Source of the DNA: a virus
Direction: 5' to 3' (one strand)
Length of the DNA stretch: 64,000 nucleotides
Virus genome (UHGV): UHGV-0033546
The notes under the pieces were generated by a model that saw only the letters and a list, made by a program, of their open reading frames with translations, had not been told where the DNA came from and did no database searches. A program made the translations under genes and the position numbers. Of this stretch, positions 1 to 64,000 are shown piece after piece. Each line of letters opens with the position of its first letter. Positions within the stretch are counted from its first letter, which is position 1.

Positions 1-356
1 TAACCTCTATTCATAAAAGCATTAAAAATTTGGTCATCAATCGATGGAATAGCAACTTTTTCTGCATCATTTAGCAAATCATTAATTTCATCAGATAGCA
101 TAACACATGTACCTTTATTTCCTGTAATTGTTACTGCACAATTACGAACGTTTTCTTTATCAAATTTTAGGTTAATATTTTCGTAGTGAAAATCCTTTAA
201 TGCCGAATATATTTTTAAAATGAAATTGTCTTTTACTACAATAAACCCAACCTCGCTATTAAAACGTGGTTCATGGAAGCTGTAATAAATCTTTTCATCT
301 ATGAAATCGTATGAAATTTTTTCCAATTTTAAATATGAAAATTCAGAACTATACAT
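1..356 (-). CDS. hypothetical protein, N-terminal part only (frame continues past window start)
   Basis: ATG at 356-354 preceded by AGAGGT Shine-Dalgarno; frame open to position 1; position matches the 61.x small-gene block of T-even phages. Confidence 0.4.
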   Translation of the reverse strand, partial: MYSSEFSYLKLEKISYDFIDEKIYYSFHEPRFNSEVGFIVVKDNFILKIYSALKDFHYENINLKFDKENVRNCAVTITGNKGTCVMLSDEINDLLNDAEKVAIPSIDDQIFNAFMNRG

Positions 357-368
357 ACTAACCTCTAA

Positions 369-662
369 TTATTCACCTACCACTTCAGCGATGATATTTT
401 TATTATTAAAGTTTTTATCGCAATACAGAACATAATTATATTGCATTACACCACCAGATTTAAGCTGTTTTTGCACTTCAGCTTTCATTTCAGGACGATC
501 ACGCTCAACGATATTCATAATATCTGCTTCAATTTGAGTTTCAACTTCAGTCTGATCCGCAGTCATAGACCATTCGCACAAATCTTTATCATAACCTGCC
601 ATGGCAGGCTGAGCAGCACAAGAAGATAAAGCAAAAATTGCAGCAAAGATAAATTTTTTCAT
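369..662 (-). CDS. sp: Spackle-like periplasmic protein (superinfection exclusion / lysis inhibition), 97 aa with signal peptide
   Basis: 97-aa ORF, N-terminal signal peptide MKKFIFAAIFALSSCAAQPAMA, ATG at 662 with GGAG SD; length, sequence and position next to dmd/41 match T4 Sp as I recall it. Confidence 0.7.
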   Translation of the reverse strand: MKKFIFAAIFALSSCAAQPAMAGYDKDLCEWSMTADQTEVETQIEADIMNIVERDRPEMKAEVQKQLKSGGVMQYNYVLYCDKNFNNKNIIAEVVGE

Positions 663-688
663 GATAATCTCCTCAGTAGTTTATGTTT

Positions 689-717
689 ATAGTATCTCAA
701 TTTCCTGCAAAAGTAAA
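689..717 (-). promoter_or_regulatory. early-type promoter: -35 TTTACT (717-712), 17-nt spacer, -10 TACTAT (694-689)
   Basis: Read on minus strand; about 27 nt upstream of sp ATG; same geometry as 13 other sites in the window. Confidence 0.45.
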
Positions 718-720
718 CAG

Positions 721-978
721 TTATTTTAAAACTTCTGCATAATCACATGTTACAAACTGTTTCTCTAACTTGACGATTTTACGAAAGTATCTTTTGCATT
801 GGCGAATCTGTCGCTTCGTAGGGCGCACAGCAAACTTAATAAATTCCGCTCGACCAAATGGAGGGCTTTCTTCTGCCGGAATATCTAATACTAATTCCCA
901 CGTATCTGCAATAAGTGCTTTGAATTGTGTATTTTTCCTGACGTTATACGGAGTAGGTTTAAATAAAACAATATGCAT
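721..978 (-). CDS. hypothetical small protein (61.4-like position)
   Basis: ORF in track 721..1020; ATG at 978 abuts dmd stop (TAATATG); the longer start would overlap dmd by 41 nt. Confidence 0.45.
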   Translation of the reverse strand: MHIVLFKPTPYNVRKNTQFKALIADTWELVLDIPAEESPPFGRAEFIKFAVRPTKRQIRQCKRYFRKIVKLEKQFVTCDYAEVLK

Positions 979-979
979 A

Positions 980-1162
980 TTATCCTCGGCAATCCACTTC
1001 ACATACTTTCTTGCCATCAATGAAAGCTTTAACTAATGCTTTATTAACTTCAGCATATTGAGTAGTAGCCCATTGAACGTCATCTTTCATCATTGTGATT
1101 TCTTTAGTAAACATGCTTTCGTTCTTAAACCACCCCATAAAAACTACCTTTACCAATTCCAT
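980..1162 (-). CDS. dmd: Dmd-like antitoxin (discriminator of mRNA degradation), 60 aa
   Basis: 60-aa ORF directly downstream of gene 41 with ATG at 1162 and GGAG SD; size and position as T4 dmd; identity from memory only. Confidence 0.55.
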   Translation of the reverse strand: MELVKVVFMGWFKNESMFTKEITMMKDDVQWATTQYAEVNKALVKAFIDGKKVCEVDCRG

Positions 1163-1191
1163 AACAATCTCCTCATTTAACCAACAAGACT

Positions 1192-1220
1192 ACTATACCA
1201 TAATCTTGTCAGCTTGTAAA
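1192..1220 (-). promoter_or_regulatory. early-type promoter: -35 TTTACA (1220-1215), spacer 17, -10 TATAGT (1197-1192)
   Basis: Minus-strand reading; -35 abuts gene 41 stop; drives dmd and downstream 61.x genes. Confidence 0.45.
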
Positions 1221-2648
1221 CTAAAATTTTAATTCATTTGCCAAAGCATCTAACTGAGCTCGAGCGGATTCGTTTCTTTGATAGCGGTTCTGTTCAGCTT
1301 GAATCTGCTGTGAACCTGCTACTTCGTTCACTTCGGTTGGAGTAGAATCTTGTTCAATTTCTACCCATTTCTGATTTCCTTTTTGAACACCCATCAAAAA
1401 CTTATTCCATTTATTCTTATCACCATATCGTGATTTGATTTGCTTAATGAGTTGTTGTTCAGCAGCTGCTAACTCTTCAGTTTCAATGACCGCAAGCATA
1501 AAATCGGCTGTCGCTGGAAGACCAGCAGATTCTGCTATATCACTCATGTTAACATCAGAAGAGTCCCAAGCTTGTTTACCAACCTGCGCTGCAGTCCAAA
1601 GAACAGTTTCAGTTTCAACAGCCAGAGCACGTAATTCCTCTGCAATAGCTTTAACAGTTGTGTAACTATTTTCTGAATAAACTCGGATGCGGCACGATTT
1701 ACAAATACCTAGATAGTCGACAATAATGATTGTTGGAACAAAATTCTTCTTGAGCTTCAATTCATTCAAGAGAGACCTGAATGTGTTAGCATCTGCTCCA
1801 CCAGTAGGATACTGTTTAACAATTAAACGACCGAGAGTAGATTTCTCACGCCATTTTTCCATTTTTCCTTTATACTCAGCGTAAGAAATATGCCCATCAT
1901 CAATGTCATCAAGAGAAACATCAAGCATATTAGCATCAATGCGCTTAGCACAGACTTCTTCTGCCATTTCCATGGAAATGTAAAGAACATTATGTCCAAG
2001 CTGCAAATAATCTGCTGCTAATGAACACAATCCTAATGACTTACCAACGTTAACACCAGCCATTAAAACGTTCAGTGTTCCAGTCTCAGCTCCGCCTTTA
2101 GTAATTTTATTCAGAATTTTGAGTCTAAATGGAACCTTACGAGCTTTATTCATATAAGATAGCCAACGTGCTTCGTAGTCATCCATCCAATCATGGCCAA
2201 CGTAGCTATCAAATGAAATTGATAATGCTTGACGCATGATGTCAGGAATAGCACCTACATCTGGCATTTTCTTATTTCGTTTTTCCGGAGGAAGCTCAGC
2301 ATTGGTTTGAATTTCAATTATTTTAGACGTAGCATTAAACATCGCCCTTTGCTGAACATATTTTTCTGTTTCTTTTACTAACCAACTGTGGTCTTCCGGA
2401 GAATCAGCTAGTTTTGAAATAAGTGTTTTTACACCAGAATATTCTGTTTCAGTAAATGAACTATTTTCTAATGCAACATTTAACGCATTAATAGATGGAA
2501 CGCTATGGTACTCATTGACATGAGATTTAATTAATTTGAATGTATTTTTAGCTGGACCACTTTCAAAATATTCTGAATCCATATATGGCCAAACTTTTGA
2601 AAAATAAGCTTGATCAAATATGAGATGAGAAAGAATAATTTCTACCAC
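1221..2648 (-). CDS. 41: gp41 replicative DNA helicase (DnaB-like), 475 aa
   Basis: Walker A GVNVGKS, DnaB-family architecture, 475 aa; GTG start at 2648 with strong AAGGAG SD; matches T4 gp41 sequence as recalled. Confidence 0.93.
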   Translation of the reverse strand: MVEIILSHLIFDQAYFSKVWPYMDSEYFESGPAKNTFKLIKSHVNEYHSVPSINALNVALENSSFTETEYSGVKTLISKLADSPEDHSWLVKETEKYVQQRAMFNATSKIIEIQTNAELPPEKRNKKMPDVGAIPDIMRQALSISFDSYVGHDWMDDYEARWLSYMNKARKVPFRLKILNKITKGGAETGTLNVLMAGVNVGKSLGLCSLAADYLQLGHNVLYISMEMAEEVCAKRIDANMLDVSLDDIDDGHISYAEYKGKMEKWREKSTLGRLIVKQYPTGGADANTFRSLLNELKLKKNFVPTIIIVDYLGICKSCRIRVYSENSYTTVKAIAEELRALAVETETVLWTAAQVGKQAWDSSDVNMSDIAESAGLPATADFMLAVIETEELAAAEQQLIKQIKSRYGDKNKWNKFLMGVQKGNQKWVEIEQDSTPTEVNEVAGSQQIQAEQNRYQRNESARAQLDALANELKF

Positions 2649-2657
2649 ACTTACTCC

Positions 2658-3002
2658 TTAAAAGAATTTAAATTTTTTCTTTGACCTTTTATTAAATGCA
2701 TCTTGTAGTTGCATTGTAATACATTTTTCTACATGAGGAGCTAACTCAGCTTTTCTTTCTTGGTCAAGAACAGCAAAGTCCATTACAACCTTTCCATCAA
2801 CCCAATCTAATTTTGTCACATACACAATGTGTGTAGAACCATCTTCTAGTTTAATGACAATCTCCTGGATAACATTTTCCATGGCAGATTTAATTATCTT
2901 AAGAGATTCATTAAAAAGACGTTCTTTTCTTTCTTCTTCCCCCTCCGAAGAGGGGGATTCATCGATAATTTCTAGATCTAAATCTAAATCATCTTTATTC
3001 AT
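2658..3002 (-). CDS. 40: gp40-like head-assembly protein, 114 aa
   Basis: ORF between uvsX and 41; ATG at 3002 gives 114 aa and a short overlap with the uvsX stop. Confidence 0.6.
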   Translation of the reverse strand: MNKDDLDLDLEIIDESPSSEGEEERKERLFNESLKIIKSAMENVIQEIVIKLEDGSTHIVYVTKLDWVDGKVVMDFAVLDQERKAELAPHVEKCITMQLQDAFNKRSKKKFKFF

Positions 3003-4176
3003 TAAATTCTTCCATATCACTTAACTGATCTAGGTCAGTTTCTAAATCAGCTGCTGATTTACTTTTACTTTCTGGAGATTTAAATTTTTCAACCTTTGAG
3101 TTAATCAATTCATCAACTTCAGCTTCAACAATTTCATTACTATCAATAGCACCTAATTGATAAGCACGTTTAATAGCATCTCGGAATGGCTGATGCTTAA
3201 ATAAAGGACCCCAGAATGTAGTGCAGTTGGTATCTTTTGCACGCCAAGATTTTTCTTCGCGAATCATCTCGCCGGTTTCTTCGTCAAGAAATTCACGAGC
3301 ATACCAGCCATTTTTTGGTTTTACCACAAATCCTAATTCAAGAGCCATATCTAACAATCCAGAATAAGGATCGATACCACCGTCAAATTTAACATCAATA
3401 AAGAATTTACTTTTTTCTTTAACAGTACGAGATTTTTCTACATTTAGAACAAATTGATACCCCTGAAGATCAGAACCATCTTTAATCTGGCGCTTACCGA
3501 TAATGAATACAGTATCAGCCGAATACATTACGCCTGTACCACCTGTCATCACGGTTTTACTAAACATTTCAATTGTTTCAATTGTATGGTTAACCGCAAC
3601 ACATGGAATATTTTTAATGCTAAAATAAGGAGTAACAATACGGAATAATGACTTCAGCGATTTAGCACGAGTCATATCTGCCACAGATTTTTCATTCAAG
3701 GCATCTTCCGTTTCTTTCTTAGAAGCCATATTACCGATTGAGTCGATGAATACAATAACCTTTTCACCACGCTCAATAGCTTCAAGCTGATTCACCATAT
3801 CAATTTTCAGCTGTTCAACTGACTGGATTGGCGTATGAATTACTCGTTCCGGGTCAACACCCATGGATCGCAAATAAGCTGGAGTAATACCAAATTCGCT
3901 ATCATAAAATAGACAAACCGCGTCAGGATATTTGTTCAAATACGCCGCAACCATAGTCAAAGACATATTTGATTTAAAGTGTTTAGAAGGACCTGCAAAA
4001 ATGGTTAAACCAGACTGCATACCACCATCAATCGCACCAGAAATAGCGATATTAAGCATTGGGATTTTTGTGCGAATTACATCCTTTTCATTAAAGAATT
4101 TAGATGTAGTCAGTTCAGCAGTCATTTTAGAAGTGGAAGCTTTAATCAAACGGGATTTTAAATCTGCAATAGACAT
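2995..4176 (-). CDS. uvsX: UvsX RecA-like recombinase, 393 aa
   Basis: RecA fold with Walker A GPSKHFKS; near-identical to T4 UvsX N-terminus and C-terminal acidic tail as recalled. Confidence 0.95.
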   Translation of the reverse strand: MSIADLKSRLIKASTSKMTAELTTSKFFNEKDVIRTKIPMLNIAISGAIDGGMQSGLTIFAGPSKHFKSNMSLTMVAAYLNKYPDAVCLFYDSEFGITPAYLRSMGVDPERVIHTPIQSVEQLKIDMVNQLEAIERGEKVIVFIDSIGNMASKKETEDALNEKSVADMTRAKSLKSLFRIVTPYFSIKNIPCVAVNHTIETIEMFSKTVMTGGTGVMYSADTVFIIGKRQIKDGSDLQGYQFVLNVEKSRTVKEKSKFFIDVKFDGGIDPYSGLLDMALELGFVVKPKNGWYAREFLDEETGEMIREEKSWRAKDTNCTTFWGPLFKHQPFRDAIKRAYQLGAIDSNEIVEAEVDELINSKVEKFKSPESKSKSAADLETDLDQLSDMEEFNE

Positions 4177-4229
4177 TCATTTTTTCCATAGGCATCATTA
4201 TATTTTCCTCACTGGTTAAAGATAGAGTA

Positions 4230-4253
4230 ATTATAACACAATAAATTTAGGCA
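4230..4253 (-). promoter_or_regulatory. candidate MotA-dependent middle promoter for uvsX (MotA-box-like TGCCTAA at 4253-4247, -10 TATAAT at 4235-4230)
   Basis: Minus-strand reading of the uvsX upstream intergenic region; box is one mismatch from the TGCTT consensus; spacing about 12 nt. Confidence 0.3.
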
Positions 4254-5096
4254 TTAATCAACTGCTATTGGATGAATAGCATTAAACTTATGAAATGCTT
4301 CTGATTTTTCTTTACGCGAAACACACATACGAAGAACCTTTAATGGCTCGTCTTCTTCACCCAACGATTTTCGTTTTTCAATATTAGAAGTTTTCCAACG
4401 AGCTTGCTCTGGAAACTCTCTATTGATTTGCTCAAGAGCTCTATTATGTTTTGAATTACTACGAATTGAACTACACCCACCAGGAGCTTGTGCTTTTCCA
4501 GATACAACTAGATATTTGAACAAGGCCAAATGCGGATAACCTTGATTAATTAAATTGAGAAATGCATACATATCTTCGCATAAATCAATTTTTCCATACC
4601 CAATTTGTTCTGTGGTAAGTTTTCCTAAATCATACCATGTATTTGTGAATCCATATGAATTTTCACGATAATTACCCCAAGATGAAGTAATTTTAAAAAT
4701 TGGTAGACGAGCATGGCCATGATAATACCCGCAATCCATGGCATCTTCAACGTATTGAATCAATTCATAGAACTGTTCACGAGTTAATTGATTAATTTTA
4801 TCTACGCAGCGACGATCATCTTTCTTTCGCATTGAACTCATACGAATAGTAGTATCATCATCAATCATCCAAATTCGTTGACCTGCATACATATCAGTAA
4901 TTGCTTTACGAGTACCAGCAATTCCGTTAACATCATCAGGAATAGTTATAATTTTAGCTCTAGACCCGTAAGCGTCATAATAAGCTTTTTCTTCATGTTT
5001 ACGCACTACAATATGGGGTTCATAATCAGTCGGAAACATATCAAGGGCAGAAACTGCCCCGACACGCTGATAACTTGGAATTACGAATTGAATCAT
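4254..5096 (-). CDS. GT-A fold glycosyltransferase, 280 aa, at the locus occupied by beta-gt in T4 (possibly a beta-glucosyl-HMC-alpha-glucosyltransferase type enzyme)
   Basis: N-terminal FVIPSYQRVG strand and DDD (DxD) motif typical of GT-A enzymes; ATG at 5096 in ATGA overlap with gene 42 stop; 280 aa versus 351-aa T4 beta-gt and not alignable to it by eye. Confidence 0.55.
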   Translation of the reverse strand: MIQFVIPSYQRVGAVSALDMFPTDYEPHIVVRKHEEKAYYDAYGSRAKIITIPDDVNGIAGTRKAITDMYAGQRIWMIDDDTTIRMSSMRKKDDRRCVDKINQLTREQFYELIQYVEDAMDCGYYHGHARLPIFKITSSWGNYRENSYGFTNTWYDLGKLTTEQIGYGKIDLCEDMYAFLNLINQGYPHLALFKYLVVSGKAQAPGGCSSIRSNSKHNRALEQINREFPEQARWKTSNIEKRKSLGEEDEPLKVLRMCVSRKEKSEAFHKFNAIHPIAVD

Positions 5097-5833
5097 TTCC
5101 ACTCACCATTATAATCTTTTTTCGCAATATGAGTTTCGCCAGTATTCCACCAATGGTCAACCAAATAAAACTGATTTTCGTACACATGAAGACTTCCGAC
5201 ATTCCATATAATAGAACCTGCTTTATACTGTCGTGATGGGTCGCCTGCATTCAAATCAGATACTAATTTATCTAGTACGTATTTTTGCCACGCATAATCA
5301 TTACGATAGCCTGCCCAGCAGTCATTGCTTCTCATATTAACAACTGCATTGACTTTCTTATCACGAATCAGGTACTGTACTGTATTAGTACACATGAAAT
5401 CTGACATGCCGTCTTTGTTGTAGTCAAACTGCATAGATGGACGAGTATAAATCATGATACCACGCCGAGAATCAGGATTTTGACCAAGTTCAGCTAAACA
5501 CATATCATACTGGGCATAGTTATTTTCTGACCAGATAGCCCAACCATAATTCGAGTTAATTTCGCCTTTAGAAGATGCTACCTGCTGCCAAATCTTTGGT
5601 GTTTCACCTGGAATATCTTTAACAAACAAGCTCTTAGATTTATACCATTCAAGTTCACGCTGAATGTATTCATCATTAAGAGCGCCAAAAATAAACGGTT
5701 CATCTGCTACAAATGATGCGCCAATAATTTCAATAGTTTTAACACCAGTTTTATCAACTACGAAATCTTTTTCCTTTAATGCAAGCCCCAAATGAAGACG
5801 GATTTCTTCAACTGTCATAGAGTCACTAATCAT
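5093..5833 (-). CDS. 42: gp42 dCMP hydroxymethylase, 246 aa
   Basis: 246 aa; sequence from MISDSMTVEEIRLHLGLALKEKDF onward matches T4 gp42 as recalled. Confidence 0.92.
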   Translation of the reverse strand: MISDSMTVEEIRLHLGLALKEKDFVVDKTGVKTIEIIGASFVADEPFIFGALNDEYIQRELEWYKSKSLFVKDIPGETPKIWQQVASSKGEINSNYGWAIWSENNYAQYDMCLAELGQNPDSRRGIMIYTRPSMQFDYNKDGMSDFMCTNTVQYLIRDKKVNAVVNMRSNDCWAGYRNDYAWQKYVLDKLVSDLNAGDPSRQYKAGSIIWNVGSLHVYENQFYLVDHWWNTGETHIAKKDYNGEWK

Positions 5834-5986
5834 TTAAACCTCAATTGATACATTCATATTTAACTTGTAACAGTAATAAACTCCAACCTAAAATAATAGT
5901 TGGAATCATAAGAGGAACCGTTACACTATAGTATATACTTATTATAATCATCAAGATTAAAAGCAATGCTGCTATAATTTTGCTTT

Positions 5987-6238
5987 TCATTCCTTCTCTC
6001 TGATGATAATTACTTGATTTGGTTGTGCAGACTTTTTAGTTTCACCTGCAATTGACCAAATAAATGTAATAAACCAACCAATAATTGACCAATTAAACAG
6101 TAAAGATGTGAAAAAGATTCCTACTGTCGATTTTGACCCACGCATCAAGGCGATGAACCACGGAAGCATGTATATAATAATAGCCAACACGCCTGAAACT
6201 AAAACCATAAAAATTGAACCTGCTACTAAAGTTTCCAT
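5987..6238 (-). CDS. imm: Imm immunity (superinfection exclusion) membrane protein, 83 aa
   Basis: 83-aa protein with two hydrophobic segments immediately downstream of 43/imm.1, same size as T4 Imm. Confidence 0.75.
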   Translation of the reverse strand: METLVAGSIFMVLVSGVLAIIIYMLPWFIALMRGSKSTVGIFFTSLLFNWSIIGWFITFIWSIAGETKKSAQPNQVIIIREKE

Positions 6239-6245
6239 GTTTTCC

Positions 6246-6626
6246 TCACTTAGTCAAATTTTTTACACATGAATTATAAGAATTCACTACATACTCCATC
6301 GGAGCATTTTTACCAGTACGCCATTGGTAATTATTAGCCCAATTAGCCCAAAGTTCGGCACAGTAGTTTTCAATTTTTTCTTCGCGTGTAATTACATCTG
6401 AATTACGATATGCTTGAGCAGATTCATCTGGACGAATAGCCTCGTCAAAATTCGCCTGCATTTGTTCTACCGTCTGTTTTGGAGCTTCTTTATAACACTT
6501 GACGTTAGGATTATAAAACTTACTTGAACAGTTTACAATTTTTCCTACATCAGATTGATTTACTACCGGTCCTTGAGCTACACAACCAGTAAGACCCAAT
6601 GCAATAACTAAAATAGTGATTTTCAT
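6246..6626 (-). CDS. small lipoprotein (imm.1 position), about 126 aa
   Basis: ATG at 6626 with GGAG SD; lipobox LTGC in MKITILVIALGLTGC; the longer track ORF (to 6815) would run through the promoter and terminator. Confidence 0.5.
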   Translation of the reverse strand: MKITILVIALGLTGCVAQGPVVNQSDVGKIVNCSSKFYNPNVKCYKEAPKQTVEQMQANFDEAIRPDESAQAYRNSDVITREEKIENYCAELWANWANNYQWRTGKNAPMEYVVNSYNSCVKNLTK

Positions 6627-6660
6627 TTCATTCTCCAAATCTGTATTGGTTGATAGTTGT

Positions 6661-6689
6661 ATAGTACCATGGAAGAACAGGGATGTAAA
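6661..6689 (-). promoter_or_regulatory. early-type promoter: -35 TTTACA (6689-6684), spacer 17, -10 TACTAT (6666-6661), AT-rich UP element upstream
   Basis: Minus-strand reading; lies between gene 43 terminator hairpin and the imm.1 ATG. Confidence 0.45.
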
Positions 6690-6777
6690 TAGTTTTGTGA
6701 AAAAATTTTTAATGAATTTACAGGACCTAGAATCATCTATTTTTCCTAAGTATAGATTTATATTACTTGTATGAAAA

Positions 6778-6795
6778 AGGGACCCGGAGGTCCCT
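6778..6795 (-). terminator. intrinsic terminator after gene 43 (7-bp stem, tetraloop, U5 tract)
   Basis: On transcript: AGGGACC-UCCG-GGUCCCU followed by UUUUUC; starts 13 nt after the gene 43 stop. Confidence 0.55.
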
Positions 6796-6807
6796 AGATT
6801 TATTCTA

Positions 6808-9504
6808 TCAGCCAAACAGGAAGTCTAACGAAGCTTTTTCCTCATAGTCCATACCTGCAGATTCACACATACCCGCAAGCGGTTTAACAAACGATTTTTG
6901 GAACAAAGTTGAGTAGTCAATCCAAGACAGTACGTCAGAACGAATTTCTTTTGGAAGTTCCGTACCCGATGGCCAAGCAATGCACTTATCACCAAATGGA
7001 TTTCCTTCACGTAATGGAAGAACCATTACCTTATTTCCATCCAAAATTGGAGCTACACCTAAACCGTTAACAGCTCGACGATAAGTTAGTACACCACGAA
7101 TATGGAACGGACATTTAAATCCTGGCCAACCTTTATCATCATATTTCGCTATATCGTTCGCAGTTTTTACTTCAGCAATAACTTTATAGTCAAGTTGACG
7201 ATATTCTTTCTCGAAGTTCTTGTAATATTCTTGGACAGACTCTTCACCTTCCTGAAGAATACGACGAATACTTTCTTCGAGAGCTTCTTGGACCGCTTTA
7301 GGCGTTGAGCTCTGCTGAGTTTCCATACCCATGATTTTTAGATGCGGTTCGGCAAATCGCTTATCTTCCATATCATAAACGTTCAGAGCATAACGTTTTT
7401 TCGCTTTCCAAAATCCACCGACACCCTTTGAACCAAGCGGAGGGCAAGAAATAGCTTCACGGTCCATATGCATCAGATGCTCGCGGTTATTCATATAATC
7501 ACATAACTCGCGATATGCAACATCAATCATAGGTTCCATCTTTTTCTTACCGAACTGATTCATGAATTCAACTAAATCATTTTGTTCTTTAAAGCGATCA
7601 AGACCTACTTTTTCAATAACTTTATCTACACAAACATATACCGAATCAGTATCACCTGCTGCGATGAAATCTTCACCATTAGTTCCACATACTTTATTCA
7701 GATATTCATTAATTTTGCGAGCAATCCACTGAATACCGACTTGACCGAAAATTGTGATAGCAGTAGCATTTCGCAAATCATAGTAACGGAAATGAATATT
7801 ACCAAGAGCACCATAAAGACTGTTAATAAGAATTTTACGGTTCAGCTGATTTGTGTTAGCAAGTGTAGCAGCTTTTTCACATTCTTCAATCAGACTATTA
7901 AGAACAGATTCGGTGTAATTCGATAATTCGTTTAAGAAATCATCACTGAACTTAACATATCGTTCAACTTCTGGTTTAGTTGAGCAAGACCCTGCACCTT
8001 TCATAATAATCTTTTTAATAGCTTCGGCATTCATTTCTTCCGCGAACATTTTCTTTTTCCAATCTTTACGCTGGAAAAATACTTTAGCGATTTCCTTTGG
8101 AATGATACCTTCTTGGTGCTTATCATACATCCATCCATTCGGAGAGCAAGAATATTCATCACTTGGCTTAGGAGCTGTTCCTGCGATATATTCATGAATT
8201 GGATGAACTTTAAACTGCCCACGAATAGTCTCAGGACTAATGTTAACCTGACGAATAATGCTAGGATACAGAGACGTCAAGTCAAAACTCATAATGTATC
8301 GACGAGCAATCGGTTTAGGTTCAAACACAAATGCACCTGGAAAACTCTGTTTAACGTGCGAACCTTGTTGAGGAATAACCTTATGTTCACCTTTCAATGA
8401 GTTAAAAATAATAGCATCCCAAGTTTTAATAGGACTCATTACACCAGAAAAAGGCATTTTAGCATAATAAGACATACTTAAAACTAGATCGATAAACCCA
8501 CGAATTTTATCAATTGCTTGAACTGATTCTACGTCAATGATGTTATAACTAATGTATCGTTGATGATTAGTCTCACGAAGTTTATTAATAGGACCATCGT
8601 ACGGCAATTTACCTTTTTTGGTTTCATGTTGAGCAACTGATTCCAAAGAGAATGACGGCAAATTAGTAAAAGCGAATTTCTTGTACAAATCTAAATAATC
8701 AAGAATAGATACGCCATCAATAGAATAAATTTCTTTGCTACCATACATATTTTGAATTAGTTTAGATTTTACTCGACCGATTGGAGAGAAGCGTTTCATA
8801 CTGCGTTCGCCCAGAACCATTTTAACACGATTCATGATATACGGAACGTCAAATCCCTCAATATTCCAACCGGTAAAAATAGCAGGTCGTTTCTGTTCCC
8901 AGAGATTAATATATTCCATGAGCATATCACGCTCATTATCGAATGGCATATAAATTACTCGGTCAAGAATTTCTTGAGGAACTTCATCACCACCTTCACA
9001 GTCAAGCTTAGCAGCTAACTTTGCATCCCATTTTGATACTGAACCGTACATTGAATTCAAAAGGTCGAAAACATAAAAACGATCATCAATTGAATCATAA
9101 TGGGTGATAGCATCAATTTCATATTCTGCTTTCATTGGGTCAGGAAATTTATCACCAGTAACCTCAATGTCGCAGTTAGCTACACGAACAAATTTTCGGT
9201 CATAAACAATTTCTGAACCATATGTATCACTGATATAAGCGAGTTTAAAATCGTTCATACCAAGAGCTTCGAGACCGATGTCTTCCATTCGTTTCATCCA
9301 ATCTCGGGCATCTTTCATTGATGGAAATTTTTGAGGAGCACAGTTTTTACCGTAAATGTCTTTGTACTTTGACTCTTCCTTACAGTGCCTAAACATAGTC
9401 GGAAGATATTCTACTTCGCGAGTACGTTCCTTTCCGTTTTCATCAATATAACGCTCAACAATGTTATTTCCGACTGTTTCAATAGAGATATAAAATTCTT
9501 TCAT
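6808..9504 (-). CDS. 43: gp43 DNA polymerase (family B), 898 aa
   Basis: 898 aa; exonuclease and polymerase motifs (DTDS); N-terminus MKEFYISIETVGNNIVERYIDENGKER and C-terminal DFLFG match T4 gp43 as recalled. Confidence 0.97.
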   Translation of the reverse strand: MKEFYISIETVGNNIVERYIDENGKERTREVEYLPTMFRHCKEESKYKDIYGKNCAPQKFPSMKDARDWMKRMEDIGLEALGMNDFKLAYISDTYGSEIVYDRKFVRVANCDIEVTGDKFPDPMKAEYEIDAITHYDSIDDRFYVFDLLNSMYGSVSKWDAKLAAKLDCEGGDEVPQEILDRVIYMPFDNERDMLMEYINLWEQKRPAIFTGWNIEGFDVPYIMNRVKMVLGERSMKRFSPIGRVKSKLIQNMYGSKEIYSIDGVSILDYLDLYKKFAFTNLPSFSLESVAQHETKKGKLPYDGPINKLRETNHQRYISYNIIDVESVQAIDKIRGFIDLVLSMSYYAKMPFSGVMSPIKTWDAIIFNSLKGEHKVIPQQGSHVKQSFPGAFVFEPKPIARRYIMSFDLTSLYPSIIRQVNISPETIRGQFKVHPIHEYIAGTAPKPSDEYSCSPNGWMYDKHQEGIIPKEIAKVFFQRKDWKKKMFAEEMNAEAIKKIIMKGAGSCSTKPEVERYVKFSDDFLNELSNYTESVLNSLIEECEKAATLANTNQLNRKILINSLYGALGNIHFRYYDLRNATAITIFGQVGIQWIARKINEYLNKVCGTNGEDFIAAGDTDSVYVCVDKVIEKVGLDRFKEQNDLVEFMNQFGKKKMEPMIDVAYRELCDYMNNREHLMHMDREAISCPPLGSKGVGGFWKAKKRYALNVYDMEDKRFAEPHLKIMGMETQQSSTPKAVQEALEESIRRILQEGEESVQEYYKNFEKEYRQLDYKVIAEVKTANDIAKYDDKGWPGFKCPFHIRGVLTYRRAVNGLGVAPILDGNKVMVLPLREGNPFGDKCIAWPSGTELPKEIRSDVLSWIDYSTLFQKSFVKPLAGMCESAGMDYEEKASLDFLFG

Positions 9505-9545
9505 AGATATTCCTTAGTTTATAGCCCGAGTTATTAGGCTCTTGA
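9505..9545 (-). promoter_or_regulatory. gene 43 translational operator region (5'UTR hairpin plus SD)
   Basis: mRNA reads GAGCCUAAUAACUCGGGCUAUAAACUAAGGAAUAUCUAUG, which I recall as the gp43 autogenous-repression operator; assignment from memory. Confidence 0.4.
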
Positions 9546-9562
9546 TATATTATACTCCAAAT

Positions 9563-9580
9563 AAGGGGCCGAAGCCCCTT
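9563..9580 (-). terminator. GC-clamped hairpin with UUCG tetraloop downstream of regA
   Basis: + strand AAGGGGC-CGAA-GCCCCTT; on minus transcript C(UUCG)G loop; weak U tract, so possibly attenuator or RNA stabiliser. Confidence 0.4.
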
Positions 9581-9582
9581 GC

Positions 9583-9951
9583 TTAATTACCAATCGTATA
9601 TTTAGGAACGAGTTTCCATTCATGTTTTTGTTTAAAAGAAATAACTCGGAAGTTATTAGTTAGATCTTTCATAAAAGTTCTTTGACCTGGAGCGATTTCA
9701 ATCAGTCCCCAATCTTCTAACAGCCACGCAATCGAATCACGGCGAACTTCATCTTCTTCTGTCATTTCAACCTGACGGCCATCCATACGAAGCATTTCTT
9801 TAAAATGAACGATATAGTATAGTCCTTTTTTCTGAAGAATATGACAGGACTGATACAAAACTTTATCTTTATTATTAGCAATTCCCATACGAGTCAAAGT
9901 TTCTTTTACTTTCAGAAAATCTTCAGGTTTTTTAAGAGTAATTTCAATCAT
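9583..9951 (-). CDS. regA: RegA translational repressor, 122 aa
   Basis: 122 aa between 62 and 43; sequence matches T4 RegA as recalled. Confidence 0.85.
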   Translation of the reverse strand: MIEITLKKPEDFLKVKETLTRMGIANNKDKVLYQSCHILQKKGLYYIVHFKEMLRMDGRQVEMTEEDEVRRDSIAWLLEDWGLIEIAPGQRTFMKDLTNNFRVISFKQKHEWKLVPKYTIGN

Positions 9952-9952
9952 T

Positions 9953-10516
9953 TTACCATTCCAATGCTAGTTTTTTGAGTTGTTTCTGTTCTTTTACATT
10001 CTTAGTCACTTCTTTTAAAAAATCATCCGTGACTAAACCTTTTAGTTCTTTTAATACTAAAGGAAGTTTTCCATTTTTAGTAAGAATTGATTTATAGTTA
10101 ATTGCATCATTTGTATTAACTTGATACCGTTTAGCAAGTAACTTAATAATCAATACTTCGGTAGAATCTTCAACCAGTTTTGCCCATTTACCATATCTTT
10201 TACCACGAGGAACTGCAGCCATCAGATAATTAAAATGAGCTTCATCACTTAATCCGGAACCGATTAAATTCATTGCATATACAGCTGGCATGCACTCCGG
10301 AAATTGTGATAATGCATTTTCAACCATGAATTTTGAATAATCTTTTTGAGCAATAGAGCATTTAGTTTTATTATTAATAGCTCCAATTATTTCAAAAAAT
10401 TCATTTTCAGATTTTTCCTTAAAAGAATCAGCAGCAGATTGGACAGCTGTCCAATCTTTTGAATACCAAGCAACTTGATGCTTGTTTAATTGAATATCAT
10501 CTTCAAATAAGCTCAT
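9953..10516 (-). CDS. 62: gp62 clamp-loader small subunit, 187 aa
   Basis: ATG at 10516 in TGATATG overlap with gene 44 stop; 187 aa; matches T4 gp62. Confidence 0.85.
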
Positions 10517-10517
10517 A

Positions 10518-11477
10518 TCACTTCCACTGCATTTCACATGCTAATTGAATGAAAAGATATGCTAAATGTAATTCCGTATTAGCCGCAATTCCATGATACT
10601 GATTATTTTCACCAACAATTTCATACATACGAATAATACTTTGCGGAGTTACACGTGAATAAATTTCTTCGGCAAGTTTACCTACGAACCACGAATAATC
10701 AGCTGCATATTTTGGTGCTAAAGCTCTGAGTTGTTTAACATCTTTATTTTTGAGAGACTCAAGAACATCATCAATAGCACCACGATCGTTAGTAACCAAT
10801 GATAAAATACCAGCATCCAAAACACCTTTAGATGAATAACTATCGAGCTCACCAATAGTTTTACGAAAATCAGGAAAATTCTTTTTAACCAAAGCTGCTA
10901 CAACTTTCATATCAGCTATAGCAATTCCTTCATGCTTGCAGATTTCAGTCAATCGACGAATCATCTGCTTCATCATTTCAATTTTATCTTCATCAGTCGG
11001 TTGACCGAATGTAATAACTCGGCAGCGTGACTGAAGCGGTTTAATAATACCATCAATATTGTTAGCAGTAATAATAATACTACAGTTTGAACTATAAGCT
11101 TCCATAAAGGAACGAAGATGTCGCTGAGACTCTGCTAACCCTGAACGGTCAAATTCATCAATAACGATTACTTTTTGACGACCATCAAATGAAGCTGCAC
11201 TAGCAAAATTAGTCAAAGGACCACGAACGAAATCAATTTTACAATCTGACCCATTCACAAACATCATATCAGCATTTACATCATGACACAATGCTTTTGC
11301 TACAGTTGTTTTACCTGTTCCTGGAGAAGGAGAATGAAGAATAATATGTGGAATCTTACCTTTACTTGTAATAGATTTAAAGGTTTCTTTATCAAAGGCG
11401 GGAAGAATACATTCATCGATAGTAGATGGACGATATTTCTGTTCAAGAATGTGTTCTTTTTCATTTACAGTAATCAT
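10518..11477 (-). CDS. 44: gp44 clamp-loader ATPase (RFC-like), 319 aa
   Basis: Walker A GTGKTT, SRC motif; ATG at 11477 (MITVNEKEH) with GAGGAA SD; matches T4 gp44. Confidence 0.9.
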
Positions 11478-11507
11478 AATTTCCTCATTCAAGTTTTAGT
11501 GTAAATT

Positions 11508-11529
11508 ATAAAGGGCCGAAGCCCTTTAT
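11508..11529 (-). terminator. hairpin with UUCG tetraloop between 45 stop and 44 SD
   Basis: + strand ATAAAGGGC-CGAA-GCCCTTTAT; followed on transcript by UUUAUAAUUU. Confidence 0.45.
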
Positions 11530-12215
11530 TAAAAATCATGGGTAGAATCAGCTTCAAGAGCTACTACATAATTCGCGTGTTCACCTTCAAATTTAGCAGC
11601 ACCTTGTTTACCTTTTGCCCAGAGCAGAAGTTTATAATTTCCTGGTTGCATTTTCATATTTGCCATATTGATAATGAAATTAAATGTATTTTCACCATCA
11701 TAATCACCAAGATTCAAAGAATATTTAACACGGGTCAGAGCAGAATCTTCTACTTTATTAAAACCGTTAATTACGATTTTACCTTCTTTTACCGTGATAG
11801 CAATTGTATCAATTTGCAGACCACGAGATACACGCAACAGTTGTTGAAGGTCTTCAGCTTTAATTTCAGTAACAACAGATGCTACCGGGAATGGAATTGG
11901 TTTATTAGGAGCAACTACTGTACTCGGATCGGCTGCTGGCCAAAAAATTGTTGAACGAGCATCAGCAATTTTAATATTTCCATCTTCTGATTGGGAAATT
12001 TCTGCATCATCATTAACTAGGGACAGAATACCGAGAAAACCGTTCAAATCGTAAATTGCTACATCAAAATCAATAGTGTCAGAAATATTTGCTTCCGCAT
12101 AAGTTGTACCATTAACTGCGCGAGTCATAATAAATTGACCAGATTTAAGCATAATACCGGAGTTAATAGTAGCGAAATTTTTCAAAATATTCAGTGTGTC
12201 TTTAGATAATTTCAT
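11529..12215 (-). CDS. 45: gp45 sliding clamp, 228 aa
   Basis: 228 aa; sequence matches T4 gp45 as recalled; ATGA overlap with upstream endonuclease-like ORF. Confidence 0.9.
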   Translation of the reverse strand: MKLSKDTLNILKNFATINSGIMLKSGQFIMTRAVNGTTYAEANISDTIDFDVAIYDLNGFLGILSLVNDDAEISQSEDGNIKIADARSTIFWPAADPSTVVAPNKPIPFPVASVVTEIKAEDLQQLLRVSRGLQIDTIAITVKEGKIVINGFNKVEDSALTRVKYSLNLGDYDGENTFNFIINMANMKMQPGNYKLLLWAKGKQGAAKFEGEHANYVVALEADSTHDF

Positions 12216-13099
12216 TTCAATTTCCTATTTACATAATAGTTAGACCAGGACCGTACAGCACCCTGATAAGATTCGTCGTTAAACCCATTAGCTACTGCAA
12301 TTTTACGAAATTTATTATAACTCGGTTTTCCGTAAGCATGCCATAAAGATTTTAATTCATCTTCATGTTCAATCCAAGTTCCTCTAGCTTTAGATTTTCT
12401 AAATTTTGATTTGAATTCCGGTGAATTATTTCTAACAGTTGCTTGAATTGAAGCTCTCTGTCTTCTTTCAGCATTATTCCATAACTCTTTTTGAGATTTA
12501 GAAATTTTTGATTTTACACTTTCTGAATTCATTATATCACTAAACTTTTTAGCATAACTGCAATCAAGATATTTCAATTTCATCTTATTTGAAAGTTTAA
12601 GCTTTTTCTCATCGGTCCAGTGATTCTTCATTGAATTAGATATTTTGTATTTTACGTCAGAACTATGTTTGTAACCTTTACGAATACCAACATAATCGGG
12701 CGTAATTTCAGATTGCGAAAGCTTTACAATTTTTCCAGTTAAAACATTTTTATATGTTCCATATCCTTTAGCGCCAATTAAAGTATTTTCATCTGCGTAT
12801 GCTTTATTAAAATATTTTATATTACTTTTTGCTTTAACTTTTAATTGAAAAAATCTTTCCAATTTTCTTGGATCTAATATAGTTTCAGCTAAAATTTTGA
12901 CGGTATATTTAGTGGTTTTAATAAGCTCAAAATATTCATCGCTATAACTCGATGACACGCTTCCAGTATAAATCTTTCCAGCTGAATCAATTATATTTGT
13001 TCCATCGAAAATTGCGTCAATTTTCGAACCTATATAATAACATGGAAAAATATTTTTAGCTTCCCGCTCTGGAAAGCTAATAAGATATACTAAATTCAT
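12212..13099 (-). CDS. free-standing homing-endonuclease-like protein (degenerate GIY-YIG-like N-terminus plus C-terminal DNA-binding module), 295 aa
   Basis: N-terminal VYLIS...(12 aa)...YYIGS resembles the GIY-X10-12-YIG spacing but lacks an obvious catalytic Arg; C-terminal 110 aa homologous to the C-terminus of the HNH ORF at 15437-16291; ATGA overlaps with rpbA stop and 45 start. Confidence 0.5.
12212..13099 (-). mobile_element. putative homing-endonuclease gene insertion between rpbA and 45
   Basis: Endonuclease-like ORF wedged between two conserved replication/transcription genes with precise translational coupling. Confidence 0.4.
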
Positions 13100-13485
13100 T
13101 TATTAAAATCAGCCGCAATTGTTTCTGCAACAATTTGAGCAGCGACAATTAGACGTTCATCTGCATTACCACAATAATCATCTTCAAGGCGTTCACCACA
13201 TGAAGTCATAATAAATTTAGCACCGGCGTTTAAAGATTCTGTCGTATGTTTGCGCATTAGTTCAATCCATTTATTACTTACTTCACGATCGATAGCTTCA
13301 TAATACGCATAACGAGCAGGTGCAGATTTAATTTTATCCTGAATAATTTCCATTGCGTTTTCAGAAAGAGACAAAACCCATGCTCGACGAATTTTATTTT
13401 GGTTTTGTGGATTTGAATCAGAACGCACGTGTTTTGGCTGAATATCTTTTACATCAACAGTATAATTCACAGTAATTTTAGTCAT
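13096..13485 (-). CDS. rpbA: RpbA RNA polymerase-binding protein, 129 aa
   Basis: 129 aa, position upstream of 45, sequence consistent with T4 RpbA. Confidence 0.7.
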
Positions 13486-13494
13486 AATACACCT

Positions 13495-13683
13495 TTAGTC
13501 ATAATAATCAGTAACAGTCCAAGCTTCATTTCTGTTGGACATTATTTTCATATATTCTGCTTTAAATGCATTCTTAAGCATAGATTCAGTAACTATATGC
13601 TCTTCATTAGAAAAATTATTTCTCAGAATATATCGTTTTATTTCAGGAATAGTTAATAGATGCTGTCCAGTTGAATATTCCAT
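13495..13683 (-). CDS. hypothetical protein, 62 aa (45.2-like)
   Basis: 62-aa ORF with ATG at 13683 between 46 and rpbA. Confidence 0.5.
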   Translation of the reverse strand: MEYSTGQHLLTIPEIKRYILRNNFSNEEHIVTESMLKNAFKAEYMKIMSNRNEAWTVTDYYD

Positions 13684-13738
13684 GTTTTTCCTCCATAGAG
13701 ATTATACTCTAATAAATTAAAGCATAATCTCTTGTAAA

Positions 13739-15421
13739 TTAAACCATTACAGTAAATCGACCAACTTTCTTCATCTGAAGATGCTGACCATATTCTTGCG
13801 GGTCATGGTCTTTATGTGAAATTATAAAAACATTAGTGTTTTTCATTGAATTTATAATATTAGCTACACCTTTAATACCTTCAGCATCAAATGACCCGTC
13901 AAACACTTCATCGAGTATTAATGTACTAATACTAACACCAGATACAATAGAAGCAATATCACGCCAAGTAAATAAAAGAGCAATATCAATTCGCGCTTTT
14001 TCACCTTCACTAAATGAAGCATAACTAAAATCTTCACGACCACGGGATTTAATTGTTTCATTAAATTCTTCATCTAATGTAAACACATAATCCGCTTCCA
14101 TTATTTTAAGATAATGGTTAATCTGCTTATTAAATAATGGAATGTACTTTTTAATAATAGCACCTTTAATACCAGAATCTTTGAGCATATCAGTCAAAAT
14201 TCCTCTGTGGTATTTTTCCATTACTAAATTAGTTTTTGTTTTAACAATTTTATCAAGTTCTTCTTGAAGCAGTGCTATTTCATCAGCATGGTCAATAAAC
14301 TCGGATGATGCTTTTTCGATAGCCGCTTTAACTTTTTTAGCTTTATCTACTGTGGTGATTAAAGACTGCTTTTTATTGCGAATATCATTTGCCAACGTCT
14401 GTTGGGTTTTAATATTATCTCGGTATTCATCAACGAGAACTTTTAAATTATCACGATGTGTTGAAAGCTGTTCAAACGAATGTGTGCATTCAGAAACTTT
14501 ATCTTTAATTTTAGAAACAACTTTATCACCGGAACTTAATTGTGACAAACAGGTTGGACATAATCCACCTTCGTGATACATATTAATGACTTTATTATAC
14601 GAGTCAATTTTTGATTTAATTAAAAATGCTTCTTGACCGATTTTATTAAATGCATCAGTCGGGTCTTCATCCAAAACAATATTAACTAATCTTTCATTAG
14701 CTTCTTCTATTTCCGATTTTAGTGTTCTAGCTTCTTTTGCCAAATCATCATACATATTCTGTAGACGAGTAAGATTATCACCAGTTAATTTTTTCTGGCG
14801 TTCAACATTATCGTTATATATTTTAATTTGTTGGATAATACTGTCTTTTTTAACATCAAGCACTTGGTTCTGCGAATTTAATTCACGTATTAGTGCTTTA
14901 TTAAGCTTATCCATTTCAGCTAATGTTCCTACCTCAAGCAGGTCTTCCACAAGCTTTCTTCGCGCAGGGGTCGACAAACCCATGAAAGGGGTATACCCTG
15001 CTGTACCAAGGACAACAATCTGCTTGAAACTGGCATATGACATTCCGATAAGCTGTTCAAATTCTGCTTGGAAATCTTTACTGCTGGCAGATTCATTAAG
15101 ACGTGTACCGTTAACGGTGATTTCGAAAACGTTTGGTTTTTGTCCTCTTTTGATATAGTACTTTTTCTCATCATATTCCATCCACAATTCAACTAAAAGT
15201 TCTTTCTTATTTGTGCTGTTTATTAATTGGCCTTTCTTTACATCACGAAATGGCTTGCCAAAAAGCCCAAATGTGATGGCTTCTAACATAGTAGACTTAC
15301 CACCGCCATTTCGTCCAGTAATAAGAGTTTTTTGAACCTTATCTAATTGAATGTCAACTCCATTTTGACCAACTGACATTATATTTTTATATTTTACTCT
15401 ATTAAGTTTAAATGATTTCAT
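13739..15421 (-). CDS. 46: gp46 recombination endonuclease subunit (Rad50/SbcC-like ATPase), 560 aa
   Basis: Walker A GRNGGGKST, long coiled coil with CPTC zinc hook, C-terminal signature and Walker B; 560 aa as in T4. Confidence 0.9.
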   Translation of the reverse strand: MKSFKLNRVKYKNIMSVGQNGVDIQLDKVQKTLITGRNGGGKSTMLEAITFGLFGKPFRDVKKGQLINSTNKKELLVELWMEYDEKKYYIKRGQKPNVFEITVNGTRLNESASSKDFQAEFEQLIGMSYASFKQIVVLGTAGYTPFMGLSTPARRKLVEDLLEVGTLAEMDKLNKALIRELNSQNQVLDVKKDSIIQQIKIYNDNVERQKKLTGDNLTRLQNMYDDLAKEARTLKSEIEEANERLVNIVLDEDPTDAFNKIGQEAFLIKSKIDSYNKVINMYHEGGLCPTCLSQLSSGDKVVSKIKDKVSECTHSFEQLSTHRDNLKVLVDEYRDNIKTQQTLANDIRNKKQSLITTVDKAKKVKAAIEKASSEFIDHADEIALLQEELDKIVKTKTNLVMEKYHRGILTDMLKDSGIKGAIIKKYIPLFNKQINHYLKIMEADYVFTLDEEFNETIKSRGREDFSYASFSEGEKARIDIALLFTWRDIASIVSGVSISTLILDEVFDGSFDAEGIKGVANIINSMKNTNVFIISHKDHDPQEYGQHLQMKKVGRFTVMV

Positions 15422-15436
15422 TTTGTATCCAATTGT

Positions 15437-16291
15437 TCACAATGAAGAAAATTCTTTAACTAAAGCCTGTAATGAAGCCTCTATTGGATATCCATTCTTA
15501 ACTAACATTTTCCTAAACATCACATGTTTAGGACGATTATATGATATCCACAATTCATACAATTTATCTTTATTATCCCAATGATAGCCTTTTCGTCGAG
15601 ATGCTATATGAGCTTTTCTAATCTCCGGATTTTTCCAACTAGCAGCTACTGAATTTAATATAGCTATTTTATATTCAGGTTTTGATAAAGCAGCACGAAC
15701 AGCCTTTTGGTGTTTAATTTTATTTTCTTCGTTATTAAACCATTCCCTTGAAGCCATTGAAATTTTTTGTTTTGTTTTAAAATTATTTAATCTTTCTTTG
15801 TTATCTTTCCTATTTTTTGCTACTGAAAAATATTTTAATGCCCTTTCTCTAGCAACATTTCTATTTTGTGGATTTGAATAATACTGTTGAAGCCTTTTTG
15901 ATATTGTGTCACTTACATCCTGTCTTATAAAACTATATTCAGCAGCTATTAAATCAACTTCGGCTAAAGATAAATTTTTATATGTTTTTCCTGACATCAT
16001 TCTATTTAAAGCATTTAGCATTTTTCCATTTTTACCTTTTGCTAATAAGAAATGTGCTTTGAAATGATTAAAATGACTTAAATTAACTAAATTCCATGTA
16101 GATTTTAAATATTCAGGAAATATTGATTTAGGAAGCACGTGGTGTGCTTCCGTTTTACCTGGAGTTTTAACAGTTGAATTCATAGAAATAAAATTAATAT
16201 AAGACTTGGCGTCTTCTTCACTCAACGCTAATTTTTCAACTAATTCCTTTATTAAAAATTCATCATTAATATCAAGTTTAAAATTCTTCAC
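15437..16291 (-). CDS. HNH homing endonuclease (mob-like), 284 aa
   Basis: HNH signature AHHVLPKS...WNLVNLS...HFNHFKAH near N-terminus; basic repeat-rich C-terminus; GTG start at 16291 overlapping upstream stop. Confidence 0.65.
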   Translation of the reverse strand: MKNFKLDINDEFLIKELVEKLALSEEDAKSYINFISMNSTVKTPGKTEAHHVLPKSIFPEYLKSTWNLVNLSHFNHFKAHFLLAKGKNGKMLNALNRMMSGKTYKNLSLAEVDLIAAEYSFIRQDVSDTISKRLQQYYSNPQNRNVARERALKYFSVAKNRKDNKERLNNFKTKQKISMASREWFNNEENKIKHQKAVRAALSKPEYKIAILNSVAASWKNPEIRKAHIASRRKGYHWDNKDKLYELWISYNRPKHVMFRKMLVKNGYPIEASLQALVKEFSSL

Positions 16292-16551
16292 AAAAGATTC
16301 CTTTTAATGTATCTTTTAGACCATTCTATCATATCATCATAATCTAAAAAGTATTCATCAAATTCAGCCATGCAAACAACACCTTGTGCTGCTTTTGATG
16401 TGATATAAATTATTCCAACATATCTAGAATCTTCTTCGGTGTAATCAATATTTGCTATGAATTCATCATTAATGTCAAATGTCGAAAACTTCACAGTATG
16501 CATCCTTAATACAAGATATGGCTGTATCTTGTATTGATTTAGGTGTGTCAT
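16288..16551 (-). CDS. hypothetical protein, 87 aa (possibly shorter from ATG 16503)
   Basis: ATG at 16551; overlaps next upstream ORF by 77 nt in another frame; stop overlaps HNH start. Confidence 0.3.
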   Translation of the reverse strand: MTHLNQYKIQPYLVLRMHTVKFSTFDINDEFIANIDYTEEDSRYVGIIYITSKAAQGVVCMAEFDEYFLDYDDMIEWSKRYIKRNLL

Positions 16552-16738
16552 TATCTAAAATGTTGAAGTTAAAAGATACAGCCCAGTCAGTGCAGACCGT
16601 AACCTTTTTAATACAGTTATCTTCAACTTCTAGTGGTTCAAACCAGTATTCAATAATTTCTTTATGACCAATATCATCTTTTACTTCGCATTCAAAATGC
16701 TGACTCATCATAACATTTTTAAATTCATCAAAAGTCAT
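16475..16738 (-). CDS. hypothetical acidic protein, 87 aa
   Basis: ATG at 16738 in ATGA overlap with gene 47 stop. Confidence 0.4.
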   Translation of the reverse strand: MTFDEFKNVMMSQHFECEVKDDIGHKEIIEYWFEPLEVEDNCIKKVTVCTDWAVSFNFNILDNDTPKSIQDTAISCIKDAYCEVFDI

Positions 16739-17754
16739 TGTGTTGCCTCTACATATAACTGATTTGCATATTGAATAAGTGCTTCGCGATCAGAATCAGT
16801 GATGTCTGGAATTGCATTAATGTATTCTTCCATCAATGTCTGGAGAGATTGAACTTCAACTTCTTCACTATCATCTGACTCGACAGAGTTATCAATCTTT
16901 GACACAACTCGTAACGAATGCACAACTTTTTCTAGTTCGGATTCGAACTTCGTTAGATTTTTGTCTACTTCAGTTACTATAACACGTACTGATAGATTTG
17001 TAAAATCTTTATAGTCAATTTTCCCCTTAAATGGATATTGAATTCGACGATGCCAGGTGGTGTTGTTTGGAATAAATTCCATTCGTTCTGTTTCTGTATC
17101 AAACATCCAGAACCCGCGAGGGTCATTCTCGTCACCTGCAGTTAGTGTCCATGGTGTCCCAATATATCTGACGTTAGCAGCCTCAGAGATAGTATGGAAG
17201 TGACCAGACCACACCTCTTTATAAGTCTTAAGGAAATCAGGTTCAAGACCGTGAGATTTCATTCCTTTATAAAAATAAAATCCATTCAGTTCCCAGTGAC
17301 CGACACAAAAAGAAGCAGATGAAGTTTTGATATGCTCAAGAATTTCACCAGTATTTTCTTCGCACATCCAGGGAATTAAATCAATCAAACATCCGTCAAA
17401 ATCTACTGTGGTAGGCTTATCATATACTTTAACATTAGGATATTTAGCCAAAAGCTCAGTAGAAGCATTTGGATGCATTACATTTTTGTAGTGGAGATCG
17501 TGATTTCCTACAATAGTATGTAGGGTAATACCAGCATCATCAAGCATTTGAACTATTTCACGAGCGAACTCCATAGTTTTATGTGTGATTGCTTTTCGCA
17601 CATCAAAAATATCGCCATATTGAATCCATGTAGTAATTCCATTTTTCTTAGAATATTCTATCGCTTGTTTAATTCCATCAATTTGAATACCGCGAATCCA
17701 CTCATCATCAGCTTTAACACCTAAATGCCAATCACCTAAATTTAAAATTTTCAT
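16735..17754 (-). CDS. 47: gp47 recombination nuclease (Mre11/SbcD-like phosphoesterase), 339 aa
   Basis: Calcineurin-like phosphoesterase motifs (GDWH, GDIFD, GNHD, GHxH); 339 aa as in T4. Confidence 0.9.
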   Translation of the reverse strand: MKILNLGDWHLGVKADDEWIRGIQIDGIKQAIEYSKKNGITTWIQYGDIFDVRKAITHKTMEFAREIVQMLDDAGITLHTIVGNHDLHYKNVMHPNASTELLAKYPNVKVYDKPTTVDFDGCLIDLIPWMCEENTGEILEHIKTSSASFCVGHWELNGFYFYKGMKSHGLEPDFLKTYKEVWSGHFHTISEAANVRYIGTPWTLTAGDENDPRGFWMFDTETERMEFIPNNTTWHRRIQYPFKGKIDYKDFTNLSVRVIVTEVDKNLTKFESELEKVVHSLRVVSKIDNSVESDDSEEVEVQSLQTLMEEYINAIPDITDSDREALIQYANQLYVEATQ

Positions 17755-17914
17755 ATGTCAAGAACCGTCATTGAAATGCAAAATAAAATTATTGAAATAA
17801 ACCCATCTGGTGTGCTAAAGAACCCAATCCAACATGCTCTAGTGAATAAATAAAACGCGAGAAAAAGTATCACATATCCAAGAAATATCATTATATCAAA
17901 CTCCGTATAAAGCT

Positions 17915-17932
17915 AAAGGGCCGAAGCCCTTT
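17915..17932 (-). terminator. hairpin with UUCG tetraloop overlapping a-gt stop
   Basis: + strand AAAGGGC-CGAA-GCCCTTT; 7-bp stem. Confidence 0.45.
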
Positions 17933-19133
17933 ATTTTGTAATAATGTCAAACTGTTCTTTAAAGCAGAAGCTTGAATCTTGATGCTGATACAAAAATTCA
18001 TAAGCTTTTTCTCGCTCACGGTCATAAAGAGCTCGGTCAGATGACAGTTCTTTAATACGCTCGAATGTCGATTCCATGTCATTTTCGTCAAACCAAACGA
18101 TACCGCTATCATGAGAAATTAACGGAGTATTATCAACACGGAATTTTAAATTTTCGCCAGTAGATTTCCAAAATACCGGAATTGTTCCACACGCTCCAAG
18201 CTCGAGATGAGTATATTCTAAAGAACGTTGTAGATATTTTTTGTCCAACTTACTCAACTGATAACCAAAACCGGATTTACTCATGCGTTCAAGCATTTCG
18301 CTATTTACATAACGATCAAGAATTTGCGTTGGCAAATTAGGAGCAATTTTAATTTGGTCTACTTGATGAAGACGATAATACTCGTATGGAATTCCTTTTT
18401 CTTTAATAGGAATGAACGCTGGAGAACGTTCCAGACCTTCCATAATAGTACTTAGCCCAGCAGGTTTAAGATGTTTTTCGTGGAAATCAAACATCTGATA
18501 AAAACCTTTCCATGTAGTCGTACGACCAATCCAACGATTGACATTCATGTTAATTTTAGAAACATCTTTCCAGTAGGTTGATCGAACCTTCGCAATATCC
18601 ATAGGAGGCTGAAAGTTGTATACAGTCGGTGCTTCTTCAATATCATCAAACAGAGAAACCGTTTCTGGATACCATTCTTTCATCAAAACTTTATTAAAAT
18701 CGCCATTATCAGAATGACTAAAAATAACATCAGCTCGACGAACAGTTTCTTCTAATCCCAAATTTCGACGCAAAGAAAGAGAAGAATGGTCATGTTGATA
18801 AACTACAACACGAACCGAAGGTTTAATGTTATCAATAATTTTTTTATAGTTATTAATAGTGTCTTCTTCGACTGAAGTAGCAGGAACTGAATTGATAATT
18901 AGAATATCACAATCATTTACCAGCTTAAGCGTTTTATCATATTCTTTTGCCAATAAAACCGGAATTGAAAATGATTTATAATCATGTGCGCAATTACGAG
19001 TAAATGATTTATCTTTAGCATAAACCAAAGTTACTTCATGACCATTTTTAATAAACCAATCACGTTGCTCGAGAGAAAATTTAGTTACACCACAACCTTC
19101 AAGACCCCGAGCCATAAAAATACATACTTTCAT
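17931..19133 (-). CDS. a-gt: alpha-glucosyltransferase (DNA hmC alpha-glucosylation), 400 aa
   Basis: 400 aa; sequence close to T4 alpha-gt as recalled. Confidence 0.9.
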   Translation of the reverse strand: MKVCIFMARGLEGCGVTKFSLEQRDWFIKNGHEVTLVYAKDKSFTRNCAHDYKSFSIPVLLAKEYDKTLKLVNDCDILIINSVPATSVEEDTINNYKKIIDNIKPSVRVVVYQHDHSSLSLRRNLGLEETVRRADVIFSHSDNGDFNKVLMKEWYPETVSLFDDIEEAPTVYNFQPPMDIAKVRSTYWKDVSKINMNVNRWIGRTTTWKGFYQMFDFHEKHLKPAGLSTIMEGLERSPAFIPIKEKGIPYEYYRLHQVDQIKIAPNLPTQILDRYVNSEMLERMSKSGFGYQLSKLDKKYLQRSLEYTHLELGACGTIPVFWKSTGENLKFRVDNTPLISHDSGIVWFDENDMESTFERIKELSSDRALYDREREKAYEFLYQHQDSSFCFKEQFDIITK

Positions 19134-19183
19134 TTAATATCCTCATTGTTTTGGTTTATTTTACCAAAAATTTATAAAGCAAT

Positions 19184-19203
19184 ATAGGAGCCGAAGCTCC
19201 TAT
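19184..19203 (-). terminator. hairpin with UUCG tetraloop upstream of a-gt (8-bp stem, U-rich tail)
   Basis: + strand ATAGGAGC-CGAA-GCTCCTAT. Confidence 0.45.
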
Positions 19204-19376
19204 CCACATAATACACCATACAGAGGCTCATTAGAGCTTCTAAATTTTATACGCTTATATGTTATAGTTCCTTCTGCTTTAGCTTTATCATGAGACTCTT
19301 TAAAGCGTCTCATCATTTCTACTTTAGAGGAACGAATTTTATTATAATCTATTTCACAAGTCTGGGCGTTCATCTT

Positions 19377-19583
19377 TCACAGCTGCCACCATTTTTTGAC
19401 TTGATAAGAATCAACCCACACTTTCATATTAGGGTCTGCTCTTACAATAGGAGGATTAACTTCTTTAATTGAACTATCATGGTATTCTTTTTCAGAAATT
19501 TTCACACAAAGATGACCGTTCAAAGATTCAGTAAATCCTGCATTAATTTTAAGACGCTTGAATTTTACGTGTGTAAGCATCAA
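19377..19583 (-). CDS. hypothetical protein, 68 aa
   Basis: Track ORF in the a-gt to 55 interval. Confidence 0.35.
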   Translation of the reverse strand: MMLTHVKFKRLKINAGFTESLNGHLCVKISEKEYHDSSIKEVNPPIVRADPNMKVWVDSYQVKKWWQL

Positions 19584-19866
19584 TCATATCCTCAATCTGC
19601 GATCTAGTAGTCTTCCAAAGAATACTAATGAGTTCATCGTTATATGGCTGTTTTAGAATATCCCGACTTTTCTTGATAGCATATTCGTATTGAGCAAAAT
19701 TATTATTTTCAGCTGCGATCTGAGCGTGCTTATAAAGACGGTTCAGTTCGCGTTTGTTTTTAGACAATAACTTATTTGCTTTTCTTTCTGCTTCAAGACG
19801 GTTCTTTTCTTCAATAGAAGAAATAAGCTTTTCCACTTCATCATTAATTTCGGGTTTATCAGTCAT
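19549..19866 (-). CDS. hypothetical coiled-coil protein, 105 aa
   Basis: Track ORF, charged helical sequence. Confidence 0.45.
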   Translation of the reverse strand: MTDKPEINDEVEKLISSIEEKNRLEAERKANKLLSKNKRELNRLYKHAQIAAENNNFAQYEYAIKKSRDILKQPYNDELISILWKTTRSQIEDMIDAYTRKIQAS

Positions 19867-19867
19867 A

Positions 19868-20086
19868 TTATTTCTCTAATATAAAATAAAAATCATCATC
19901 TGTTAAATGATACCGATAGTTTAATTCTACACCATTAGATTTAAAAGCGGTATCATACGGATTTTCTGGGTCAATATCAATGTCAAGAGCTAAAACTTCC
20001 CTGAGATACATTTTAAGTAAATAGGGAATAGCTTCAACTTCAGGTATTTCTTCCAAGAATCCGGAGAGGTTAATCGTTAGCCTCAT
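19868..20086 (-). CDS. hypothetical protein, 72 aa
   Basis: Track ORF directly downstream of gene 55. Confidence 0.45.
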
Positions 20087-20627
20087 ATAAAAAATCCAAA
20101 CTAGGAGAATCGTCTACAACACTTTTCTTTTCAGCCCCCGGTGTTCTATAGGTTGATTCTTCGTAATGCGTCATTTTATCGTAGATGTCTTGAATAAAAG
20201 TTTCATCTACTAACGCAACCATATCGTCGTCACGACTGTCATAGACATTGTGAACGAAGTAACTATATTTCTTTGCAACTTCCTTACGTTCTTTTTTAAT
20301 ACGTTGGACGAATGCATTAAAACAAGCTTGAGTTATATATGCATGTGGGTTTTTATATTTCGTTTCATCAAAATTATGAAGTCCCTTAATAGAAGCTTCT
20401 ATACCATCTGCAATCATTTCTTGTTTCCAAGATTGGGTGTATCCTGAAAAGTTGAAACGTTTAGATAAGCCTTCTGCAATAAGCATAATGGCTAATCCAA
20501 TAGTATCATTCTGACGAACTACTTTATTTGGGTCTTTATTATTTGCTAATTCTGTTTTCCAATCAATAATAGCTTGTAAAAGCTCTTTATTGTTTACGTA
20601 ATTATATTTAGGCTTAGTTTCTGACAT
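20070..20627 (-). CDS. 55: gp55 late-transcription sigma factor, 185 aa
   Basis: ATG at 20627 ([17 protein letters not shown]) with GAGGTG SD; matches T4 gp55. Confidence 0.9.
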
Positions 20628-20705
20628 TTTCACCTCTTAGCTCAATTCATAGATCTATTATATCATAATATTTGAAGATCTATCTTAAAGCATAGAGGAT
20701 ATCAG

Positions 20706-20975
20706 TTATCTAAGTAAACAGTATGCTTGGAACACTTTCTCCATCATCTTTTTAAATTCATGAATATCTATGTAATGACTAGTTAAATCAGCATGATATA
20801 AAAAGTCTAAAAACTTTTCATGTGTGCTAACATATTCACTTTCATTTAATTCAGAAACATGACTTTCCCAATATCCAACACCAGTCTTATTTGGGAAAAA
20901 TGAAATTTTCATGTATTGATCAACATAGAAAATGCCATAATTTTCAATAGTAATAGAAATATTAATAAATTTCAT
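20706..20975 (-). CDS. hypothetical protein, 89 aa
   Basis: Track ORF in small-gene block between nrdH-like and 55. Confidence 0.4.
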   Translation of the reverse strand: MKFINISITIENYGIFYVDQYMKISFFPNKTGVGYWESHVSELNESEYVSTHEKFLDFLYHADLTSHYIDIHEFKKMMEKVFQAYCLLR

Positions 20976-21193
20976 GCATTCATCAACTTAGCCGCTTCAA
21001 GAGCTGCATCTAGTGAATCAAATTGGTCAACGTATTCAATCAATTCGCCATAATTAGCGTATAACCACCATTGACTAAATTCATACTCAAGGATGAATCC
21101 GTTTCCTTCAATTTGAGTTAAACCAATGCCATTTGTATTTACTTCATATCCGGCAAGACGCAAATCGTTAATAAGAGCTTCGTTCATATTCAT
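20972..21193 (-). CDS. hypothetical protein, 73 aa
   Basis: Track ORF, 4-nt overlaps with neighbours. Confidence 0.4.
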   Translation of the reverse strand: MNMNEALINDLRLAGYEVNTNGIGLTQIEGNGFILEYEFSQWWLYANYGELIEYVDQFDSLDAALEAAKLMNA

Positions 21194-21516
21194 ACCTTAG
21201 CAATTTTCAGGTCAGCAAATTTTTTCTTGCGTTGATTTTTCATACGACGAATAGTTTTATCGGAAATTTCATGCTTTTGATAAGCTTTAGATTCTACGCC
21301 AAAAGCTTTAACATCAAATTCTGACAAGATATATTGAACCAACAATTCACGGACAGTATTTCGTCCAATCTTCTGATCATTCTGTTTCATCGTCTGATGA
21401 AGCTCTTTTTCCCATTTATCCAAAATTTGAGGAGTTACAATATCGCCTTTTTCTAGCAAAGAAACTACTTTATCATATGCGTAAGAATTGATGGCGTTTT
21501 TAATTTGAATAGTCAT
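21190..21516 (-). CDS. hypothetical protein, 108 aa
   Basis: Track ORF. Confidence 0.45.
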   Translation of the reverse strand: MTIQIKNAINSYAYDKVVSLLEKGDIVTPQILDKWEKELHQTMKQNDQKIGRNTVRELLVQYILSEFDVKAFGVESKAYQKHEISDKTIRRMKNQRKKKFADLKIAKV

Positions 21517-21554
21517 ACATTATCCTCAATTACATTAAAATTTTATTATCCAAA

Positions 21555-21570
21555 AAGGGCCGAAGCCCTT
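21555..21570 (-). terminator. hairpin with UUCG tetraloop
   Basis: + strand AAGGGC-CGAA-GCCCTT between two small ORFs; U-rich tail. Confidence 0.4.
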
Positions 21571-21769
21571 AACTAAACTGTTTGGCACCCTTCCAGCCTT
21601 CATACATCATTGCGGCTGATATTAATATTGCTCCTGAGCAACTTGAATATTTGTGATTCCAAAACCAATTTAGAAAAACTTCGTCATCAATACCTTGGGC
21701 TATCATATTTTCAAAGAACTGACGACGAGCTTCAGCAATTCGTTGCGATAATTTAGATTCAGGATTCAT
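21569..21769 (-). CDS. hypothetical protein, 66 aa
   Basis: Track ORF. Confidence 0.4.
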   Translation of the reverse strand: MNPESKLSQRIAEARRQFFENMIAQGIDDEVFLNWFWNHKYSSCSGAILISAAMMYEGWKGAKQFS

Positions 21770-21985
21770 TTAAATTTTCCAGTTACCATTTTCATCAATA
21801 AATTTAATCCAGTCATTTACTGACCACTTGGTCGTATCGCTTTTTGGAGTAACATTTAAAGTATATAACCCTTGTTTAAAAAGCATTCGTTTGATATTCA
21901 TATTTTCCTCAGCTGTAACGATAACACTCATTTGATTTACGTTTAGCAACTCGTTGAGAAGTATTATAATCAAAATCATCGTCAA
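21770..21985 (-). CDS. hypothetical protein, 71 aa (start uncertain; an internal ATG at 21901 avoids overlap)
   Basis: Track ORF overlapping the next by 76 nt. Confidence 0.3.
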   Translation of the reverse strand: MTMILIIILLNELLNVNQMSVIVTAEENMNIKRMLFKQGLYTLNVTPKSDTTKWSVNDWIKFIDENGNWKI

Positions 21986-22241
21986 TGTAAACAGATTTTT
22001 TCAATTTTCTTACTTCACCACGTAATTGACGATTTAGCTCATCTTTAACTTCTGAATCGATGCCTTTCATTCTACGCCATTTATCTGAGCGAAAAATGTT
22101 TTCAACCATATCTTTATGACTTACACCATCAGGAGCTTTACGCTTTCCAAAATAGTCATAATCACGAACTTTTAAGTCTTTACGACGATACGTTTTACCC
22201 ATGGAGTTTAATTTCCTTAGCAACTGAACTAAATACAGCAC
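21909..22241 (-). CDS. hypothetical basic protein, 110 aa (start uncertain)
   Basis: Track ORF. Confidence 0.35.
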   Translation of the reverse strand: MLYLVQLLRKLNSMGKTYRRKDLKVRDYDYFGKRKAPDGVSHKDMVENIFRSDKWRRMKGIDSEVKDELNRQLRGEVRKLKKSVYIDDDFDYNTSQRVAKRKSNECYRYS

Positions 22242-22401
22242 GATCGCAAATCAAGCGTTTATTCCATTTAAGTAAAGTATAGTGAACATCTAGATCATCT
22301 ACTGCTGTAACAATAACAATATGTCCATTAACACGATAATACTGATCTCTTTTAATCTCTTTATCAACCATATCAAATCCTCAAAGGCAATTCATATGTT
22401 A

Positions 22402-22430
22402 ATAATACCATAGTTTGAACTTGTTGTAAA
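22402..22430 (-). promoter_or_regulatory. early-type promoter: -35 TTTACA (22430-22425), spacer 17, -10 TATTAT (22407-22402)
   Basis: Minus-strand reading; AT-rich UP element; upstream of an unlisted 49-aa ORF (ATG 22372). Confidence 0.45.
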
Positions 22431-22512
22431 CAACTTTGTGAAAATTATTTTAGGTAATGATAAGAAAGGAACGATAGCTTAGAATGGTAATATACAGAAT
22501 GTGAGAAAGAAA

Positions 22513-22525
22513 GGCCCAGAGGGCC
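22513..22525 (-). terminator. short GC hairpin immediately after nrdH-like stop
   Basis: + strand GGCCC-AGA-GGGCC. Confidence 0.3.
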
Positions 22526-22529
22526 CGTC

Positions 22530-22853
22530 TTAATCTTCTATGATATCTCTATCATATCCAAGTGAAATGAGAGTTTCTTTGAAGTGTTTAATGTTCTTTT
22601 GTCTAGAATCATTAATGAAAATGACTGGATACCGAATGTTAAGAGATGTAAATCCAGCACGTTTAGCAAGAGATACAATCAGTGGACGATCATACTCAAT
22701 CTTACCATTATTTGTAAGAACTTTATAGAAAGTAAAAGGAGCATTGAGCTCCTTTAGAAGTTTTGTAACTGATTGACATCCAGGACAACGACCTACTTCA
22801 TCTGGAATTCCATAGACTTCAATCTTATTCTTTAAGTTCGAGTTTTGTTCCAC
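22530..22853 (-). CDS. NrdH-like glutaredoxin/thioredoxin-fold redoxin (CPGC active site)
   Basis: CxxC motif GRCPGC in a redoxin-length domain; no in-frame ATG, proposed GTG start at 22853 with AAGGA SD; track ORF extends to 22982. Confidence 0.5.
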   Translation of the reverse strand: MEQNSNLKNKIEVYGIPDEVGRCPGCQSVTKLLKELNAPFTFYKVLTNNGKIEYDRPLIVSLAKRAGFTSLNIRYPVIFINDSRQKNIKHFKETLISLGYDRDIIED

Positions 22854-23136
22854 GAGAAATAATTCCTTGATAAGCCCAATAAGGAGGATTAACAGAATCC
22901 TCACCAGAGTTTTCTTCAGGAAAATAAACTTGGATAACAAATCCAGATGCGTCAAAGGTAAAATAAACTGTAGGCAGTTCACCTAACAATTCGGCACGAG
23001 CATTAATTTCTTCAAGATCGGATTCACGCCCAGCCCAAAAACTAGGATTTAGACTACATTCGTAGAAATAATAGTCATTACCGAACATATCAAAACCATT
23101 CCAGCTTTCCACCACATAACGTTCAAAACTAATCAT
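22825..23136 (-). CDS. hypothetical protein, 103 aa
   Basis: Track ORF. Confidence 0.45.
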   Translation of the reverse strand: MISFERYVVESWNGFDMFGNDYYFYECSLNPSFWAGRESDLEEINARAELLGELPTVYFTFDASGFVIQVYFPEENSGEDSVNPPYWAYQGIISRGTKLELKE

Positions 23137-23138
23137 AA

Positions 23139-23354
23139 TTAATCCTTTTTATCAAGAACAGCATTCAGCTTGTTAGTAATTTTATCCAGACGCTCATTGA
23201 ACTCGCTAGAAGACAGTCCTTTTTCTGGAGAAATCAAACTAATTACGAAAAATATAACAATAAAAGGAATAAGGAAAATAGCTCCAACTGCCATAAACAA
23301 AAAGAATGTTACAGTTGTAAGAAAATCAGCTAAACCTTTACGAAATTTATACAT
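23139..23354 (-). CDS. small membrane protein, 71 aa
   Basis: Single long hydrophobic helix FLTTVTFFLFMAVGAIFLIPFIVIFFVISLI. Confidence 0.45.
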   Translation of the reverse strand: MYKFRKGLADFLTTVTFFLFMAVGAIFLIPFIVIFFVISLISPEKGLSSSEFNERLDKITNKLNAVLDKKD

Positions 23355-23469
23355 ATTTTACCCTTAATTGATTAACCAAGCATTGATAAGCACTAAACTA
23401 TACTGCGAATAAAATTCTGGACCAAAATGAAAAATCATATCATTTATAGTATCCATAATGTAATTCAAT

Positions 23470-23940
23470 TTAATCATGTTTCCACACCCCATTGGTATTT
23501 GACCAAAGCCGCTGATTATCTGATCCTCGCCACAGCTTTTTGGTCGGAAGATTTTTCTCATACTTCCCATCAATAATAACATCAACATATTTAAGCATTT
23601 CTAGTTGTTTAATATCTTCAAACTTATATCCTGTCCACAACCAAATGCTTTTATTTGGATAAAGATTTTTGATAGTTTGAACCACAGAGTGAATTACATC
23701 TCTATTATCAGGATAAAGAGGGTCACCTCCGGTTATAGTTAATCCTTCTATATAATCGTTATTCAAGCATTCAATTAATTGTTCCAGTGTTTCACCAGTG
23801 AATGGAATACCATTTCTAGCATTCCATGTTGATTTATTATAACACCCTTCGCATTTATGCAAACAACCTGTAACGAAAAGAACGGTCCTGCACCCAGGAC
23901 CATTAATAAAATCGCAAGGATAAATTCTATCGTAATTCAT
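23470..23940 (-). CDS. nrdG: NrdG anaerobic ribonucleotide reductase activase (radical SAM), 156 aa
   Basis: Cys cluster CLHKCEGC, 156 aa, ATGA-coupled to nrdD. Confidence 0.9.
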   Translation of the reverse strand: MNYDRIYPCDFINGPGCRTVLFVTGCLHKCEGCYNKSTWNARNGIPFTGETLEQLIECLNNDYIEGLTITGGDPLYPDNRDVIHSVVQTIKNLYPNKSIWLWTGYKFEDIKQLEMLKYVDVIIDGKYEKNLPTKKLWRGSDNQRLWSNTNGVWKHD

Positions 23941-25754
23941 TGATGCTTAACCCTATGCATGATTTCTTTATTTTTACCGAGATTAAATCCGCGTTCGTTC
24001 GGGTTTCCCAAATATCCGCATGTTCTTCTTATGGTATTCATCTTTTTAGGATCAGTTTCTCCACAAATAGAACAAACAAATCCGGTTTCAGTAGGAGTCA
24101 TTTCATGGGTACTTCCACATGTAAAACATTTATCTACTGGCATGTTAACACCAAAATAATCTAAATGTTGTGCAGCATAATCCCATACAGCCTCAAGACC
24201 TTTTAAGTTATTTTTCATATCAGGAAGTTCAACATAAGAAATGTGACCACCTGTTGCAATGAAATGATATGGTGCTTCACGAGAAATCTTTTCAAACGGG
24301 GTGATATTTTCTTCTACTGAAACGTGGAAACTGTTAGTGTACCAGCCTTTATCAGTAACATCCTTTACACTTCCATATTTTTCGGTATCAAGTTTACAGA
24401 AGCGATAACAAAGGTTTTCAGCGGGTGTAGAATACAAGCTAAAAGCAAAACCGGTTCTTTCAGTCCACTGCTTAAGATGAGCATTCATTTTAGTTAAAAT
24501 TTCCTGTCCAATATCACGACCAACAAGAATATTCAATTCATGAATACCAATGTATCCTAGAGACACTGAACTTCTGCCGTTTTTAAATAACTCAATTATA
24601 TCGTCATCAGGTTTAAGACGAACCCCGAATGCACCTTCTTGATAAAGAATAGGAGCAACAGTCGCTTTAACTCCTTTTAAGGAACTAATTCTACACATCA
24701 AAGCTTCAAAACACAAATCCATTCGCTCATTGAATAATTCAACAAATTTCTGTTCATTGAACTGTGTTCCAATATAAGAATCTAACGCAATGCGAGGAAG
24801 ATTCAGTGTTACAACACCAAGATTATTACGTCCATCAAGAATTTCATTACCAGTCGAATCTTTCCATACGCTCAAGAAACTACGGCAACCCATTGGAGAA
24901 ACAGGAACAGATGAACCAGTGATAGCTTTATTGTTCTTAGCTGAAATAATATCAGGATACATCCTTTTGCTTGCACACTCTAGAGCAAGCAGTTTAATAT
25001 CATAGTTCGGGTCGTCTTTATAAAGATTAACACCTTCTTCAACGAACATAACAAGCTTAGGGAAAATAGGAGTTATCCCATCACGACCAAGACCTTTAAT
25101 GCGATTTTTCAGAATTGCTTTCTGAATCATTCGTTCAGTCCAGTCAGTTCCCGTACCAAATGTAATTGTTACAAAAGGCGTTTGTCCGTTTGAACTAAAG
25201 AGAGTATTTACTTCATATTCATAAGCTTGGAATGCATCGTATACGTCTTTTTCTGTTTTAGATTGAGCATAATTTAACGCATCAGCGATTTGCCATTTTT
25301 CTGCATCCTCAATATGTTTTGCATAGGTGCGTTTAACATAAGGAGAAAGTACTTTATCTACATTCGCAAAAGTCGTTCCGCCATATTGGTGAGAAGCAAC
25401 CTGTGCAGTAATTTGTGCCATAATTGCAGTAGCAACGCCAATTGATTTAGGAGTTTCAATCTGTGCATTACCAAGCTTAAATCCGTTCTCAAGCATTCCT
25501 TTTAAATCTACTAAACAGCAATTAGTAAATGGAAGAGCAGGGGAATAATCAATATCGTGGAAATGAATAATTCCGCTTTCATGCGCTTTCATAATAAAAG
25601 ACGGGACCATATTTTTGGCAATGTGTTTAGACACAATACCAGCCATAAGGTCCCGTTGAGTTGGAAAAACACGAGAATCTTTATTAGCATTCTCGTTTAA
25701 AAGGTCTTTATTAGTTTTATGAATTAATCCTTCAATTTCTTTTTCAATTGTCAT
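23937..25754 (-). CDS. nrdD: NrdD anaerobic ribonucleoside-triphosphate reductase, 605 aa, uninterrupted
   Basis: Glycyl-radical C-terminus RRTCGYLG and Zn-ribbon CFTCG...CSICG; continuous 605-aa frame. Confidence 0.95.
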   Translation of the reverse strand: MTIEKEIEGLIHKTNKDLLNENANKDSRVFPTQRDLMAGIVSKHIAKNMVPSFIMKAHESGIIHFHDIDYSPALPFTNCCLVDLKGMLENGFKLGNAQIETPKSIGVATAIMAQITAQVASHQYGGTTFANVDKVLSPYVKRTYAKHIEDAEKWQIADALNYAQSKTEKDVYDAFQAYEYEVNTLFSSNGQTPFVTITFGTGTDWTERMIQKAILKNRIKGLGRDGITPIFPKLVMFVEEGVNLYKDDPNYDIKLLALECASKRMYPDIISAKNNKAITGSSVPVSPMGCRSFLSVWKDSTGNEILDGRNNLGVVTLNLPRIALDSYIGTQFNEQKFVELFNERMDLCFEALMCRISSLKGVKATVAPILYQEGAFGVRLKPDDDIIELFKNGRSSVSLGYIGIHELNILVGRDIGQEILTKMNAHLKQWTERTGFAFSLYSTPAENLCYRFCKLDTEKYGSVKDVTDKGWYTNSFHVSVEENITPFEKISREAPYHFIATGGHISYVELPDMKNNLKGLEAVWDYAAQHLDYFGVNMPVDKCFTCGSTHEMTPTETGFVCSICGETDPKKMNTIRRTCGYLGNPNERGFNLGKNKEIMHRVKHQ

Positions 25755-26224
25755 TTTAAACTCTTTCTAAGCTGCTTCTTAAATGAAGCTATTAATTGTG
25801 TTTTGGTGTCAGATTCATTATATTCAAATCCTCTTTGAAGCATCTCAGCCATCATTTCCTCTTTTCCTAAACGAGAAAATTCCTTTGATTTATCTCCAAC
25901 GAAGTTAGGGTGAATATTATTTTGGGTGTAATCGGATTTTAAATAAGTAAGTAAATTTTCTAACCATTCAAGATAATCAACGCCTTGTCCCTTTAAGCCA
26001 GAACGATTAAATTTGTGTTTCATTTGACCTTCCGCAGCATTACATAAATTACAAAGCAATCCACGTACCTTTCCCGCTTTTGGTCCATTTAATTCATGGT
26101 CATGGTCGAGGTGATTAGCTTGAACATCAGGATTTAGTTCTCGTTGGCAAATTAAGCATTTACCGTTTTGTGCATCATAAAATTTCTGTTTTTCTTCTTT
26201 GTATAATTTGCCAGTCAATAACAT
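25751..26224 (-). CDS. 49: gp49 endonuclease VII (Holliday junction resolvase), 157 aa
   Basis: 157 aa, Zn-binding CLIC...CNLC with HLDHDH motif; matches T4 endo VII. Confidence 0.85.
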   Translation of the reverse strand: MLLTGKLYKEEKQKFYDAQNGKCLICQRELNPDVQANHLDHDHELNGPKAGKVRGLLCNLCNAAEGQMKHKFNRSGLKGQGVDYLEWLENLLTYLKSDYTQNNIHPNFVGDKSKEFSRLGKEEMMAEMLQRGFEYNESDTKTQLIASFKKQLRKSLK

Positions 26225-26272
26225 AATAAACCCTTACCTTAAATAGATAAGGGTATTTATTATTTTCAAGTA

Positions 26273-26737
26273 TTAAAATGCTCGGTCAGAAAAAGAAATT
26301 TGAGTTTCAAGCCATTCAATATATTCTGCCGCGGCTTGCATTAAATTTCCTTCATAATCATCAATATCTTTTTTCAACGCCGATTTAGATAATGCGTATG
26401 AAATGCGTTCACCCTGAAATCCAGCTTTAGGCTTCTGAACAACTTGATTAGTTCGCTCTACAACTTCTTCAATTTCGCCATTTTCTGCTGATTCAGTATT
26501 CCACAAGCACCAATACGTAATTGGCTTATCGTAGATATTAATAATCTTTCCATCAGAAAGTTCAATTTCAATAATTCCAGTATCAGGTTCTATATCATCT
26601 TCGCATTCTTTTGCAAGTTCACGAACTTTAAAGACAGTACCTGCACTAAGTTCCGGCCAGTAATTACACAGCCCTTTATCAGCACGATTAATTCTAAACC
26701 ACTTATCTACTGCAATCATATCCCATCTCCATATCAA
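26273..26737 (-). CDS. hypothetical protein, 154 aa (pin-locus position)
   Basis: Track ORF downstream of 49; function not supported by sequence alone. Confidence 0.45.
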   Translation of the reverse strand: MIWRWDMIAVDKWFRINRADKGLCNYWPELSAGTVFKVRELAKECEDDIEPDTGIIEIELSDGKIINIYDKPITYWCLWNTESAENGEIEEVVERTNQVVQKPKAGFQGERISYALSKSALKKDIDDYEGNLMQAAAEYIEWLETQISFSDRAF

Positions 26738-26842
26738 TTAAGTCGTTTATCGTTGGTTCATTATATACTGTTTCTTCATCAGTGTAAACCGGTTCTTCCG
26801 GCTCTGGCTCTACTGTTTCCCATCTAGCCGCCCACCAAGGTT

Positions 26843-27190
26843 TTATAGCGTAATCCATTCTCGTATTGTCTGAGTTACTACACGTTCACGGGGCTCGACT
26901 AGTTCAACAGTCGGAACTGCATAATACCAGTCAGAATGGTAAGAACCTGAGCGAGTTTCATTTACGGAAACATGTACATTGTGTTTTGGACTAAAATAAA
27001 CACACTGACGATATTGGCATTTACCATCTTGCACCCAGTCTTCTATTTCGATAGGTTTAAGATAATCCGAAAAATCAAAATCATAGTTTTCTGAAAATGC
27101 ATCATGGTCTTCAATGATTTCATTCAGAACTGCATCAACATCGTAAATCATATTTACCCCAGTTTGACTATACAATCGCCATATTTCCAT
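26843..27190 (-). CDS. hypothetical protein, 115 aa
   Basis: Track ORF. Confidence 0.4.
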   Translation of the reverse strand: MEIWRLYSQTGVNMIYDVDAVLNEIIEDHDAFSENYDFDFSDYLKPIEIEDWVQDGKCQYRQCVYFSPKHNVHVSVNETRSGSYHSDWYYAVPTVELVEPRERVVTQTIREWITL

Positions 27191-27369
27191 TTAGAAATAG
27201 ACTTTTCACCATTAGAATAATAAACTTCAAGTTTAGCACGGTTATTTTTAATTTGAATAACCTTGGCTGTCATCAAAGTTCCATACCCATAATAAACTGC
27301 AACCTCATCACCTACATATACCGCGCTTCCGCGGTAGTCATGGATATAATCAGTTTCTTCGAGCATCAT
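27154..27369 (-). CDS. hypothetical protein, 71 aa
   Basis: Track ORF. Confidence 0.4.
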   Translation of the reverse strand: MMLEETDYIHDYRGSAVYVGDEVAVYYGYGTLMTAKVIQIKNNRAKLEVYYSNGEKSISKWKYGDCIVKLG

Positions 27370-27629
27370 TTAAAGTATTCCCGCAATTGGTCAAATCCAC
27401 CGATATGACTTCCATCAGGAGCAAATACCTGAGGCATCGTCAAACCGATTTGAGTATCACGACCTAGTTTGGTCAGAAGCTCAGCGATTTTCTCATCATC
27501 AAAAACACCTTTTTCTGGCATAATATTGATAAATTCAAACGGCTGTTTCTTCACGGTCAGAAGACGCTTTGCATTATCGCAATACACGCATTTATGGATG
27601 TTGCTATCATAACCATATACTTTAAACAT
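27366..27629 (-). CDS. nrdC: NrdC thioredoxin/glutaredoxin, 87 aa
   Basis: CVYC active site, 87 aa, matches T4 NrdC as recalled. Confidence 0.85.
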   Translation of the reverse strand: MFKVYGYDSNIHKCVYCDNAKRLLTVKKQPFEFINIMPEKGVFDDEKIAELLTKLGRDTQIGLTMPQVFAPDGSHIGGFDQLREYFK

Positions 27630-27630
27630 A

Positions 27631-27873
27631 TTATTCCTTAATTCCTAGTACTTGTTTAAAAGTCTCATCGTAATCAAGACTTTGGCCTGTTTGTTCTTTA
27701 TGTTTGTATATAATATCACTTACTTCTGATAGCATATTTTTATATGAACGAGTTAAAGCAGATTTAAGAACGCTGTATCTATCAGGAAATTTACCATGTT
27801 CATTATAATAAGCTATTGCTAATTCACGGACTGCCTTTTCAGCAGTCTCCATATATTCTTTACGCTTTGTCAT
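27631..27873 (-). CDS. hypothetical protein, 80 aa
   Basis: Track ORF. Confidence 0.45.
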
Positions 27874-28177
27874 TTTCTTCTCGGTTAAATCGGTGTTTGC
27901 AATGACGGCATTTATAACGAAGAATACTAGTCTGCCAATGAATTAATTGAACCTGTTCAGTACCGCATTCAGGACAATTAGGAACGTTTTTAGAAGCCCT
28001 TTCACGACGTTCAACCATAACCATAATAGCATCCCAGGCTGGAGGTTTAAAATCTAAATCATCACAACCATGAATCTTTCCACGCATTTCCAGATCGTCT
28101 TCTTCACCCGCTATAATAATTTTAATTAGACTGGAATTACTTGAAGCTGCAATATCTTCTAATAGACGCTTTTTCAT
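27860..28177 (-). CDS. zinc-ribbon protein, 105 aa
   Basis: CPECG...CRHCKH four-Cys ribbon. Confidence 0.45.
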
Positions 28178-29100
28178 TTCAATACCTCAATAGCATTACG
28201 TAAACCATTTGCTTTGGTGGTTAAAGCCTTAAGAACTTTGGTATGCTCTTCAATTTGTTTTTCAACTTCAATCAAACGAGCATTGAGATATTCGCGTTCT
28301 TCTTTCATAGTATCATTCCCATGATTGAATTTTGGCGTAGGTTTAAATTCGCTGGGGTCCTTTAACTTAATAACAAATTTAGTTTCAAACAGTGAAAGAC
28401 CATAATTCGTATTATCATCAAAGGATTCAACTACATCCATATTAGATAATAACTCACGCAAATTATAAGCCAAAGAACTAATAGTTTCATTGTGTTTATT
28501 AGCTTCGCGCGGTTTCATATACGGAAGATTTTTATATATCTCGTGCGGAGCACAAACAATAATTGACAATTCAAATTGTCCATTCTGGGATGATGGAGTG
28601 AATTTAGCAGTAACCCAGTCTTTTACATTCACATTAATAGTACGGTTATCACCATGACAAAACAGTCTACGAGAATGCTTAAAAAGCATATTAACGTTCT
28701 CATTAAATTCACTTGAAAACTCACTAGCGAATTTTTCTTTACTATTTTTAGAAAACCATTCTTCTAAATAAGTTCTTTTCACGTCATTAATAATATTAAA
28801 TGTAACAACACTAGCATTTGATATATTAGTCTCAATGTAGCTCGGATACATAAATTTTTTAACATTATTAACAGCTATCACAGAAGATAGTAATCGGGAA
28901 CGTTTGAACCACTCGAGCAAAGAACCAAGAGAATGTGAATACGCATTTTGTGTATCTTTACAAATATGGTTTTCCCATCCAATATAGTCTAAAAAATCAC
29001 GAAGAATATTATTGATTACTGCTCTGTGTCCTATCTGATAATTACGATGTTTAGTAATAAGACTGTCAAAATAATCAATATAATGTTTACGAGTTTTCAT
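28174..29100 (-). CDS. hypothetical protein with C-terminal coiled coil, 308 aa (paralog array member 1)
   Basis: ATG at 29100; C-terminal heptad-like helix; N-terminus MKTR... resembles array member 3. Confidence 0.5.
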   Translation of the reverse strand: MKTRKHYIDYFDSLITKHRNYQIGHRAVINNILRDFLDYIGWENHICKDTQNAYSHSLGSLLEWFKRSRLLSSVIAVNNVKKFMYPSYIETNISNASVVTFNIINDVKRTYLEEWFSKNSKEKFASEFSSEFNENVNMLFKHSRRLFCHGDNRTINVNVKDWVTAKFTPSSQNGQFELSIIVCAPHEIYKNLPYMKPREANKHNETISSLAYNLRELLSNMDVVESFDDNTNYGLSLFETKFVIKLKDPSEFKPTPKFNHGNDTMKEEREYLNARLIEVEKQIEEHTKVLKALTTKANGLRNAIEVLK

Positions 29101-29152
29101 ATTCTTCTCACTTGGTTAATGATTTATGCTCCAAGCCATCCTTGGCTTTAAA

Positions 29153-30154
29153 TTACTTAATTAACTGTAAAGCTTGTTCAAGACGATCCAGGCGATTAAC
29201 AGATTCTTCCCAAATCCTTTTAGCCTGTTCATATTCTTTTTGCGCTTTATTAGAAATTTCTAGAACTTCTTTATAAGCTTTTTCTAGTGCAATAACTTCT
29301 GGACGAATTTCTACTGGTTCAGGCGAATCGTCAAGATTATCCATTAGTTCCTCAAGGGTAGTTTCTTCTTTAGGAGTATTCACAATTTCATCACATTTTT
29401 GTTGGTAAATTTCTTTATCAGTCGGTGAATACGCACACTTTACTTCACGAAGACTAACTACAATTTTATATCCTTCCCAACCGCACATATTCTTAAAAGG
29501 ATAAGTATGAATATTTTCTACTGTTTCCATACATCCAAAAGCTGTCTCTAATTGATGAGTTATAGTGCTAGCAATTGAGAAAAATTTATTAATATTCTTT
29601 TGGTTAGCTTCTGGTGTAAAAAATTCATAATTCACAAAAATAGCTACTTTATTTTTATCAAGCTCGTATTCTTTTACGATAATCATATCAGAAGCTAAAG
29701 GATGAATTTGACGATAATCGCCATAGCATAATTTAGAAGCGGATTTTATAATTTGCTTCTTGAAAAGTCTGAAATTACTAACCCAACGACGAGTAAAAAT
29801 ATTCTCAGGGTCTTCTTTATTATTAAGATGATAAGAATTAACATCACCGAACCAATTATATCCTACTACATTTTTAGTTCGTTTAATTTCTTTCCCAAAT
29901 TTACCAAAAATATCCCGATTAACCAAATATGAAAGAAGACGAGACCCTTTAAAGGTTTCCTTAATATCATCTTTATCTGTATGACTAGAAATTTTACGAA
30001 CTTCATGAATAAATTTACTTGAAGAAACAATACTTACATCAGTATTATTGAGCCACTGATTGATAATAGAAAGAACACTATTCTGACTAGACATAGGTTT
30101 AACTTTATCATCAATAACGCTATTGAATGATTTGATATATTCGTTACGAGTCAT
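29153..30154 (-). CDS. hypothetical protein with C-terminal coiled coil, 333 aa (array member 2)
   Basis: ATG at 30154 with GGAG SD (track ORF starts 30205). Confidence 0.5.
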   Translation of the reverse strand: MTRNEYIKSFNSVIDDKVKPMSSQNSVLSIINQWLNNTDVSIVSSSKFIHEVRKISSHTDKDDIKETFKGSRLLSYLVNRDIFGKFGKEIKRTKNVVGYNWFGDVNSYHLNNKEDPENIFTRRWVSNFRLFKKQIIKSASKLCYGDYRQIHPLASDMIIVKEYELDKNKVAIFVNYEFFTPEANQKNINKFFSIASTITHQLETAFGCMETVENIHTYPFKNMCGWEGYKIVVSLREVKCAYSPTDKEIYQQKCDEIVNTPKEETTLEELMDNLDDSPEPVEIRPEVIALEKAYKEVLEISNKAQKEYEQAKRIWEESVNRLDRLEQALQLIK

Positions 30155-30211
30155 ATTAATCTCCTCAGTAGAAAGTAAGAACATTATACCACATCCTTGT
30201 GGCAAAGTAAA

Positions 30212-31216
30212 CTAGTTTAGTGCATTTAGTGCATTGTTCAGTTTAGAACGTTGTTTTGTCAGATTTTGAACCCTTGACTGTGCTTGTTCTAACACCTTTT
30301 CAGCTTCTAACATTTCATTAGTTGCTTTAACTAATTCATCATCTACTGCTTTAAGAGACTTCTCAATCGCATCGGCGTGCCATTTTTCTACAGGTTTAAA
30401 ATTTGAATTTTCAGTAGGAAGAAAACTCACTTTATTAAGTTTACATGCATCTATGTTACTTGAACTATACATCCAGCATTTAGGATCGTTTGATGAACAG
30501 TTAGTTTGGGGTTCAGGTTTTTTCTCTTGCGGGACTTCGTCCTTTCTCAAAAAATCGTATTTAAATGAAACGATCATATCAAGTTCATATGTTGTTGTGT
30601 CTAATTTAAATCGCTCAAAACGAGGTAAAATCTTAGACTGAACAGCGGCAACAACATCCATATACTTAAATGCTTCTGTCAACTGTGATTTAAGGCATTC
30701 ACAAATTGAAAGAGAATTTTTTGTATTAGGTTTAAAGCTAATTCGTGCAGTTCTATTATTTTCTTTTAATGGTCTTACTTCCATCTGAAGAGTATAACCA
30801 TCAAATTTCAGATTCTTTAAGTTAATATCAGAACCTTTTAATCGACTAGCTGTGGACAAAATTTGTTTTAGTTGTGTACGGAATAGAGCAATAAATCTCC
30901 ATTCAATACGATAATGATTTGGATTGAAAAATCCAGATGATAAATCAACCTTACTCTGACCAACACCTTGAACAAATAGAGGATTTTTATAATCAATAGT
31001 TTTACAGAAATCGGTGAGCTGCTCACGAGCAGTCATTTGTGTAATATACCCCGCTTTACTAAAATGACGTAACCATTCACTGCTATTCATATATTTAAAG
31101 TGAATATCATGATTAACTTTATCAGGGTCTAAATTATTTTGACACAAAAATGTCATAACATCACGAGTATAGCTGGCATTACGAACCATATCTTCAATTT
31201 GAGAACGAGTTTTCAT
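30212..31216 (-). CDS. hypothetical protein with C-terminal coiled coil, 334 aa (array member 3)
   Basis: ATG at 31216; similar length and C-terminal coiled coil. Confidence 0.5.
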   Translation of the reverse strand: MKTRSQIEDMVRNASYTRDVMTFLCQNNLDPDKVNHDIHFKYMNSSEWLRHFSKAGYITQMTAREQLTDFCKTIDYKNPLFVQGVGQSKVDLSSGFFNPNHYRIEWRFIALFRTQLKQILSTASRLKGSDINLKNLKFDGYTLQMEVRPLKENNRTARISFKPNTKNSLSICECLKSQLTEAFKYMDVVAAVQSKILPRFERFKLDTTTYELDMIVSFKYDFLRKDEVPQEKKPEPQTNCSSNDPKCWMYSSSNIDACKLNKVSFLPTENSNFKPVEKWHADAIEKSLKAVDDELVKATNEMLEAEKVLEQAQSRVQNLTKQRSKLNNALNALN

Positions 31217-31224
31217 GGTGTTCC

Positions 31225-31761
31225 TTAAGATTTAAGTAAATCAACAATTTTAATTAACTTTTCACGCTCAGATTTAGCTTTACTACTCAATCCAGATAGT
31301 CTGAAAATTTCATCATCATATTGTTGAATAGAAATATTCAGTTCTTCAATCTGTTTATTAAAATAATCAATTTGTTCAGAGTGTTTTTCGTTACTACGAA
31401 CTGGTACGGGTTTCGTAGGCAATTTAGTTGAACTAGATTCATCCGGGCGATAAATTAAAATACAACTTGAACCAATTGGGCATTTTGCACCAGATGAATA
31501 TTCCAATGTTCCAGATTCTTTTAAAACTTCAAAAGCTAAACAGAGATGATGCCCCATATTAACATAATCTGTAGAGCGAGCTCTGATGTAATAATCATCG
31601 CCACGAATACTAAATTTAAAGCATTTAAGGTCTTCTGTATTATTGGTCTTAAAAATCATTTGCTTATCTAGACCTTTAGCTAATCGAGCGCCTAATGCTA
31701 ATAATCGTCGCTGATTTTCCCACAAATCCGCAATCATTTGATCGAATGACAATTTCGGCAT
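31225..31761 (-). CDS. hypothetical protein with C-terminal coiled coil, 178 aa (array member 4)
   Basis: ATG at 31761 in TGATG overlap with upstream stop (track ORF starts 31830). Confidence 0.45.
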   Translation of the reverse strand: MPKLSFDQMIADLWENQRRLLALGARLAKGLDKQMIFKTNNTEDLKCFKFSIRGDDYYIRARSTDYVNMGHHLCLAFEVLKESGTLEYSSGAKCPIGSSCILIYRPDESSSTKLPTKPVPVRSNEKHSEQIDYFNKQIEELNISIQQYDDEIFRLSGLSSKAKSEREKLIKIVDLLKS

Positions 31762-32111
31762 CAGTCGACCATAAAGATCATAGCCTTTATTATAATTACG
31801 AAGGATTTCACTCGCGTTAATACGAGACAATGCTCCAATTTATTAAGGGCTTTCATAATGCGATTAGATAAACCCATTCCAGACCCATTTGTTCGCTGCA
31901 AATGTTTTTCTAATCCAAATCCAATATCAACTTTAAACTTATCTAAAATTTCTGCATGAACATCTCTGTCAATAACATTCAAATCCAAAGTTGGGTTAAA
32001 TCTATGAAAAAATTTATCTGGCTCTCCACGACGAAGTACAGTCCATTCATTCAATTTTTTATTAACTAAAGATTTAATTACTGCATTGACATTATTAATC
32101 ACTACTGGCAT
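31761..32111 (-). CDS. hypothetical protein, about 116 aa
   Basis: Track ORF 31761..32147; internal ATG at 32111 avoids overlap. Confidence 0.4.
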   Translation of the reverse strand: MPVVINNVNAVIKSLVNKKLNEWTVLRRGEPDKFFHRFNPTLDLNVIDRDVHAEILDKFKVDIGFGLEKHLQRTNGSGMGLSNRIMKALNKLEHCLVLTRVKSFVIIIKAMIFMVD

Positions 32112-32118
32112 ATTTTCC

Positions 32119-32526
32119 TCACTCAATTTCAATTTTACTAAATACATAGAATATGATTGAACAGACTACATAAGCGCCACACACAGATTGAACTAATACC
32201 ATTCCAAAGAACCAAACAATATTATCAAACAGTGTCTGTTTTACGTCGAAAGGACGTAAACTTACAGTAATATTATCGCCTTTTTCTATTGATGAATACA
32301 TCTCTGGTGAAATATATTCGCTAAATCTATAACCGTCTTTTAGTTCATATATGGCAATAAACGATAAACTAGACCCCTTTCCTTGTGTTCCTGTAATGGT
32401 ATTAACTACAGTAACATCATAATCTTTATAATGCATATAATCATTAATAGCATAATAACCATATGCAATCGCTATACATAAACAACATATCAATAAATTC
32501 AATCTTTTAATTATCAACTGTTTCAT
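32119..32526 (-). CDS. membrane protein, 135 aa
   Basis: N-terminal and C-terminal transmembrane helices. Confidence 0.45.
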   Translation of the reverse strand: MKQLIIKRLNLLICCLCIAIAYGYYAINDYMHYKDYDVTVVNTITGTQGKGSSLSFIAIYELKDGYRFSEYISPEMYSSIEKGDNITVSLRPFDVKQTLFDNIVWFFGMVLVQSVCGAYVVCSIIFYVFSKIEIE

Positions 32527-32581
32527 AATAATCTCAATTAAAAGGGCTTAGAACCATTATACCATCCTTGGTATAAAGCGG

Positions 32582-33109
32582 TTATGCGAGTACCGTCTTT
32601 AACCGTTCTTCAAACTTCCGAAGAGTATTTTGGCGTTCAGCTCTTTGCTTTTTGTAAGTTTCAATACGCTCTGAAATGAGAGTGTATCGTTCATTTACTG
32701 ATTCTTTCATAAAATCAGGAATTTCACGAGAAGCTTTAATCTCGTCAAATTTATCAATAACAGCTTGCTCTTCAGCAATTAAATTATCATACATTAAAAT
32801 ATCTTTCTTGATGAACTCAATATCTTCTTGAGTTACACGAGATAATTTAGATGCTTTATCCTTTTTGTACTGTTCGTTAGTATCACGAGACCAGTGTAAT
32901 GTACGATTTTTATTCGTATTTTTGTAAATTTCTACAATACCAATCTCATCAATAATAACGATCCAATTCCAACGTGATTTGTAAATTTGTCCTCCATCAA
33001 CAGTGATTTCACCTCCGATTGAGATGTCATTAAAGAACTTGCTTTGTGCTTCAGATTTAAATTTACCATCATTGTAATTTACCAAGTTGAAAATATCTTT
33101 AGCGTTCAT
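32582..33109 (-). CDS. hypothetical protein, 175 aa
   Basis: Track ORF with early promoter upstream. Confidence 0.5.
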   Translation of the reverse strand: MNAKDIFNLVNYNDGKFKSEAQSKFFNDISIGGEITVDGGQIYKSRWNWIVIIDEIGIVEIYKNTNKNRTLHWSRDTNEQYKKDKASKLSRVTQEDIEFIKKDILMYDNLIAEEQAVIDKFDEIKASREIPDFMKESVNERYTLISERIETYKKQRAERQNTLRKFEERLKTVLA

Positions 33110-33137
33110 TTTCTGTTCCTCCGTAGTTGATAGTTGT

Positions 33138-33166
33138 ATAGTACCACAGAGGAACAGTCTTGTAAA
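33138..33166 (-). promoter_or_regulatory. early-type promoter: -35 TTTACA (33166-33161), spacer 17, -10 TACTAT (33143-33138)
   Basis: Minus-strand reading; about 29 nt upstream of ATG 33109. Confidence 0.45.
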
Positions 33167-33169
33167 CCA

Positions 33170-33484
33170 CTAAAAGAAACTTCTTTCACAATTTTTTCCA
33201 CTGAACCAGGCGCTCACTGCTTTCTTAGTCTCAGGAGCAGTGTTATCCATAAACCATTCAAAGGCAGCCTTTTTATGATTCTGGAGGGCTTCTCGGGCTT
33301 TAATCTGCTCACGGTCTATTAACACTAACACATGAGCCTTTCTTGTCACCATGGGCTTCTTATGATTTTTTGAATACTCCCAGTCATTTGTCCATCGCAT
33401 TGTCGTTGCGAACTGAAATACTGCTTCTTTAATTTTAGTTTCGTAAATTTCACGAGCCTTTGAGTATAACATCACTACCTCCAT
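33170..33484 (-). CDS. hypothetical protein, 104 aa
   Basis: Track ORF. Confidence 0.45.
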   Translation of the reverse strand: MEVVMLYSKAREIYETKIKEAVFQFATTMRWTNDWEYSKNHKKPMVTRKAHVLVLIDREQIKAREALQNHKKAAFEWFMDNTAPETKKAVSAWFSGKNCERSFF

Positions 33485-33573
33485 TCACCAGTTTAATTCT
33501 AGTCATCTTTTTAATGGCAGTCCATATAATCTATTTCTGAACTGCCTTTTTGTCATAGAAGTCCTCTTATGAA

Positions 33574-34542
33574 TTATTTCAGAAGAGTAACCTCAGCGAT
33601 TTCTTCCCAACCGTTTTTGTCGGTCATAATAAAGTCAGCAAGATAAAGAGCAGTACGCAGTGAAACATTGCGTAAACGATTAACATTAACTTTCATCCAT
33701 GATAATGCTTTATAAGTTTCTTCATCAGAAAGACCGCGCTTTTGCATCATGTCAGTTGAAAGAATAACATCTTCAACCCTGACCATAATTTCTTCATTAG
33801 TGTGAACACCCAAATCTAAATAAACCGAGCGGGACACTAATGCTTGTAAATGTGGAGCAAGTTTAGTACCACGGTCTAATTCGCGGTCAATGTCAACGTT
33901 TGTGATAAAAACAATCGTTCCTTTAAATTCAAACTCACGCTCAATGCCTTTTTCTTCTAAGTAAGAAGACGCAGTGCTCCAGCAGACTTTACGGGTCTCT
34001 CCAGTGTCCAGAGCAGCTTTTAGAAGATTAAGAATGTCCATATCAGAGAAAACATCCACATCATCAATCAAAAGGACAGAATTCTCTTCACGATTATTCC
34101 AAAGCTGCTCATAAAGACCAATACCAGAGATTTTACCATTAATGCTTTTATATTCAATGTATCCAATATCATTTGCTTTATTTAAAGCTTTATCTAAAGA
34201 ATACGTTTTACCAATACCTGCCGCTCCTGAGATAATTAATGAACGAATATTTCCGTTAATAATACCATTCGTCATCATTCCCATAACATTAAATCTTTTA
34301 TTAATGCGGGTTTTCATATCTTCATATGATTCTTTAACTTCTTCAACTTTTACACCATCATATGAAATATCTGATTTGTAAACCCAAACACCGCGACGCT
34401 TACCGTCAATTTCAACAAAAACTTTACCATCTCCTTGTGCATCTACCGGAGCATTATCTGGGAACCATTCGCCTAAGAGCTCAAAAGTTCCAGAGATTTC
34501 TTTACCGAAGTAGATACCCTTATTGATAGTTACAGTTTTCAT
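33574..34542 (-). CDS. P-loop AAA-type ATPase, 322 aa
   Basis: Walker A GAAGIGKT and Walker B LLIDDVD; ATG at 34542 with GGAGAA SD (track start 34560 is GTG). Confidence 0.55.
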   Translation of the reverse strand: MKTVTINKGIYFGKEISGTFELLGEWFPDNAPVDAQGDGKVFVEIDGKRRGVWVYKSDISYDGVKVEEVKESYEDMKTRINKRFNVMGMMTNGIINGNIRSLIISGAAGIGKTYSLDKALNKANDIGYIEYKSINGKISGIGLYEQLWNNREENSVLLIDDVDVFSDMDILNLLKAALDTGETRKVCWSTASSYLEEKGIEREFEFKGTIVFITNVDIDRELDRGTKLAPHLQALVSRSVYLDLGVHTNEEIMVRVEDVILSTDMMQKRGLSDEETYKALSWMKVNVNRLRNVSLRTALYLADFIMTDKNGWEEIAEVTLLK

Positions 34543-34578
34543 TTTATTCTCCAATTTCACATTTGTTTTGATAGGGTA

Positions 34579-34607
34579 ATAGTATCACACTACTACCCTA
34601 CTGTAAA
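34579..34607 (-). promoter_or_regulatory. early-type promoter: -35 TTTACA (34607-34602), spacer 17, -10 TACTAT (34584-34579)
   Basis: Minus-strand reading; upstream of the AAA ATPase gene. Confidence 0.45.
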
Positions 34608-34611
34608 CAAT

Positions 34612-34875
34612 TTATTTTAATGTTTGCCAAATTTTTACTGCTTCGCGACGAGATACTTCTACAGCTCCAAGTTCTACGGCTTTTTGGCGTCGCCGAGCAT
34701 GTAAGTCATAATGTTTAATGCGTTTATCTTGAAACCAAGAACGTTTCATTCCTATTGCTTCTGCCATTTTATGAAGCTCTTCAATATCTCCATCAGTGAA
34801 CATATGACAATTTTTAGTTGGATGACCGCGAAGTTTCCATCCATGATTCATTAAAACATCTACGTAAACTGTCAT
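34612..34875 (-). CDS. hypothetical protein, 87 aa
   Basis: Track ORF; ATGA overlap with an upstream 48-aa ORF. Confidence 0.45.
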   Translation of the reverse strand: MTVYVDVLMNHGWKLRGHPTKNCHMFTDGDIEELHKMAEAIGMKRSWFQDKRIKHYDLHARRRQKAVELGAVEVSRREAVKIWQTLK

Positions 34876-35021
34876 TGATTCTGCTCCAAATATGTTTCTA
34901 TAATTTTCTGAGCGAGATAAACTGCGTTATCTTCAGTTGCATCTTCTAAGAAACTTTCAAAACACTCTGAAATTTCTTCTGTGTCAATCAACTTTTTTAC
35001 TTCAATTGGTGTAATTTTCAT
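34874..35021 (-). CDS. hypothetical acidic peptide, 48 aa (below track cutoff)
   Basis: ATG at 35021 about 30 nt downstream of an early promoter; stop overlaps next ATG. Confidence 0.3.
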
Positions 35022-35057
35022 TTTGTTTTCCGTTTATGTGTTTGTTTTGATAGTTGT

Positions 35058-35086
35058 ATAGTACTACAAAGCTCTATGCTTGTAAA
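35058..35086 (-). promoter_or_regulatory. early-type promoter: -35 TTTACA (35086-35081), spacer 17, -10 TACTAT (35063-35058)
   Basis: Minus-strand reading; AT-rich UP element. Confidence 0.45.
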
Positions 35087-35116
35087 CAGTTTTGTGAAAA
35101 ATTTTTGAAATAAAAA

Positions 35117-35136
35117 AGGGAGCCCGAAGGCTCCCT
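35117..35136 (-). terminator. hairpin with UUCG tetraloop immediately after the nucleotidyltransferase-like gene (8-bp stem)
   Basis: + strand AGGGAGCC-CGAA-GGCTCCCT. Confidence 0.45.
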
Positions 35137-35137
35137 A

Positions 35138-36151
35138 TCATTTATAATAACTTCGATGGTTTTCAAGATAGACCTTCTCAAGGAAGTCATCCCAGAAACT
35201 CATGTCTACTTTTTGCTGCATACCGTTCTTAGAAGCTTCAGTAGATGCTGCTTCTACTTGATCGACCACATCTTCCAAAAACTCTTGGACTGTTTTAAAT
35301 GGATGTTTACCCAACTTCACGTCGAGAATAAATGGAGCGTCTTGAAGTGGATAGACTAAGTCACCAGTTTTGTAAATTTCCAATAGTTGAAGTCCACCAC
35401 GACAAGCATGACTCAGAGCTTTCCAATCAATGCCCTCATTCGCTTCAGCCTTACGAGCACGTTCACCGTATTCAGCATCTAGTTTGTTCAAAGATTGCTT
35501 AAGCTCAATAAGAGAAAGTGTTGTCTGATATTTGCGACCCAACACAGTGTAGAACGTTTGTGGACCTGTTTTCTCATGATTATGGAATACCCATTCACAA
35601 AATTCGTTCTCTGGAAGACGATGCTTAATATCTTCAATTTTAACGCGACGTTGTCCTTGTGTTCCATCTTCTCGGTAGACATTCCGTTGATCAGGAATTT
35701 GATTAATTACTTTCAACACATCACGTAATGCAGCCAAACGAGAACCTTTAACACCATATTTAGAAGCTTGCTTACGAACATATCCTAAATAGGACTTCAT
35801 GTTGGTTGTATAAAAACGAGAACGGTTGTCTTGAATAAACTTCCACACATCAGGCAAATCAGATTTAACCACTAGTTCAGGTGGAGTGTGAAGCATATCT
35901 AATGCGACAGTTTCGCCATCTGCTGCTAATTTAAAGAAATACTTAAGACTGTATAGTTCATGGTCAATATCATCTTTAGTGTTTTTAGATGATGTATTGT
36001 TAGTGTTTTTACTCATGTGCTCTTTGACATTTCCGATAAGAATATCACGAGCAGGAGGAACAAAAATTTCTTTAAAATCTACATCAGATTCTGGGGTAGA
36101 AGTTCCATAAAGATGACTACCAAAATAGCTTTTCATTACTGTTTTCATCAT
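35138..36151 (-). CDS. nucleotidyltransferase-fold protein, 337 aa
   Basis: N-terminal hG[GS]x10DxD motif (FGSHLYGTSTPESDVDF) typical of minimal nucleotidyltransferases; C-terminal domain unassigned. Confidence 0.5.
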   Translation of the reverse strand: MMKTVMKSYFGSHLYGTSTPESDVDFKEIFVPPARDILIGNVKEHMSKNTNNTSSKNTKDDIDHELYSLKYFFKLAADGETVALDMLHTPPELVVKSDLPDVWKFIQDNRSRFYTTNMKSYLGYVRKQASKYGVKGSRLAALRDVLKVINQIPDQRNVYREDGTQGQRRVKIEDIKHRLPENEFCEWVFHNHEKTGPQTFYTVLGRKYQTTLSLIELKQSLNKLDAEYGERARKAEANEGIDWKALSHACRGGLQLLEIYKTGDLVYPLQDAPFILDVKLGKHPFKTVQEFLEDVVDQVEAASTEASKNGMQQKVDMSFWDDFLEKVYLENHRSYYK

Positions 36152-36609
36152 TCAGCCTTATATTCAATAACAGGACATACTTTAGCTTTACGAGCTTTTA
36201 AAAATTCGACGATAATCGATTTCTTGGGTTGAATAGGAGGTAAACCTTTAGCCTTCCTATCAATATTTTCTACATGTAAAGCATAATCCTTTTTCCATTT
36301 ATAATCTTTATATTTTTCATGTAGTTGCGCAGGAATAACAAATGAACCTATAATAAGTAAAACAATCAAAAGAGCAAATATAAATGCTGATGGAAGAAGA
36401 GTCCATAAACTACCAAAAATAAGCCAACGCTGTAGGCTTTCTGCACAAATAATTGTTAACCCTACGAGTATAGCACATCCAAAAATAGAAACGAAAAATG
36501 TAGGGATAACAATAGACCAAAAGTATGCACATAGTGTCTTAGGTCGTTTCCATTCGTCGTTAAACAGTTTGAATAATTTATAATGCCAAGAGTTTTCATT
36601 AATAATCAT
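36148..36609 (-). CDS. membrane protein, 153 aa
   Basis: Two to three TM helices; ATGA-coupled upstream of the nucleotidyltransferase-like gene. Confidence 0.5.
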   Translation of the reverse strand: MIINENSWHYKLFKLFNDEWKRPKTLCAYFWSIVIPTFFVSIFGCAILVGLTIICAESLQRWLIFGSLWTLLPSAFIFALLIVLLIIGSFVIPAQLHEKYKDYKWKKDYALHVENIDRKAKGLPPIQPKKSIIVEFLKARKAKVCPVIEYKAE

Positions 36610-36611
36610 AA

Positions 36612-37133
36612 TTATCCTTTCATTGAAGGTGTAACAGTTGTTAAATACTTAATCATAGCTTCAGCTTCTGATTTTGATAATGAAATTTCTCCATTGTTTT
36701 GACGAATAGAAATAAAATCCGGATGACGGTCACCACCAGCTTTTAAAACACACATATAAGTATCAACTTCATCTTCAATATCTGAAATGATTGAAGCAGT
36801 TCCACACGAATGTGGTTTTTGATAAATCAATACAGCTTTTCTTCCACCGTTTGACTGTTCATAAACTTTTAACACATCAAACAAATCACTTCTTTTATCA
36901 ATAGCTAAGATGTTGTTTTCATCTTCAATGTTAAATCCTTCGGATACTTCATAAAGTGTCACCCATAAATCGCCAATATCAATAACAGCGTTCACTTTTC
37001 CATGACTTTCAAGAGCATGACAAATTTTCTTGATTTCGTCATAACTCATTTTAATAATATCATCTCCTTGAATAAGAAAGATGTCATTTTTAAATTCAAC
37101 ACGAATTAAACCACTTCCACTTGAAATAAACAT
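36612..37133 (-). CDS. hypothetical protein, 173 aa (tandem paralog A)
   Basis: Shares N- and C-terminal motifs with the adjacent 183-aa ORF. Confidence 0.5.
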   Translation of the reverse strand: MFISSGSGLIRVEFKNDIFLIQGDDIIKMSYDEIKKICHALESHGKVNAVIDIGDLWVTLYEVSEGFNIEDENNILAIDKRSDLFDVLKVYEQSNGGRKAVLIYQKPHSCGTASIISDIEDEVDTYMCVLKAGGDRHPDFISIRQNNGEISLSKSEAEAMIKYLTTVTPSMKG

Positions 37134-37139
37134 ATTTCC

Positions 37140-37691
37140 TCACTTTGAAATCATAGTTGGAATGACAGAATCAAGATAAGTCTTTAGCGCAATAGCTTCG
37201 TCTTTGGTAAATGTGACAATATGCACTCGAGAATCATCAATTTGACGAACAAGTACAACATCACCATCTTCATAAGAAGTCTTGACATCCAAAGTCGTAG
37301 TATAGTTTGCAGCTACTGGATTAATAATGCTAGCACTGCGGTCTTTAGCCCATTGAAGTTTAGCCTTTTCGGGTGTTTCGACTGTTTCAGATTCCAAGAA
37401 TTCTTTCACCTTGGCAACGAATGTTTCCCAATTGTTGATAGAAATACATGCAAGTTCAGTTTCAATATTACCACCGTGAGAGCCACGATAAAAACGAACT
37501 TGGAGGTCGCCTGTAATAGTTATACTGGTAACTCCTGAGGGAGCATAAGATAAAATCGCAGCCAGTTCCATAGGAAGAATAATAATATTATCGTTTCCCT
37601 GCGTCAGAACGTATACATTACCACGTTTTTCGATAACCAGGTCACCGAATAAATTAGTTGTTTCAATTACAGCTTTCATATTATTCACCAA
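37140..37691 (-). CDS. hypothetical protein, 183 aa (tandem paralog B)
   Basis: Paralog of 36612-37133 (C-terminus TKDEAIALKTYLDSVIPTM versus SKSEAEAMIKYLTTVTPSM). Confidence 0.5.
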   Translation of the reverse strand: MVNNMKAVIETTNLFGDLVIEKRGNVYVLTQGNDNIIILPMELAAILSYAPSGVTSITITGDLQVRFYRGSHGGNIETELACISINNWETFVAKVKEFLESETVETPEKAKLQWAKDRSASIINPVAANYTTTLDVKTSYEDGDVVLVRQIDDSRVHIVTFTKDEAIALKTYLDSVIPTMISK

Positions 37692-37872
37692 TTAAAGTCT
37701 CAATTAATTCTCTTAATTTAAAAGCTTGCTCATTTGTCATTACATACTCCTCTGAATCATATCAATAATGTTGTTCACCAAATTATAAGTAAACATTGGG
37801 TAATTATATTGAATCATCACATACACAACAAGCAAAACTTTCATTCTCTTCTCCTTGGCAGTTGACAAGATT

Positions 37873-37901
37873 ACTATACCATAACCTTGCCAACTTGTAA
37901 A
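37873..37901 (-). promoter_or_regulatory. early-type promoter: -35 TTTACA (37901-37896), spacer 17, -10 TATAGT (37878-37873)
   Basis: Minus-strand reading; upstream of an unlisted 36-aa hydrophobic ORF (ATG 37844, AGGAG SD). Confidence 0.4.
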
Positions 37902-38067
37902 CCATTAAATGACGTTTTCGATAAAATTCTGAAGCTTTGTGTGAGCATCAACCATGATTTTCATTTCTTCCTTTGCGAAAGCTGTACCTCTTTCCCGAGC
38001 AGAATACTCATAGTCAGAAACTGCATTAGCATATTCTTCAATTAGCTTCATTAAAAACATCTGCTTT

Positions 38068-38262
38068 TCAGTTTTCATTATTCCACCTAATCATTTCAAG
38101 ATATTGAACTAACTTAGCTTTGGATTTATCCAAATCCTTTTTAGCAGCTTCTATACCGTCGTATGAATATCCTTCACAATGCTCAACTGCTAATTGGTAT
38201 GAATCTATTTCAATATCACGTGCTAATTTAATGATTTTTTCAAACTGTTCACGTGTCAGCAT
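38068..38262 (-). CDS. hypothetical protein, 64 aa
   Basis: Track ORF. Confidence 0.4.
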   Translation of the reverse strand: MLTREQFEKIIKLARDIEIDSYQLAVEHCEGYSYDGIEAAKKDLDKSKAKLVQYLEMIRWNNEN

Positions 38263-38264
38263 AC

Positions 38265-38504
38265 TTAAACTCTCGTATTATGATCGATAATTTCATCAAG
38301 AAACATATCTAAAGCTTCTACAGCATTATCAACTTTATCTTCAAGTTCATCAATACCTTTATTTGCAATACCTGACGAAAACCAAGCAAAGTCGCTAAGT
38401 TCCTCATCTGCTTTACGAATTAAAGCTACCAATTCTTTAATCTTATCCGCTTGTTCAATGCTAATCATTATTCCACCACGTATGAAAGAGAGAATATTGC
38501 ACAC
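38265..38504 (-). CDS. hypothetical protein, 79 aa
   Basis: Track ORF. Confidence 0.4.
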
Positions 38505-38656
38505 GCCATATGTGTTGCAGCTTCATCACACATATCATAACGTTTCTTAAGAAGTTCTACAAGCTCTTCACTAGTAACTTCATCCATGTCGACGAAAAAA
38601 TCACCATTAATGATGACGTAGATATTTCCTTCTTGATTGAGTGCTTCAATTTTCAT
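38468..38656 (-). CDS. hypothetical acidic protein, about 62 aa
   Basis: ATG at 38656 with GGAG SD (track start 38701 is TTG and would cover the promoter). Confidence 0.4.
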
Positions 38657-38684
38657 GATGTTCTCCTCTTTATCTGATAGTTGT

Positions 38685-38713
38685 ATAGTATCACAGCTCA
38701 AATGGAAAGTAAA
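38685..38713 (-). promoter_or_regulatory. early-type promoter: -35 TTTACT (38713-38708), spacer 17, -10 TACTAT (38690-38685)
   Basis: Minus-strand reading. Confidence 0.45.
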
Positions 38714-38729
38714 CCGGTAAAATGAAAAA

Positions 38730-38747
38730 AGTCTCCCGAAGGAGACT
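38730..38747 (-). terminator. hairpin with UUCG tetraloop just after the 128-aa ORF
   Basis: + strand AGTCTCC-CGAA-GGAGACT. Confidence 0.45.
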
Positions 38748-38751
38748 AATG

Positions 38752-39138
38752 TTATTCGAGGGAAAGAAGATATTTGCTCTGGTAAAACATCCCAGTAATA
38801 TCATCTATCGTGCTTTGAATGGCTGGAGGCATTTCTTTATAAATGCTGTTAGATTGGTCTAGTATGTGATCAATCATTTTAATTGTGTCGGTAGGAAGTT
38901 TACTGGCATCTGGAATAGAAGGCGTGTATTTTCTACCAGAATACCCCAAATATTGCTCACCAAATTTGTCAATCAAATCTGGCAACTCAGAAAAAATAAA
39001 ATCGTATGCTTTGTGTCTAGCATAACTTTTAGTTTCAAAATGTGCAGAATGAAAATAAGCTTGTGCAGCCATTAATAAACCTGAGTATTCATCTGCCTTC
39101 GAAGGTTTTCCACTCTGTGAAAAGTCGCTGAATTTCAT
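38752..39138 (-). CDS. hypothetical protein, 128 aa (rI.-1 position)
   Basis: Track ORF immediately downstream of rI. Confidence 0.5.
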
Positions 39139-39428
39139 TCAGTCTCCAATTTAATGTTCATAATTCTAGCGTATGATTGTGCCATCTCCGCGCCTCGTTC
39201 TATACATTCAAAATCGGAAGAGCACGGGTCATTTTTATAAGTCGTTCTCATAAAACTATAGAACTGTTCAGATGATTCTACGCTTTTATTTTCAAAAAGC
39301 ATATAAACATGTCTAATACCAGATTCCATAAATTTATCAAAATGAGGATCGACATTCGCTTCAATTGGTGGAGATAAAGCAAACGCTAATCCTAGCATGG
39401 CAAATAGTGCCGTTGCTTTTAAGGCCAT
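39135..39428 (-). CDS. rI: RI lysis-inhibition regulator (antiholin), 97 aa with signal-anchor
   Basis: 97 aa, N-terminal MALKATALFAMLGLAFALSPPIEA; sequence matches T4 RI as recalled. Confidence 0.8.
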   Translation of the reverse strand: MALKATALFAMLGLAFALSPPIEANVDPHFDKFMESGIRHVYMLFENKSVESSEQFYSFMRTTYKNDPCSSDFECIERGAEMAQSYARIMNIKLETE

Positions 39429-39440
39429 AAAGGCCTCCTA

Positions 39441-39653
39441 TCATTTTTGTCCTGTATTTACTTTATGCCGATGTACGGCCTTAACTTTATCAAGGTATTT
39501 TTCAAAATTTCGCAATCTGGTATAGTCTGCCGGAGATTGGTTGAGTGATACTTCTCGACGCAAAGCTGAAATAACATTTCCAACTTCCCTACGAATTTCA
39601 TCTAATTGAAGCACAGTAAGATTGCGAAGTTGCTTTTCAGTTAATTGTAGCAT
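39441..39653 (-). CDS. hypothetical protein, 70 aa
   Basis: Track ORF between tk and rI. Confidence 0.45.
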
Positions 39654-39695
39654 ATATACCCCTTTAGTTAGATAAACCTATTTATAACTTTTGCA

Positions 39696-40277
39696 CTAAC
39701 CGAGCTTTTTAGTTAATTCATTCCAATGTTTTCTACATAAAGAAACATAAATTTCATCACCAATACAGATTTGATTACCTTCTTTAACAGGTGTTCCATC
39801 TTCCATTAATCGAGCTGTCATAATCGCTTTTTTACCACAATGACAAACTGCCTTTAGTTCAATAAGTTTATCTGCAATCGCTAAAAGTTCTTTAGAACCT
39901 TCGAATAATTTTCCAGCGAAATCAGTTCTTAATCCATAAGCCATAACAGGAACATTATATGTATCAACAATTCGGCTTAATTGGTGCACCTGTTCAGTTT
40001 TTAAAAACTGAGCTTCATCTACAAATACGCAATGAATATCTTTTTGTGCTTCAGCCCATTTATAGAACTCGAAAATATCCATATCATCCGTAATAATATT
40101 CGCTTCCTGTTTAATTCCAATGCGAGAAACGACTTCACAAACAGAATCGCGAGTATCAATAGCAGGCTTAAGAACTAATACACCCATTCCGCGTTCTTTA
40201 TAATTATGCGCAGCAGTCAAAAGAGAAGCAGATTTTCCAGCATTCATTGCTGCATAAGTAAAAATTAAACTCGCCAT
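39696..40277 (-). CDS. tk: thymidine kinase, 193 aa
   Basis: P-loop MNAGKS, C-terminal Zn motif CHCGKK...C; 193 aa as T4 tk. Confidence 0.9.
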   Translation of the reverse strand: MASLIFTYAAMNAGKSASLLTAAHNYKERGMGVLVLKPAIDTRDSVCEVVSRIGIKQEANIITDDMDIFEFYKWAEAQKDIHCVFVDEAQFLKTEQVHQLSRIVDTYNVPVMAYGLRTDFAGKLFEGSKELLAIADKLIELKAVCHCGKKAIMTARLMEDGTPVKEGNQICIGDEIYVSLCRKHWNELTKKLG

Positions 40278-40286
40278 ATCACCTTC

Positions 40287-40472
40287 TTAAAGCGTATTCA
40301 CATAAGCTATTAATTCGTTTTCTTTCTTATCAAACCGACCAGCAAATTCTTCCTGCTGTTCGGGAGATATCGGGCCATATTCATCATAAAAGGCGTTTGC
40401 TTCTGTATGCTCATCTAGAAGTTCATGGATAAGCTCAAACAATTTATCTTTTTGTTCTTTACTTAGGCTCAT
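40287..40472 (-). CDS. hypothetical acidic protein, 61 aa
   Basis: Track ORF. Confidence 0.4.
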   Translation of the reverse strand: MSLSKEQKDKLFELIHELLDEHTEANAFYDEYGPISPEQQEEFAGRFDKKENELIAYVNTL

Positions 40473-40638
40473 ATATTAATTTCCAGAAGTTTTAAAATAA
40501 TTCGCTTTTGCTTAAATATTTCCATAGTTAAATGATCAGTATCTTTTTGACCAATTCCAATGGCAAAACCTTTATTAGCAGCGAGTTCAATTAAATTATC
40601 AAGTTCATGTAACACTTCGTATTGTAACTCAGAGCTAT

Positions 40639-40845
40639 TCATTTCGGTTTACCTTCTTTAACGAAATCAGGATAAGGATAAAATCCTGAATAAAATCCTT
40701 CGCCTTTATGATTGATGCATCCTTTATTAGAACAATAGCACCAATAATCAAAATCACAAGCCATTTCATCATTACATAAAGCAAATACAACTGGCCATTC
40801 GCACTTTTCGCAGTGGGCATTTTTAAGAATACTAGTTTGGCTCAT
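40639..40845 (-). CDS. Cys-rich small protein, about 68 aa
   Basis: ATG at 40845 in ATGA overlap with upstream stop; multiple Cys (CEKCEW, CYCSNKGC). Confidence 0.4.
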   Translation of the reverse strand: MSQTSILKNAHCEKCEWPVVFALCNDEMACDFDYWCYCSNKGCINHKGEGFYSGFYPYPDFVKEGKPK

Positions 40846-41054
40846 AACCATGTAACCTTTAAGCAATATTCTTCTACGTGTTGTTTACGACCTTTCTTAT
40901 CAATAAAGGTATATTCAACGAATGTTCCAATGTAGTCTTTATCTACATCATGTGGACTATTAATTGGGCATTTAGTACGGCAAATGCGTTCCCATTGACG
41001 AATAATTACTGCTTTGTTTTTAGGATCAAACGGATGCGGGTAATGTGCTTTCAT
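40842..41054 (-). CDS. hypothetical protein, 70 aa
   Basis: Track ORF. Confidence 0.4.
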   Translation of the reverse strand: MKAHYPHPFDPKNKAVIIRQWERICRTKCPINSPHDVDKDYIGTFVEYTFIDKKGRKQHVEEYCLKVTWL

Positions 41055-41505
41055 AATCCACCACTATTAAATCAATATCAGGAGTAAACATGTCGATTAA
41101 TTTAGAAACCTTATCCCAATCACCGCCAGCAATACCACAACCTATACGTGGAATGTAAATTACTGGTTTAAACAAAAGGGTTTCTGCCTGTAGATTTAAT
41201 TCTATCATACAGTTTACTAAAGCACCATAATCAAGATTAGAACCCGGTTCGTATTGCGTATACAAATTATAGCACATACTAAATCCTGTAGGATTATGTT
41301 TAAAAACAATAGACATGTCGCCTAATTTATCACGAGAACCGTACTCGGTAGTGGTTTTATCTATTTCTAAAATTTTGGGATAGGCTCTTGCTAATTGACC
41401 CGCTACGCCAGAGCCCATTGTATGGAAGCAATTGCACCCGTGCGCAATAATATTACCTCCAAGAAAGAGGGCGACAATATCGCCCTTGATATATTTTACA
41501 ATCAT
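41026..41505 (-). CDS. macrodomain (ADP-ribose binding/processing) protein, 159 aa
   Basis: Macro-fold motifs: KGDIV...NIIAHGCN, glycine-rich GSGVAGQLARA, and IPRIGCGIAGG. Confidence 0.55.
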   Translation of the reverse strand: MIVKYIKGDIVALFLGGNIIAHGCNCFHTMGSGVAGQLARAYPKILEIDKTTTEYGSRDKLGDMSIVFKHNPTGFSMCYNLYTQYEPGSNLDYGALVNCMIELNLQAETLLFKPVIYIPRIGCGIAGGDWDKVSKLIDMFTPDIDLIVVDYESTLPASV

Positions 41506-41849
41506 CTAGTACTCAATCCTCGATTATAAGAATCTACTAAACGGTCAACCATTGAACGACAAGCGGCTTTGTCTTTTTCCTCCGCGACTGAGCATTCTAA
41601 GGTATTCCATTTTTTAGCATATCGTTTTAATAATGTATCGTTTTTGTATCTGCTTGATTTATCTCTTTCTCCGTCTTTATATGCATATATTAATTTCTGC
41701 GCAAATTCAGCTTGACATGCTTTATTTTTCCCACAATAATCTGCCGCAGTGCGGTTTACATACTCTCTAATTTCAGTATATGATGTATCTGCTGACGCAG
41801 AAGCAGAAATTGAAATTAATCCTATACATAAAACCAAAATTTTAGTCAT
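41502..41849 (-). CDS. secreted Cys-containing protein, 115 aa
   Basis: Signal peptide MTKILVLCIGLISISASASA. Confidence 0.5.
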   Translation of the reverse strand: MTKILVLCIGLISISASASADTSYTEIREYVNRTAADYCGKNKACQAEFAQKLIYAYKDGERDKSSRYKNDTLLKRYAKKWNTLECSVAEEKDKAACRSMVDRLVDSYNRGLSTR

Positions 41850-42387
41850 TTACTATTTCCAAAAGTTTATTATTTTTAAGGTAATTAGCCTTTTCTAGGA
41901 CTTCAGAAGCATATTTAGAACCTGCTTTAACATTCCATCCCGAATTATAAGAGGATATTGCTTTTCTTATATCGCCCTTATGTATATTTAACCAATAAGA
42001 AAGTTCAATGTACGCCCAGGAAGCTGAATTGGACCGTTTATTCAACATTCTTTTTATTTCAGCATCGGTCATATTATAACCAAGTTCCTTAACTCTTGCT
42101 CGCATAGTTGGCAAATAATTTTGGAACATTCCATAGGCATGATGCTTTGGTTTAGATTTTAAATTAACTCCGCCAGAGCTTTCTTGCCATAAAATGGCTG
42201 CCATTATATGACCTAATCCACTCTTATGAACATTTTGGTGTGTTTTATATTTTCCATCCTTAGAAAACTGTTCCCCGAATTGATACGCGTAACGCATGTT
42301 ATCGAGTTGGACATTACTGAAAGTATGCTCGGAGCTATGTGCCATCATAGAAATGGCCAATAGACCAGCGAGTAGTGCTTTTCTCAT
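41842..42387 (-). CDS. secreted lytic-transglycosylase-like protein, 181 aa
   Basis: Signal peptide MRKALLAGLLAISMMAHS; SLT-type motifs WQESSGG, GMFQ, YNSG. Confidence 0.5.
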   Translation of the reverse strand: MRKALLAGLLAISMMAHSSEHTFSNVQLDNMRYAYQFGEQFSKDGKYKTHQNVHKSGLGHIMAAILWQESSGGVNLKSKPKHHAYGMFQNYLPTMRARVKELGYNMTDAEIKRMLNKRSNSASWAYIELSYWLNIHKGDIRKAISSYNSGWNVKAGSKYASEVLEKANYLKNNKLLEIVND

Positions 42388-42394
42388 GTTTACC

Positions 42395-42856
42395 TCATTG
42401 AGTTTTAATTACTGCTTTAGAAGCCTTTCCTGGTAAACGACGACTGTTGATAATTGCCATCCTACATTGAAGTGACGGGTCTTTGAACTTCGCATTAGGT
42501 TTACAAACCGTAAATCCAAGCCAAAGATTTCCATCTGTGATTTCTAAACGTCCAGGACGATATTCAACTCCATCAATAAAATCCTCGTCAATATCAGGAC
42601 GCGGAGGCATACTCAGGAATTCATTAACTTCTAAAACATGGTCTTTTATTTTATGGAATAATTCAAAAACATATGTCTCATCAATCTCCCGTTGAATTGC
42701 ACGATCAAGAAGATGTTGAGAATATTTTAGATGAAACGATGAGACTCCTGCTGCTTTTGATGCCTCACGAATCTCATTGTTAATTTGACGAAACTCCGAC
42801 TCAAAGTGACGACGAAGCTTATTTCGACGGATAAAAACTTCTGTGTTGATAGTCAT
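42395..42856 (-). CDS. regB: RegB sequence-specific endoribonuclease, 153 aa
   Basis: 153 aa; N-terminus MTINTEVFIRRNKLRRHFESEF matches T4 RegB as recalled. Confidence 0.8.
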   Translation of the reverse strand: MTINTEVFIRRNKLRRHFESEFRQINNEIREASKAAGVSSFHLKYSQHLLDRAIQREIDETYVFELFHKIKDHVLEVNEFLSMPPRPDIDEDFIDGVEYRPGRLEITDGNLWLGFTVCKPNAKFKDPSLQCRMAIINSRRLPGKASKAVIKTQ

Positions 42857-42883
42857 GTTATTCTCCTCTTAACTGATAGGAAA

Positions 42884-42912
42884 ATTATACCACAGTCAAG
42901 AGGAAAAGTAAA
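42884..42912 (-). promoter_or_regulatory. early-type promoter: -35 TTTACT (42912-42907), spacer 17, -10 TATAAT (42889-42884)
   Basis: Minus-strand reading; 28 nt upstream of regB ATG. Confidence 0.5.
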
Positions 42913-42915
42913 CAG

Positions 42916-43194
42916 TTATTCTTTAAATCTAATCAATTTATTCATAGACTTTGTAACTTCTGCACGGACCTCATGCAGGTTTTTAAGCTGTTCAAGACGT
43001 TGCTCATAGTAAGCAATTTCATCTTCTTCGAGACAGTCGTCAGAATCTTCTTTAAGATAACGCGCATAGTCCTGGAAAGCTTTACGAACTACTTCTTGGA
43101 AGTCATCAAGACTTTGAATTTTCTTAGGAGCAACAGATACACGACGAGGGGCGGTATAATACTCGTAACCAAACCCTGCGCTTAATTGAGCCAT
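42916..43194 (-). CDS. hypothetical protein, about 92 aa
   Basis: ATG at 43194 with GAGGAAA SD; track ORF extends to 43266 and overlaps the upstream ORF. Confidence 0.4.
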
Positions 43195-43459
43195 TAATAT
43201 TTTTCCTCTGGTTGGAACACTGCACGACAAGCCCACATACTGGCTTCTTTGAGTTTCGTTTAGCAATAGTTAACTGATCGAGGCTTTCGGCGTAATTCTT
43301 CGCGAATTCATAGTCTTCACAATTATCTAGTGCTTCCCAGAATTCGTCATATAAAGCGGAAAAGATAAGTCCTAAACGAACTTCAGCGTCTTTGATAGCA
43401 TTCACTTTACCGATTTTCTCTTCAGTATGTGGTTTATAACCTTTAATATCTTCAATCAT
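43124..43459 (-). CDS. hypothetical protein, about 111 aa (C-terminal 40 aa low-complexity; possible frameshift with next ORF)
   Basis: ATG at 43459; overlaps 42916-43194 by 71 nt in another frame. Confidence 0.35.
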
Positions 43460-43673
43460 ATTTGACTTCCTCGCCAGTACCCAAATCATATTCAACTAAA
43501 CGAATAGGTTCATGAATGCCATATCCTTGAACAGAAATTTCTGTCGTAGGATAAATTCCATCAATATCACCCATATTCCATGCCTCATTAAATTGTTGTT
43601 CGCCTGAATTACTAAACCATTCAGCGAAAGCATTTAGTACATCTTCAGAACCTTCAATAATTATCTTTGCCAT
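43452..43673 (-). CDS. hypothetical acidic protein, 73 aa
   Basis: Track ORF. Confidence 0.45.
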   Translation of the reverse strand: MAKIIIEGSEDVLNAFAEWFSNSGEQQFNEAWNMGDIDGIYPTTEISVQGYGIHEPIRLVEYDLGTGEEVKYD

Positions 43674-44035
43674 TATAAGCTCTCAGTAAAGGTACGAGCG
43701 ATAACGTCGCGCTGCTGTTCCGGAGTCAGAGAGTTAAAGCGAACTGCATAACCGGATACACGGATGGTCAGCTGCGGATATTTTTCCGGATGCTTAACTG
43801 CATCTTCCAGAGTTTCACGACGCAGAACGTTAACGTTCAGGTGTTGACCACCTTCAATTTTAACTGTAGGCTGTGACTCAATTTCAATTTCACGGGCATG
43901 CAAACCATAGAAAATTTCTGGGTCTACAAAAGAGTCCTCTTTAAAAGTTTTAGAGACAATAATTCGTGCTTGAATACCATCTTCAAAATAAATAGTACCT
44001 TTATGTGTGCCTTCAAGAATTTGATATGCTTTCAT
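43673..44035 (-). CDS. autonomous glycyl-radical cofactor (GrcA/YfiD-like), 120 aa
   Basis: Glycyl-radical signature RVSGYAVRF near C-terminus in a PFL-C-terminal-like 120-aa protein. Confidence 0.6.
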
Positions 44036-44041
44036 ATAACC

Positions 44042-44371
44042 TCAATTAGAAAATAAATTTATCCAAGATTGTTCTTTAATTAAAAATGGCTCAGAATCAT
44101 ATGCCATTAAACTTTGGGTAATTAATCCTTTAAATGGTCCATCAATAAATTCCATTGTAAAATATGGAATTTTATTCATTAACCGTGCATTAGGAGCAGT
44201 GCACAAAACTCTGCATCCTTTGAATACACCTTTCTGTAATTTATATTGCTTGGGATAAAATTCGCTCAAGACGTTGTTATTTGCTAAAATTTCAAAATGA
44301 TTCACCAACTTATTTTTAATAGTTTTTGGCGAAAAATAAAGATATTCAAAAAGCTGCGCATCTGTCATCAT
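44042..44371 (-). CDS. hypothetical protein, about 109 aa
   Basis: ATG at 44371 in ATGA overlap with upstream stop (track start 44422). Confidence 0.4.
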   Translation of the reverse strand: MMTDAQLFEYLYFSPKTIKNKLVNHFEILANNNVLSEFYPKQYKLQKGVFKGCRVLCTAPNARLMNKIPYFTMEFIDGPFKGLITQSLMAYDSEPFLIKEQSWINLFSN

Positions 44372-44907
44372 TGCATTCCAATTACGAAAAACTGTGGACG
44401 AGTAATACCACCAATGCAACATTTACTATTGCAGCAGTAGTGTACAGTGTCCATATGGGCGCTATAAATCTTATCCATATCAGGAGATTTAACAGGCTCA
44501 TCAATTATATACAAAATTCGCGAAAGCGATAAACCTATAAACTTGCTTCCTTTATTACCAATAAAACTACGGACAGAATCGGTAAATAAACGAAAACGTA
44601 TATCGTCATTAGAATAACGCGAAAATTCCTTTTTGATGTTATCTGCAGAAATTTTAGCGTAAGCTGAAGTATTAGAAAGAACAATAACTGTTCCGCCATC
44701 ATACAGCCAATTAGCAGCAAAGTTAGTCACAGCAGTTGATTTACCGGATTGACGTCCACCATCTAGTCGAAGAGTGCAATACTGTTTAAGCAAGTCTTCA
44801 AATGGCAAGATATAATCGTTTTTACAAATTTCTTCTACTCTAGCATCAGAATGGTGTGTAAAAGCATTCATCAGGGATAGATAAGGACCAGTCAAAAATG
44901 TTCTCAT
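44368..44907 (-). CDS. P-loop NTPase-like protein, about 179 aa
   Basis: Walker A GGRQSGKST; ATG at 44907 has the best SD (AGAGAGAA); track start 44955. Confidence 0.45.
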   Translation of the reverse strand: MRTFLTGPYLSLMNAFTHHSDARVEEICKNDYILPFEDLLKQYCTLRLDGGRQSGKSTAVTNFAANWLYDGGTVIVLSNTSAYAKISADNIKKEFSRYSNDDIRFRLFTDSVRSFIGNKGSKFIGLSLSRILYIIDEPVKSPDMDKIYSAHMDTVHYCCNSKCCIGGITRPQFFVIGMQ

Positions 44908-45060
44908 TTTGTTCTCTCTAGATTTGGGCCATTCCATGGCACATGAATTGTCCATTCCTGTATTTACCCATTACCGCGCCCGGGCTCGACCTTATTACAG
45001 GTTGGCGGGAATCCCTCACAGAATCATGAGGTCCAGGTTGTTCCCATGTTATTTACTGTA

Positions 45061-45534
45061 TTATTTAAATGATTTGACGTACTGAACAGAACCTTTGCTA
45101 TTCACGAAAGCGATTTTACCATTTTTGTTATACATGGTAGCAGTACGCTGATAGCCATAAGTTTGCTTACCAGATTGATAACCAACTAATGCAAAATTAT
45201 CTTCGCCCATTTTATTCTGTTTAGCACGAATACGCTCATGACCGTGAGCCATAAGAACCTTAGCATCGCCAGTTGCAATGGATCTACGAGTTTTTTCATC
45301 TTCAACTGTATTAACAAAGTCGTCAAATGAATCAAATTTAGCATGAGATTTATTATACAGTTTTCCATCTACTGCATAATTATATCCCTGTACATCCATC
45401 TCAACTTCTGTACCATCATCCAATACAGCAGTGATTTTTTGACCTTTTTTAAATTTCAAAAGATCAGTAAAAGATTCAGCAATAATTTGAGAATTAATAG
45501 CTGCTTCAGTGATAAATTCTTGATATGTTTTCAT
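45061..45534 (-). CDS. internal-protein-like head protein with capsid-targeting leader, 157 aa
   Basis: N-terminus MKTYQEFITEA matches the T4 IP capsid-targeting sequence (cleavage expected after ...E-A); body unlike T4 IPII/IPIII by length. Confidence 0.6.
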   Translation of the reverse strand: MKTYQEFITEAAINSQIIAESFTDLLKFKKGQKITAVLDDGTEVEMDVQGYNYAVDGKLYNKSHAKFDSFDDFVNTVEDEKTRRSIATGDAKVLMAHGHERIRAKQNKMGEDNFALVGYQSGKQTYGYQRTATMYNKNGKIAFVNSKGSVQYVKSFK

Positions 45535-45543
45535 GTGTTTCCT

Positions 45544-45960
45544 TTAAATGTAAATATTTTTACCGTAATACTTATACCAGTGTGGTTTCATTAAAATTTT
45601 TTCATCGAGTCGTTGTTGACTCAACTTAATAGCTGATTTGCATGGGTTATAATCATTTTTCCATTCTACTGGAATATCGCTGATGTCAGGAACTTCAGTA
45701 TCTTTTATACTGAACCCGCGTTTTAAGCATTCCGTTATAATGTCTGATTGACGCTTTCGCAAAAATTCTAACTTATCGTAAAAGAACGTAACATGACCAG
45801 AACCTAAAATAAACTCGGAAGATATTTTAAAATCTTTAACTCTCTTACCATTTGCCACATGTTTACGAACTATACCAAAAACGCGTGGCAATTCACGGTA
45901 TTCTGCAATTAAATGCTGATCAGCAAGTTCAGATACTAAAGTCAAATTAATACGAGTCAT
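45544..45960 (-). CDS. denV: DenV endonuclease V (pyrimidine-dimer DNA glycosylase), 138 aa
   Basis: 138 aa; [17 protein letters not shown]...[10 protein letters not shown] conserved with T4 DenV, diverged in C-terminal half. Confidence 0.85.
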
Positions 45961-45985
45961 TTTATCCCTCCAAGTAACTGTGAAT

Positions 45986-46014
45986 ATACTATCACAATTC
46001 TAGGAGAAAGTAAA
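45986..46014 (-). promoter_or_regulatory. early-type promoter: -35 TTTACT (46014-46009), spacer 17, -10 TAGTAT (45991-45986)
   Basis: Minus-strand reading; 26 nt upstream of denV ATG. Confidence 0.4.
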
Positions 46015-46019
46015 CAACT

Positions 46020-46550
<531 letters not shown>

Positions 46551-46991
46551 TTAAAAGAGGTTGTTCATTATTCGGTAAAGTGAAGGACCCATCACATATT
46601 GCCATTGAGTACGAGGAATAAGAGCAAAAGCGTCCATCTCTGGAATCATAACTCCATCTTTATTTTCAAAATAAGACTCGCAATGGCAATTTCTGAACAT
46701 CTCATGCTCTACTGGAATCGTATAATAAAATAACTGCAGGTCTTTATTACTAGAATATTTAAATACACCTAGGTCTTCTAGAAGGTCTGGATTATAATTG
46801 CTAAAACCAGTCTCTTCTAAGCATTCTCTTTTTGCAGCTTCCAGCGCATTCAAATCAGAACTTTCTACACGCCCCTTTGGAATATCCCAACGATGCGCCA
46901 TCATTCCAGGCTTACGAGAACCGGTGACCCGCCCCATAAATAAATCTTTATCTTCTGTCATAAAGATAATACCAGCTGATAGTGTTTTCAT
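46551..46991 (-). CDS. nudE: Nudix hydrolase NudE, 146 aa
   Basis: Nudix box GRVESSDLNALEAAKRECLEETGF. Confidence 0.85.
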   Translation of the reverse strand: MKTLSAGIIFMTEDKDLFMGRVTGSRKPGMMAHRWDIPKGRVESSDLNALEAAKRECLEETGFSNYNPDLLEDLGVFKYSSNKDLQLFYYTIPVEHEMFRNCHCESYFENKDGVMIPEMDAFALIPRTQWQYVMGPSLYRIMNNLF

Positions 46992-47476
46992 TTTAATTTC
47001 CTACATTCAGTGATAAAGTTATTTAAATTTTGAGTATATTTCTTTTCATCAAAAATCTTTTGTTGTCTACGTAAACGCCATGGCATTTCAATGAACACAC
47101 ACCATATTCCTGATATTACTGCTGTTATAAAAACATTAACAAGCAGAGTAAAAAGAGCCCAATCTCCTATTCTATCCATTGGATTTTTTCCAAAGAAATA
47201 AAATACGAATGATGACATAGGAAAACTAATGATATACCACAGAAGCATATTCTTGCCTGTAAACCAATCAGCGTTCGTTAACTTAGCGCGACCGTTTTGA
47301 ATACACACGAATTTATCGTCTGTTAAAGTAGATGGCTTAACTGCTTGATATCCCATTCTAAACTCCCTAATTAACAAATTTTTCATATCTTCGGAACAAC
47401 CATTCCAGTCAACTCTATCAACTGAAATGCCATCATCCCCATCATCTAAATCATACCAGCGAGTTTTAAAAATCAT
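46988..47476 (-). CDS. membrane protein, 162 aa
   Basis: Two to three TM helices in C-terminal half. Confidence 0.5.
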   Translation of the reverse strand: MIFKTRWYDLDDGDDGISVDRVDWNGCSEDMKNLLIREFRMGYQAVKPSTLTDDKFVCIQNGRAKLTNADWFTGKNMLLWYIISFPMSSFVFYFFGKNPMDRIGDWALFTLLVNVFITAVISGIWCVFIEMPWRLRRQQKIFDEKKYTQNLNNFITECRKLK

Positions 47477-47835
47477 TTAATTTTCCTACAATCACTCACA
47501 AACTCTTTCATTGATTCGTTTTCAATATAAGACATGTAGCTATTATATTCCTTTAATTGTATTTTGTAATCCTTTTTTCTTTGCCAATTTATTTTAAAAT
47601 TATCATAATGAAAATATAACATGGTACCAAAGAATGAAAATAATGAAATCGCTATAGTATAACGAAGTTCACTCCAAACCTCTGTTATAATTACTGTGCC
47701 GTCAATGTTTAAAATAAAACAGTCAATTAACAATCCAATAAGACTACCAGCAAGAGCTGTAAATACTGATACGGCAAGAATTAATAGTGCCTCAGGAAAC
47801 GAATATTTGACTTTATTTAATTTTGGCTTTTGCAT
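47473..47835 (-). CDS. membrane protein, 120 aa
   Basis: Two TM helices. Confidence 0.5.
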   Translation of the reverse strand: MQKPKLNKVKYSFPEALLILAVSVFTALAGSLIGLLIDCFILNIDGTVIITEVWSELRYTIAISLFSFFGTMLYFHYDNFKINWQRKKDYKIQLKEYNSYMSYIENESMKEFVSDCRKIK

Positions 47836-47904
47836 CGTGATTCCTTAACAAATTTCATAATTTCATCAAATTCATACGCAGCAAGTTTAAGTTGGTGTTC
47901 CTTT

Positions 47905-48204
47905 TTAATCTTTCCAATCGCGTACGCGTTTACGGTAATGTCTTCCTTGATACCAGTATCCTATCCAATTTACGGGTACTAATAAAAGTGGAATTATCAT
48001 TGGAAGAATTAGTGTTGACACAAATATTACACCAAATTTATTGGCAGTCATAACGTCTATAACCATTCCAACTACAAATGATACAACTACCACAGGACCC
48101 ATTAATACATCAGTAGAAATTATCTGACGCTTTAATTCATACTTCAACGGTTTACTTGGAAGGTATAGTGATGGTTTTGACATATTCTCTACATTCCTTA
48201 ACAA
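47905..48204 (-). CDS. membrane protein, 99 aa
   Basis: Two TM helices. Confidence 0.45.
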   Translation of the reverse strand: MLRNVENMSKPSLYLPSKPLKYELKRQIISTDVLMGPVVVVSFVVGMVIDVMTANKFGVIFVSTLILPMIIPLLLVPVNWIGYWYQGRHYRKRVRDWKD

Positions 48205-48766
48205 ATTTTTCTAATAATAAATCGCTTTCAAAATTGGGATTTTCTACGAATTTATCAAAAAGATCATCAACAATAGTTAAGATATTCTTTTTACTAAGAA
48301 TACGTTTATTTTCATGCTTCGTTTCAGAATCAACTATAAGAGTAAAGAAATATTTCTTGCCATGAAATTTTACAGTAGTATCAATATAGAACAAATTTGA
48401 CTTTTGTAAATTACGTTTAAACCATGCGTCACTTAAACTATAAACGCCAAGATAATCATAATCGTCATTTAAATAACAAACTGTCCATTCAGGAGAAATG
48501 AAATCAGTAAATTCAACATCAAAATCACATGTCAATGAATGAATTGATTCAATGCTGTTAATAAGTATTCCAGGACGTATTAAAGACTTTTTACCTCTGG
48601 AAAATCTTCCAGAAAGGCTTTCATCAGTTTCATATGAAGAACCCCAATAATAATTACGTCCTTCTGCCATACGTTTAAGAGCATTTAGTAATTGGTCTGG
48701 AACATCAACCTGTCTTTGGAACTCTTCAAACATTGAATTGAAATCACTTTGCATTTTCATTTTCAT
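48152..48766 (-). CDS. hypothetical protein, 204 aa
   Basis: Track ORF. Confidence 0.5.
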   Translation of the reverse strand: MKMKMQSDFNSMFEEFQRQVDVPDQLLNALKRMAEGRNYYWGSSYETDESLSGRFSRGKKSLIRPGILINSIESIHSLTCDFDVEFTDFISPEWTVCYLNDDYDYLGVYSLSDAWFKRNLQKSNLFYIDTTVKFHGKKYFFTLIVDSETKHENKRILSKKNILTIVDDLFDKFVENPNFESDLLLEKFVKECREYVKTITIPSK

Positions 48767-48786
48767 TCCTATTTACTCCAAGTAAT

Positions 48787-48802
48787 AGGGGCCGAAGCCC
48801 CT
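48787..48802 (-). terminator. hairpin with UUCG tetraloop
   Basis: + strand TAGGGGC-CGAA-GCCCCTTA between 48808 stop and 48766 start. Confidence 0.4.
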
Positions 48803-48807
48803 TATCA

Positions 48808-49401
48808 TTATTTCAGAGAATTAATGTATTCCTGAACATCGGCAGAGGTAGTTTCAACCCCAGAAATATTACCGTTAAAGGTTTCAACTCGAGCAAGGGT
48901 ATCTTCAATATCAACCTTAGTCAGTGCTGCAATTTCAACTACATCATCGGCAGTACTAATTCCAAGGGCATTTGCTGCACGAGTTTCACGGATATATTCC
49001 AATTTAACCGCAAGTTCTTGACGAGCATCATCTAACTCAACTACTTTCTTGGCGATTTCAATTCGCATTTCAGCATAACCGTCAGCCTTAGTAGTCAACT
49101 GCTCAGCTGTTCGACGATATAGTAAACCGAGTTTAGCATGCATTGTTACATCTTGACCTTCGGAAAGAAGTTTACGAATTTCACGCTCTTTTGATTCGGC
49201 CTGTCGATTCTTTTCGATAACAAGTTCACGAATACGTTTTTCTTCGTTAATAGATTTAATAGAAGCAGTTTTTAGATCTTTAATTTTATCAAGTAGTTTT
49301 GCTGCTGCAGCAGTATACTGTTCTTCGACAGATAGATTTTTAGCCATAGCAGAACCAAGTTTAGTGCGAATAAACTCAACAATTTTCTTCAGTGTGTTCA
49401 T
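48808..49401 (-). CDS. coiled-coil protein, 197 aa (PspA/IM30-like architecture, unconfirmed)
   Basis: Continuous charged heptad-type helices over about 170 aa; resemblance to PspA judged by eye only. Confidence 0.45.
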
Positions 49402-49505
49402 AGTATTTCCTTAGGTTGATTAAGATTTAAAATCCGTAAAAGTAGTATTATACTCTATCATCAAGTCACAGGCTCATAATATCTCAATCATGAGCCTATG
49501 TAAAC

Positions 49506-49781
49506 TTATTTCATATTATTGAAATATTCTTCTGCGATTTCGTCGTTATCATGGTAAACTTTAGAAGACAGTTTAACATAACCTTCAGCAGTGAACATGT
49601 TAATCACAACCTTTACAGTATACCACTGACCGTCTTCATTACCCATTACTGCGTAAGTTTCAAACATCGGATGATCAGGACCGATAACTTTAATATCATT
49701 CACTGTACGACCAAAATCTTCTGAAACGCATTTCATAAAGAAGTTAAACAGTTCGCCGTAATTATCCATTTCATTCTCCAA
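49506..49781 (-). CDS. hypothetical acidic protein, 91 aa
   Basis: Track ORF with early promoter upstream. Confidence 0.5.
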   Translation of the reverse strand: MENEMDNYGELFNFFMKCVSEDFGRTVNDIKVIGPDHPMFETYAVMGNEDGQWYTVKVVINMFTAEGYVKLSSKVYHDNDEIAEEYFNNMK

Positions 49782-49812
49782 GTTGTTTTCTGTATCAGTA
49801 GTTGATAGTTGT

Positions 49813-49841
49813 ATAGTACCATGGAAGAACAGTCTTGTAAA
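49813..49841 (-). promoter_or_regulatory. early-type promoter: -35 TTTACA (49841-49836), spacer 17, -10 TACTAT (49818-49813)
   Basis: Minus-strand reading; strong AT-rich UP element. Confidence 0.45.
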
Positions 49842-49980
49842 CAGTTTTGTGAAAAAATTTTTAAAAATTTTTAGGGAATTCTAGGGCAGGGAGGGGAAAT
49901 TAAAAGGTAGGATAATATATTATAAAGGGTATAAACTAAATGATGCCTAGAAAGGCCCGGAAAGGCCTAGATACCAAAAA

Positions 49981-50002
49981 GCCCCAACCTTTCGGCTGGG
50001 GC
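49981..50002 (-). terminator. intrinsic terminator, 9-bp stem with GAAA tetraloop and U5 tract, immediately after the IP-like gene
   Basis: Transcript GCCCCAGCC-GAAA-GGUUGGGGC followed by UUUUU; near-identical twin at 50540-50561. Confidence 0.6.
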
Positions 50003-50010
50003 TAAGAATG

Positions 50011-50484
50011 TTATTTGATTTGTTTAGCAGACCAAATGCGGTCTTTAATAATTTTTTGGATGTCTTCAACATACTCTAGGTCATGAGCATGTGGATTATC
50101 TTTAAAACTATGAGCTCGCGCAAGTTTCTGGCCTTCGGTCTTAATTACCAAAAGTTCTTTAAGGATAGCTTCATATTTAGAGATAATTCCTTTAACAATA
50201 TTTTTCTCTTGTGCGGCTTTAGGATCTGCTTTAGGAGCAGGTTTACCCGAAGCCTTTGCAAAAGCAGCTCCAGTAGCAACTAGACTTTTCCAGGCCATAC
50301 TAACCGCATTTCCCGTAAATCCTTCTGCTTTCATGTCGCGAGCAAATTGGAATCGTGATTCGTCAGAAGCATCTTTATAAGAATATTTACCCGCTGCAAT
50401 GGCTGCTTTTGCAACAGCTTGAATTTCGGTGCTAGATGCTTCATTTAACACCGCTTCATTTAAAAATTGAGTATATGATTTCAT
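50011..50484 (-). CDS. internal-protein-like protein with capsid-targeting-like leader, 157 aa
   Basis: N-terminus MKSYTQFLNEA follows the IP leader pattern; Ala/Lys-rich body; own late promoter and flanking terminators. Confidence 0.5.
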   Translation of the reverse strand: MKSYTQFLNEAVLNEASSTEIQAVAKAAIAAGKYSYKDASDESRFQFARDMKAEGFTGNAVSMAWKSLVATGAAFAKASGKPAPKADPKAAQEKNIVKGIISKYEAILKELLVIKTEGQKLARAHSFKDNPHAHDLEYVEDIQKIIKDRIWSAKQIK

Positions 50485-50524
50485 CTTATTTCCTGTTTTA
50501 ATTCGTGGATTTAATATACTACTA

Positions 50525-50532
50525 TATTTATA
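50525..50532 (-). promoter_or_regulatory. late promoter box TATAAATA
   Basis: Exact consensus on minus strand 41 nt upstream of ATG 50484; AGGAAA SD in the UTR. Confidence 0.55.
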
Positions 50533-50539
50533 CTAAAAA

Positions 50540-50561
50540 GCCCCAACCTTTCGGTCGGGGC
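50540..50561 (-). terminator. intrinsic terminator, 9-bp stem with GAAA loop and U5 tract (twin of 49981-50002)
   Basis: Transcript GCCCCGACC-GAAA-GGUUGGGGC followed by UUUUUAG; closes the tRNA/small-RNA transcription unit. Confidence 0.6.
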
Positions 50562-50868
50562 TAAGCCTTGCGGCAACCTTGTCGGGGTTCCACCTGCTAA
50601 GGCAAGTGTTTGTACGAAACGCCGGGATTCGAACCCGGTTATTAAGTAGTTGACGCTACTCAATATTTTTAAAAGGCCATATCTCGACCATATCCGAACG
50701 TTCCGTCAAAAACGCTACTCGGCTTACGGTAAAGATATTTCCTCGAATCGATAATTCGGTGCGCCGTTTCAGCTGTGATAGTAAAGAACCAGAACACAGT
50801 AAAACTGTGGGAGGAACTATACTCCAGGGAACATCAGTCCGACGACTTACCGGTAGCGACCCGGTTTC
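50562..50868 (-). ncRNA. candidate stable small RNA(s) downstream of the tRNA array (T4 species 1/2-like region), boundaries uncertain
   Basis: No minus-strand ORF; contains a perfect tRNA T-arm-like element (CCGGG-UUCGAAU-CCCGG at 50620-50636) and several GC-rich stems. Confidence 0.35.
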
Positions 50869-51219
50869 TTAATATTCTTTTAAAGTATCAATCTGTTCAC
50901 GACGTTTACGCCATAAATCAATTGCTTCATACGCAGATTCAGCATTTCGAATTAGTCGGCATTTGTGTAAAGACTTATGATTTTGATATTGTGTAGATAA
51001 CGGAATTTTATCTAAAAGGTCTTTACGTTCAAAGTATTCGTAACCATCTAAGCCAAATGAACGATTTTTAAGAAATTGCCAATGACCATATTCGTTTTCG
51101 ACATAAACATAATCCGCGTGTTGATAAAGCAAATTAATTACACGTTCAGAAATAACAGTGTCATTGTGATTAAAATAAAATGTTAAATCATGAACTACTA
51201 AATAAACATTACCTTTCAT
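50869..51219 (-). CDS. hypothetical protein, 116 aa
   Basis: Track ORF with ATG at 51219, directly downstream of tRNA-Arg. Confidence 0.5.
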   Translation of the reverse strand: MKGNVYLVVHDLTFYFNHNDTVISERVINLLYQHADYVYVENEYGHWQFLKNRSFGLDGYEYFERKDLLDKIPLSTQYQNHKSLHKCRLIRNAESAYEAIDLWRKRREQIDTLKEY

Positions 51220-51235
51220 ATTTTCCTCACTTAAT

Positions 51236-51311
51236 TGGTCGAGGCAGTAGGGATCGAACCTACGACCTAGGACTTAGAAGGTCCTTGCTCTTCCTTCTGA
51301 GCTATGCCCCG
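51236..51311 (-). tRNA. tRNA-Arg (anticodon UCU), CCA encoded
   Basis: Manual cloverleaf: acceptor CGGGGCA/TGCCTCG, T-arm GTAGG-TTCGATC-CCTAC, anticodon loop CUUCUAA. Confidence 0.85.
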
Positions 51312-51315
51312 TAAT

Positions 51316-51391
51316 TGGGGTGACCGATGGGAGTCGAACCCATGACTACGAGAATCACAATCTCGAGTTCTACCAACTGAACTACGGCCAC
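51316..51391 (-). tRNA. tRNA-His (anticodon GUG), CCA encoded
   Basis: Manual cloverleaf: acceptor GTGGCCG/CGGTCAC, D-arm GTTC-AGTTGGTA-GAAC, anticodon loop UUGUGAU, T-loop TTCGACT. Confidence 0.8.
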
Positions 51392-51505
51392 ATTAATACC
51401 TACTCCAACAATCAAGATGTCTTCACACGAAATTAAGAGAAGAATGATCAGTTCAACCCTTATAATCGCGTCAAGTAGATATTAATGTGACAGTTGTCAC
51501 AAATT

Positions 51506-51580
51506 TGGCGGACATGCATGGATTCGAACCATGGACCAATTGATTAACAGTCAACTGCTCTACCACTGAGCTACACATCC
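51506..51580 (-). tRNA. tRNA-Asn (anticodon GUU), CCA encoded
   Basis: Manual cloverleaf: acceptor GGATGTG/CATGTCC, anticodon loop CUGUUAA, T-arm CATGG-TTCGAAT-CCATG. Confidence 0.8.
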
Positions 51581-51584
51581 AAAT

Positions 51585-51671
51585 TGGTGGGGAGTGATGG
51601 AGTCGAACCACCCGAGTCGCAATGACAATGGATTTACAGTCCACACCGCTACCTCTACGGGATAACTCCCC
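51585..51671 (-). tRNA. tRNA-Tyr (anticodon GUA), type II with long variable arm, CCA encoded
   Basis: Acceptor GGGGAGT/ACTCCCC, anticodon loop CUGUAAA, 15-nt variable arm, T-loop TTCGACT. Confidence 0.75.
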
Positions 51672-51684
51672 CTAATTCATAATT

Positions 51685-51759
51685 TGGTGGCCCTGGGTGG
51701 AATTGAACCACCATCTGGCGATTATGAGTCGCTTGCTTGAACCTTCCAGCTACAGGGCC
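51685..51759 (-). tRNA. tRNA with anticodon CAU (Met, or Ile if lysidine-modified as in the T4 tRNA-Ile)
   Basis: Acceptor GGCCCTG/CAGGGCC perfect 7 bp, anticodon loop CUCAUAA, T-arm GGTGG-TTCAATT-CCACC. Confidence 0.8.
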
Positions 51760-51760
51760 T

Positions 51761-51836
51761 TGGTGCTGATTGACGGAATCGAACCGCCGACATCCTCATT
51801 ACAAGTGAGGTGCTCTACCTACTGAGCTAAATCAGC
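51761..51836 (-). tRNA. tRNA-Thr (anticodon UGU), CCA encoded
   Basis: Acceptor GCTGATT/AATCAGC, anticodon loop CUUGUAA, T-loop TTCGATT. Confidence 0.85.
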
Positions 51837-51841
51837 AAAAC

Positions 51842-51931
51842 TGGCGGAGGCGATAGGATTTGAACCTATGAGTCGCCGGAGCGACTGCCGGTTTTCAAGA
51901 CCGGTGCATTAAACCACTCTGCCACGCCTCC
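51842..51931 (-). tRNA. tRNA-Ser (anticodon UGA), type II, CCA encoded
   Basis: Acceptor GGAGGCG/CGCCTCC, anticodon loop CUUGAAA, long variable arm. Confidence 0.85.
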
Positions 51932-51933
51932 AG

Positions 51934-52007
51934 TCTCCATACAAGGATTTGAACCTTGGACCTCCTGATCCCAAATCAGGCGCTCTACCAAACTGAGCTA
52001 CACGGAG
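51934..52007 (-). tRNA. tRNA-Pro (anticodon UGG), CCA not encoded
   Basis: Acceptor CTCCGTG/TATGGAG, anticodon loop UUUGGGA; 3' end is 2 nt from the tRNA-Ser 5' end. Confidence 0.85.
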
Positions 52008-52017
52008 TAAATTAAAT

Positions 52018-52091
<74 letters not shown>

Positions 52092-52096
52092 AAATT

Positions 52097-52183
52097 TGGT
52101 GCGAGAAGTGGGACTCGAACCCACAAGGAAATCATTCCGCAGCATTTTAAGTGCTGTGCCTTTACCAATTTGACCATTCTCGC
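52097..52183 (-). tRNA. tRNA-Leu (anticodon UAA), type II, CCA encoded
   Basis: Acceptor GCGAGAA/TTCTCGC, anticodon loop CUUAAAA, long variable arm. Confidence 0.85.
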
Positions 52184-52184
52184 G

Positions 52185-52257
52185 CTGGGAATAAAGGACT
52201 CGAACCTTTGCATCCTGGAATCAAAATCCAGTGCCTTACCAACTTGGCTAATTCCCA
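52185..52257 (-). tRNA. tRNA-Gln (anticodon UUG), CCA not encoded
   Basis: Acceptor TGGGAAT/ATTCCCA, anticodon loop UUUUGAU; 3' end is 1 nt from the tRNA-Leu 5' end. Confidence 0.85.
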
Positions 52258-52354
52258 ATTATTAACAAAGGCTCTTAAGCAAGAACCCTTGATGATAGAG
52301 GGTATTAATCAGTGCGATATGAGTTAATAATAACAAATAATTCTTAAAGCATAT

Positions 52355-52648
52355 TTACCATTTATGATAATACATATTTACGATGCATTCAAGACCCAAA
52401 GGATTCTTGAAAATATCATATTCAAGAGGACCTTTTTCTGTTTCAATAAAGAAATCAAAATTTACTGTATTAAATTTACGATCTTCCTTCACTAATTTAA
52501 CTTGAGAAGATGAACGGTCAATGTAAACCTTTTCAACTTCAAAATATGTTAAAATGCCATAATCATCAATCAAGGCTTTAGCTGCTTCTTGATCATATTT
52601 ATATCCATTTTCAATGGATGATACTTTCGCATAAAGAATCATTATCAA
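52355..52648 (-). CDS. hypothetical protein, 97 aa
   Basis: Track ORF. Confidence 0.45.
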   Translation of the reverse strand: MIMILYAKVSSIENGYKYDQEAAKALIDDYGILTYFEVEKVYIDRSSSQVKLVKEDRKFNTVNFDFFIETEKGPLEYDIFKNPLGLECIVNMYYHKW

Positions 52649-53046
52649 CCTTCATCAACAATAGTGTGCGTATTGGCATTTACAATTTGCCACCAATCAA
52701 AGCGATTAGAACCACACATCGCTTTGTTTTCATTTTCTTTGATAATGTCACGAAGTTCATCTTCAGTGGAGGCTTTCGCGATTAAATCAGTATACCCACC
52801 ACGTGGATAATAATTATCACCTGCAAACAAAAGGAAATTTACCTTCCCGGAAGGAACATATGCTTCCTTAGGATACTTGTTTCCTGCGTGGTCAACCACT
52901 TCAATATAACGGTAAGGAATATCGGTTCTTTCAACCCATTGCCATGCCGCTGCAGGGGAATCGAAAGCATCTACACCTAAACGATTATCTTCATCTTTAG
53001 ATGGATTATTTTCGTAATCCGCATATACATAGTATTCAACGTTCAT
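52645..53046 (-). CDS. hypothetical protein, 133 aa
   Basis: Track ORF. Confidence 0.5.
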   Translation of the reverse strand: MNVEYYVYADYENNPSKDEDNRLGVDAFDSPAAAWQWVERTDIPYRYIEVVDHAGNKYPKEAYVPSGKVNFLLFAGDNYYPRGGYTDLIAKASTEDELRDIIKENENKAMCGSNRFDWWQIVNANTHTIVDEG

Positions 53047-53231
53047 TATTCACCTTTAGAAATTTTATCCATAACGATAGCGATTAAACCAATTAAAAAT
53101 GCTACTACAAGTGAAAACACATTTTCTGCTGTAGTTAATAATCCACATATAAATCCAACAAACATTGAAAAACTAAAAGCGGAAGCAGAAATTGCAATAG
53201 CAACATTTCGAATTAATTCACAACGTTTCAT
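53046..53231 (-). CDS. small membrane protein, 61 aa
   Basis: Two hydrophobic helices; early promoter upstream. Confidence 0.45.
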   Translation of the reverse strand: MKRCELIRNVAIAISASAFSFSMFVGFICGLLTTAENVFSLVVAFLIGLIAIVMDKISKGE

Positions 53232-53259
53232 TTTATTCTCCTCAGTAGTTGATAGGGTA

Positions 53260-53288
53260 ATAGTATCACTACTAAAACCCTATGTAAA
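53260..53288 (-). promoter_or_regulatory. early-type promoter: -35 TTTACA (53288-53283), spacer 17, -10 TACTAT (53265-53260)
   Basis: Minus-strand reading. Confidence 0.45.
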
Positions 53289-53308
53289 CAACTTTGTGAA
53301 ATTGTTTA

Positions 53309-53596
53309 TTACAAAAGATTTTTAGCAATAATCTTGAGATGTGCTGCAGAAATGTGTTTAGCTTTAAACAACGCAGTTTCTTCAGCAGGAGAGATAACGA
53401 TTGTAGCACCATCCTTTTTAGCAGACCACCCATCACCTAGGTAAACAGTACCTTTGATTTCTTCGCCATCAACCAGACTAATCATTGGTTTACCTTCTCG
53501 TCCTTTATTTGCTTTAATAACTTCAGAAGTAAGAGTAGCCTCGGTAATGGTAGAAACCGGGGTAGTTGTAGAAGTAAATTCTTTGAAAGTTTTCAT
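53309..53596 (-). CDS. ipI: internal protein I (IPI), 95 aa precursor with capsid-targeting leader
   Basis: 95 aa; leader MKTFKEF...; body ...ATLTSEVIKANKGREGKPMISLVDGEEIKGTVYLGDGW matches T4 IPI as recalled; position next to 57B. Confidence 0.7.
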   Translation of the reverse strand: MKTFKEFTSTTTPVSTITEATLTSEVIKANKGREGKPMISLVDGEEIKGTVYLGDGWSAKKDGATIVISPAEETALFKAKHISAAHLKIIAKNLL

Positions 53597-53626
53597 TTTA
53601 TTTTCCTAATTAATTTTGATGAGATA

Positions 53627-53655
53627 ATAGTATCACTACCTCATCAGCGTGTAAA
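53627..53655 (-). promoter_or_regulatory. early-type promoter: -35 TTTACA (53655-53650), spacer 17, -10 TACTAT (53632-53627)
   Basis: Minus-strand reading; 31 nt upstream of ipI ATG. Confidence 0.45.
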
Positions 53656-53668
53656 CAACTTTGTGAAA

Positions 53669-54365
<697 letters not shown>

Positions 54366-54366
<1 letters not shown>

Positions 54367-55091
54367 TATAGTACCTTTAGTGTATTTTTAATTTTAGAAA
54401 AAAGTTCTTCAAGAGAACCATCGTTTGTAATTACTAAATCACCATCACGAATTGGCAATCCAGCTTCTGTAATATGTGTATCATTGGATTTTTGACCAGG
54501 ACGAACTACATGAATTACTGTAGCACCCATCGCCCTAGCCGCATCCATTTCATGATCTTGACGAGTATCAGGAACGATATAATAATCATAACCTGAATTA
54601 AATTTATCAAGATAATCTAAAGCAAATAATTTTACCCAATACATGCGGTCGAAGTTATTAACAATCAAATCCGTACCTAGGGCTTGCATCAGACGACGGA
54701 CTGACCATTGATCTTCAATATTATTTATAACGTCAATAATCTTGTTAAATGCTACGGAATTAACTGATTCTTGTCCTTCGTCATCAAAAACAAACACACC
54801 CTTAATTGGGCTTTTACCGTTAAGATAGCAAAATGCTTGTTCCATAATCGTGATTACTTCTAATTTAGTCAGATTTAAATTAGTCTCACGATCATAGTCA
54901 ATTCCTTCAAACTCTTTACGAGTCAAGCAAGGATAGTCAGTGTTTGCTGCAAATACAGCCCATGCATAAGCCAATGCATCCTTAATCGGACCAGCAAGTT
55001 GGTATTTAACTGCAGAATAACTGTTCATAATAAAATCAGCAGTAGTATCTTTTCCACTACGCTTTACACCGCTTAAAAAGATTAATTTCAT
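54366..55091 (-). CDS. 1: gp1 deoxynucleoside monophosphate kinase, 241 aa
   Basis: ATG at 55091 (MKLIFLSGVKRSGKDTT), P-loop GVKRSGKDT; matches T4 gp1. Confidence 0.9.
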
Positions 55092-55140
55092 GTGTTTCTC
55101 CTCAAATTTAATTAAGATTATAACACACAAAACTGAAGCA

Positions 55141-55671
55141 TTAAACTTCTGCTATAATTTTGCCATCTTTTTCTACTTGAAAATAGGTGTAAGGAATCGT
55201 TGCAGTACATACTAAAGCCGGGTCTGAATCTTCCGTGTAGCTAAATTCTACTTCAGATAGGTCAGAAACCCAAGGCTTATAAAAATTTATTGACATCACG
55301 ATTTCAGTTTTGCTATTATCTAAGATGTAAAGCGTAATGTACTCAGGACCTGTTTTTTGGGCAGTATTTTCACCTGTAAGATAGTTGCTAGTTCCTAGCA
55401 TCCATTCATACATTCCTATCCACGACTTAAGCTCTTCATCAACTATAAATCTCACGATGAGTGGATCGTACTCAAATGTAACTCCTGGACGTTGTGCTCG
55501 GCCCAGTCCAAACGGCCCAGTCACGGTATCAGTAACAGGTATTCTAATTCCCGGAATAGGAACTGACTGAGCATTTAAAGTAAAAGCAGATGTAGTATTA
55601 CTATGTGGTATTGATACTACAAAGTTAGTTGTATTTGCTTGGTTAAAAATTTGTTGTAATGCTTGCGACAT
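55141..55671 (-). CDS. 3: gp3 tail completion/sheath stabiliser, 176 aa
   Basis: ATG at 55671 with AGGA SD gives 176 aa as T4 gp3; track ORF starts 55752. Confidence 0.75.
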   Translation of the reverse strand: MSQALQQIFNQANTTNFVVSIPHSNTTSAFTLNAQSVPIPGIRIPVTDTVTGPFGLGRAQRPGVTFEYDPLIVRFIVDEELKSWIGMYEWMLGTSNYLTGENTAQKTGPEYITLYILDNSKTEIVMSINFYKPWVSDLSEVEFSYTEDSDPALVCTATIPYTYFQVEKDGKIIAEV

Positions 55672-55777
55672 ATATTCCTCATAATGCTTTATAAATGTTG
55701 GTGGTATAATGGGTCTAAGTCCCTTCCATTCAATTCCATTTAGAACAAACAACAGAAAAGAATGGAAGATAATAGAA

Positions 55778-56602
55778 TTAAATATTTGACCAGACTTTGT
55801 TTGCAGAGAAACGTTTTCCTTTGGAGTAGAAGCTTTGGAGTGGCATTAACACAACGTTCGCCCAGTCTTTCGGGGCGATTTCAACAAGGCTACCCATAAT
55901 ATTACCAGGTATATATGCCTTAATCATTTGGTCTGCACCTCTAAATCCTTTCACTTGACTCCAATCAATTTTTAATTTCGTTTTATTAGTAATAGTAGGT
56001 GTATTTGAATATTGCTTTAAAAGCTCTTCTAGAAATTGCTGACGAGCTTTAGGTGGAATATAGTGCAAGTTCAATCCATACATTAAATTATGCTTACCTA
56101 AACCAAGGTAAATTATCAAAGGAAATTTATCCCAATAAGGAAGAGTTTCCTTGTGTTTAGCATCATAAGCAAAAGCATATATTCGTCCCGGCTGCGGGCG
56201 AACAACTTTATGTCCTTTTACTTGCTTAATAGTTTCAGCAAACCACTTTCTGGTTTTATTATTAATTGCTGCACCTTCATTACGAATTTTATCACGTAAT
56301 GTTTGTCTGAATGAATTTATCATAAGCAACTGTCTTTCTTGCTTATTGAGTTTATTCATTGGTTTTGATTCAAGCTTTTGAATCTTTTCAGCCGTTTTAA
56401 TTCCTGAAGCATATTTTGACATTGCTGAAGTAAATGTAGAGTATTTGATTCCTCTTTCTTCAGCAAATTGCTTTCCTGTCATTCCTTTTGCTTTGGCCTT
56501 TTTATATTCAAGACCTATCTGAATCCATTTCTTTTCGTTTAATGATTGCTTAACCTTTGGAACTTGGGGAGTGCTTTCATTAATTATTTGAAAAATAGCC
56601 AT
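55778..56602 (-). CDS. 2: gp2 DNA end-protector protein, 274 aa
   Basis: 274 aa, basic; position and length as T4 gp2. Confidence 0.8.
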
Positions 56603-57054
56603 TATGCCCCCTTAAAGCCAAGAGCTCGTAATCCATCTTCCGTTAGAATTCTAAATTTTATTCCACGCTTTTCAGCTAAAGATTGCGCTGCTTTCCATTT
56701 GTCAGTATTAACGGAATATGTATAAATTTCATTCATGAATCTTTTCTTCGCTGCAGTTGTTAGATGTGCTGGTTTAACTGGTGGTTGAGTTTCTTTTTTA
56801 GGTTTTATTTCAATAAAAAATTCTTGTCCAGAAGAATCTTTCATCCAAATATCCATGAAGTATCTACGTTTTTTCCCTTCTGCATTACAAAAATAAGGAA
56901 TTACTGCTGTTTCACTACCCCATGCAATAATTTCTGGATTTTTATCTAACCATTCAAAAAAGAATTTTTCCCAATTTGATCTATACGTAATTTTTTTAGG
57001 GTCACCTCTATATTTTGATACATTTTTAGGAACCCATTTTCCAGAATATGCCAT
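56602..57054 (-). CDS. 4: gp4 head completion protein, 150 aa
   Basis: 150 aa; ATG at 57054 with AAGGAG SD; late promoter upstream. Confidence 0.8.
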
Positions 57055-57065
57055 TGGATTCTCCT

Positions 57066-57073
57066 TATAAATA
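57066..57073 (+). promoter_or_regulatory. late promoter box TATAAATA for gene 53 (plus strand)
   Basis: Exact consensus 28 nt upstream of gene 53 ATG (57102), followed by CAGGAGGG SD. Confidence 0.6.
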
Positions 57074-57080
57074 GATAATA

Positions 57081-57088
57081 TATTTATA
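57081..57088 (-). promoter_or_regulatory. late promoter box TATAAATA for gene 4 (minus strand)
   Basis: Exact consensus 27 nt upstream of gene 4 ATG. Confidence 0.6.
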
Positions 57089-57101
57089 AACAGGAGGGCC
57101 C

Positions 57102-57692
57102 ATGCTCTTTACATTTTTTGATCCGATTGAATATGCGGCCAAAACGGTGAATAAAAACGCGCCGACTATTCCTATGACAGATATTTTTAGAAACTATAAA
57201 GACTATTTTAAACGCGCTCTTGCGGGATACCGCTTACGTACTTATTATATCAAAGGTTCACCACGCCCGGAAGAATTAGCAAATACTATATATGGAAATC
57301 CACAGTTGTATTGGGTTTTATTGATGTGTAATGATAATTATGACCCGTATTATGGATGGATTACTTCACAAGAAGCAGCTTATCAAGCATCTATACAAAA
57401 ATACAAAAATGTAGGTGGAGACCAAATAGTATATCATGTAAATGAGAACGGTGAAAAATTTTATAATTTAATATCATACGATGATAATCCATATGTTTGG
57501 TATGATAAAGGCGATAAAGCTAGAAAATATCCTCAATATGAAGGAGCACTTGCTGCGGTCGATACGTATGAAGCTGCTGTTCTTGAAAATGAAAAACTTC
57601 GTCAAATAAAAATAATAGCAAAATCAGACATCAATTCATTTATGAACGACCTTATACGTATAATGGAGAAATCTTATGGAAATGATAAGTAA
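57102..57692 (+). CDS. 53: gp53 baseplate wedge protein, 196 aa
   Basis: 196 aa, first plus-strand gene after the divergent late promoters; length and position as T4 gp53. Confidence 0.8.
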   Translation: MLFTFFDPIEYAAKTVNKNAPTIPMTDIFRNYKDYFKRALAGYRLRTYYIKGSPRPEELANTIYGNPQLYWVLLMCNDNYDPYYGWITSQEAAYQASIQKYKNVGGDQIVYHVNENGEKFYNLISYDDNPYVWYDKGDKARKYPQYEGALAAVDTYEAAVLENEKLRQIKIIAKSDINSFMNDLIRIMEKSYGNDK

Positions 57693-59403
57693 TAACCTCA
57701 ATTGGTTTGTTGGTGTTGTTGAAGATAGAATGGACCCATTGAAATTAGGTCGTGTTCGTGTTCGTGTGGTGGGTTTGCACCCACCTCAAAGAGCACAAGG
57801 CGATGTAATGGGTATTCCAACTGATAAATTACCATGGATGTCAGTTATTCAGCCTATAACTTCGGCAGCTATGTCTGGAATTGGAGGTTCCGTTACTGGA
57901 CCGGTAGAAGGAACCAGAGTTTATGGTCATTTTTTAGACAAATGGAAAACTAACGGAATTGTCCTTGGTACGTATGGTGGAATAGTTCGCGAAAAACCTA
58001 ATAGACTTGAAGGATTTTCTGATCCAACTGGACAGTATCCTAGACGTTTAGGAAATGATACGAACGTATTAAACCAAGGCGGAGAAGTAGGATATGATTC
58101 GTCTTCTAATATTATCCAAGATAGCAATCTAGACACTGCGATAAATCCTGATGATAGACCGCTATCAGAGATTCCAACTGATGATAATCCAAATATGTCA
58201 ATGGCTGAAATGCTTCGCCGTGATGAAGGATTAAGACTAAAAGTTTATTGGGATACTGAAGGATATCCGACAATTGGTATTGGTCATCTTATCATGAAGC
58301 AGCCAGTTCGTGATATGACCCAAATTAATAAAGTTTTATCAAAACAAGTTGGTCGTGAAATTACCGGAAATCCAGGTTCTATTACAATGGAAGAAGCGGT
58401 AATTTTATTTGAACGCGATTTGGCTGATATGCAACGGGACATTAAATCACATTCTAAAGTAGGACCAGTCTGGCAAGCTGTCAACCGTTCTCGTCAAATG
58501 GCATTAGAAAATATGGCATTTCAGATGGGTGTTGGTGGTGTAGCTAAATTTAACACAATGTTAACTGCTATGTTAGCAGGAGATTGGGAAAAAGCATATA
58601 AAGCTGGTCGTGATTCATTGTGGTATCAACAAACAAAAGGCCGTGCATCCCGTGTTACCATGATTATTCTTACGGGGAATTTGGAATCATATGGTGTTGA
58701 AGTGAAAACTCCAGCTAGGTCTTTATCGGCAATGGCTGCGACTGTAGCTAAATCTTCTGACCCTGCTGACCCTCCTATTCCAAATGACTCGAGAATTTTA
58801 TTCAAAGAACCAGTTTCTTCATATAAAGGCGAATATCCTTATGTGCATACAATGGAAACTGAAAGTGGACATATTCAGGAATTTGATGATACCCCTGGGC
58901 AAGAACGATACAGATTAGTTCATCCAACTGGAACTTATGAAGAAGTATCACCATCAGGAAGAAGAACAAGAAAAACTGTTGATAATTTGTATGATATAAC
59001 CAACGCTGATGGTAATTTTTTGGTAGCCGGCGATAAAAAGACTAACGTCGGTGGATCAGAAATTTATTACAACATGGATAATCGTCTTCACCAGATAGAT
59101 GGAAGTAATACAATATTTGTACGTGGCGATGAAACTAAGACAGTTGAAGGTAATGGAACTATCTTAGTTAAAGGTAATGTTACTATTGTAGTTGAAGGTA
59201 ATGCTGACATTACAGTTAAAGGAGATGCTACCACTTTAGTTGAAGGAAATCAAACTAACACAGTAAATGGAAATCTTTCTTGGAAAGTTGCTGGGACAGT
59301 TGATTGGGACGTTGGTGGTGATTGGACAGAAAAAATGGCATCTATGAGTTCTATTTCATCTGGTCAATACACAATTGATGGATCGAGGATTGACATTGGC
59401 TAA
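57676..59403 (+). CDS. 5: gp5 baseplate hub / cell-puncturing lysozyme, 575 aa
   Basis: 575 aa; OB-fold N-terminus, central lysozyme domain MAEMLRRDEGLRLKVYWDTEGYPTIGIGHL (paralogous to e), C-terminal VxGxxxxx beta-helix repeats. Confidence 0.95.
   Translation: MEMISNNLNWFVGVVEDRMDPLKLGRVRVRVVGLHPPQRAQGDVMGIPTDKLPWMSVIQPITSAAMSGIGGSVTGPVEGTRVYGHFLDKWKTNGIVLGTYGGIVREKPNRLEGFSDPTGQYPRRLGNDTNVLNQGGEVGYDSSSNIIQDSNLDTAINPDDRPLSEIPTDDNPNMSMAEMLRRDEGLRLKVYWDTEGYPTIGIGHLIMKQPVRDMTQINKVLSKQVGREITGNPGSITMEEAVILFERDLADMQRDIKSHSKVGPVWQAVNRSRQMALENMAFQMGVGGVAKFNTMLTAMLAGDWEKAYKAGRDSLWYQQTKGRASRVTMIILTGNLESYGVEVKTPARSLSAMAATVAKSSDPADPPIPNDSRILFKEPVSSYKGEYPYVHTMETESGHIQEFDDTPGQERYRLVHPTGTYEEVSPSGRRTRKTVDNLYDITNADGNFLVAGDKKTNVGGSEIYYNMDNRLHQIDGSNTIFVRGDETKTVEGNGTILVKGNVTIVVEGNADITVKGDATTLVEGNQTNTVNGNLSWKVAGTVDWDVGGDWTEKMASMSSISSGQYTIDGSRIDIG
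59140..59283 (+). repeat. six imperfect 24-bp tandem repeats inside gene 5 (encode the gp5 C-terminal beta-helix octapeptide repeats)
   Basis: Units such as ACAGTTGAAGGTAATGGAACTATC / TTAGTTAAAGGTAATGTTACTATT / GTAGTTGAAGGTAATGCTGACATT in register. Confidence 0.75.
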
Positions 59404-59437
59404 TATAATTCCAATGAGCACTGATTTAGGAGAATCC

Positions 59438-59932
59438 ATGGAAGGTTCTTCTATCGACGTCACCTTTACTGCTCAATTAGAAACAGGTGAAACGTTAGTA
59501 TCTATAAATATAACTAGTTACGAAGAAACTCCTGGGGTTTTAGTAGAAGAAAATCGTTTATATGGAACGTATGAATCTGTATTTGGATTTGGAAATGATG
59601 CGTTGAAATATCGTTTAGATAATGAATTTAAAACTGCTGCTTCATGGGAAGACCTTCCAACTGATTCTAATACTCAGTTATATTTATGGAAAGCTCCTCA
59701 AAACCTCCAGAAGACATTCACTTACGAAGTAACATTAATATATGACTACCAAGAACAAGGTGAATCTGGAGGTTCTGGCAGTAATTCTAGGTCATCTTCT
59801 GATACTACTGAACCAACTGATCCTCCAGCTCCAATAAGAAAAACTCTTGTTAAAAATTATACAAAAACTATAGTTGGAAATTGGAGTCGTTGGGCTAATA
59901 AATTGAGAAGCTACGTGTATGAGAGGCCATAA
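59438..59932 (+). CDS. 5.1: gp5.1-like protein, about 164 aa
   Basis: ATG at 59438 with AGGAG SD; track ORF begins 59375 overlapping gene 5. Confidence 0.55.
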
Positions 59933-60226
59933 ATGTCAGGATTAAGTTATGATAAGTGTGTTACTGCCGGCCATGAAGCGTGGCCTCCAACAGTTGTGAA
60001 TGCTACACAAAGTAAAGTATTCACTGGAGGAATTGCTGTTCTCGTAGCAGGTGATCCAATTACAGAACATACAGAAATTAAAAAGCCATATGAAACACAT
60101 GGCGGAGTGACACAACCTAGAACTTCTAAGGTATATGTCACTGGAAAGAAAGCTGTTCAAATGGCTGATCCAATATCATGCGGTGATACTGTGGCTCAGG
60201 CATCATCTAAAGTATTCATTAAATAG
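59933..60226 (+). CDS. 5.4: gp5.4 PAAR-repeat spike-tip protein, 97 aa
   Basis: 97 aa, PAAR-like motifs (ITEHTE, ISCGD), follows gene 5 as in T4. Confidence 0.8.
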
Positions 60227-60234
60227 GATTTAAA

Positions 60235-62217
60235 ATGGCAAATACCCCTGTAAATTATCAATTAACAAGAACAGCAAATGCTATTCCCGAGATATTCGTC
60301 GGGGGTACATTTGCTGAAATAAAACAAAACCTCATTGAATGGCTTAATGGTCAAAATGAATTTTTGGATTATGATTTTGAAGGCTCAAGATTAAACGTTC
60401 TGTGTGACCTTTTAGCTTATAATACATTATACATTCAGCAGTTTGGTAATGCTGCCGTATATGAAAGCTTTATGCGTACTGCTAACTTACGAAGCTCAGT
60501 TGTTCAAGCTGCACAAGATAACGGATATTTACCTACTTCAAAATCCGCTGCGCAAACCGAAATTATGTTAACATGCACCGACGCATTGAATAGGAATTAC
60601 ATTACAATTCCTCGCGGAACTCGCTTTTTAGCATATGCAAAAGATACTTCTGTTAATCCATATAACTTCGTTTCTACCGAAGACGTTATTGCTATTCGTG
60701 ATAAAAATAACCAATATTTTCCGCGTTTAAAATTGGCCCAGGGACGTATAGTAAGAACTGAAATCATTTATGATAAATTAACGCCTATTATCATTTATGA
60801 TAAAAATATTGATAGAAACCAGGTTAAATTATATGTTGATGGAGCAGAATGGATTAACTGGACGAGAAAGTCAATGGTTCATGCTGGTTCAACATCAACG
60901 ATTTACTACATGCGTGAAACTATTGATGGAAACACTGAATTCTATTTTGGCGAAGGTGAAATTTCTGTTAATGCAGCAGAAGGAGCTCTAACTGCTAACT
61001 ATATTGGAGGTCTTAAACCTACTCAGAACTCTACGATTGTTATTGAGTACATCAGTACTAACGGTGCAGATGCTAATGGTGCAGTTGGTTTTTCATACGC
61101 AGATACATTGACAAATATAACTGTTATTAACATTAATGAAAACCCAAATGATGACCCAGATTTTGTTGGTGCGGATGGTGGTGGTGATCCAGAAGATATT
61201 GAACGTATTCGTGAATTAGGTACTATTAAGCGTGAAACTCAGCAACGATGTGTAACTGCGACTGACTACGATACATTTGTTTCGGAAAGATTTGGTTCTA
61301 TTATTCAAGCTGTTCAAACTTTCACTGATTCTACTAAACCTGGGTATGCATTTATTGCTGCTAAACCTAAATCAGGATTGTATTTAACTACTGTACAACG
61401 CGAAGATATTAAAAATTATCTCAAAGATTATAATTTAGCGCCTATTACACCATCAATTATTTCTCCTAATTATCTTTTTATTAAGACTAATTTAAAAGTC
61501 ACATATGCTTTAAATAAACTGCAAGAATCCGAACAGTGGCTTGAAGGCCAAATAATTGATAAAATTGATCGCTATTATACCGAAGATGTAGAAATTTTTA
61601 ACTCATCTTTTGCCAAGTCTAAGATGTTAACTTACGTAGATGATGCAGATCATTCTATCATTGGTTCATCAGCGACTATTCAAATTGTTCGTGAAGTACA
61701 AAACTTCTATAAAACACCTGAAGCGGGTATTAAATACAATAATCAAATAAAAGACCGTTCTATGGAATCTAATACGTTTTCATTTAATTCCGGACGAAAG
61801 GTTGTAAATCCTGATACTGGTTTAGAAGAAGATGTATTATACGATGTTCGTATAGTATCAACTGATAGAGATTCTAAAGGAATTGGTAAAGTTATTATCG
61901 GTCCATTTGCTTCTGGCGATGTTACAGAAAATGAAAATATTCAGCCATACGCAGGAAATGATTTTAACAAATTAACAAACTCCACCGGACGTGACAAATA
62001 CTATATTATTGGTGAAATAAACTATCCAGCTGACACAATTTATTGGAATATCGCTAAAATTAATTTAACATCTGAAAAATTTGAAGTTCAGACTATTGAA
62101 TTATATTCTGATCCAACAGATGATGTTATCTTTACTCGCGATGGTTCACTGATTGTATTTGAAAATGACTTACGTCCACAATACTTAACTATCGATTTGG
62201 AGCCTATATCACAATGA
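60235..62217 (+). CDS. 6: gp6 baseplate wedge protein, 660 aa
   Basis: 660 aa as T4 gp6; ATGA overlap with gene 7. Confidence 0.9.
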   Translation: MANTPVNYQLTRTANAIPEIFVGGTFAEIKQNLIEWLNGQNEFLDYDFEGSRLNVLCDLLAYNTLYIQQFGNAAVYESFMRTANLRSSVVQAAQDNGYLPTSKSAAQTEIMLTCTDALNRNYITIPRGTRFLAYAKDTSVNPYNFVSTEDVIAIRDKNNQYFPRLKLAQGRIVRTEIIYDKLTPIIIYDKNIDRNQVKLYVDGAEWINWTRKSMVHAGSTSTIYYMRETIDGNTEFYFGEGEISVNAAEGALTANYIGGLKPTQNSTIVIEYISTNGADANGAVGFSYADTLTNITVININENPNDDPDFVGADGGGDPEDIERIRELGTIKRETQQRCVTATDYDTFVSERFGSIIQAVQTFTDSTKPGYAFIAAKPKSGLYLTTVQREDIKNYLKDYNLAPITPSIISPNYLFIKTNLKVTYALNKLQESEQWLEGQIIDKIDRYYTEDVEIFNSSFAKSKMLTYVDDADHSIIGSSATIQIVREVQNFYKTPEAGIKYNNQIKDRSMESNTFSFNSGRKVVNPDTGLEEDVLYDVRIVSTDRDSKGIGKVIIGPFASGDVTENENIQPYAGNDFNKLTNSTGRDKYYIIGEINYPADTIYWNIAKINLTSEKFEVQTIELYSDPTDDVIFTRDGSLIVFENDLRPQYLTIDLEPISQ

Positions 62218-64000
62218 CAGTAAAAGCACCTTCAGTCACTAGTCTCAGAATTTCCAAGTTATCCGCAAATCAGGTGCAAGTACGCTGGGATGACGTTGGT
62301 GCTAATTTCTACTATTTTGTAGAAATCGCTGAGACAAAAACAAACTCGGGGGAAAATCTCCCGAGTAATCAATATAGATGGATTAACTTAGGATATACTG
62401 CAAATAACAGCTTCTTTTTTGATGATGCTGATCCATTGACATCATATGTTATTAGAGTAGCCACGGCTGCGCAAGATTTTGATCAGTCTGATTGGATTTA
62501 TACTGAAGAGTTTGAAACTTTTGCTACAAATGCTTATACATTTCAAAACATGATTGAAATGCAATTAGCTAATAAATTCATTCAGGAAAAATTTACTCTT
62601 AATAATTCTAATTATGTCAATTTCAATAATGACACAATAATGGCTGCGTTGATGAATGAATCATTTCAGTTCAGCCCATCGTATGCTGATGTCTCATCAA
62701 TCAGTAATTTTATTATTGGTGAAAACGAGTATCATGAAATACAAGGTTCTATTCAGCAAGTATGTAAGGATATTAACCGAGTTTATTTGATGGAATCAGA
62801 AGGGGTTCTATATCTTTTTGAGCGCTATCAACCTGTAGTTAAAGTATCTAATGATAAAGGACAAACCTGGAAAGCTGTAAAGCTCTTCAATGACCGTGTA
62901 GGATATCCTTTATCTAAGACAGTATATTACCAATCTGCAAACACAACATACGTTCTAGGATACGATAAAATTTTCTATGGCCGTAAATCGACTGACGTTA
63001 GATGGTCAGCAGATGATGTCAGATTTAGTTCGCAAGATATAACATTTGCTAAATTAGGAGACCAACTTCATTTAGGATTCGATGTTGAAATCTTCGCTAC
63101 TTATGCGACTTTACCAGCGAATGTATATCGTATAGCTGAAGCCATTACTTGTACGGACGATTATATCTATGTTGTTGCCAGAGATAAAGTTAGATATATA
63201 AAAACGAGTAATGCACCTATAGATTCTGACCCGTTATCGCCAACATACTCGGAAAGACTTTTTGAACCTGATACAATGACTATAACTGGAAATCCTAAAG
63301 CAGTATGCTATAAAATGGATTCTATTGGTGATAAAGTTTTTGCTCTTATTATTGGCGAAGTTGAAACATTGAATGCTAATCCTAGAACATCAAAAATAAT
63401 TGATTCCGCTGATAAAGGAATATATGTTTTAAATCATGACGAAAAAACATGGAAAAGAGTTTTTGGTAATACTGAAGAAGAAAGAAGACGTATTCAACCT
63501 GGATATGCGAATATGTCAACTGACGGTAAATTAGTTTCTCTGTCTTCGAGTAATTTTAAATTTTTAAGTGATAATGTTGTTAATGACCCTGAAACTGCAG
63601 CAAAATATCAGTTAATTGGTGCTGTCAAATATGAATTTCCTCGTGAATGGTTAGCTGATAAGCATTATCATATGATGGCGTTTATAGCGGATGAAAAATC
63701 TGATTGGGAGACTTTTACTCCTCAACCAATGAAATACTACGCAGAACCATTCTTTAACTGGTCTAAAAAATCTAACACACGCTGTTGGATAAACAACTCT
63801 GATAGAGCTGTAGTAGTTTATGCTGATTTAAAATACACTAAAGTTATAGAAAATATTCCGGAAACATCACCAGATAGATTAGTCCATGAATACTGGGATG
63901 ATGGTGATTGTACTATAGTAATGCCAAATGTTAAATTCACTGGATTTAAAAAATATGCATCTGGGATGCTTTTCTATAAAGCCTCCGGTGAAATAATTTC
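62214..64000 (+). CDS. 7: gp7 baseplate wedge protein, N-terminal 595 aa (truncated by window end)
   Basis: ATG at 62214; open frame to window end; MTVKAPSVTSLRISKLSANQVQVRWDD matches T4 gp7. Confidence 0.9.
   Translation, partial: MTVKAPSVTSLRISKLSANQVQVRWDDVGANFYYFVEIAETKTNSGENLPSNQYRWINLGYTANNSFFFDDADPLTSYVIRVATAAQDFDQSDWIYTEEFETFATNAYTFQNMIEMQLANKFIQEKFTLNNSNYVNFNNDTIMAALMNESFQFSPSYADVSSISNFIIGENEYHEIQGSIQQVCKDINRVYLMESEGVLYLFERYQPVVKVSNDKGQTWKAVKLFNDRVGYPLSKTVYYQSANTTYVLGYDKIFYGRKSTDVRWSADDVRFSSQDITFAKLGDQLHLGFDVEIFATYATLPANVYRIAEAITCTDDYIYVVARDKVRYIKTSNAPIDSDPLSPTYSERLFEPDTMTITGNPKAVCYKMDSIGDKVFALIIGEVETLNANPRTSKIIDSADKGIYVLNHDEKTWKRVFGNTEEERRRIQPGYANMSTDGKLVSLSSSNFKFLSDNVVNDPETAAKYQLIGAVKYEFPREWLADKHYHMMAFIADEKSDWETFTPQPMKYYAEPFFNWSKKSNTRCWINNSDRAVVVYADLKYTKVIENIPETSPDRLVHEYWDDGDCTIVMPNVKFTGFKKYASGMLFYKASGEII

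Follow-up and report, generated by a model that had tools for sequence, protein, structure and literature searches.

A Conserved, Pseudoknotted RNA Domain Predicted Upstream of vs.8 in T4-Like Phages and Near tRNA Genes in Other Phages

Comparison across phage genomes shows that the 153-nt intergenic gap at positions 44908-45060 of UHGV-0033546, a T4-like phage, is the DNA copy of a predicted conserved and pseudoknotted RNA domain, one member of an RNA family restricted to phages. In the fold supported by this comparison, the loop of a hairpin (P1) is predicted to pair with a downstream segment (PK1), and a three-way junction lies between the two PK1 strands; there, P2 closes a hairpin (P3) and a weak further helix (P4), and the junction and loop bases CCUGU...AAGG, CGAG, and GUAA are almost invariant. 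The element has no match to a described RNA family and is probably an unrecognized functional phage RNA, which would be read on the minus strand, in the sense of the flanking genes. We give about an even chance to the reading that it is a folded RNA module that works autonomously, as opposed to a regulator dedicated to vs.8, a reading in which we infer every functional step from sequence.

Locus and Features of the Element

The gap, whose coordinates check out, lies within a 64-kb window (the whole stretch of DNA analyzed here) between an internal-protein (IP)-like gene (45061-45534, minus strand; PF24183/DUF7412, internal virion protein) and vs.8. The family-consensus start of vs.8 is MRTFL..., and positions 2-177 of the phrog_1488 profile align to residues 3-179. 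The earlier note had described a GC-rich gap on an AT-rich background with neither a promoter-like element nor an ORF. A windowed profile bore out the composition (47.1% G+C in the gap, 34.8% in the whole window), and just 1.2% of all 153-nt windows in the stretch are as G+C-rich. The lack of a promoter was likewise borne out: neither a sigma-70-like site nor an intrinsic terminator occurs within the gap or next to it. As to ORFs, none is conserved, so the statement roughly stands, although a 33-aa GTG ORF (44918-45019, minus strand), a 58-aa TTG ORF (plus strand), and a 16-codon in-frame extension of vs.8 exist.

The features are as follows, in the order in which the RNA would be read (minus strand throughout).

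45061-45063, minus: end (stop codon) of the Ip4-like internal-protein gene; P1 follows after 15 nt
44928-45045, minus: whole structured RNA, P1 5' strand to P6 3' strand; conserved at full length (at least 80% coverage) in ~545 phage records
45041-45045, minus: P1 5' strand, GGGAA; pairs with 45007-45011; the equivalent helix covaries
45034-45037, minus: PK1 5' strand, CCUG, within the P1 loop; pairs with 44957-44960; supported by covariation
45014-45031, minus: P1b hairpin (CCTCACAGAATCATGAGG; strands CCUCAU and GUGAGG, loop GAUUCU); conserved helix
45007-45011, minus: P1 3' strand, UUCCC; supported by covariation, and RNAfold also predicts the helix in the window sequence
44962-45011, minus: family-wide core, the P2/P3/P4 three-way junction and flanks; match to covariance model R1
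45003-45005, minus: P2 5' strand, CCA; pairs with 44968-44970 and closes the three-way junction
44989-45002, minus: P3 hairpin (strands ACCU and AGGU, loop GUAAUA); 99.6-100% paired
44985-44988, minus: J3/4 junction, CGAG; invariant C, with A and G at 90% or above
44975-44984, minus: possible P4, weak (strands CCC and GCG, loop GGGC); covers most of GCCCGGGC; 58.6-63.5% of cells paired
44971-44974, minus: J4/2 junction, GUAA; U, A, A invariant, G in at least 90% of 42 distinct sequences
44968-44970, minus: P2 3' strand, UGG; pairs with 45003-45005
44957-44960, minus: PK1 3' strand, CAGG; supported by covariation
44945-44957, minus: P5 variable hairpin (strands GAAU and AUUC, loop GGACA); A(U/A)GGA motif at or near the loop conserved; helix predicted in the window
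44928-44940, minus: P6 hairpin (GCCATTCCATGGC; strands GCCA and UGGC, loop UGGAA), T4-like-specific; 91.9% paired
44914-44918, minus: vs.8 Shine-Dalgarno (SD) sequence, GAGAG
44905-44907, minus: vs.8 start codon, set from PHROG 1488

On the 5' side of the element, P1 is directly preceded by the denV stop codon in T4 and is overlapped by UAAUAAAGG in phages with a 'long-type' element. The T4 copy occupies about 64,781-64,918 of NC_000866, minus strand. On the other side, the 3' end of P6 lies 9 nt from the vs.8 SD.

Palindromes and Single-Sequence Folding

The four palindromes quoted in the earlier note are all present in the gap, and two of them are genuine conserved helices, namely GCCATTCCATGGC (P6) and CCTCACAGAATCATGAGG (P1b). 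Of the other two, GCCCGGGC (44978-44985) is peculiar to UHGV-0033546, with GCGCTTGGGC in T4 and CACTTGGGC in others, and GGGAATCCC (45007-45015) merely joins the ends of two different helices. The palindromes thus caught two peripheral hairpins but missed the core (44968-45005) and the pseudoknot (45034-45037/44957-44960). The RNAfold check that had been proposed gave no support, as the gap folds no better than its shuffles on either strand (z = +0.56 and +0.76, neither strand better). Because these z-scores are not significant, the case for structure rests on comparative evidence rather than on the palindromes. On that evidence, the outcome put forward as refuting the idea, a lack of conserved structure in relatives, does not hold, as the structure is conserved and covarying in relatives. 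Among the three options offered, a structured RNA is strongly supported by this conservation and covariation, and a remnant of foreign DNA is contradicted by the strong purifying selection and the absence of a host match.

Covariation and Conservation

Covariation was assessed on a structure-blind MAFFT alignment of 31 distinct 'long-type' sequences, in which 92.5% of cells are paired (at most 45.5% in slid controls) with a covariation score of 0.159 (at most 0.022 slid) and eight pairs changed on both sides. PK1, which emerged from an unbiased column-pair scan with no prior model, is by itself 95.7% paired (at most 37.6% slid) with a covariation score of 0.664 (at most 0.039 slid). These scores were reached in 0 of 500 shuffles for the whole fold and 0 of 500 for PK1, although the sequences share ancestry, so that shuffle controls overstate the significance. 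We relied on aligned covariation for P1 and PK1 because an automatic per-sequence search against shuffled controls was powerless, short helices being common by chance. RNAalifold on mixed T4-like sequences returned invariant local hairpins only; P1 and PK1 escaped it, owing to the poor alignment between Tequatrovirus and long types.

The individual helices vary in sequence while keeping their pairing. Versions equivalent to P1 include AAAGG:CCUUU, AAAGC:GCUUU, and AAAGA:UCUUU, with pair 5:52 being GC in 22 sequences, CG in 6, and AU in 1, and PK1 occurs in the alignment as CCG:CGG, CAC:GUG, and CGC:GCG. In other lineages, by-eye readings from printed sequences give P1 pairings of GGGG:CCCC (rV5-like phages), GGAAC:GUUCC (rV5 variant B), and GAAUG:CAUUC, GAGUG:CACUC, and GUGUAU:AUACAC (tRNA-cluster lineages); the PK1 pairings read in the same way are CCUG:CAGG, CCAG:UUGG, GCCAG:CUGGU, GAGG:CCUC, CGGA:UCCG, CGGU:GCCG, CCCA:UGGG, and CCAA:UUGG. 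P1b contains a pair that is U-A in T4 and U.G in UHGV-0033546. It is CUCA:UGAG in long-type phages, shortened by a compensatory paired deletion to CUA:UAG in L012, L021, and L109, and its position is taken by CACAU-GACG-AUGUG in rV5-like phages and CUACG-GACG-CGUAG in variant B.

Within the core, model R1 has 97 instances in the fetched loci, representing 62 distinct sequences. The innermost pair of P2 is standard in 62 of these 62 and occurs as four types (AU32, UA16, UG8, CG6), and in Karamvirus-type copies the CC:GG of P2 is swapped to GG:CC. The CCUGU and AAGG of P3 are invariant across the 42 distinct sequences of alignment A4, with rare variants in the wider set (e.g., CCUGC in L123 copy 1). 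An A:U pair of P3 is changed to G:C in L039/L042/L045 copy 2; for the loop of P3, GU(A/G)A(U/A)A is the usual sequence, and L048 and L109 have C as its fifth base. P4 is unproven: most copies have C.C as the middle pair and 7-9 have G:C there, and some lineages form a clean hairpin of 3 bp (CGC-AAU-GCG, GCC-CGC-GGC, GUC-CGC-GAC).

The hairpins P5 and P6 are specific to T4-like phages and lie 3' of the core, just ahead of the vs.8 ribosome site. In the long-type alignment A112, G114, G115, and A116 of P5 (AnGGA) are invariant as the stem length varies around the motif, and the P5 region carries a 30-nt insertion in L012 and L021. P6 has variants such as a GCCG..CGGC-like helix in S16 and GGCA..UGCC in PM2, and GGAA occurs in or near its loop in nearly all copies. 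The window element holds five GGA trinucleotides where, by our own estimate, roughly two would be expected, and the invariant core holds none.

Identity in the 32-nt inner core is 78-97%, rV5-like and tRNA-cluster phages included, against 35-45% for the Vs.8 protein when Tequatrovirus is compared with Jiaoda-, Karam-, and Moonvirus. On this comparison the element is conserved far above the neighboring coding sequence, and it is under strong purifying selection. A strand call from G.U and A.C counts was indecisive: alignment A5 has 24 G.U and 50 A.C cells (29 from one invariant A.C in P1c) and A6 has 19 and 11, and among the strand-informative pairs, U.G in P2 (8-14 sequences) favors the minus strand and A.C in P6 (6 sequences) favors the plus strand.

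Distribution Across Phages

The element lies directly upstream of vs.8 in about 1000 Tevenvirinae genomes, and the two have a near-equal distribution (994 and 1010 phage records, respectively). The gene on its 5' side varies, being denV in T4, Ip4 in UHGV-0033546, and other IPs elsewhere. In Jiaodavirus-like phages an IP-like gene sits between the core and vs.8; a whole gene is found there in L015, L031, L038, and L043, and in kv_tblp2 (L031) the core is upstream of the inserted IP genes. In L015 and L031 the inserted IP-like gene has a copy of P6 on each side, P6 being duplicated ahead of vs.8.

The same core and P1/PK1 topology recur in rV5-like phages, a 360-kb jumbo contig, 46-kb phages, and other contigs, and flanking proteins of the rV5-like and T4-like loci share no homology. 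The order in Vequintavirus is promoter P75, ORF75, the element, promoter P74, ORF74, and tRNAs. In the 360-kb contig the element follows tRNA-Glu by 42 nt, and in the 46-kb phages and other contigs it lies between or next to tRNAs. Its position relative to the tRNAs varies (upstream, between, or downstream), as does its distance: about 20-40 nt after a tRNA in L088 and L116, 170-560 nt in others, and 6 kb in T4-likes. The element shares the strand of the tRNAs in 20 of the 20 non-T4-like loci holding tRNA genes, and it has the sense of the genes in every T4-like phage. Tandem duplication has two independent origins, one in Karamvirus/Erwinia COW86c and one in L123.

Searches of Databases and the Literature

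The Rfam/Infernal scan of the gap proposed in the earlier note returned noise only from Rfam 15 (snoRNA, MS2 operator, E above 1), and seven other loci gave, away from the element, only tRNAs and sub-threshold tmRNA-like matches. ARAGORN found 11 tRNAs elsewhere in the window and none in the gap. A tRNA, tRNA-like, tmRNA, or Y-RNA-like identity was rejected on this ARAGORN result and on the absence of any Rfam tRNA, tmRNA, or Yrl match on the element in the eight loci. The sequence GCGGUAAU is identical to the 530 loop of 16S rRNA; this and the UAAUAA in the P3 loop, which resembles the stop pair of tmRNA, were judged to be chance-level resemblances.

The host comparison that had also been proposed was equally negative, with no blastn match to the gap in 5,426 E. 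coli genomes, and the exact core is absent from GTDB (185,579 species genomes). A degenerate-pattern scan of species genomes gave 53 loci, of which five passed the model search (E at most 0.01); these were judged to be chance matches, as all score at most 26 bits and leave P2 unpaired.

In SA21RB (OL960580) the core is annotated as a terminator. An intrinsic terminator was rejected on the finding of zero terminator-like sites in 44300-45700 and no U-run behind any helix. T4-type phages are said to carry promoter-early stem-loop (PeSL) cassettes, with an early sigma-70 promoter and a stem-loop at the cassette borders, reportedly described by Arbiol and colleagues in 2010. Such a cassette was rejected here, since nothing promoter-like occurs on the minus strand within the gap or adjoining it. 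No description of the element was found in the literature on vs.8/denV, T4 non-coding RNA, phage structured-RNA surveys, and tRNA-adjacent motifs. A paper on RegB and S1 deals with the denV SD, which is different from the element (PMC1702504). The element may be among the thousands of unnamed candidates in bulk catalogs (such as PMC10690425).

Alternative Explanations

A somewhat unlikely alternative is that the element is a cis-regulatory leader of vs.8, in which the junction would serve as aptamer or operator, recognizing a metabolite or a protein, and would relay its state via P5 and P6 to the ribosome-binding site, with riboswitch-like or translational-operator control of vs.8 as possible modes. 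The T4-like loci fit this well: all the Tevenvirinae genomes examined have the element immediately ahead of vs.8 regardless of the gene on its 5' side, the element and vs.8 have near-equal distributions, and P6 ends 9 nt before the SD and stays ahead of vs.8 despite gene insertion. An H-type pseudoknot with an embedded helix is also a common aptamer architecture, and the GGA in or near the loop of both P5 and P6 is like a CsrA site, for which an ANGGA motif in a hairpin loop is characteristic; this is a lead toward a CsrA-binding leader or sponge, which would have at least two GGA motifs in hairpin loops, one of them close to the SD. Against a leader stand the four loci in which a whole gene separates the core from vs.8, the sigma-70 promoter between the element and the next ORF in rV5-like phages, and the tRNAs, rather than ORFs, that neighbor it in other lineages; the downstream genes are unrelated. 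The same regulated gene downstream, as a riboswitch would have, is found consistently only within Tevenvirinae, with a promoter or tRNAs following elsewhere. Neither a conserved anti-SD pairing nor a terminator was found, and there was no riboswitch-model match in Rfam for the window region and the seven other loci. A new class of self-cleaving ribozyme, or an endonuclease-recognition module, cutting polycistronic early or tRNA transcripts is less probable again. It draws on the order P1(5'), PK1(5'), hairpin, P1(3'), branched domain, PK1(3'), which is that of the HDV-like P1, P2, P3, P1, P4, P2, on near-invariant junction nucleotides that resemble catalytic cores, and on the co-orientation with tRNA genes (20/20 loci) and proximity to a tRNA in L088 and L116. 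However, the first base of the J4/2 equivalent is not a conserved C but G, U, or C by lineage, P1 has 4-6 bp without a G.U start, the conserved bases fall in the P4-equivalent domain that is dispensable in HDV-like ribozymes, and the element is never within 5 nt of a tRNA 3' end and varies in its position relative to tRNAs. Rfam also gave no ribozyme match at E at most 10 in the window region or at E at most 1 in the seven other loci.

The remaining explanations would dispense with a structured RNA. A block of DNA-level homology guiding recombinational cassette swaps at the edge of the hypervariable internal-protein region, which we consider very improbable, would account for the position precisely where the variable IP/denV block gives way to the conserved vs genes and for the two P6 copies that bracket the inserted IP-like gene in L015 and L031. 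Yet compensatory changes preserve pairing, which homology-driven recombination does not need, the same fold occurs co-oriented with tRNAs in unrelated phages that lack IP cassettes, and the core is not repeated elsewhere in the window. It is extremely unlikely that the sequence is protein-coding, either as the annotated N-terminal extension of T4 Vs.8 (216 aa) or as a separate 33-aa peptide, even though the T4T annotation places vs.8 at 64242-64892, over most of the element, and the 33-aa GTG ORF is present in the window. The frame is not conserved in 14 distinct sequences compared: an extension is absent from six of them, runs for 37 codons in T4T, and covers 16 codons, in a frame different from that of T4T, in the window and five further distinct sequences of the Tequatrovirus type. 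That of L059, 12 codons from a GTG, is unrelated. EP32B uses yet another frame. Moreover, the PHROG 1488 profile begins at MRTFL, and substitutions track pairing rather than codons. The T4 coding annotation over most of the element went unnoticed in the earlier note. Finally, a G+C-rich leftover of foreign or host DNA, devoid of function and palindromic by chance, would agree with the non-significant folding z-scores; retention in about 1000 phage genomes, covariation, and the lack of a host match refute it, and we leave it virtually no probability.

A Proposed Module and Its Significance

The autonomous module that we prefer is favored by the recurrence of the core and its topology beside non-homologous flanking proteins (Vequintavirus, the 360-kb contig, and the 46-kb phages), whereas the T4-like element, which is 6 kb from the tRNA cluster and always abuts vs.8, fits a cis role. 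Such a module would be transcribed as part of an Ip4-to-vs.8 polycistronic RNA, as suggested by the element having no promoter or terminator of its own. Its invariant junction would offer a surface of fixed three-dimensional shape to some conserved partner, probably host-encoded or tRNA-related, and the compact knot could delimit or protect the RNA, so that the module would persist after processing of early or tRNA transcripts. In T4-likes the extra hairpins P5 and P6, with GGA in or near the loop, would have been added to form the immediate vs.8 leader. We favor a factor-binding or nuclease-resistant nature for the module. It speaks against an abundant free RNA in T4 that classical 32P surveys of its stable RNAs reportedly named nothing beyond species 1, species 2, and the tRNAs.

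A bolder reading, possible but doubtful, is that the element represents an undescribed RNA class, a three-way junction within an H-type pseudoknot, with its own biochemical activity. It would have spread horizontally among unrelated virulent enterobacterial phages, normally traveling with tRNA genes. The activity might be that of a new self-cleaving or processing ribozyme, or the RNA might act as a decoy or sponge for a conserved host factor with tRNAs as its targets (e.g., an anticodon nuclease, or a tRNA-modifying or -processing enzyme). The P3 loop region contains an invariant U-G-U, a lead for the decoy or sponge option.

T4 is the best-studied virulent phage, yet this stretch has been left unannotated or mis-annotated, as coding in T4 and as a terminator in SA21RB, even as an RNA core of roughly 50 nt was kept nearly letter-for-letter across phage families without common flanking genes. 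Signatures such as these (conservation, a covarying pseudoknot, and tRNA linkage) preceded the discoveries of ribozymes, riboswitches, and protein-sponging RNAs. Should the element act on tRNA metabolism or on host defenses that target tRNA, the phage-host arms race would gain an RNA participant. At a minimum, the vs.8 gene model would be corrected in hundreds of genomes, and a new covariance model becomes available for phage annotation.

Comparison With Known Systems

The non-tRNA stable RNAs of T4, species 1 and 2 (rnaC and rnaD), are about 100-140 nt long and are co-transcribed with tRNAs. As phage non-tRNA RNAs in a tRNA context they resemble the element in non-T4-like phages, whereas the element in the window lies 6 kb from the tRNA cluster. 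Homology with rnaC or rnaD was not detectable, because R1, in a search of the window alone with filters off, has its sole match at 44962-45011 (63.9 bits, E = 5e-18) and finds no second core copy, including in the region downstream of tRNA-Arg.

The preQ1-II riboswitch is an H-type pseudoknot aptamer with an embedded helix. Aptamers of this type share with the element a hairpin loop that pairs with a downstream strand and a helical domain in the connecting loop, and the T4-like element is likewise in a 5' leader near an SD. They differ in that the embedded domain of the element is a conserved three-way junction, that its PK1 3' strand excludes the SD, and that most of its lineages have no regulated ORF downstream.

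The theta ribozymes are HDV-like and trim tRNA trailers in gut phages; their catalytic cytosine is at the first J4/2 position, and the cleavage site, at the 5' end of P1, lies at most 5 nt from the tRNA 3' end (PMC10879173). HDV-like ribozymes and the element share an interleaved double pseudoknot whose second strands are separated by a domain that is variable or branched, and both are phage-borne and lie beside tRNA genes on the same strand. The nested order is present in the element: P1 and PK1, which both covary, are interleaved around P1b, and the P2 domain precedes the 3' strand of PK1. Unlike HDV-like ribozymes, the element lacks the 3-bp P3/L3/P1.1 arrangement, its P1 is short and has no G.U start, and its invariant bases are in the three-way junction equivalent to P4. 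The first base after the 3' strand of its P2 domain is G in Tequatrovirus, rV5-A, and L117, U in long and Karam types, and C in rV5-B. Its nearest spacers to a tRNA are ~20-25 nt (L088 and L116), beyond the 5 nt of theta ribozymes, and its hosts are of the Enterobacteria type rather than Bacteroidota or Bacillota.

GOLLD and ROOL RNAs often adjoin tRNA genes, and are comparable to the element as structured RNAs of phages and prophages. They are large, ornate RNAs of 500-800 nt that form multimeric cages (bioRxiv 10.1101/2024.12.08.627333), whereas the element has about 60-130 nt, another fold, and other hosts. The pseudoknot of the T4 gene 32 mRNA leader, which serves gp32 autoregulation (mentioned in PMC10690425), is similar in lying in a T4-type intercistronic leader and in being absent from Rfam. 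That leader is tied to its own gene and protein, whereas the element moves among unrelated gene contexts and phage families.

Genomic Setting and Conservation

The window belongs to a T4-like (Tequatrovirus) genome, and the gap studied here separates the gene for an Ip4-like internal virion protein from vs.8, with a tRNA cluster 6 kb upstream on the same strand.

Genes around the gap, in order toward vs.8, with the tRNA cluster
46551-46991, minus strand: nudE
46020-46514, minus strand: lysozyme e
45544-45960, minus strand: denV
45061-45534, minus strand: Ip4-like internal virion protein (PF24183, phrog_3155)
44368-44907, minus strand: vs.8, P-loop protein (phrog_1488), after the gap
51236-52257, minus strand: tRNA cluster, 11 genes

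The earlier note had placed this gap correctly (44908-45060) and described it as a GC-rich, palindrome-dense island. G+C is indeed 47% (34.8% in the window as a whole), a level that only 1.2% of 153-nt windows attain, and all four palindromes are present; the stated lack of a promoter-like element was borne out, and there is no terminator-like site either. Folding of the single sequence, proposed as a check, gave energies no better than those of shuffled sequences on either strand, so the palindromes alone prove nothing.

Blastn with the 153-nt gap matched 994 phage records (coverage at least 80% in 545 of them) across Tequatrovirus, Mosigvirus, Dhakavirus, Gelderlandvirus, Jiaodavirus, Karamvirus, Moonvirus, and Mosugukvirus. 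The host side of the proposed search returned zero matches across 5,426 E. coli genomes, and one genome each of 185,579 species yielded no convincing match; the conserved element (44928-45045, minus strand) looks restricted to phages. In the 29 T4-like loci read, it stands immediately 5' of vs.8 regardless of the upstream gene, with the exception of four Jiaodavirus-like loci. Identity of the Vs.8 protein between T4-like genera falls to 35-45%, and the 32-nt inner core of the element retains 78-97%. In rV5-like Vequintaviruses a 44-nt stretch is 91-95% identical, and the flanking proteins share no homology with those of the T4-like loci. A minimal T4-like version occurs in Mosigvirus EP32B (L004 1497-1546; L numbers label phage loci fetched for comparison), with the P1 domain and P5 deleted; a C-to-A change breaks one P3 pair (AAUGUC), the core still scores 52 bits, and a short ORF overlaps it in a third frame.

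Structure of the Element

All helices are given as minus-strand RNA, and MAFFT produced the alignments with no structural information supplied.

Predicted features of the element in the window
45041-45045 with 45007-45011, minus strand: P1
45034-45037 with 44957-44960, minus strand: PK1, pseudoknot of the P1 loop with a downstream segment
45026-45031 with 45014-45019, minus strand: P1b, hairpin inside P1
45003-45005 with 44968-44970, minus strand: P2
44989-45002, minus strand: P3
44975-44984, minus strand: P4 (doubtful)
44945-44957, minus strand: P5
44928-44940, minus strand: P6
44914-44918, minus strand: vs.8 Shine-Dalgarno sequence (AUG 44905-44907)

The core is a three-way junction closed by P2 (CCN:N'GG), the inner pair of which is standard in 62/62 distinct sequences (A:U 32, U:A 16, U.G 8, C:G 6); Karamvirus-type copies have GG:CC in place of CC:GG. 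P3, (A/G)CCU-GURAWA-AGG(U/C), is 99.6-100% paired and includes one double change, A:U to G:C. P4 is weak, pairing in 59-64% of cells, with C.C at the middle position in most copies. Little or no variation occurs in the junction strands CGAG and GUAA or in the bases CCUGU/AAGG.

When every pair of columns in an alignment of 31 sequences of the "long" T4-like type was scanned without bias, the long-range helix PK1 emerged; it joins the loop of upstream hairpin P1 to a segment just 3' of P2 in the versions CCG:CGG, CAC:GUG, and CGC:GCG. PK1 alone is 95.7% paired, compared with at most 38% when its partner is slid, and its covariation score of 0.664 (at most 0.039 when slid) was reached in 0/500 shuffles. 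P1 also covaries (AAAGG:CCUUU, AAAGC:GCUUU, AAAGA:UCUUU). The full model (P1, P1', P1b, P1c, PK1, and P2-P6) is 92.5% paired, against at most 45.5% when slid, and scores 0.159 for covariation, against at most 0.022, with both-sided changes in eight pairs. Matched by eye, the same P1/PK1 arrangement recurs with differing sequences in every other lineage.

P1 and PK1 beyond the "long" type, matched by eye
Tequatrovirus: P1 GGGAA:UUCCC; PK1 CCUG:CAGG
Karamvirus: P1 AAAGC:GCUU; PK1 CCUG:CAGG
rV5-like: P1 GGGG:CCCC; PK1 GCCAG:CUGGU
rV5 variant B: P1 GGAAC:GUUCC; PK1 GAGG:CCUC
46-kb phages: P1 GAAUG:CAUUC; PK1 CGGA:UCCG
360-kb contig and L088: P1 GUGUAU:AUACAC; PK1 CGGU:GCCG
L123 and L135: P1 UGAGG:CCUCA or UAGAUA:UAUCUA; PK1 CCCA:UGGG or CCAA:UUGG

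Wider Family and tRNA Context

The core covariance model, R1, has a single match in the window, at 63.9 bits. Following pattern searches in IMG/VR and metagenomic data, its matches number 97 instances (62 distinct sequences) and include rV5-like phages of two types, contigs of 46-47 kb, one contig each of 70 and 360 kb, and several short ones. The element follows a tRNA by ∼20-40 nt in L088 and L116, lies between tRNAs in L070, L124, L127, and L128, and precedes them in L117, L120, L122, L129, and L135. It is on the tRNA strand in 20/20 non-T4-like loci with tRNA genes, perhaps representing eight independent lineages. Tandem duplicates have arisen independently in two groups.

Tandem, diverged core copies
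L029 663-824, L030 667-828, L045 5092-5252, L047 9019-9180: Karamvirus and Erwinia phage COW86c
L123 827-962: 44.6-kb contig

In copy 1 the loop reads GUGAAA and P2 is swapped to GG:CC; in copy 2 the P1 domain is shortened and P4 is a clean GCC-CGC-GGC.

In the 46-kb-phage lineage (L117, L120, L122, L126, L129, L070), an extra long-range stem, GUUGUGAC...GUCACAAC, surrounds the entire element, with a compensatory variant in L070 (GUUGUGAA...UUCACAAC), and the conserved motifs GAAAGCAAAA (5') and GUUAGUAG (3') flank it; because of this stem and these motifs, the RNA is probably longer there. In two phage contigs, sequences a few hundred nt away from the element match the Rfam permuted tmRNA below threshold (L126 3004-3091, minus strand, 33.7 bits; L122 1737-1844, plus strand, 26.3 bits; the gathering score is 47); they are probably tRNA-like fragments. 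Odd ARAGORN tRNA-like genes with four-base anticodons or extra length (L115 1465-1563 and L060 2501-2599, anticodon "atcc"; L088 3587-3669, "ctgg") occur beside the element inside phage tRNA clusters, and could be intron-containing or frameshift-suppressor-like tRNAs. A repeated motif of the rV5-like phages, CCCYUAGAGGGCUUGAWAGUGC, consists of a small hairpin (CCCU-UAG-AGGG) with a tail; it lies upstream of the element (L002 ∼1585-1625) and in variant B is also present downstream, and in L066, L072, and L086 it occurs on both sides.

Coding Potential and the vs.8 Gene Model

The claim that the gap holds no ORF was too strong as worded, given a 16-codon vs.8 extension and the two ORFs below, and stands in that none is conserved in relatives.

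Small ORFs overlapping the element
44918-45019, minus strand: GTG ORF, 33 aa
44909-45085, plus strand: TTG ORF, 58 aa

In the T4 annotation, vs.8 spans most of the element (T4T, L001 962-1612; also vs.8 of NC_000866), giving the reference Vs.8 a 37-aa N-terminal extension through the RNA. Among 14 distinct sequences, T4T has these 37 codons in one frame, seven (the window included) have 16 codons in a different frame, one has an unrelated 12, and five have none; the PHROG profile of Vs.8 begins at MRTFL. A protein-coding element is scarcely credible, since neither frame nor length of the extension is conserved, and was rejected. Because the frame varies even within Tequatrovirus, many deposited genomes probably carry an erroneous vs.8 gene model. 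Public annotations of vs.8 or the gap are inconsistent ("terminator," "RegB endoribonuclease domain protein," "terminase large subunit," "endonuclease"; OL960580.1, phage SA21RB, 62377-62415; MH051915, KF925357, OR125554, and others), which looks like annotation noise.

Interpretation and Relation to Known RNAs

Comparison among relatives shows a predicted fold that is conserved, phage-restricted, and built on a pseudoknot and an invariant junction. We infer that it functions as a minus-strand RNA: the sense of the T4-like genes, its shared orientation with tRNAs, and the absence of any plus-strand promoter all point to that strand. Wobble counts are mixed, P2 U.G favoring minus and A.C cells in P1c and P6 being G.U on plus. 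Structured RNA, one of the options in the earlier note, was the right one, conservation and covariation in relatives marking out something larger than a palindrome-rich spacer.

On the reading favored here, held at about even odds, the element would be an autonomous folded module made from early or tRNA transcripts, its invariant junction binding a conserved partner (probably host or tRNA-related) or resisting nucleases, with the T4-like P5/P6 add-on serving as vs.8 leader. A dedicated vs.8 riboswitch or operator, for which the T4-like position speaks, is unlikely: in rV5, promoter P75 and then ORF75 precede the element and promoter P74, ORF74, and six tRNAs follow in turn, and therefore the element is not the next ORF's leader there. 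In Jiaodavirus-like L015, L031, L038, and L043, a 100-aa IP-like (internal protein) gene (MKTYKEFITEAKA...; L015 9896-10439, L031 345-900) sits between element and vs.8, with a second P6 and part of P5 in front of vs.8, so that P6 flanks the insert on both sides. This looks like a cassette insertion by recombination within P5/P6, and because a P6 duplicate precedes vs.8, P5/P6 behave as the vs.8 leader proper and the core, with P1 and PK1, as separable from vs.8. That the element is itself a DNA recombination block is very improbable, and chance, set against the covariation, has next to no likelihood.

The element matches no Rfam 15 family, for which a scan had been proposed, and tRNA and tmRNA were ruled out. 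At 50700-51235 of the window (minus strand), downstream of tRNA-Arg, lies a ∼115-aa ORF followed by a non-coding stretch (∼50700-50870) that may, judging by its position, hold T4 rnaD/rnaC-type stable RNAs; R1 found no similarity there. We found no description of the family in the literature searched, but it could be among the 10,006 unnamed viral candidates catalogued in bulk in PMC10690425, whose lists could not be read. The element appears to represent a phage RNA family not yet described. A new self-cleaving or processing element is improbable. HDV-like and theta ribozymes are defined here by a catalytic C at the first J4/2 position and, for theta, a location ≤5 nt from tRNA 3' ends (PMC10879173); the element lacks this C, is not so placed, and was excluded from both classes. 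Unlike those ribozymes, it carries its conserved bases in the P4-equivalent domain, and what it shares with them is the interleaved double-pseudoknot strand topology.

Follow-up and report, generated by a model that had tools for sequence, protein, structure and literature searches.

An Ip4-type internal protein in virus genome UHGV-0033546 and its possible role against host restriction

The 157-aa protein encoded at 45061..45534 on the minus strand of the analysed stretch of virus genome UHGV-0033546 (64,000 nucleotides, hereafter referred to as the window) is, judging by its sequence, almost certainly Ip4, an alternative internal protein of T-even phages. The ORF consists of 157 codons plus the stop codon and runs from ATG to stop exactly as given in the preliminary description of this DNA, where no strand was named. 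The protein was considered novel in that description, which proved to be wrong, as it corresponds to the Ip4 of the RB32 annotation, UniProt Q38388, Pfam DUF7412 and PHROG 3155, with 471 phage records containing it. Ip4 was named in the 1990s, belongs to a well-described class and recurs nearly unchanged in hundreds of genome records; reviews credit the ten extra ORFs with an internal-protein leader, Ip4 among them, to Repoila et al. 1994.

Four points are added here on Ip4: it has a second conserved putative maturation site, which aligns with the one in IPI, no relative was found for it by fold or by sequence, purifying selection on it is strong, and its position beside gene e is kept across genera. 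Ip4 is proposed to be packaged, processed and injected and to bind a host defence nuclease, and we regard this proposal, taken as a whole, as evenly poised between right and wrong.

Identification and distribution of Ip4

The window protein matches Pfam DUF7412 (PF24183) with a score of 318.5 bits against a cut-off of 27 (E-value 1.1e-95), residues 1-157 being aligned with profile positions 1-158 out of 158, and PHROG 3155, annotated as "internal virion protein", with an E-value of 1.1e-101 over residues 1-157 out of 157. Its membership in the Ip4 family is supported both by this full-length match above the curated HMM threshold and by near-identity to curated Ip4 records. The RB32 protein (RB32ORF123c), annotated as 'Ip4, similar to T2, RB70 Ip4' and encoded by a 474-nt gene in the same place, has the same length and is 99% identical to the window protein, and the T2 copy is also 99% identical. 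The RB32 and T2 proteins differ from the window protein at one conservative residue, namely V150, which is I in both of them. The Ip4 of phage K3 (UniProt Q38388, 'Ip4 [Enterobacteria phage K3]') was retrieved in a search of a viral structure library with 98% identity and a TM value of 0.90. No match to Ip4 was found in NCBIfam or PADLOC.

The tblastn search revealed Ip4 in 471 GenBank phage records from at least three genera. In 307 of them the identity is at least 95%, the hosts being Escherichia, Shigella, Yersinia and other hosts of Tequatrovirus, and many of the deposited copies are 99-100% identical to the window protein. Another 160 records show 60-80% identity and belong mostly to Klebsiella phages of the genus Jiaodavirus, plus Salmonella phages of the genus Gelderlandvirus and Serratia phages. 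Between genera, the identity is 61-71%.

In the T2 record AP018813.1, the Ip4 gene (6430-6903) is labelled 'valyl tRNA synthetase modifier', and several small neighbouring genes are labelled as coding for tail, capsid or baseplate proteins. These labels look wrong and could mislead automated comparisons.

Gene location and neighbourhood

The ip4 gene is located between denV and vs.8, i.e. in one of the two hyperplastic internal-protein loci. Its ATG lies 9 nt 3' of the denV stop codon (45544-45546, minus strand) according to the reading of the sequence, and the Shine-Dalgarno motif AGGA (45540..45543, minus strand) directly follows that stop codon, 5 nt 5' of the ATG.

The gene order in the window phage and in BW-1 is e, denV, ip4, vs.8, compared with e, ipIII, ipII, denV, vs.8 in T4. 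RB32 and T2 have the order e, ip4, vs.8 and have lost denV; in RB32, remnants of both the start and the end of denV are left, indicating a clean deletion of this gene. Bas37 has the order e, denV, vs.8 without any internal protein gene, and in T6 everything from e through regB is deleted. In Jiaodavirus PKO111 and Gelderlandvirus Melville, the 3' end of e touches or runs into the ip4 homologue, with another internal protein gene coming next, so the synteny of ip4 with e is kept in three genera. The suggestion that Ip4 and IPIII are mutually exclusive was rejected, as ip4 adjoins ipIII in the Klebsiella phages KP17 and FRZ284.

According to the DNA alignment, the 105 bp located 3' of ip4 are homologous to the sequence which directly follows denV in T4, so ip4 has been inserted or deleted cleanly, as a cassette, at the junction of the denV stop codon with this conserved block. 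The gene is absent from T4, T6 and Bas37, as expected for an accessory host-range factor. The HIDEN-SEQ transposon data available for Bas37 were considered as a read-out of Ip4 fitness and ruled out, since Bas37 does not possess ip4.

The 105-bp stretch is GC-rich and is homologous to the 5' end of T4 vs.8. It was also considered as a possible tRNA remnant or structured RNA, which was not supported, with nothing detected by ARAGORN or in Rfam and an ordinary folding energy (z = 0.43). The GC-rich block between ip4 and vs.8 (approximately 44930-45045, minus strand) is almost invariant in the window phage, RB32, T2 and T4, whereas divergence in the genes on either side is around 5% or far higher. 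In T4, this block codes for the N-terminus of vs.8 (MRDSRQPVIRSSP...); in the window phage, RB32 and T2 the frame is interrupted, and the start of vs.8 lies further downstream.

Several features of the neighbouring genes were noted as well. The protein encoded by denV (45544-45960, minus strand) is 77.5% identical to that of T4, with 69% identity at the DNA level and saturated dS, whereas the adjacent gene e is 96% identical to its T4 counterpart, so there is a mosaic boundary between e and denV. The product of the vs.8 homologue (44368-44955, minus strand) has a weak similarity to P-loop ATPases and large terminases (PHROG 2 with an E-value of 7e-6; Pfam AAA_14 with 0.0014, which is below the threshold). 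The vs.6 homologue (43673-44035, minus strand) has a product of 120 aa whose C-terminal part is a glycyl-radical domain (Pfam Gly_radical, 2.4e-18); the corresponding gene in T4 and BW-1 is annotated as autonomous glycyl radical cofactor GrcA.

Transcription

Gene denV is an early gene and e is a late gene, and IPII and IPIII of T4 are proven head proteins. The only exact late-promoter motifs near ip4 are the two TATAAATA motifs located 5' of gene e (46528..46548, minus strand), and no terminator-like site was found between this pair and ip4. The homologous 8.5 kb of T4 contains the same two TATAAATA motifs only, with ipIII and ipII following e. As the nearest late motifs in both phages are the pair 5' of e, ip4 shares its transcriptional position with ipIII and ipII of T4. 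Late transcripts starting at the TATAAATA pair would thus be expected to reach ip4, although the pair is put forward here only as their putative source because the number of TATAAATA 8-mers in the window is not above chance.

Leader and probable packaging and processing

The N-terminal sequence MKTYQEFITEA had been taken in the preliminary description for the leader of T4 internal proteins, and it is indeed identical at 10 out of 11 positions to MKTYQEFIAEA of T4 IPII and IPIII (NC_000866 translations), the sole change being A9T. Codons 1-10 (MKTYQEFITE; 45505..45534, minus strand) are assigned to the capsid-targeting sequence by their match to the IPII/IPIII leader, with the first gp21-type site, ITE10↓A, at the end. 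A six-frame scan of the whole 64-kb window detected the leader pattern only at the N-terminus of ip4 and at ipI (53309..53596). The match is far beyond chance because the ORF that it begins has full-length matches to family HMMs.

In IPIII, the first 10 residues are sufficient for packaging, residues 4 and 7 having the greatest weight in targeting and residues 8 and 10 in processing (PMC9026906, review). All of these important positions are kept in Ip4: the key targeting residues are represented by Y4 and F7, and I8 and E10 form, at the sequence level, the hydrophobic-x-Glu motif of a gp21 site at positions 8-10. Residues M1, K2, F7, E10 and E20 are invariant in 14 members of the Ip4 family from several genera with 61-99% identity, and even the relatives with 34-37% identity still begin with MNFxxFLNE↓S. 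Such retention in distant members suggests that the leader has been kept by selection and therefore argues that it is used. In the T4 record X04567, residues -10 to -1 of IPIII are annotated as a removed peptide.

Codons 11-20 (AAINSQIIAE; 45475..45504, minus strand) code for a low-confidence linker with a second putative gp21-type site, IAE20↓S, at its end, as suggested by the motif scan, the profile alignment and the AlphaFold2 (AF2) model. The site was picked up by the motif scan, and all of the 14 aligned family members have E20 together with a hydrophobic residue at P3. In the profile alignment, E20 is aligned with E19 of the IPI maturation site (TITE19↓A), and residue 20 of the IPI of the window phage is the first one in the structure of IPI* (PDB 2JUB). 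In the AF2 model of Ip4, pLDDT is below 50 at residues 10-18, with disorder predicted through residue 20 and the fold starting from about residue 21. On the basis of this alignment, the first residue of 2JUB and the predicted start of the fold, we propose that the Ip4 propeptide may comprise 20 residues removed by two cuts, after E10 and after E20.

The body, which is folded in the AF2 model, is encoded by codons 21-157 (45064..45474, minus strand) and corresponds to the predicted mature form, Ip4*, of about 15.5 kDa with a pI of 9.3. Allowing for either cut, mature Ip4 would have 137-147 residues, a mass of about 15.5-16.5 kDa and a pI of 9.1-9.3, the mature form containing 22 lysine and arginine residues. 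From the features of the leader it appears quite probable that Ip4 is packaged and processed. Neither virion proteomics for Ip4 nor a direct report of Ip4 in virions or in cleaved form was found in the literature search.

Fold and relatives of the body

The preliminary description had pointed out that the body is unlike IPII and IPIII in size and has no recognizable motifs. Both statements hold: Ip4 has 157 aa compared to 100 aa for IPII and 193 aa for IPIII, and the structure prediction and profile searches performed here identified no sequence or fold relative of the body, including among IPI, IPII and IPIII. The AF2 model (pLDDT 77.7, pTM 0.73) consists of six strands and three helices. The sequence profile search against PDB gave no match with an E-value better than 0.5, the Foldseek search of the model against PDB had a best E-value of 0.27, with IPI* not being returned in the PDB fold searches, and the search of BFVD structures retrieved Ip4 itself only. 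Among 1.84 billion protein representatives, the profile search found eight with E-values of 1e-3 or below, four of which were at 1e-10 or below.

A relationship between the body of Ip4 and IPI or IPIII was considered because the full-length profile alignments reached probabilities of 65-85%. After removal of the leaders, the hhalign probabilities dropped to 0.6% for IPI and 2.1% for IPIII, which is close to the reversed-sequence controls, so the body homology was rejected, the values having fallen to the control level without the shared leaders. The IPII family, phrog_7857, is matched by the Ip4 leader only. The body thus shows no demonstrable homology to any characterized internal protein.

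The alignment of the close Ip4 family has a mean column identity of 68%. Residues invariant in the extended family are G31, V48, G50, K58, N61, K62, S63, A65 and L94, as well as N107, K108, A115, Q120, G122, G127, Y128, T131 and K157. No His, Asp or Glu is found among these body invariants, because of which we favour Ip4 as a probable binding protein rather than an enzyme.

Selection

Comparison of Ip4 with its RB32 and T2 counterparts gave dS of about 0.25 and dN of 0.003, i.e. dN/dS of about 0.01, and with the homologues from Klebsiella and Salmonella phages dN/dS was about 0.13. For lysozyme gene e in the same pairs, dN/dS was 0.01-0.02 within the genus and 0.16-0.23 between genera. Ip4 is under strong purifying selection and at least as constrained as lysozyme e; as its dN/dS matches or undercuts that of e, it is constrained like a housekeeping phage enzyme. 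IPIII is likewise well conserved across genera. Ip4 had been spoken of as a variable injected protein, but with dN/dS of about 0.01 within Tequatrovirus it is not a fast-diversifying one: the variability of Ip4 is that of presence or absence and not of sequence. Purifying selection of such strength is not typical of an arms-race inhibitor.

Proposed function and alternatives

Internal proteins are delivered with the DNA and therefore act ahead of any phage gene expression. IPI of T4 had been referred to in the preliminary description as an injected inhibitor of a type IV restriction enzyme, in agreement with the published data, according to which it is injected and inhibits GmrSD of strain CT596 (PMC12373910). 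Ip2 inhibits GmrSD/BrxU of ECOR21 and Ip3 inhibits the two-gene GmrSD of ECOR17, each of them being strictly specific (PMC12373910), and the leader-bearing protein Bas37_0260 inhibits McrBC (bioRxiv 10.1101/2025.11.20.689424). With type IV restriction enzymes as the targets of all four characterized members of the class, an anti-restriction role is a reasonable suggestion for Ip4 and the one most favoured here.

The idea of Ip4 as an anti-defence candidate is therefore a sensible one with a class precedent; nevertheless, it has already been published, and no reproducible GmrSD inhibition was obtained with ip4-10. In the work of Silas et al. 2025, ip4-10 were expressed in tests against GmrSD representatives from 15 groups, and the apparent hits were not reproducible (ip4 is matched here by name). 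T2 is restricted by GmrSD-ECOR21 and GmrSD-ECOR17 (PMC12373910), and it carries Ip4. By analogy with the class, Ip4 may be a specific inhibitor of a type IV restriction enzyme, a possibility which we place slightly short of even.

The distribution of Ip4 fits an anti-restriction role in phages with glucosylated hydroxymethylcytosine (glucosyl-hmC): among Klebsiella and Raoultella phages, respectively, 135 and 4 records contain Ip4, compared to 136 and 4 containing alpha-glucosyltransferase. A link between Ip4 and the T2/T6-type beta-alpha-glucosyltransferase was also considered and rejected; there is no one-to-one relation, since the enzyme is far more common (690 records) and T6 possesses it without Ip4.

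The window phage itself has genes coding for dCMP hydroxymethylase (4254-5102), alpha-glucosyltransferase (5093-5833) and a T2/T6-type beta-glucosyl-HMC-alpha-glucosyltransferase (17931-19133), all on the minus strand, the latter enzyme replacing the beta-glucosyltransferase of T4. Given this set of glucosyltransferases, its DNA modification should be of the T2/T6 type. The window phage carries IPI along with Ip4: ipI (53309-53596, minus strand) codes for a 95-aa T4-type IPI (PHROG 4363, Pfam PF11634), residues 20-95 of which are identical to PDB 2JUB (IPI*). There is also a cluster of 11 tRNA genes (51236-52257, minus strand) for Arg, His, Asn, Tyr, Met, Thr, Ser, Pro, Gly, Leu and Gln, the composition of which is unlike the sets of T6, RB32 and T2.

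The proposed mechanism would include four steps. Ip4 would be translated from transcripts begun 5' of e and denV, presumably including late ones from the two promoters of e. Its first 10 residues would then dock it onto the scaffolding core of the prohead, as suggested by their identity to the experimentally defined leader of IPIII. Next, gp21 would cut after E10 and probably again after E20, judging by the motifs and the alignment to the IPI site, so that the head would contain, alongside the DNA, a basic protein of about 15.5-16.5 kDa. Finally, by analogy with the four class members, mature Ip4 would be injected with the DNA and bind stoichiometrically to a host nuclease attacking glucosyl-hmC DNA, the likeliest target being a type IV (modification-dependent) restriction enzyme outside the panels tested so far.

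It is also conceivable, though rather unlikely, that Ip4 is packaged and injected while its target is something other than a type IV enzyme, namely another defence system or a host factor conserved in Escherichia, Klebsiella, Salmonella and Serratia. This would agree with the negative result for ip4-10 in the GmrSD panel and with a fold that has no known relative, and strong purifying selection together with the 61-71% cross-genus identity would be less expected for a target as hypervariable as the GmrSD family than for a conserved one. Put more specifically, Ip4 might be an injected effector of a previously unseen fold directed at a core host factor or at some other kind of defence against glucosyl-hmC DNA, and such a conserved target would explain the enzyme-like purifying selection, the retention across genera and the failure in the GmrSD panel at once; we consider it improbable. 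Against a target other than a type IV enzyme, all four characterized leader-bearing internal proteins inhibit type IV restriction, the distribution of Ip4 tracks phages with glucosyl-hmC, and the tests of Ip4 span a small part of type IV diversity, being confined to GmrSD.

Another explanation, to which we likewise give little weight, is that Ip4 is mainly structural, i.e. a basic lysine-rich filler which neutralizes or organizes the packaged DNA or aids core assembly and has no specific host target. The lysines of internal proteins contact DNA phosphates in T4 heads (PMC3012670), and mature Ip4 has a predicted pI of 9.1-9.3 and 22 Lys and Arg residues, with K58, K62, K108 and K157 being invariant in the extended family; strong purifying selection and the lack of observed anti-GmrSD activity would also be in line with such a role. 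On the other hand, T4, T6 and Bas37 build their heads without Ip4, the gene being gained or lost as a cassette, and charge neutralization alone does not need a well-folded body with a mean column identity of 68%. Moreover, IPI, IPII and IPIII are basic too, yet each of them has a specific target.

It is very unlikely that the leader is a mere relic and Ip4 an unpackaged cytoplasmic early protein co-expressed with denV, for even though ip4 begins 9 nt after that early gene, has no late-promoter motif of its own and yielded no virion proteomics in the literature search, its leader residues are invariant across genera and the leader is retained even in members with 34-37% identity, ipII and ipIII of T4, which code for proven head proteins, share the same layout 3' of e, and the late gene e runs up to or into ip4 in two further genera.

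With injection and binding to a defence nuclease as the preferred reading, Ip4 is of interest as one of the most widespread internal proteins, present in 471 phage records from several genera, many of which are candidates for phage therapy. Its target, once found, would probably bring to light an inhibitor-nuclease pair not seen before or else a new type of barrier raised by hosts against glucosyl-hmC phages, and would aid host-range prediction. The window copy of ip4 itself adds nothing new on this target.

Comparison with other internal proteins

IPIII and IPII of T4 resemble Ip4 in having a leader identical at 10 out of 11 positions, in their location in the hyperplastic region between e and vs.8 at a position 3' of the late promoters of e, and in being basic. 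They differ from it in length, with 193 and 100 aa, respectively, versus 157 aa, and in the body, where no homology to Ip4 is detectable (2.1% for IPIII). Besides, they inhibit GmrSD-ECOR17 and GmrSD-ECOR21, respectively, whereas ip4 showed no inhibition in the GmrSD panel.

IPI of T4 and its mature form IPI* (PDB 2JUB, PF11634) share with Ip4 the MKT(Y/F)xEF start, the aligned hydrophobic-x-Glu motif ending at residue 19 or 20, the small size and the basic character. Bas37_0260 also comes from a T4-like phage and is similar to Ip4 in joining an N-terminal packaging leader to a small body that is otherwise unrelated; it sits, however, at the ipI locus and is a different protein, the two being set apart here by their descriptions.

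Follow-up and report, generated by a model that had tools for sequence, protein, structure and literature searches.

The interval between the tRNA operon and e.8 in this T4-type genome holds a single accessory gene, ORF157, which we judge, with a probability of about 0.7, to form an insulated late unit for a leader-bearing protein that is gained and lost by recombination between twin terminators. The window (the whole stretch of DNA analysed, 64,000 nucleotides long) is from a Tequatrovirus, and a 1.9-kb query around the site retrieved 757 phage records, mostly of named Escherichia, Shigella and Yersinia phages. The features of the interval, read along the minus strand from the tRNA genes to e.8, are as follows:

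52257..51236, minus strand: 11 tRNA genes
51219..50869, minus strand: 116-aa ORF
50758..50869, minus strand: rnaD (species 2 RNA) homologue, matched by blastn to T4 rnaD at 50758-50784 and 50820-50869
50613..50751, minus strand: rnaC (species 1 RNA) homologue, 98.6% identity over the full 139 nt of T4 rnaC
50530..50565, minus strand: proximal 36-nt repeat, stem-loop RNA AGCCCCGACCGAAAGGUUGGGGCU followed by a U-tract
50562..50539, minus strand: proximal hairpin, with the 22-nt hairpin sequence GCCCCAACCTTTCGGTCGGGGC at 50540-50561
50532..50011, minus strand: late promoter and ORF157 together
50525..50532, minus strand: T4-type late promoter box TATAAATA, 41 nt upstream of the ATG
50489..50494, minus strand: Shine-Dalgarno sequence AGGAAA, 4 nt before the ATG
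50484..50011, minus strand: ORF157, 157 aa, starting MKSYTQFLNEA
49971..50006, minus strand: distal 36-nt repeat, stem-loop RNA AGCCCCAGCCGAAAGGUUGGGGCU followed by a U-tract
50003..49980, minus strand: distal hairpin, with the 22-nt hairpin sequence GCCCCAACCTTTCGGCTGGGGC at 49981-50002
49813..49841, minus strand: early-type promoter (TTTACA-17-TACTAT), belonging to the next gene and lying beyond the cassette
49506..49769, minus strand: e.8 homologue, the conserved downstream neighbour, 97% identity to T4 e.8

The rnaC homologue is the final stable RNA of the tRNA operon and lies upstream of the cassette, while the rnaD homologue has conserved ends and a centre that diverges from that of T4; Rfam contained no family for either RNA or for the hairpins. 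T4 itself carries one copy of the proximal hairpin, 50 nt past rnaC, followed by the same e.8 flank with its early-type promoter, and no gene lies between them. Since this single copy sits 50 nt after rnaC, we take T4 to represent the empty site and the proximal hairpin to be what terminates the tRNA operon.

The initial annotation described two almost identical 22-nt hairpins bracketing the gene, each followed by a U5 tract. Both are present, and the repeat proved longer than was claimed, extending over 36 nt in direct orientation with 33 of the 36 positions identical (3 mismatches). The 22-nt hairpin occurs just twice in 64 kb at up to 3 mismatches and in none of 100 shuffled sequences. In the minus-strand RNA both copies form a perfect 10-bp stem with 7 G-C pairs, one G.U pair and a GAAA tetraloop, and the U5 behind it is short for the tract of an intrinsic terminator; the two hairpins have folding energies of −20.6 kcal/mol (distal; z-score −4.5) and −20.3 kcal/mol (proximal; z-score −3.9) that no shuffled sequence equalled. 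The plus-strand folds have an internal mismatch in each hairpin and reach only −16 kcal/mol. The stem is thus kept on the transcribed strand only, because both versions of the difference between the copies (GA versus AG) pair with UU. A GC-rich stem-loop directly before a U-tract is what is expected of a Rho-independent terminator, and both hairpins fit this prediction; the equivalent hairpin was also predicted to be a terminator by ARNOLD in the annotation of phage D5505. The exact 30-nt pattern was found in four IMG/VR contigs, and in those only at the rnaC-to-e.8 locus, in scans that yielded few T4-like loci. A further copy of the hairpin was found in another T4-like contig, where it lies in the tk region beside an early promoter, and near-identical hairpins act as plain terminators in unrelated 6-38 kb contigs, so that the hairpin sequence alone is not diagnostic.

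Directly behind the proximal hairpin lies a putative late promoter, as the initial annotation had proposed. The order of elements is hairpin, U5, AG, TATAAATA, 30 nt, AGGAAA, 4 nt and ATG, the first three bases of the promoter box overlapping the end of the proximal repeat. The octamer itself is not enriched in the AT-rich window, where 9 copies were found and 10.5 expected, and the assignment as a late promoter is supported instead by position and by conservation of the hairpin-TTTTT-R-G-TATAAATA junction across genera. The junction GGGGCTTTTT(A/G/T)GTATAAATA is kept in phages PNJ-9 and LHE83 and in Klebsiella phage KpV477, and VR20 has the near-identical GGGGCTTTTTTATAAATA. A scan for sigma70 promoters between the hairpin and the ATG gave no match, leaving the late box as the sole promoter-like element there.

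The first 10 codons of ORF157 (50484..50455) encode the capsid-targeting-like leader MKSYTQFLNE, followed by A. Truncation and suppressor studies of the IPIII capsid-targeting sequence (CTS) have shown that a leader of ten residues is enough, with positions 4 and 7 serving targeting and positions 8 and 10 serving processing by gp21 at L/I-x-E (PMC9026906). All four mapped determinants are present in ORF157 as Y4, F7, L8 and E10, in agreement with the leader noted at the outset, and a second L-x-E site (L-N-E) occupies residues 13-15. The protein is basic (pI 9.4; 9.4-9.5 for the mature form), like internal proteins. ORF157 and its relatives ORF154, ORF187 and ORF208 are all assigned to phrog_2280, a PHROG with no annotated function that is the only PHROG match of ORF157, and the leader is kept across members of this family with identities of only 25-40% outside it and 25-43% overall. 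The family is small: a word-indexed search gave 13 clusters, an exhaustive profile search of 1.84 billion proteins gave 13 representatives, and its named members all come from T4-like phages. Pfam gave no match for any of the four proteins.

An AlphaFold2 model of ORF157 (pLDDT 74) is all-helical: behind a leader predicted to be disordered, residues 18-71 form a four-helix N-domain, followed by a Lys/Pro/Ala linker and then by a long helical hairpin. It had no match with E < 1 in the PDB and found only its own relatives in BFVD; across Pfam, PHROG, PDB and BFVD, no named internal protein resembled ORF157 in sequence or in fold. Internal proteins are however by definition unrelated to one another outside the leader (PMC3012670), and because homology outside the leader is not expected, its absence from the mature part does not exclude membership of this class. 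Relatives of ORF157 are labelled 'hypothetical protein' in 60 of 60 sampled records, and no virion proteomics data for the protein were found in the literature searched. We infer from its sequence that ORF157 may be a packaged internal protein.

Comparison of ~770 related phage records revealed five states of the locus: empty, ORF157 only, ORF157 with ORF187, ORF187 only, and other cargo. The first four were represented as follows:

ORF157 only (the state of the window): ~278 records, for example EC121, P8 and CHD2BS1
ORF157 cassette and ORF187 cassette: ~125-127 records, for example D5505 and PYps32T
ORF187 only: ~26 records, for example CHD94UKE2 and RB69 (frameshifted there)
Empty: ~77 records, for example T4, T2, F2, HEMP5 and BCPShso_001

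The ORF187-only number was obtained by subtracting the tandem records, which are also counted, from the 151 records with an rnaC-to-ORF187 junction. The number of empty sites comes from an evenly spaced sample of 771 records, whose proportions match the junction counts; a figure of 231 empty sites from a query with the T4 junction was rejected as inflated, since half-matches had been joined across the 559-nt cassette. ORF187 is a paralogue of ORF157 with the leader MKTYAEFLTEA, and its cassette closes with a different hairpin, CCCTATCTAAATGATAGGG. In Mosigvirus, the gene directly behind the hairpin and TATAAATA encodes a 154-aa homologue in OLB35 and O157 typing phage 3 and a 208-aa relative with the leader MYTFNEFLAETEVITEA in PNJ-9, and in Gaprivervirus VR20 and Dhakavirus LHE83 an unrelated membrane-like protein of 184/185 aa (phrog_2143) follows the same junction. 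The idea that related phages would carry alternative cargo between the hairpins is thus borne out in that other cargo exists, but most of it consists of diverged members of phrog_2280.

We followed the indel junctions base by base at 13 loci, and all of those examined fall within the terminator. In the Tequatrovirus alignment, homology to T4 ends and restarts within the repeat (C)TTAGCCCC[GA/AG]CCGAAAGGTTGGGGCTTTTTRGTWT. In O157 typing phage 3 the proximal hairpin reads GCCCCTTCC-GAAA-GGTCGGGGC and the distal hairpin GCCCCTTCC-TTAT-GGTTGGGGC, while the empty site of Mosigvirus G2285 has the rnaC-side context and GCCCCTTCC followed by the distal loop TTAT and the distal 3' arm and flank. The single hairpin of G2285 is therefore a chimera with its crossover in the shared 5' arm. 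Gaprivervirus phage 212 is without the ORF184 cassette of VR20, the junction lying in the shared sequence GGGCTTTTTTATA, which in VR20 is found after the proximal hairpin and again after an unrelated distal hairpin. The ORF187 cassette of Tequatrovirus rejoins the T4-type flank at GGGCTTTTTGGTATC, and this junction also falls at GGGCTTTTT. Among Tequatrovirus empty sites none was found with the distal-type 'AG' hairpin, the only single-piece match being of the 'GA' type.

The rnaC/D segment shows on which backgrounds the empty sites lie. In this segment T2 is 98.3-98.6% identical to the window and EC121, and HEMP5 is 98.6% identical to CHD2BS1, whereas T4 is 91-94% identical to every other locus compared and close to none. 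The empty sites of T4, T2, F2 and HEMP5 thus occur on different haplotypes, those of T2, F2 and HEMP5 being nearest to occupied phages. This sharing of haplotypes between empty and occupied sites speaks for at least two events or for alleles that reassort freely; the number of independent deletions is uncertain, since an empty allele can spread by ordinary recombination in the flanks. Mosaic boundaries defined by point mutations among 10 ORF157-bearing loci did not cluster at the hairpins, the steps in divergence lying within rnaD and in the 3' third of ORF157. The hairpins are not mosaic hot spots, and the repeats therefore matter as end points of indels rather than for exchange in general.

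The gene itself is an old single-copy resident of this locus and not an element moving between loci. A tblastn search for relatives of ORF157 returned 512 records with one place per record, and the position after the tRNA cluster is common to Tequatrovirus, Mosigvirus and a Klebsiella Jiaodavirus. The Jiaodavirus KpV477 homologue has the leader MKFKEFLAEA and an in-frame stop in the gene; its proximal hairpin is different but leads into the same ...GGGGGCTTTTTAGTATAAATAT junction, and its distal hairpin bears no relation to the proximal one. The presence of this homologue at the same site indicates that the arrangement of terminator, late promoter and gene is ancestral, and loss of the gene is the simplest explanation for the empty site of T4. 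The twin repeat characterizes the Tequatrovirus and Mosigvirus lineages, and the different distal hairpin of the Klebsiella phage means that it is not required for the gene to reside here. The proposal of a portable module swapped at the repeats consequently survives as gain and loss at the terminator, with empty, single, double and alternative states and a chimeric hairpin, but not as movement about the genome, the gene being single-copy in 512 of 512 records and always syntenic. Nor do the flanking repeats always accompany the gene: Jiaodavirus has the homologue without the twin repeat, a finding that the initial annotation had named as counting against its proposal and that does so for that lineage.

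Together, these observations suggest how the unit might operate. It would be an insulated late transcription unit within a hyperplastic stretch that runs from the tRNA/rnaD/rnaC operon to e.8. Early and middle transcripts of the tRNA operon would end at the proximal hairpin, which would thus insulate the cassette from read-through, such that ORF157 would be read only from its late promoter. Positioned right after the proximal U-tract, TATAAATA would drive ORF157, and the distal terminator would end the late transcript ahead of the early e.8 promoter. The leader would target the protein to the prohead core, the gp21 prohead protease would cleave after E10 and possibly also after E15, and the trimmed protein would be packaged as an accessory 'internal protein' and enter the host together with the DNA, probably, if speculatively, acting as an anti-defence factor by analogy with Ip1-3. 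Since the terminators form direct repeats of 36 bp, homologous or microhomology recombination of the T4 type would delete the cassette cleanly and leave one terminator, as in T4 and T2. Experiments on T4 have shown that with repeats of only 6-10 bp the DNA between them can be deleted, one copy of the repeat being left behind, or amplified (PMC9391042). Cassettes would be added by the reverse reaction or through unequal exchange, as in the tandem of ORF157 and ORF187.

Several other explanations bear on parts of this scheme. The hairpins could be two related functional terminators with no role in rearrangement, presence and absence of the gene being spread by ordinary recombination in the conserved flanking genes. 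The lack of clustering of mosaic breakpoints at the hairpins fits such a view, as do the constant synteny and single copy of the gene and the Jiaodavirus homologue that does without the twin repeat. An empty allele must nevertheless still arise, the junctions lie in the terminator repeat in three genera and include the chimeric hairpin, and the empties of T2, F2 and HEMP5 are on rnaC/D haplotypes nearest to occupied phages, all of which makes this explanation unlikely. We consider it very unlikely that a dedicated sequence-specific system recognizing the GCCC/GGGC hairpin, whether integron-like, linked to a homing endonuclease or a cruciform nuclease, moves the cassette. Half of the T4 deletion end points in one set do carry GGGC/GCCC motifs (Mosig et al. 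1998, cited by Arbiol 2010, PMC2839356), the ORF187 cassette meets the T4-type flank at GGGCTTTTT, and the hairpin beside the early promoter in the tk region could be read in the same way, but no recombinase or endonuclease gene lies in or beside the cassette. Moreover, the mere two copies in 64 kb, the restriction of the exact 30-nt pattern to this locus in the four IMG/VR contigs and the service of very similar hairpins as plain terminators in unrelated contigs do not suggest a mobile system, and in T4 microhomology recombination suffices (PMC9391042).

A possibility to be taken more seriously, if still not a likely one, is that ORF157 is not packaged and is instead a late cytoplasmic or structural accessory protein whose N-terminus merely resembles a CTS. 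The protein has no homology to IPI (PF11634), DUF7412 or the PHROG 'internal virion protein' families, save for a marginal N-terminal match of the Mosigvirus homologue; the uniform 'hypothetical' labelling of its relatives is compatible with this alternative, and at the neighbouring position in Gaprivervirus and Dhakavirus the same promoter precedes a membrane-like protein that is not an internal protein. Against this stand the agreement at four of four experimentally mapped CTS positions, the leader being the most conserved feature across otherwise divergent members, and the precedent that known internal proteins are themselves unrelated beyond the leader (PMC3012670). We continue to favour an insulated late unit for a leader-bearing protein, exchanged at its terminators. 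A wider extension of that reading appears doubtful to us: that the junction of terminator and late promoter downstream of the tRNA operon serves at least five Tevenvirinae genera as a conserved landing pad, and that phrog_2280 (ORF157, ORF154, ORF187 and ORF208) is an unrecognized, fast-diversifying family of packaged, injected proteins that is gained, lost and duplicated there, making the site a third internal-protein locus and a source of new anti-defence factors with strain-specific targets.

The locus is a late-promoter variant of the shuffling known from PeSLs and internal-protein (IP) loci in T4-type phages. PeSLs (with early promoters) and PmSLs (with middle promoters) are T4-type cassettes of a stem-loop and a promoter that flank accessory ORFs and for which mini-circle excision has been described (PMC2839356, PMC4122927). 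As in those elements, a terminator stem-loop stands directly before a promoter, Shine-Dalgarno sequence and ATG; single accessory ORFs of hyperplastic regions are enclosed by copies of the element; where close relatives differ by an indel, it starts and ends in the elements; and the proposed mechanism is excision and integration by recombination of flanking copies. The promoter of the window is however of the late TATAAATA type rather than sigma70-like early or Mot-dependent middle, its stem-loop is a strong, GC-rich, GAAA-capped predicted terminator shared with the tRNA operon, and there are two copies instead of many dispersed ones. According to Arbiol 2010 (PMC2839356), which cites them on this point, Repoila et al. 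1994 saw analogous elements at both classical IP loci, and in the same account the promoters of those elements are early ones and their stem-loops weak and AT-rich. An IPI identical to that of T4 (53596..53309; PF11634) is also encoded in the window, as is a DUF7412 internal protein (45534..45061) with the leader MKTYQEFITE, followed by A. Early-type promoters flank the ipI locus of the window on both sides, and this locus fits the early-promoter description of the classical IP loci.

As far as the T-even IP loci (ipI; ipII/ipIII) are described in Repoila 1994 and Mullaney & Black 1996 and reviewed in PMC9026906 and PMC3012670, ORF157 resembles their products in being a small, basic, non-essential protein with an MK(T/S)YxxF(I/L)xE leader and an L/I-x-E gp21 site, and its locus resembles theirs in a content that varies between close relatives, with several diverged versions per locus. 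It differs in being a third locus, downstream of rnaC and not beside 57B or e, and in that phrog_2280 has no internal-protein annotation in any sampled record. Ip1, Ip2 and Ip3 each inhibit a distinct GmrSD type IV restriction enzyme (PMC12373910); ORF157 shares with them the leader and the logic of a diversifying injected set, but has no similarity to them in sequence or fold, and the functional comparison is one of analogy. The deletions and amplifications at microhomologies in T4 (Srikant 2022, PMC9391042), and the GGGC end points of Mosig 1998, provide a parallel in which accessory genes are lost through deletion from one direct repeat to the next, a single copy remaining; the window differs in having a 36-bp repeat that is a predicted terminator, and in being a case of natural polymorphism and not a laboratory outcome. 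Integron cassettes also place single ORFs between imperfect palindromes (attC hairpins), in arrays that here number one to two after a fixed platform, but here there is neither integrase nor attI, each cassette has a promoter of its own, site-specific chemistry is unsupported and the comparison is an analogy only. No description of the locus or of the family was found in the literature searched, a body of work that did not include Repoila 1994 and Miller 2003.

For T4-type phages, the locus provides clean natural examples of terminator repeats serving as end points of deletion and insertion, one of them a chimeric hairpin, and it extends the PeSL idea to late promoters. Because Ip1-Ip3 each disarm a different GmrSD enzyme, any further protein with a CTS leader is a candidate for an injected counter-defence factor. 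The phrog_2280 family is present in ~500 sequenced T-even-type phages, many of them candidates for therapy, and since its presence, absence and copy number vary among near-identical phages it is a cheap, testable candidate for a determinant of host range. This unannotated family is probably packaged, and its presence varies among phages relevant to therapy.

Within ORF157, the 157-aa phrog_2280 gene that lies between two near-identical terminator hairpins, sequence divergence is concentrated in the 3' third. Here, at window positions 50020-50170, the gene carries 5-8 differences per 40 nt relative to all nine relatives compared, whereas outside this interval only 0-2 differences per 40 nt separate it from the same nine. 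The interval 50020-50170 is a local mosaic patch within ORF157. A predicted protein of 94 aa, P0013, encoded on a Logan contig of 2898 nt, is a fusion of two pieces, the C-terminal portion of a trna.3 homologue and the final 30 residues of ORF157. It reflects a natural deletion that has taken out most of ORF157 and the tRNA/rnaC/rnaD region in its entirety. The window counterparts of P0013 and two further window features are as follows.

50011-50100 and 52645-53046, counterparts of P0013
50869-51219, minus strand, 116-aa ORF of phrog_3355, between tRNA-Arg and rnaD
51236-52257, minus strand, cluster of 11 tRNA genes, His, Asn, Tyr and Met among them

The 116-aa ORF gave no Pfam match. The ORF is present in T2 and most relatives; in T4, tRNA-Arg and rnaD stand side by side with no such ORF between them. 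The tRNA cluster of the window also exceeds that of T4, which has 8 genes, and no segB homing-endonuclease gene was found in the interval 51236-52257.

The cassette's hairpin recurs at other places. In the tk region of an IMG/VR T4-like contig (L026, 5103-5130, plus strand) it occurs as GCCCCTTCCGAAAGGTTGGGGC with a U-tract, 3' of a 100-aa ORF, and a T4 early-type promoter comes immediately after it. Here the same stem-loop as in the cassette is the basis of a classical PeSL-like (promoter-early stem-loop) unit at a different locus. GCCCC(GG/TG)CCGAAAGGTTGGGGC with a U-tract was found, moreover, in unrelated phage contigs, where the surrounding context is conserved and peculiar to them (L017, L020-L024, L027, L028, L034-L037, L040, L042 and L043; IMG/VR, 6-38 kb). 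The hairpin sequence by itself is therefore a widespread type of terminator and does not identify the ORF157 cassette.

Just downstream of the distal terminator, at 49946-49970, a short direct repeat (GAAAGGCC, two copies) could form a 5-bp AGGCC/GGCCT hairpin. The T4 counterpart differs by two substitutions, which may mean that the pairing is not kept, and the hairpin is therefore probably not functional. The intergenic stretch 3' of the DUF7412 internal-protein gene (44940-45060, minus strand) is unusually GC-rich; it gave no Rfam match, and its predicted structure did not go beyond that of shuffled sequences (z = 0.49).

In the Mosigvirus phage OLB35 (L013, 2440-2560), about 45 nt of the upstream spacer (TTTTTAGTTTGAATC...GCTGTTAC) of ORF187, a relative of ORF157, are retained 3' of the terminator of ORF154, another relative, followed by TATAAATA and then an unrelated 105-aa gene. 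This remnant has the appearance of a scar left when an ORF187 cassette was replaced. Elsewhere the phrog_2280 gene has decayed: it is frameshifted in RB69 (L010, 1808-2370; annotated as ORF149c/148c) and interrupted by an in-frame stop in the Klebsiella phage KpV477 (L044, 2997-3530). Pseudogenisation in these two phages is consistent with a dispensable, host-specific function of the phrog_2280 gene.
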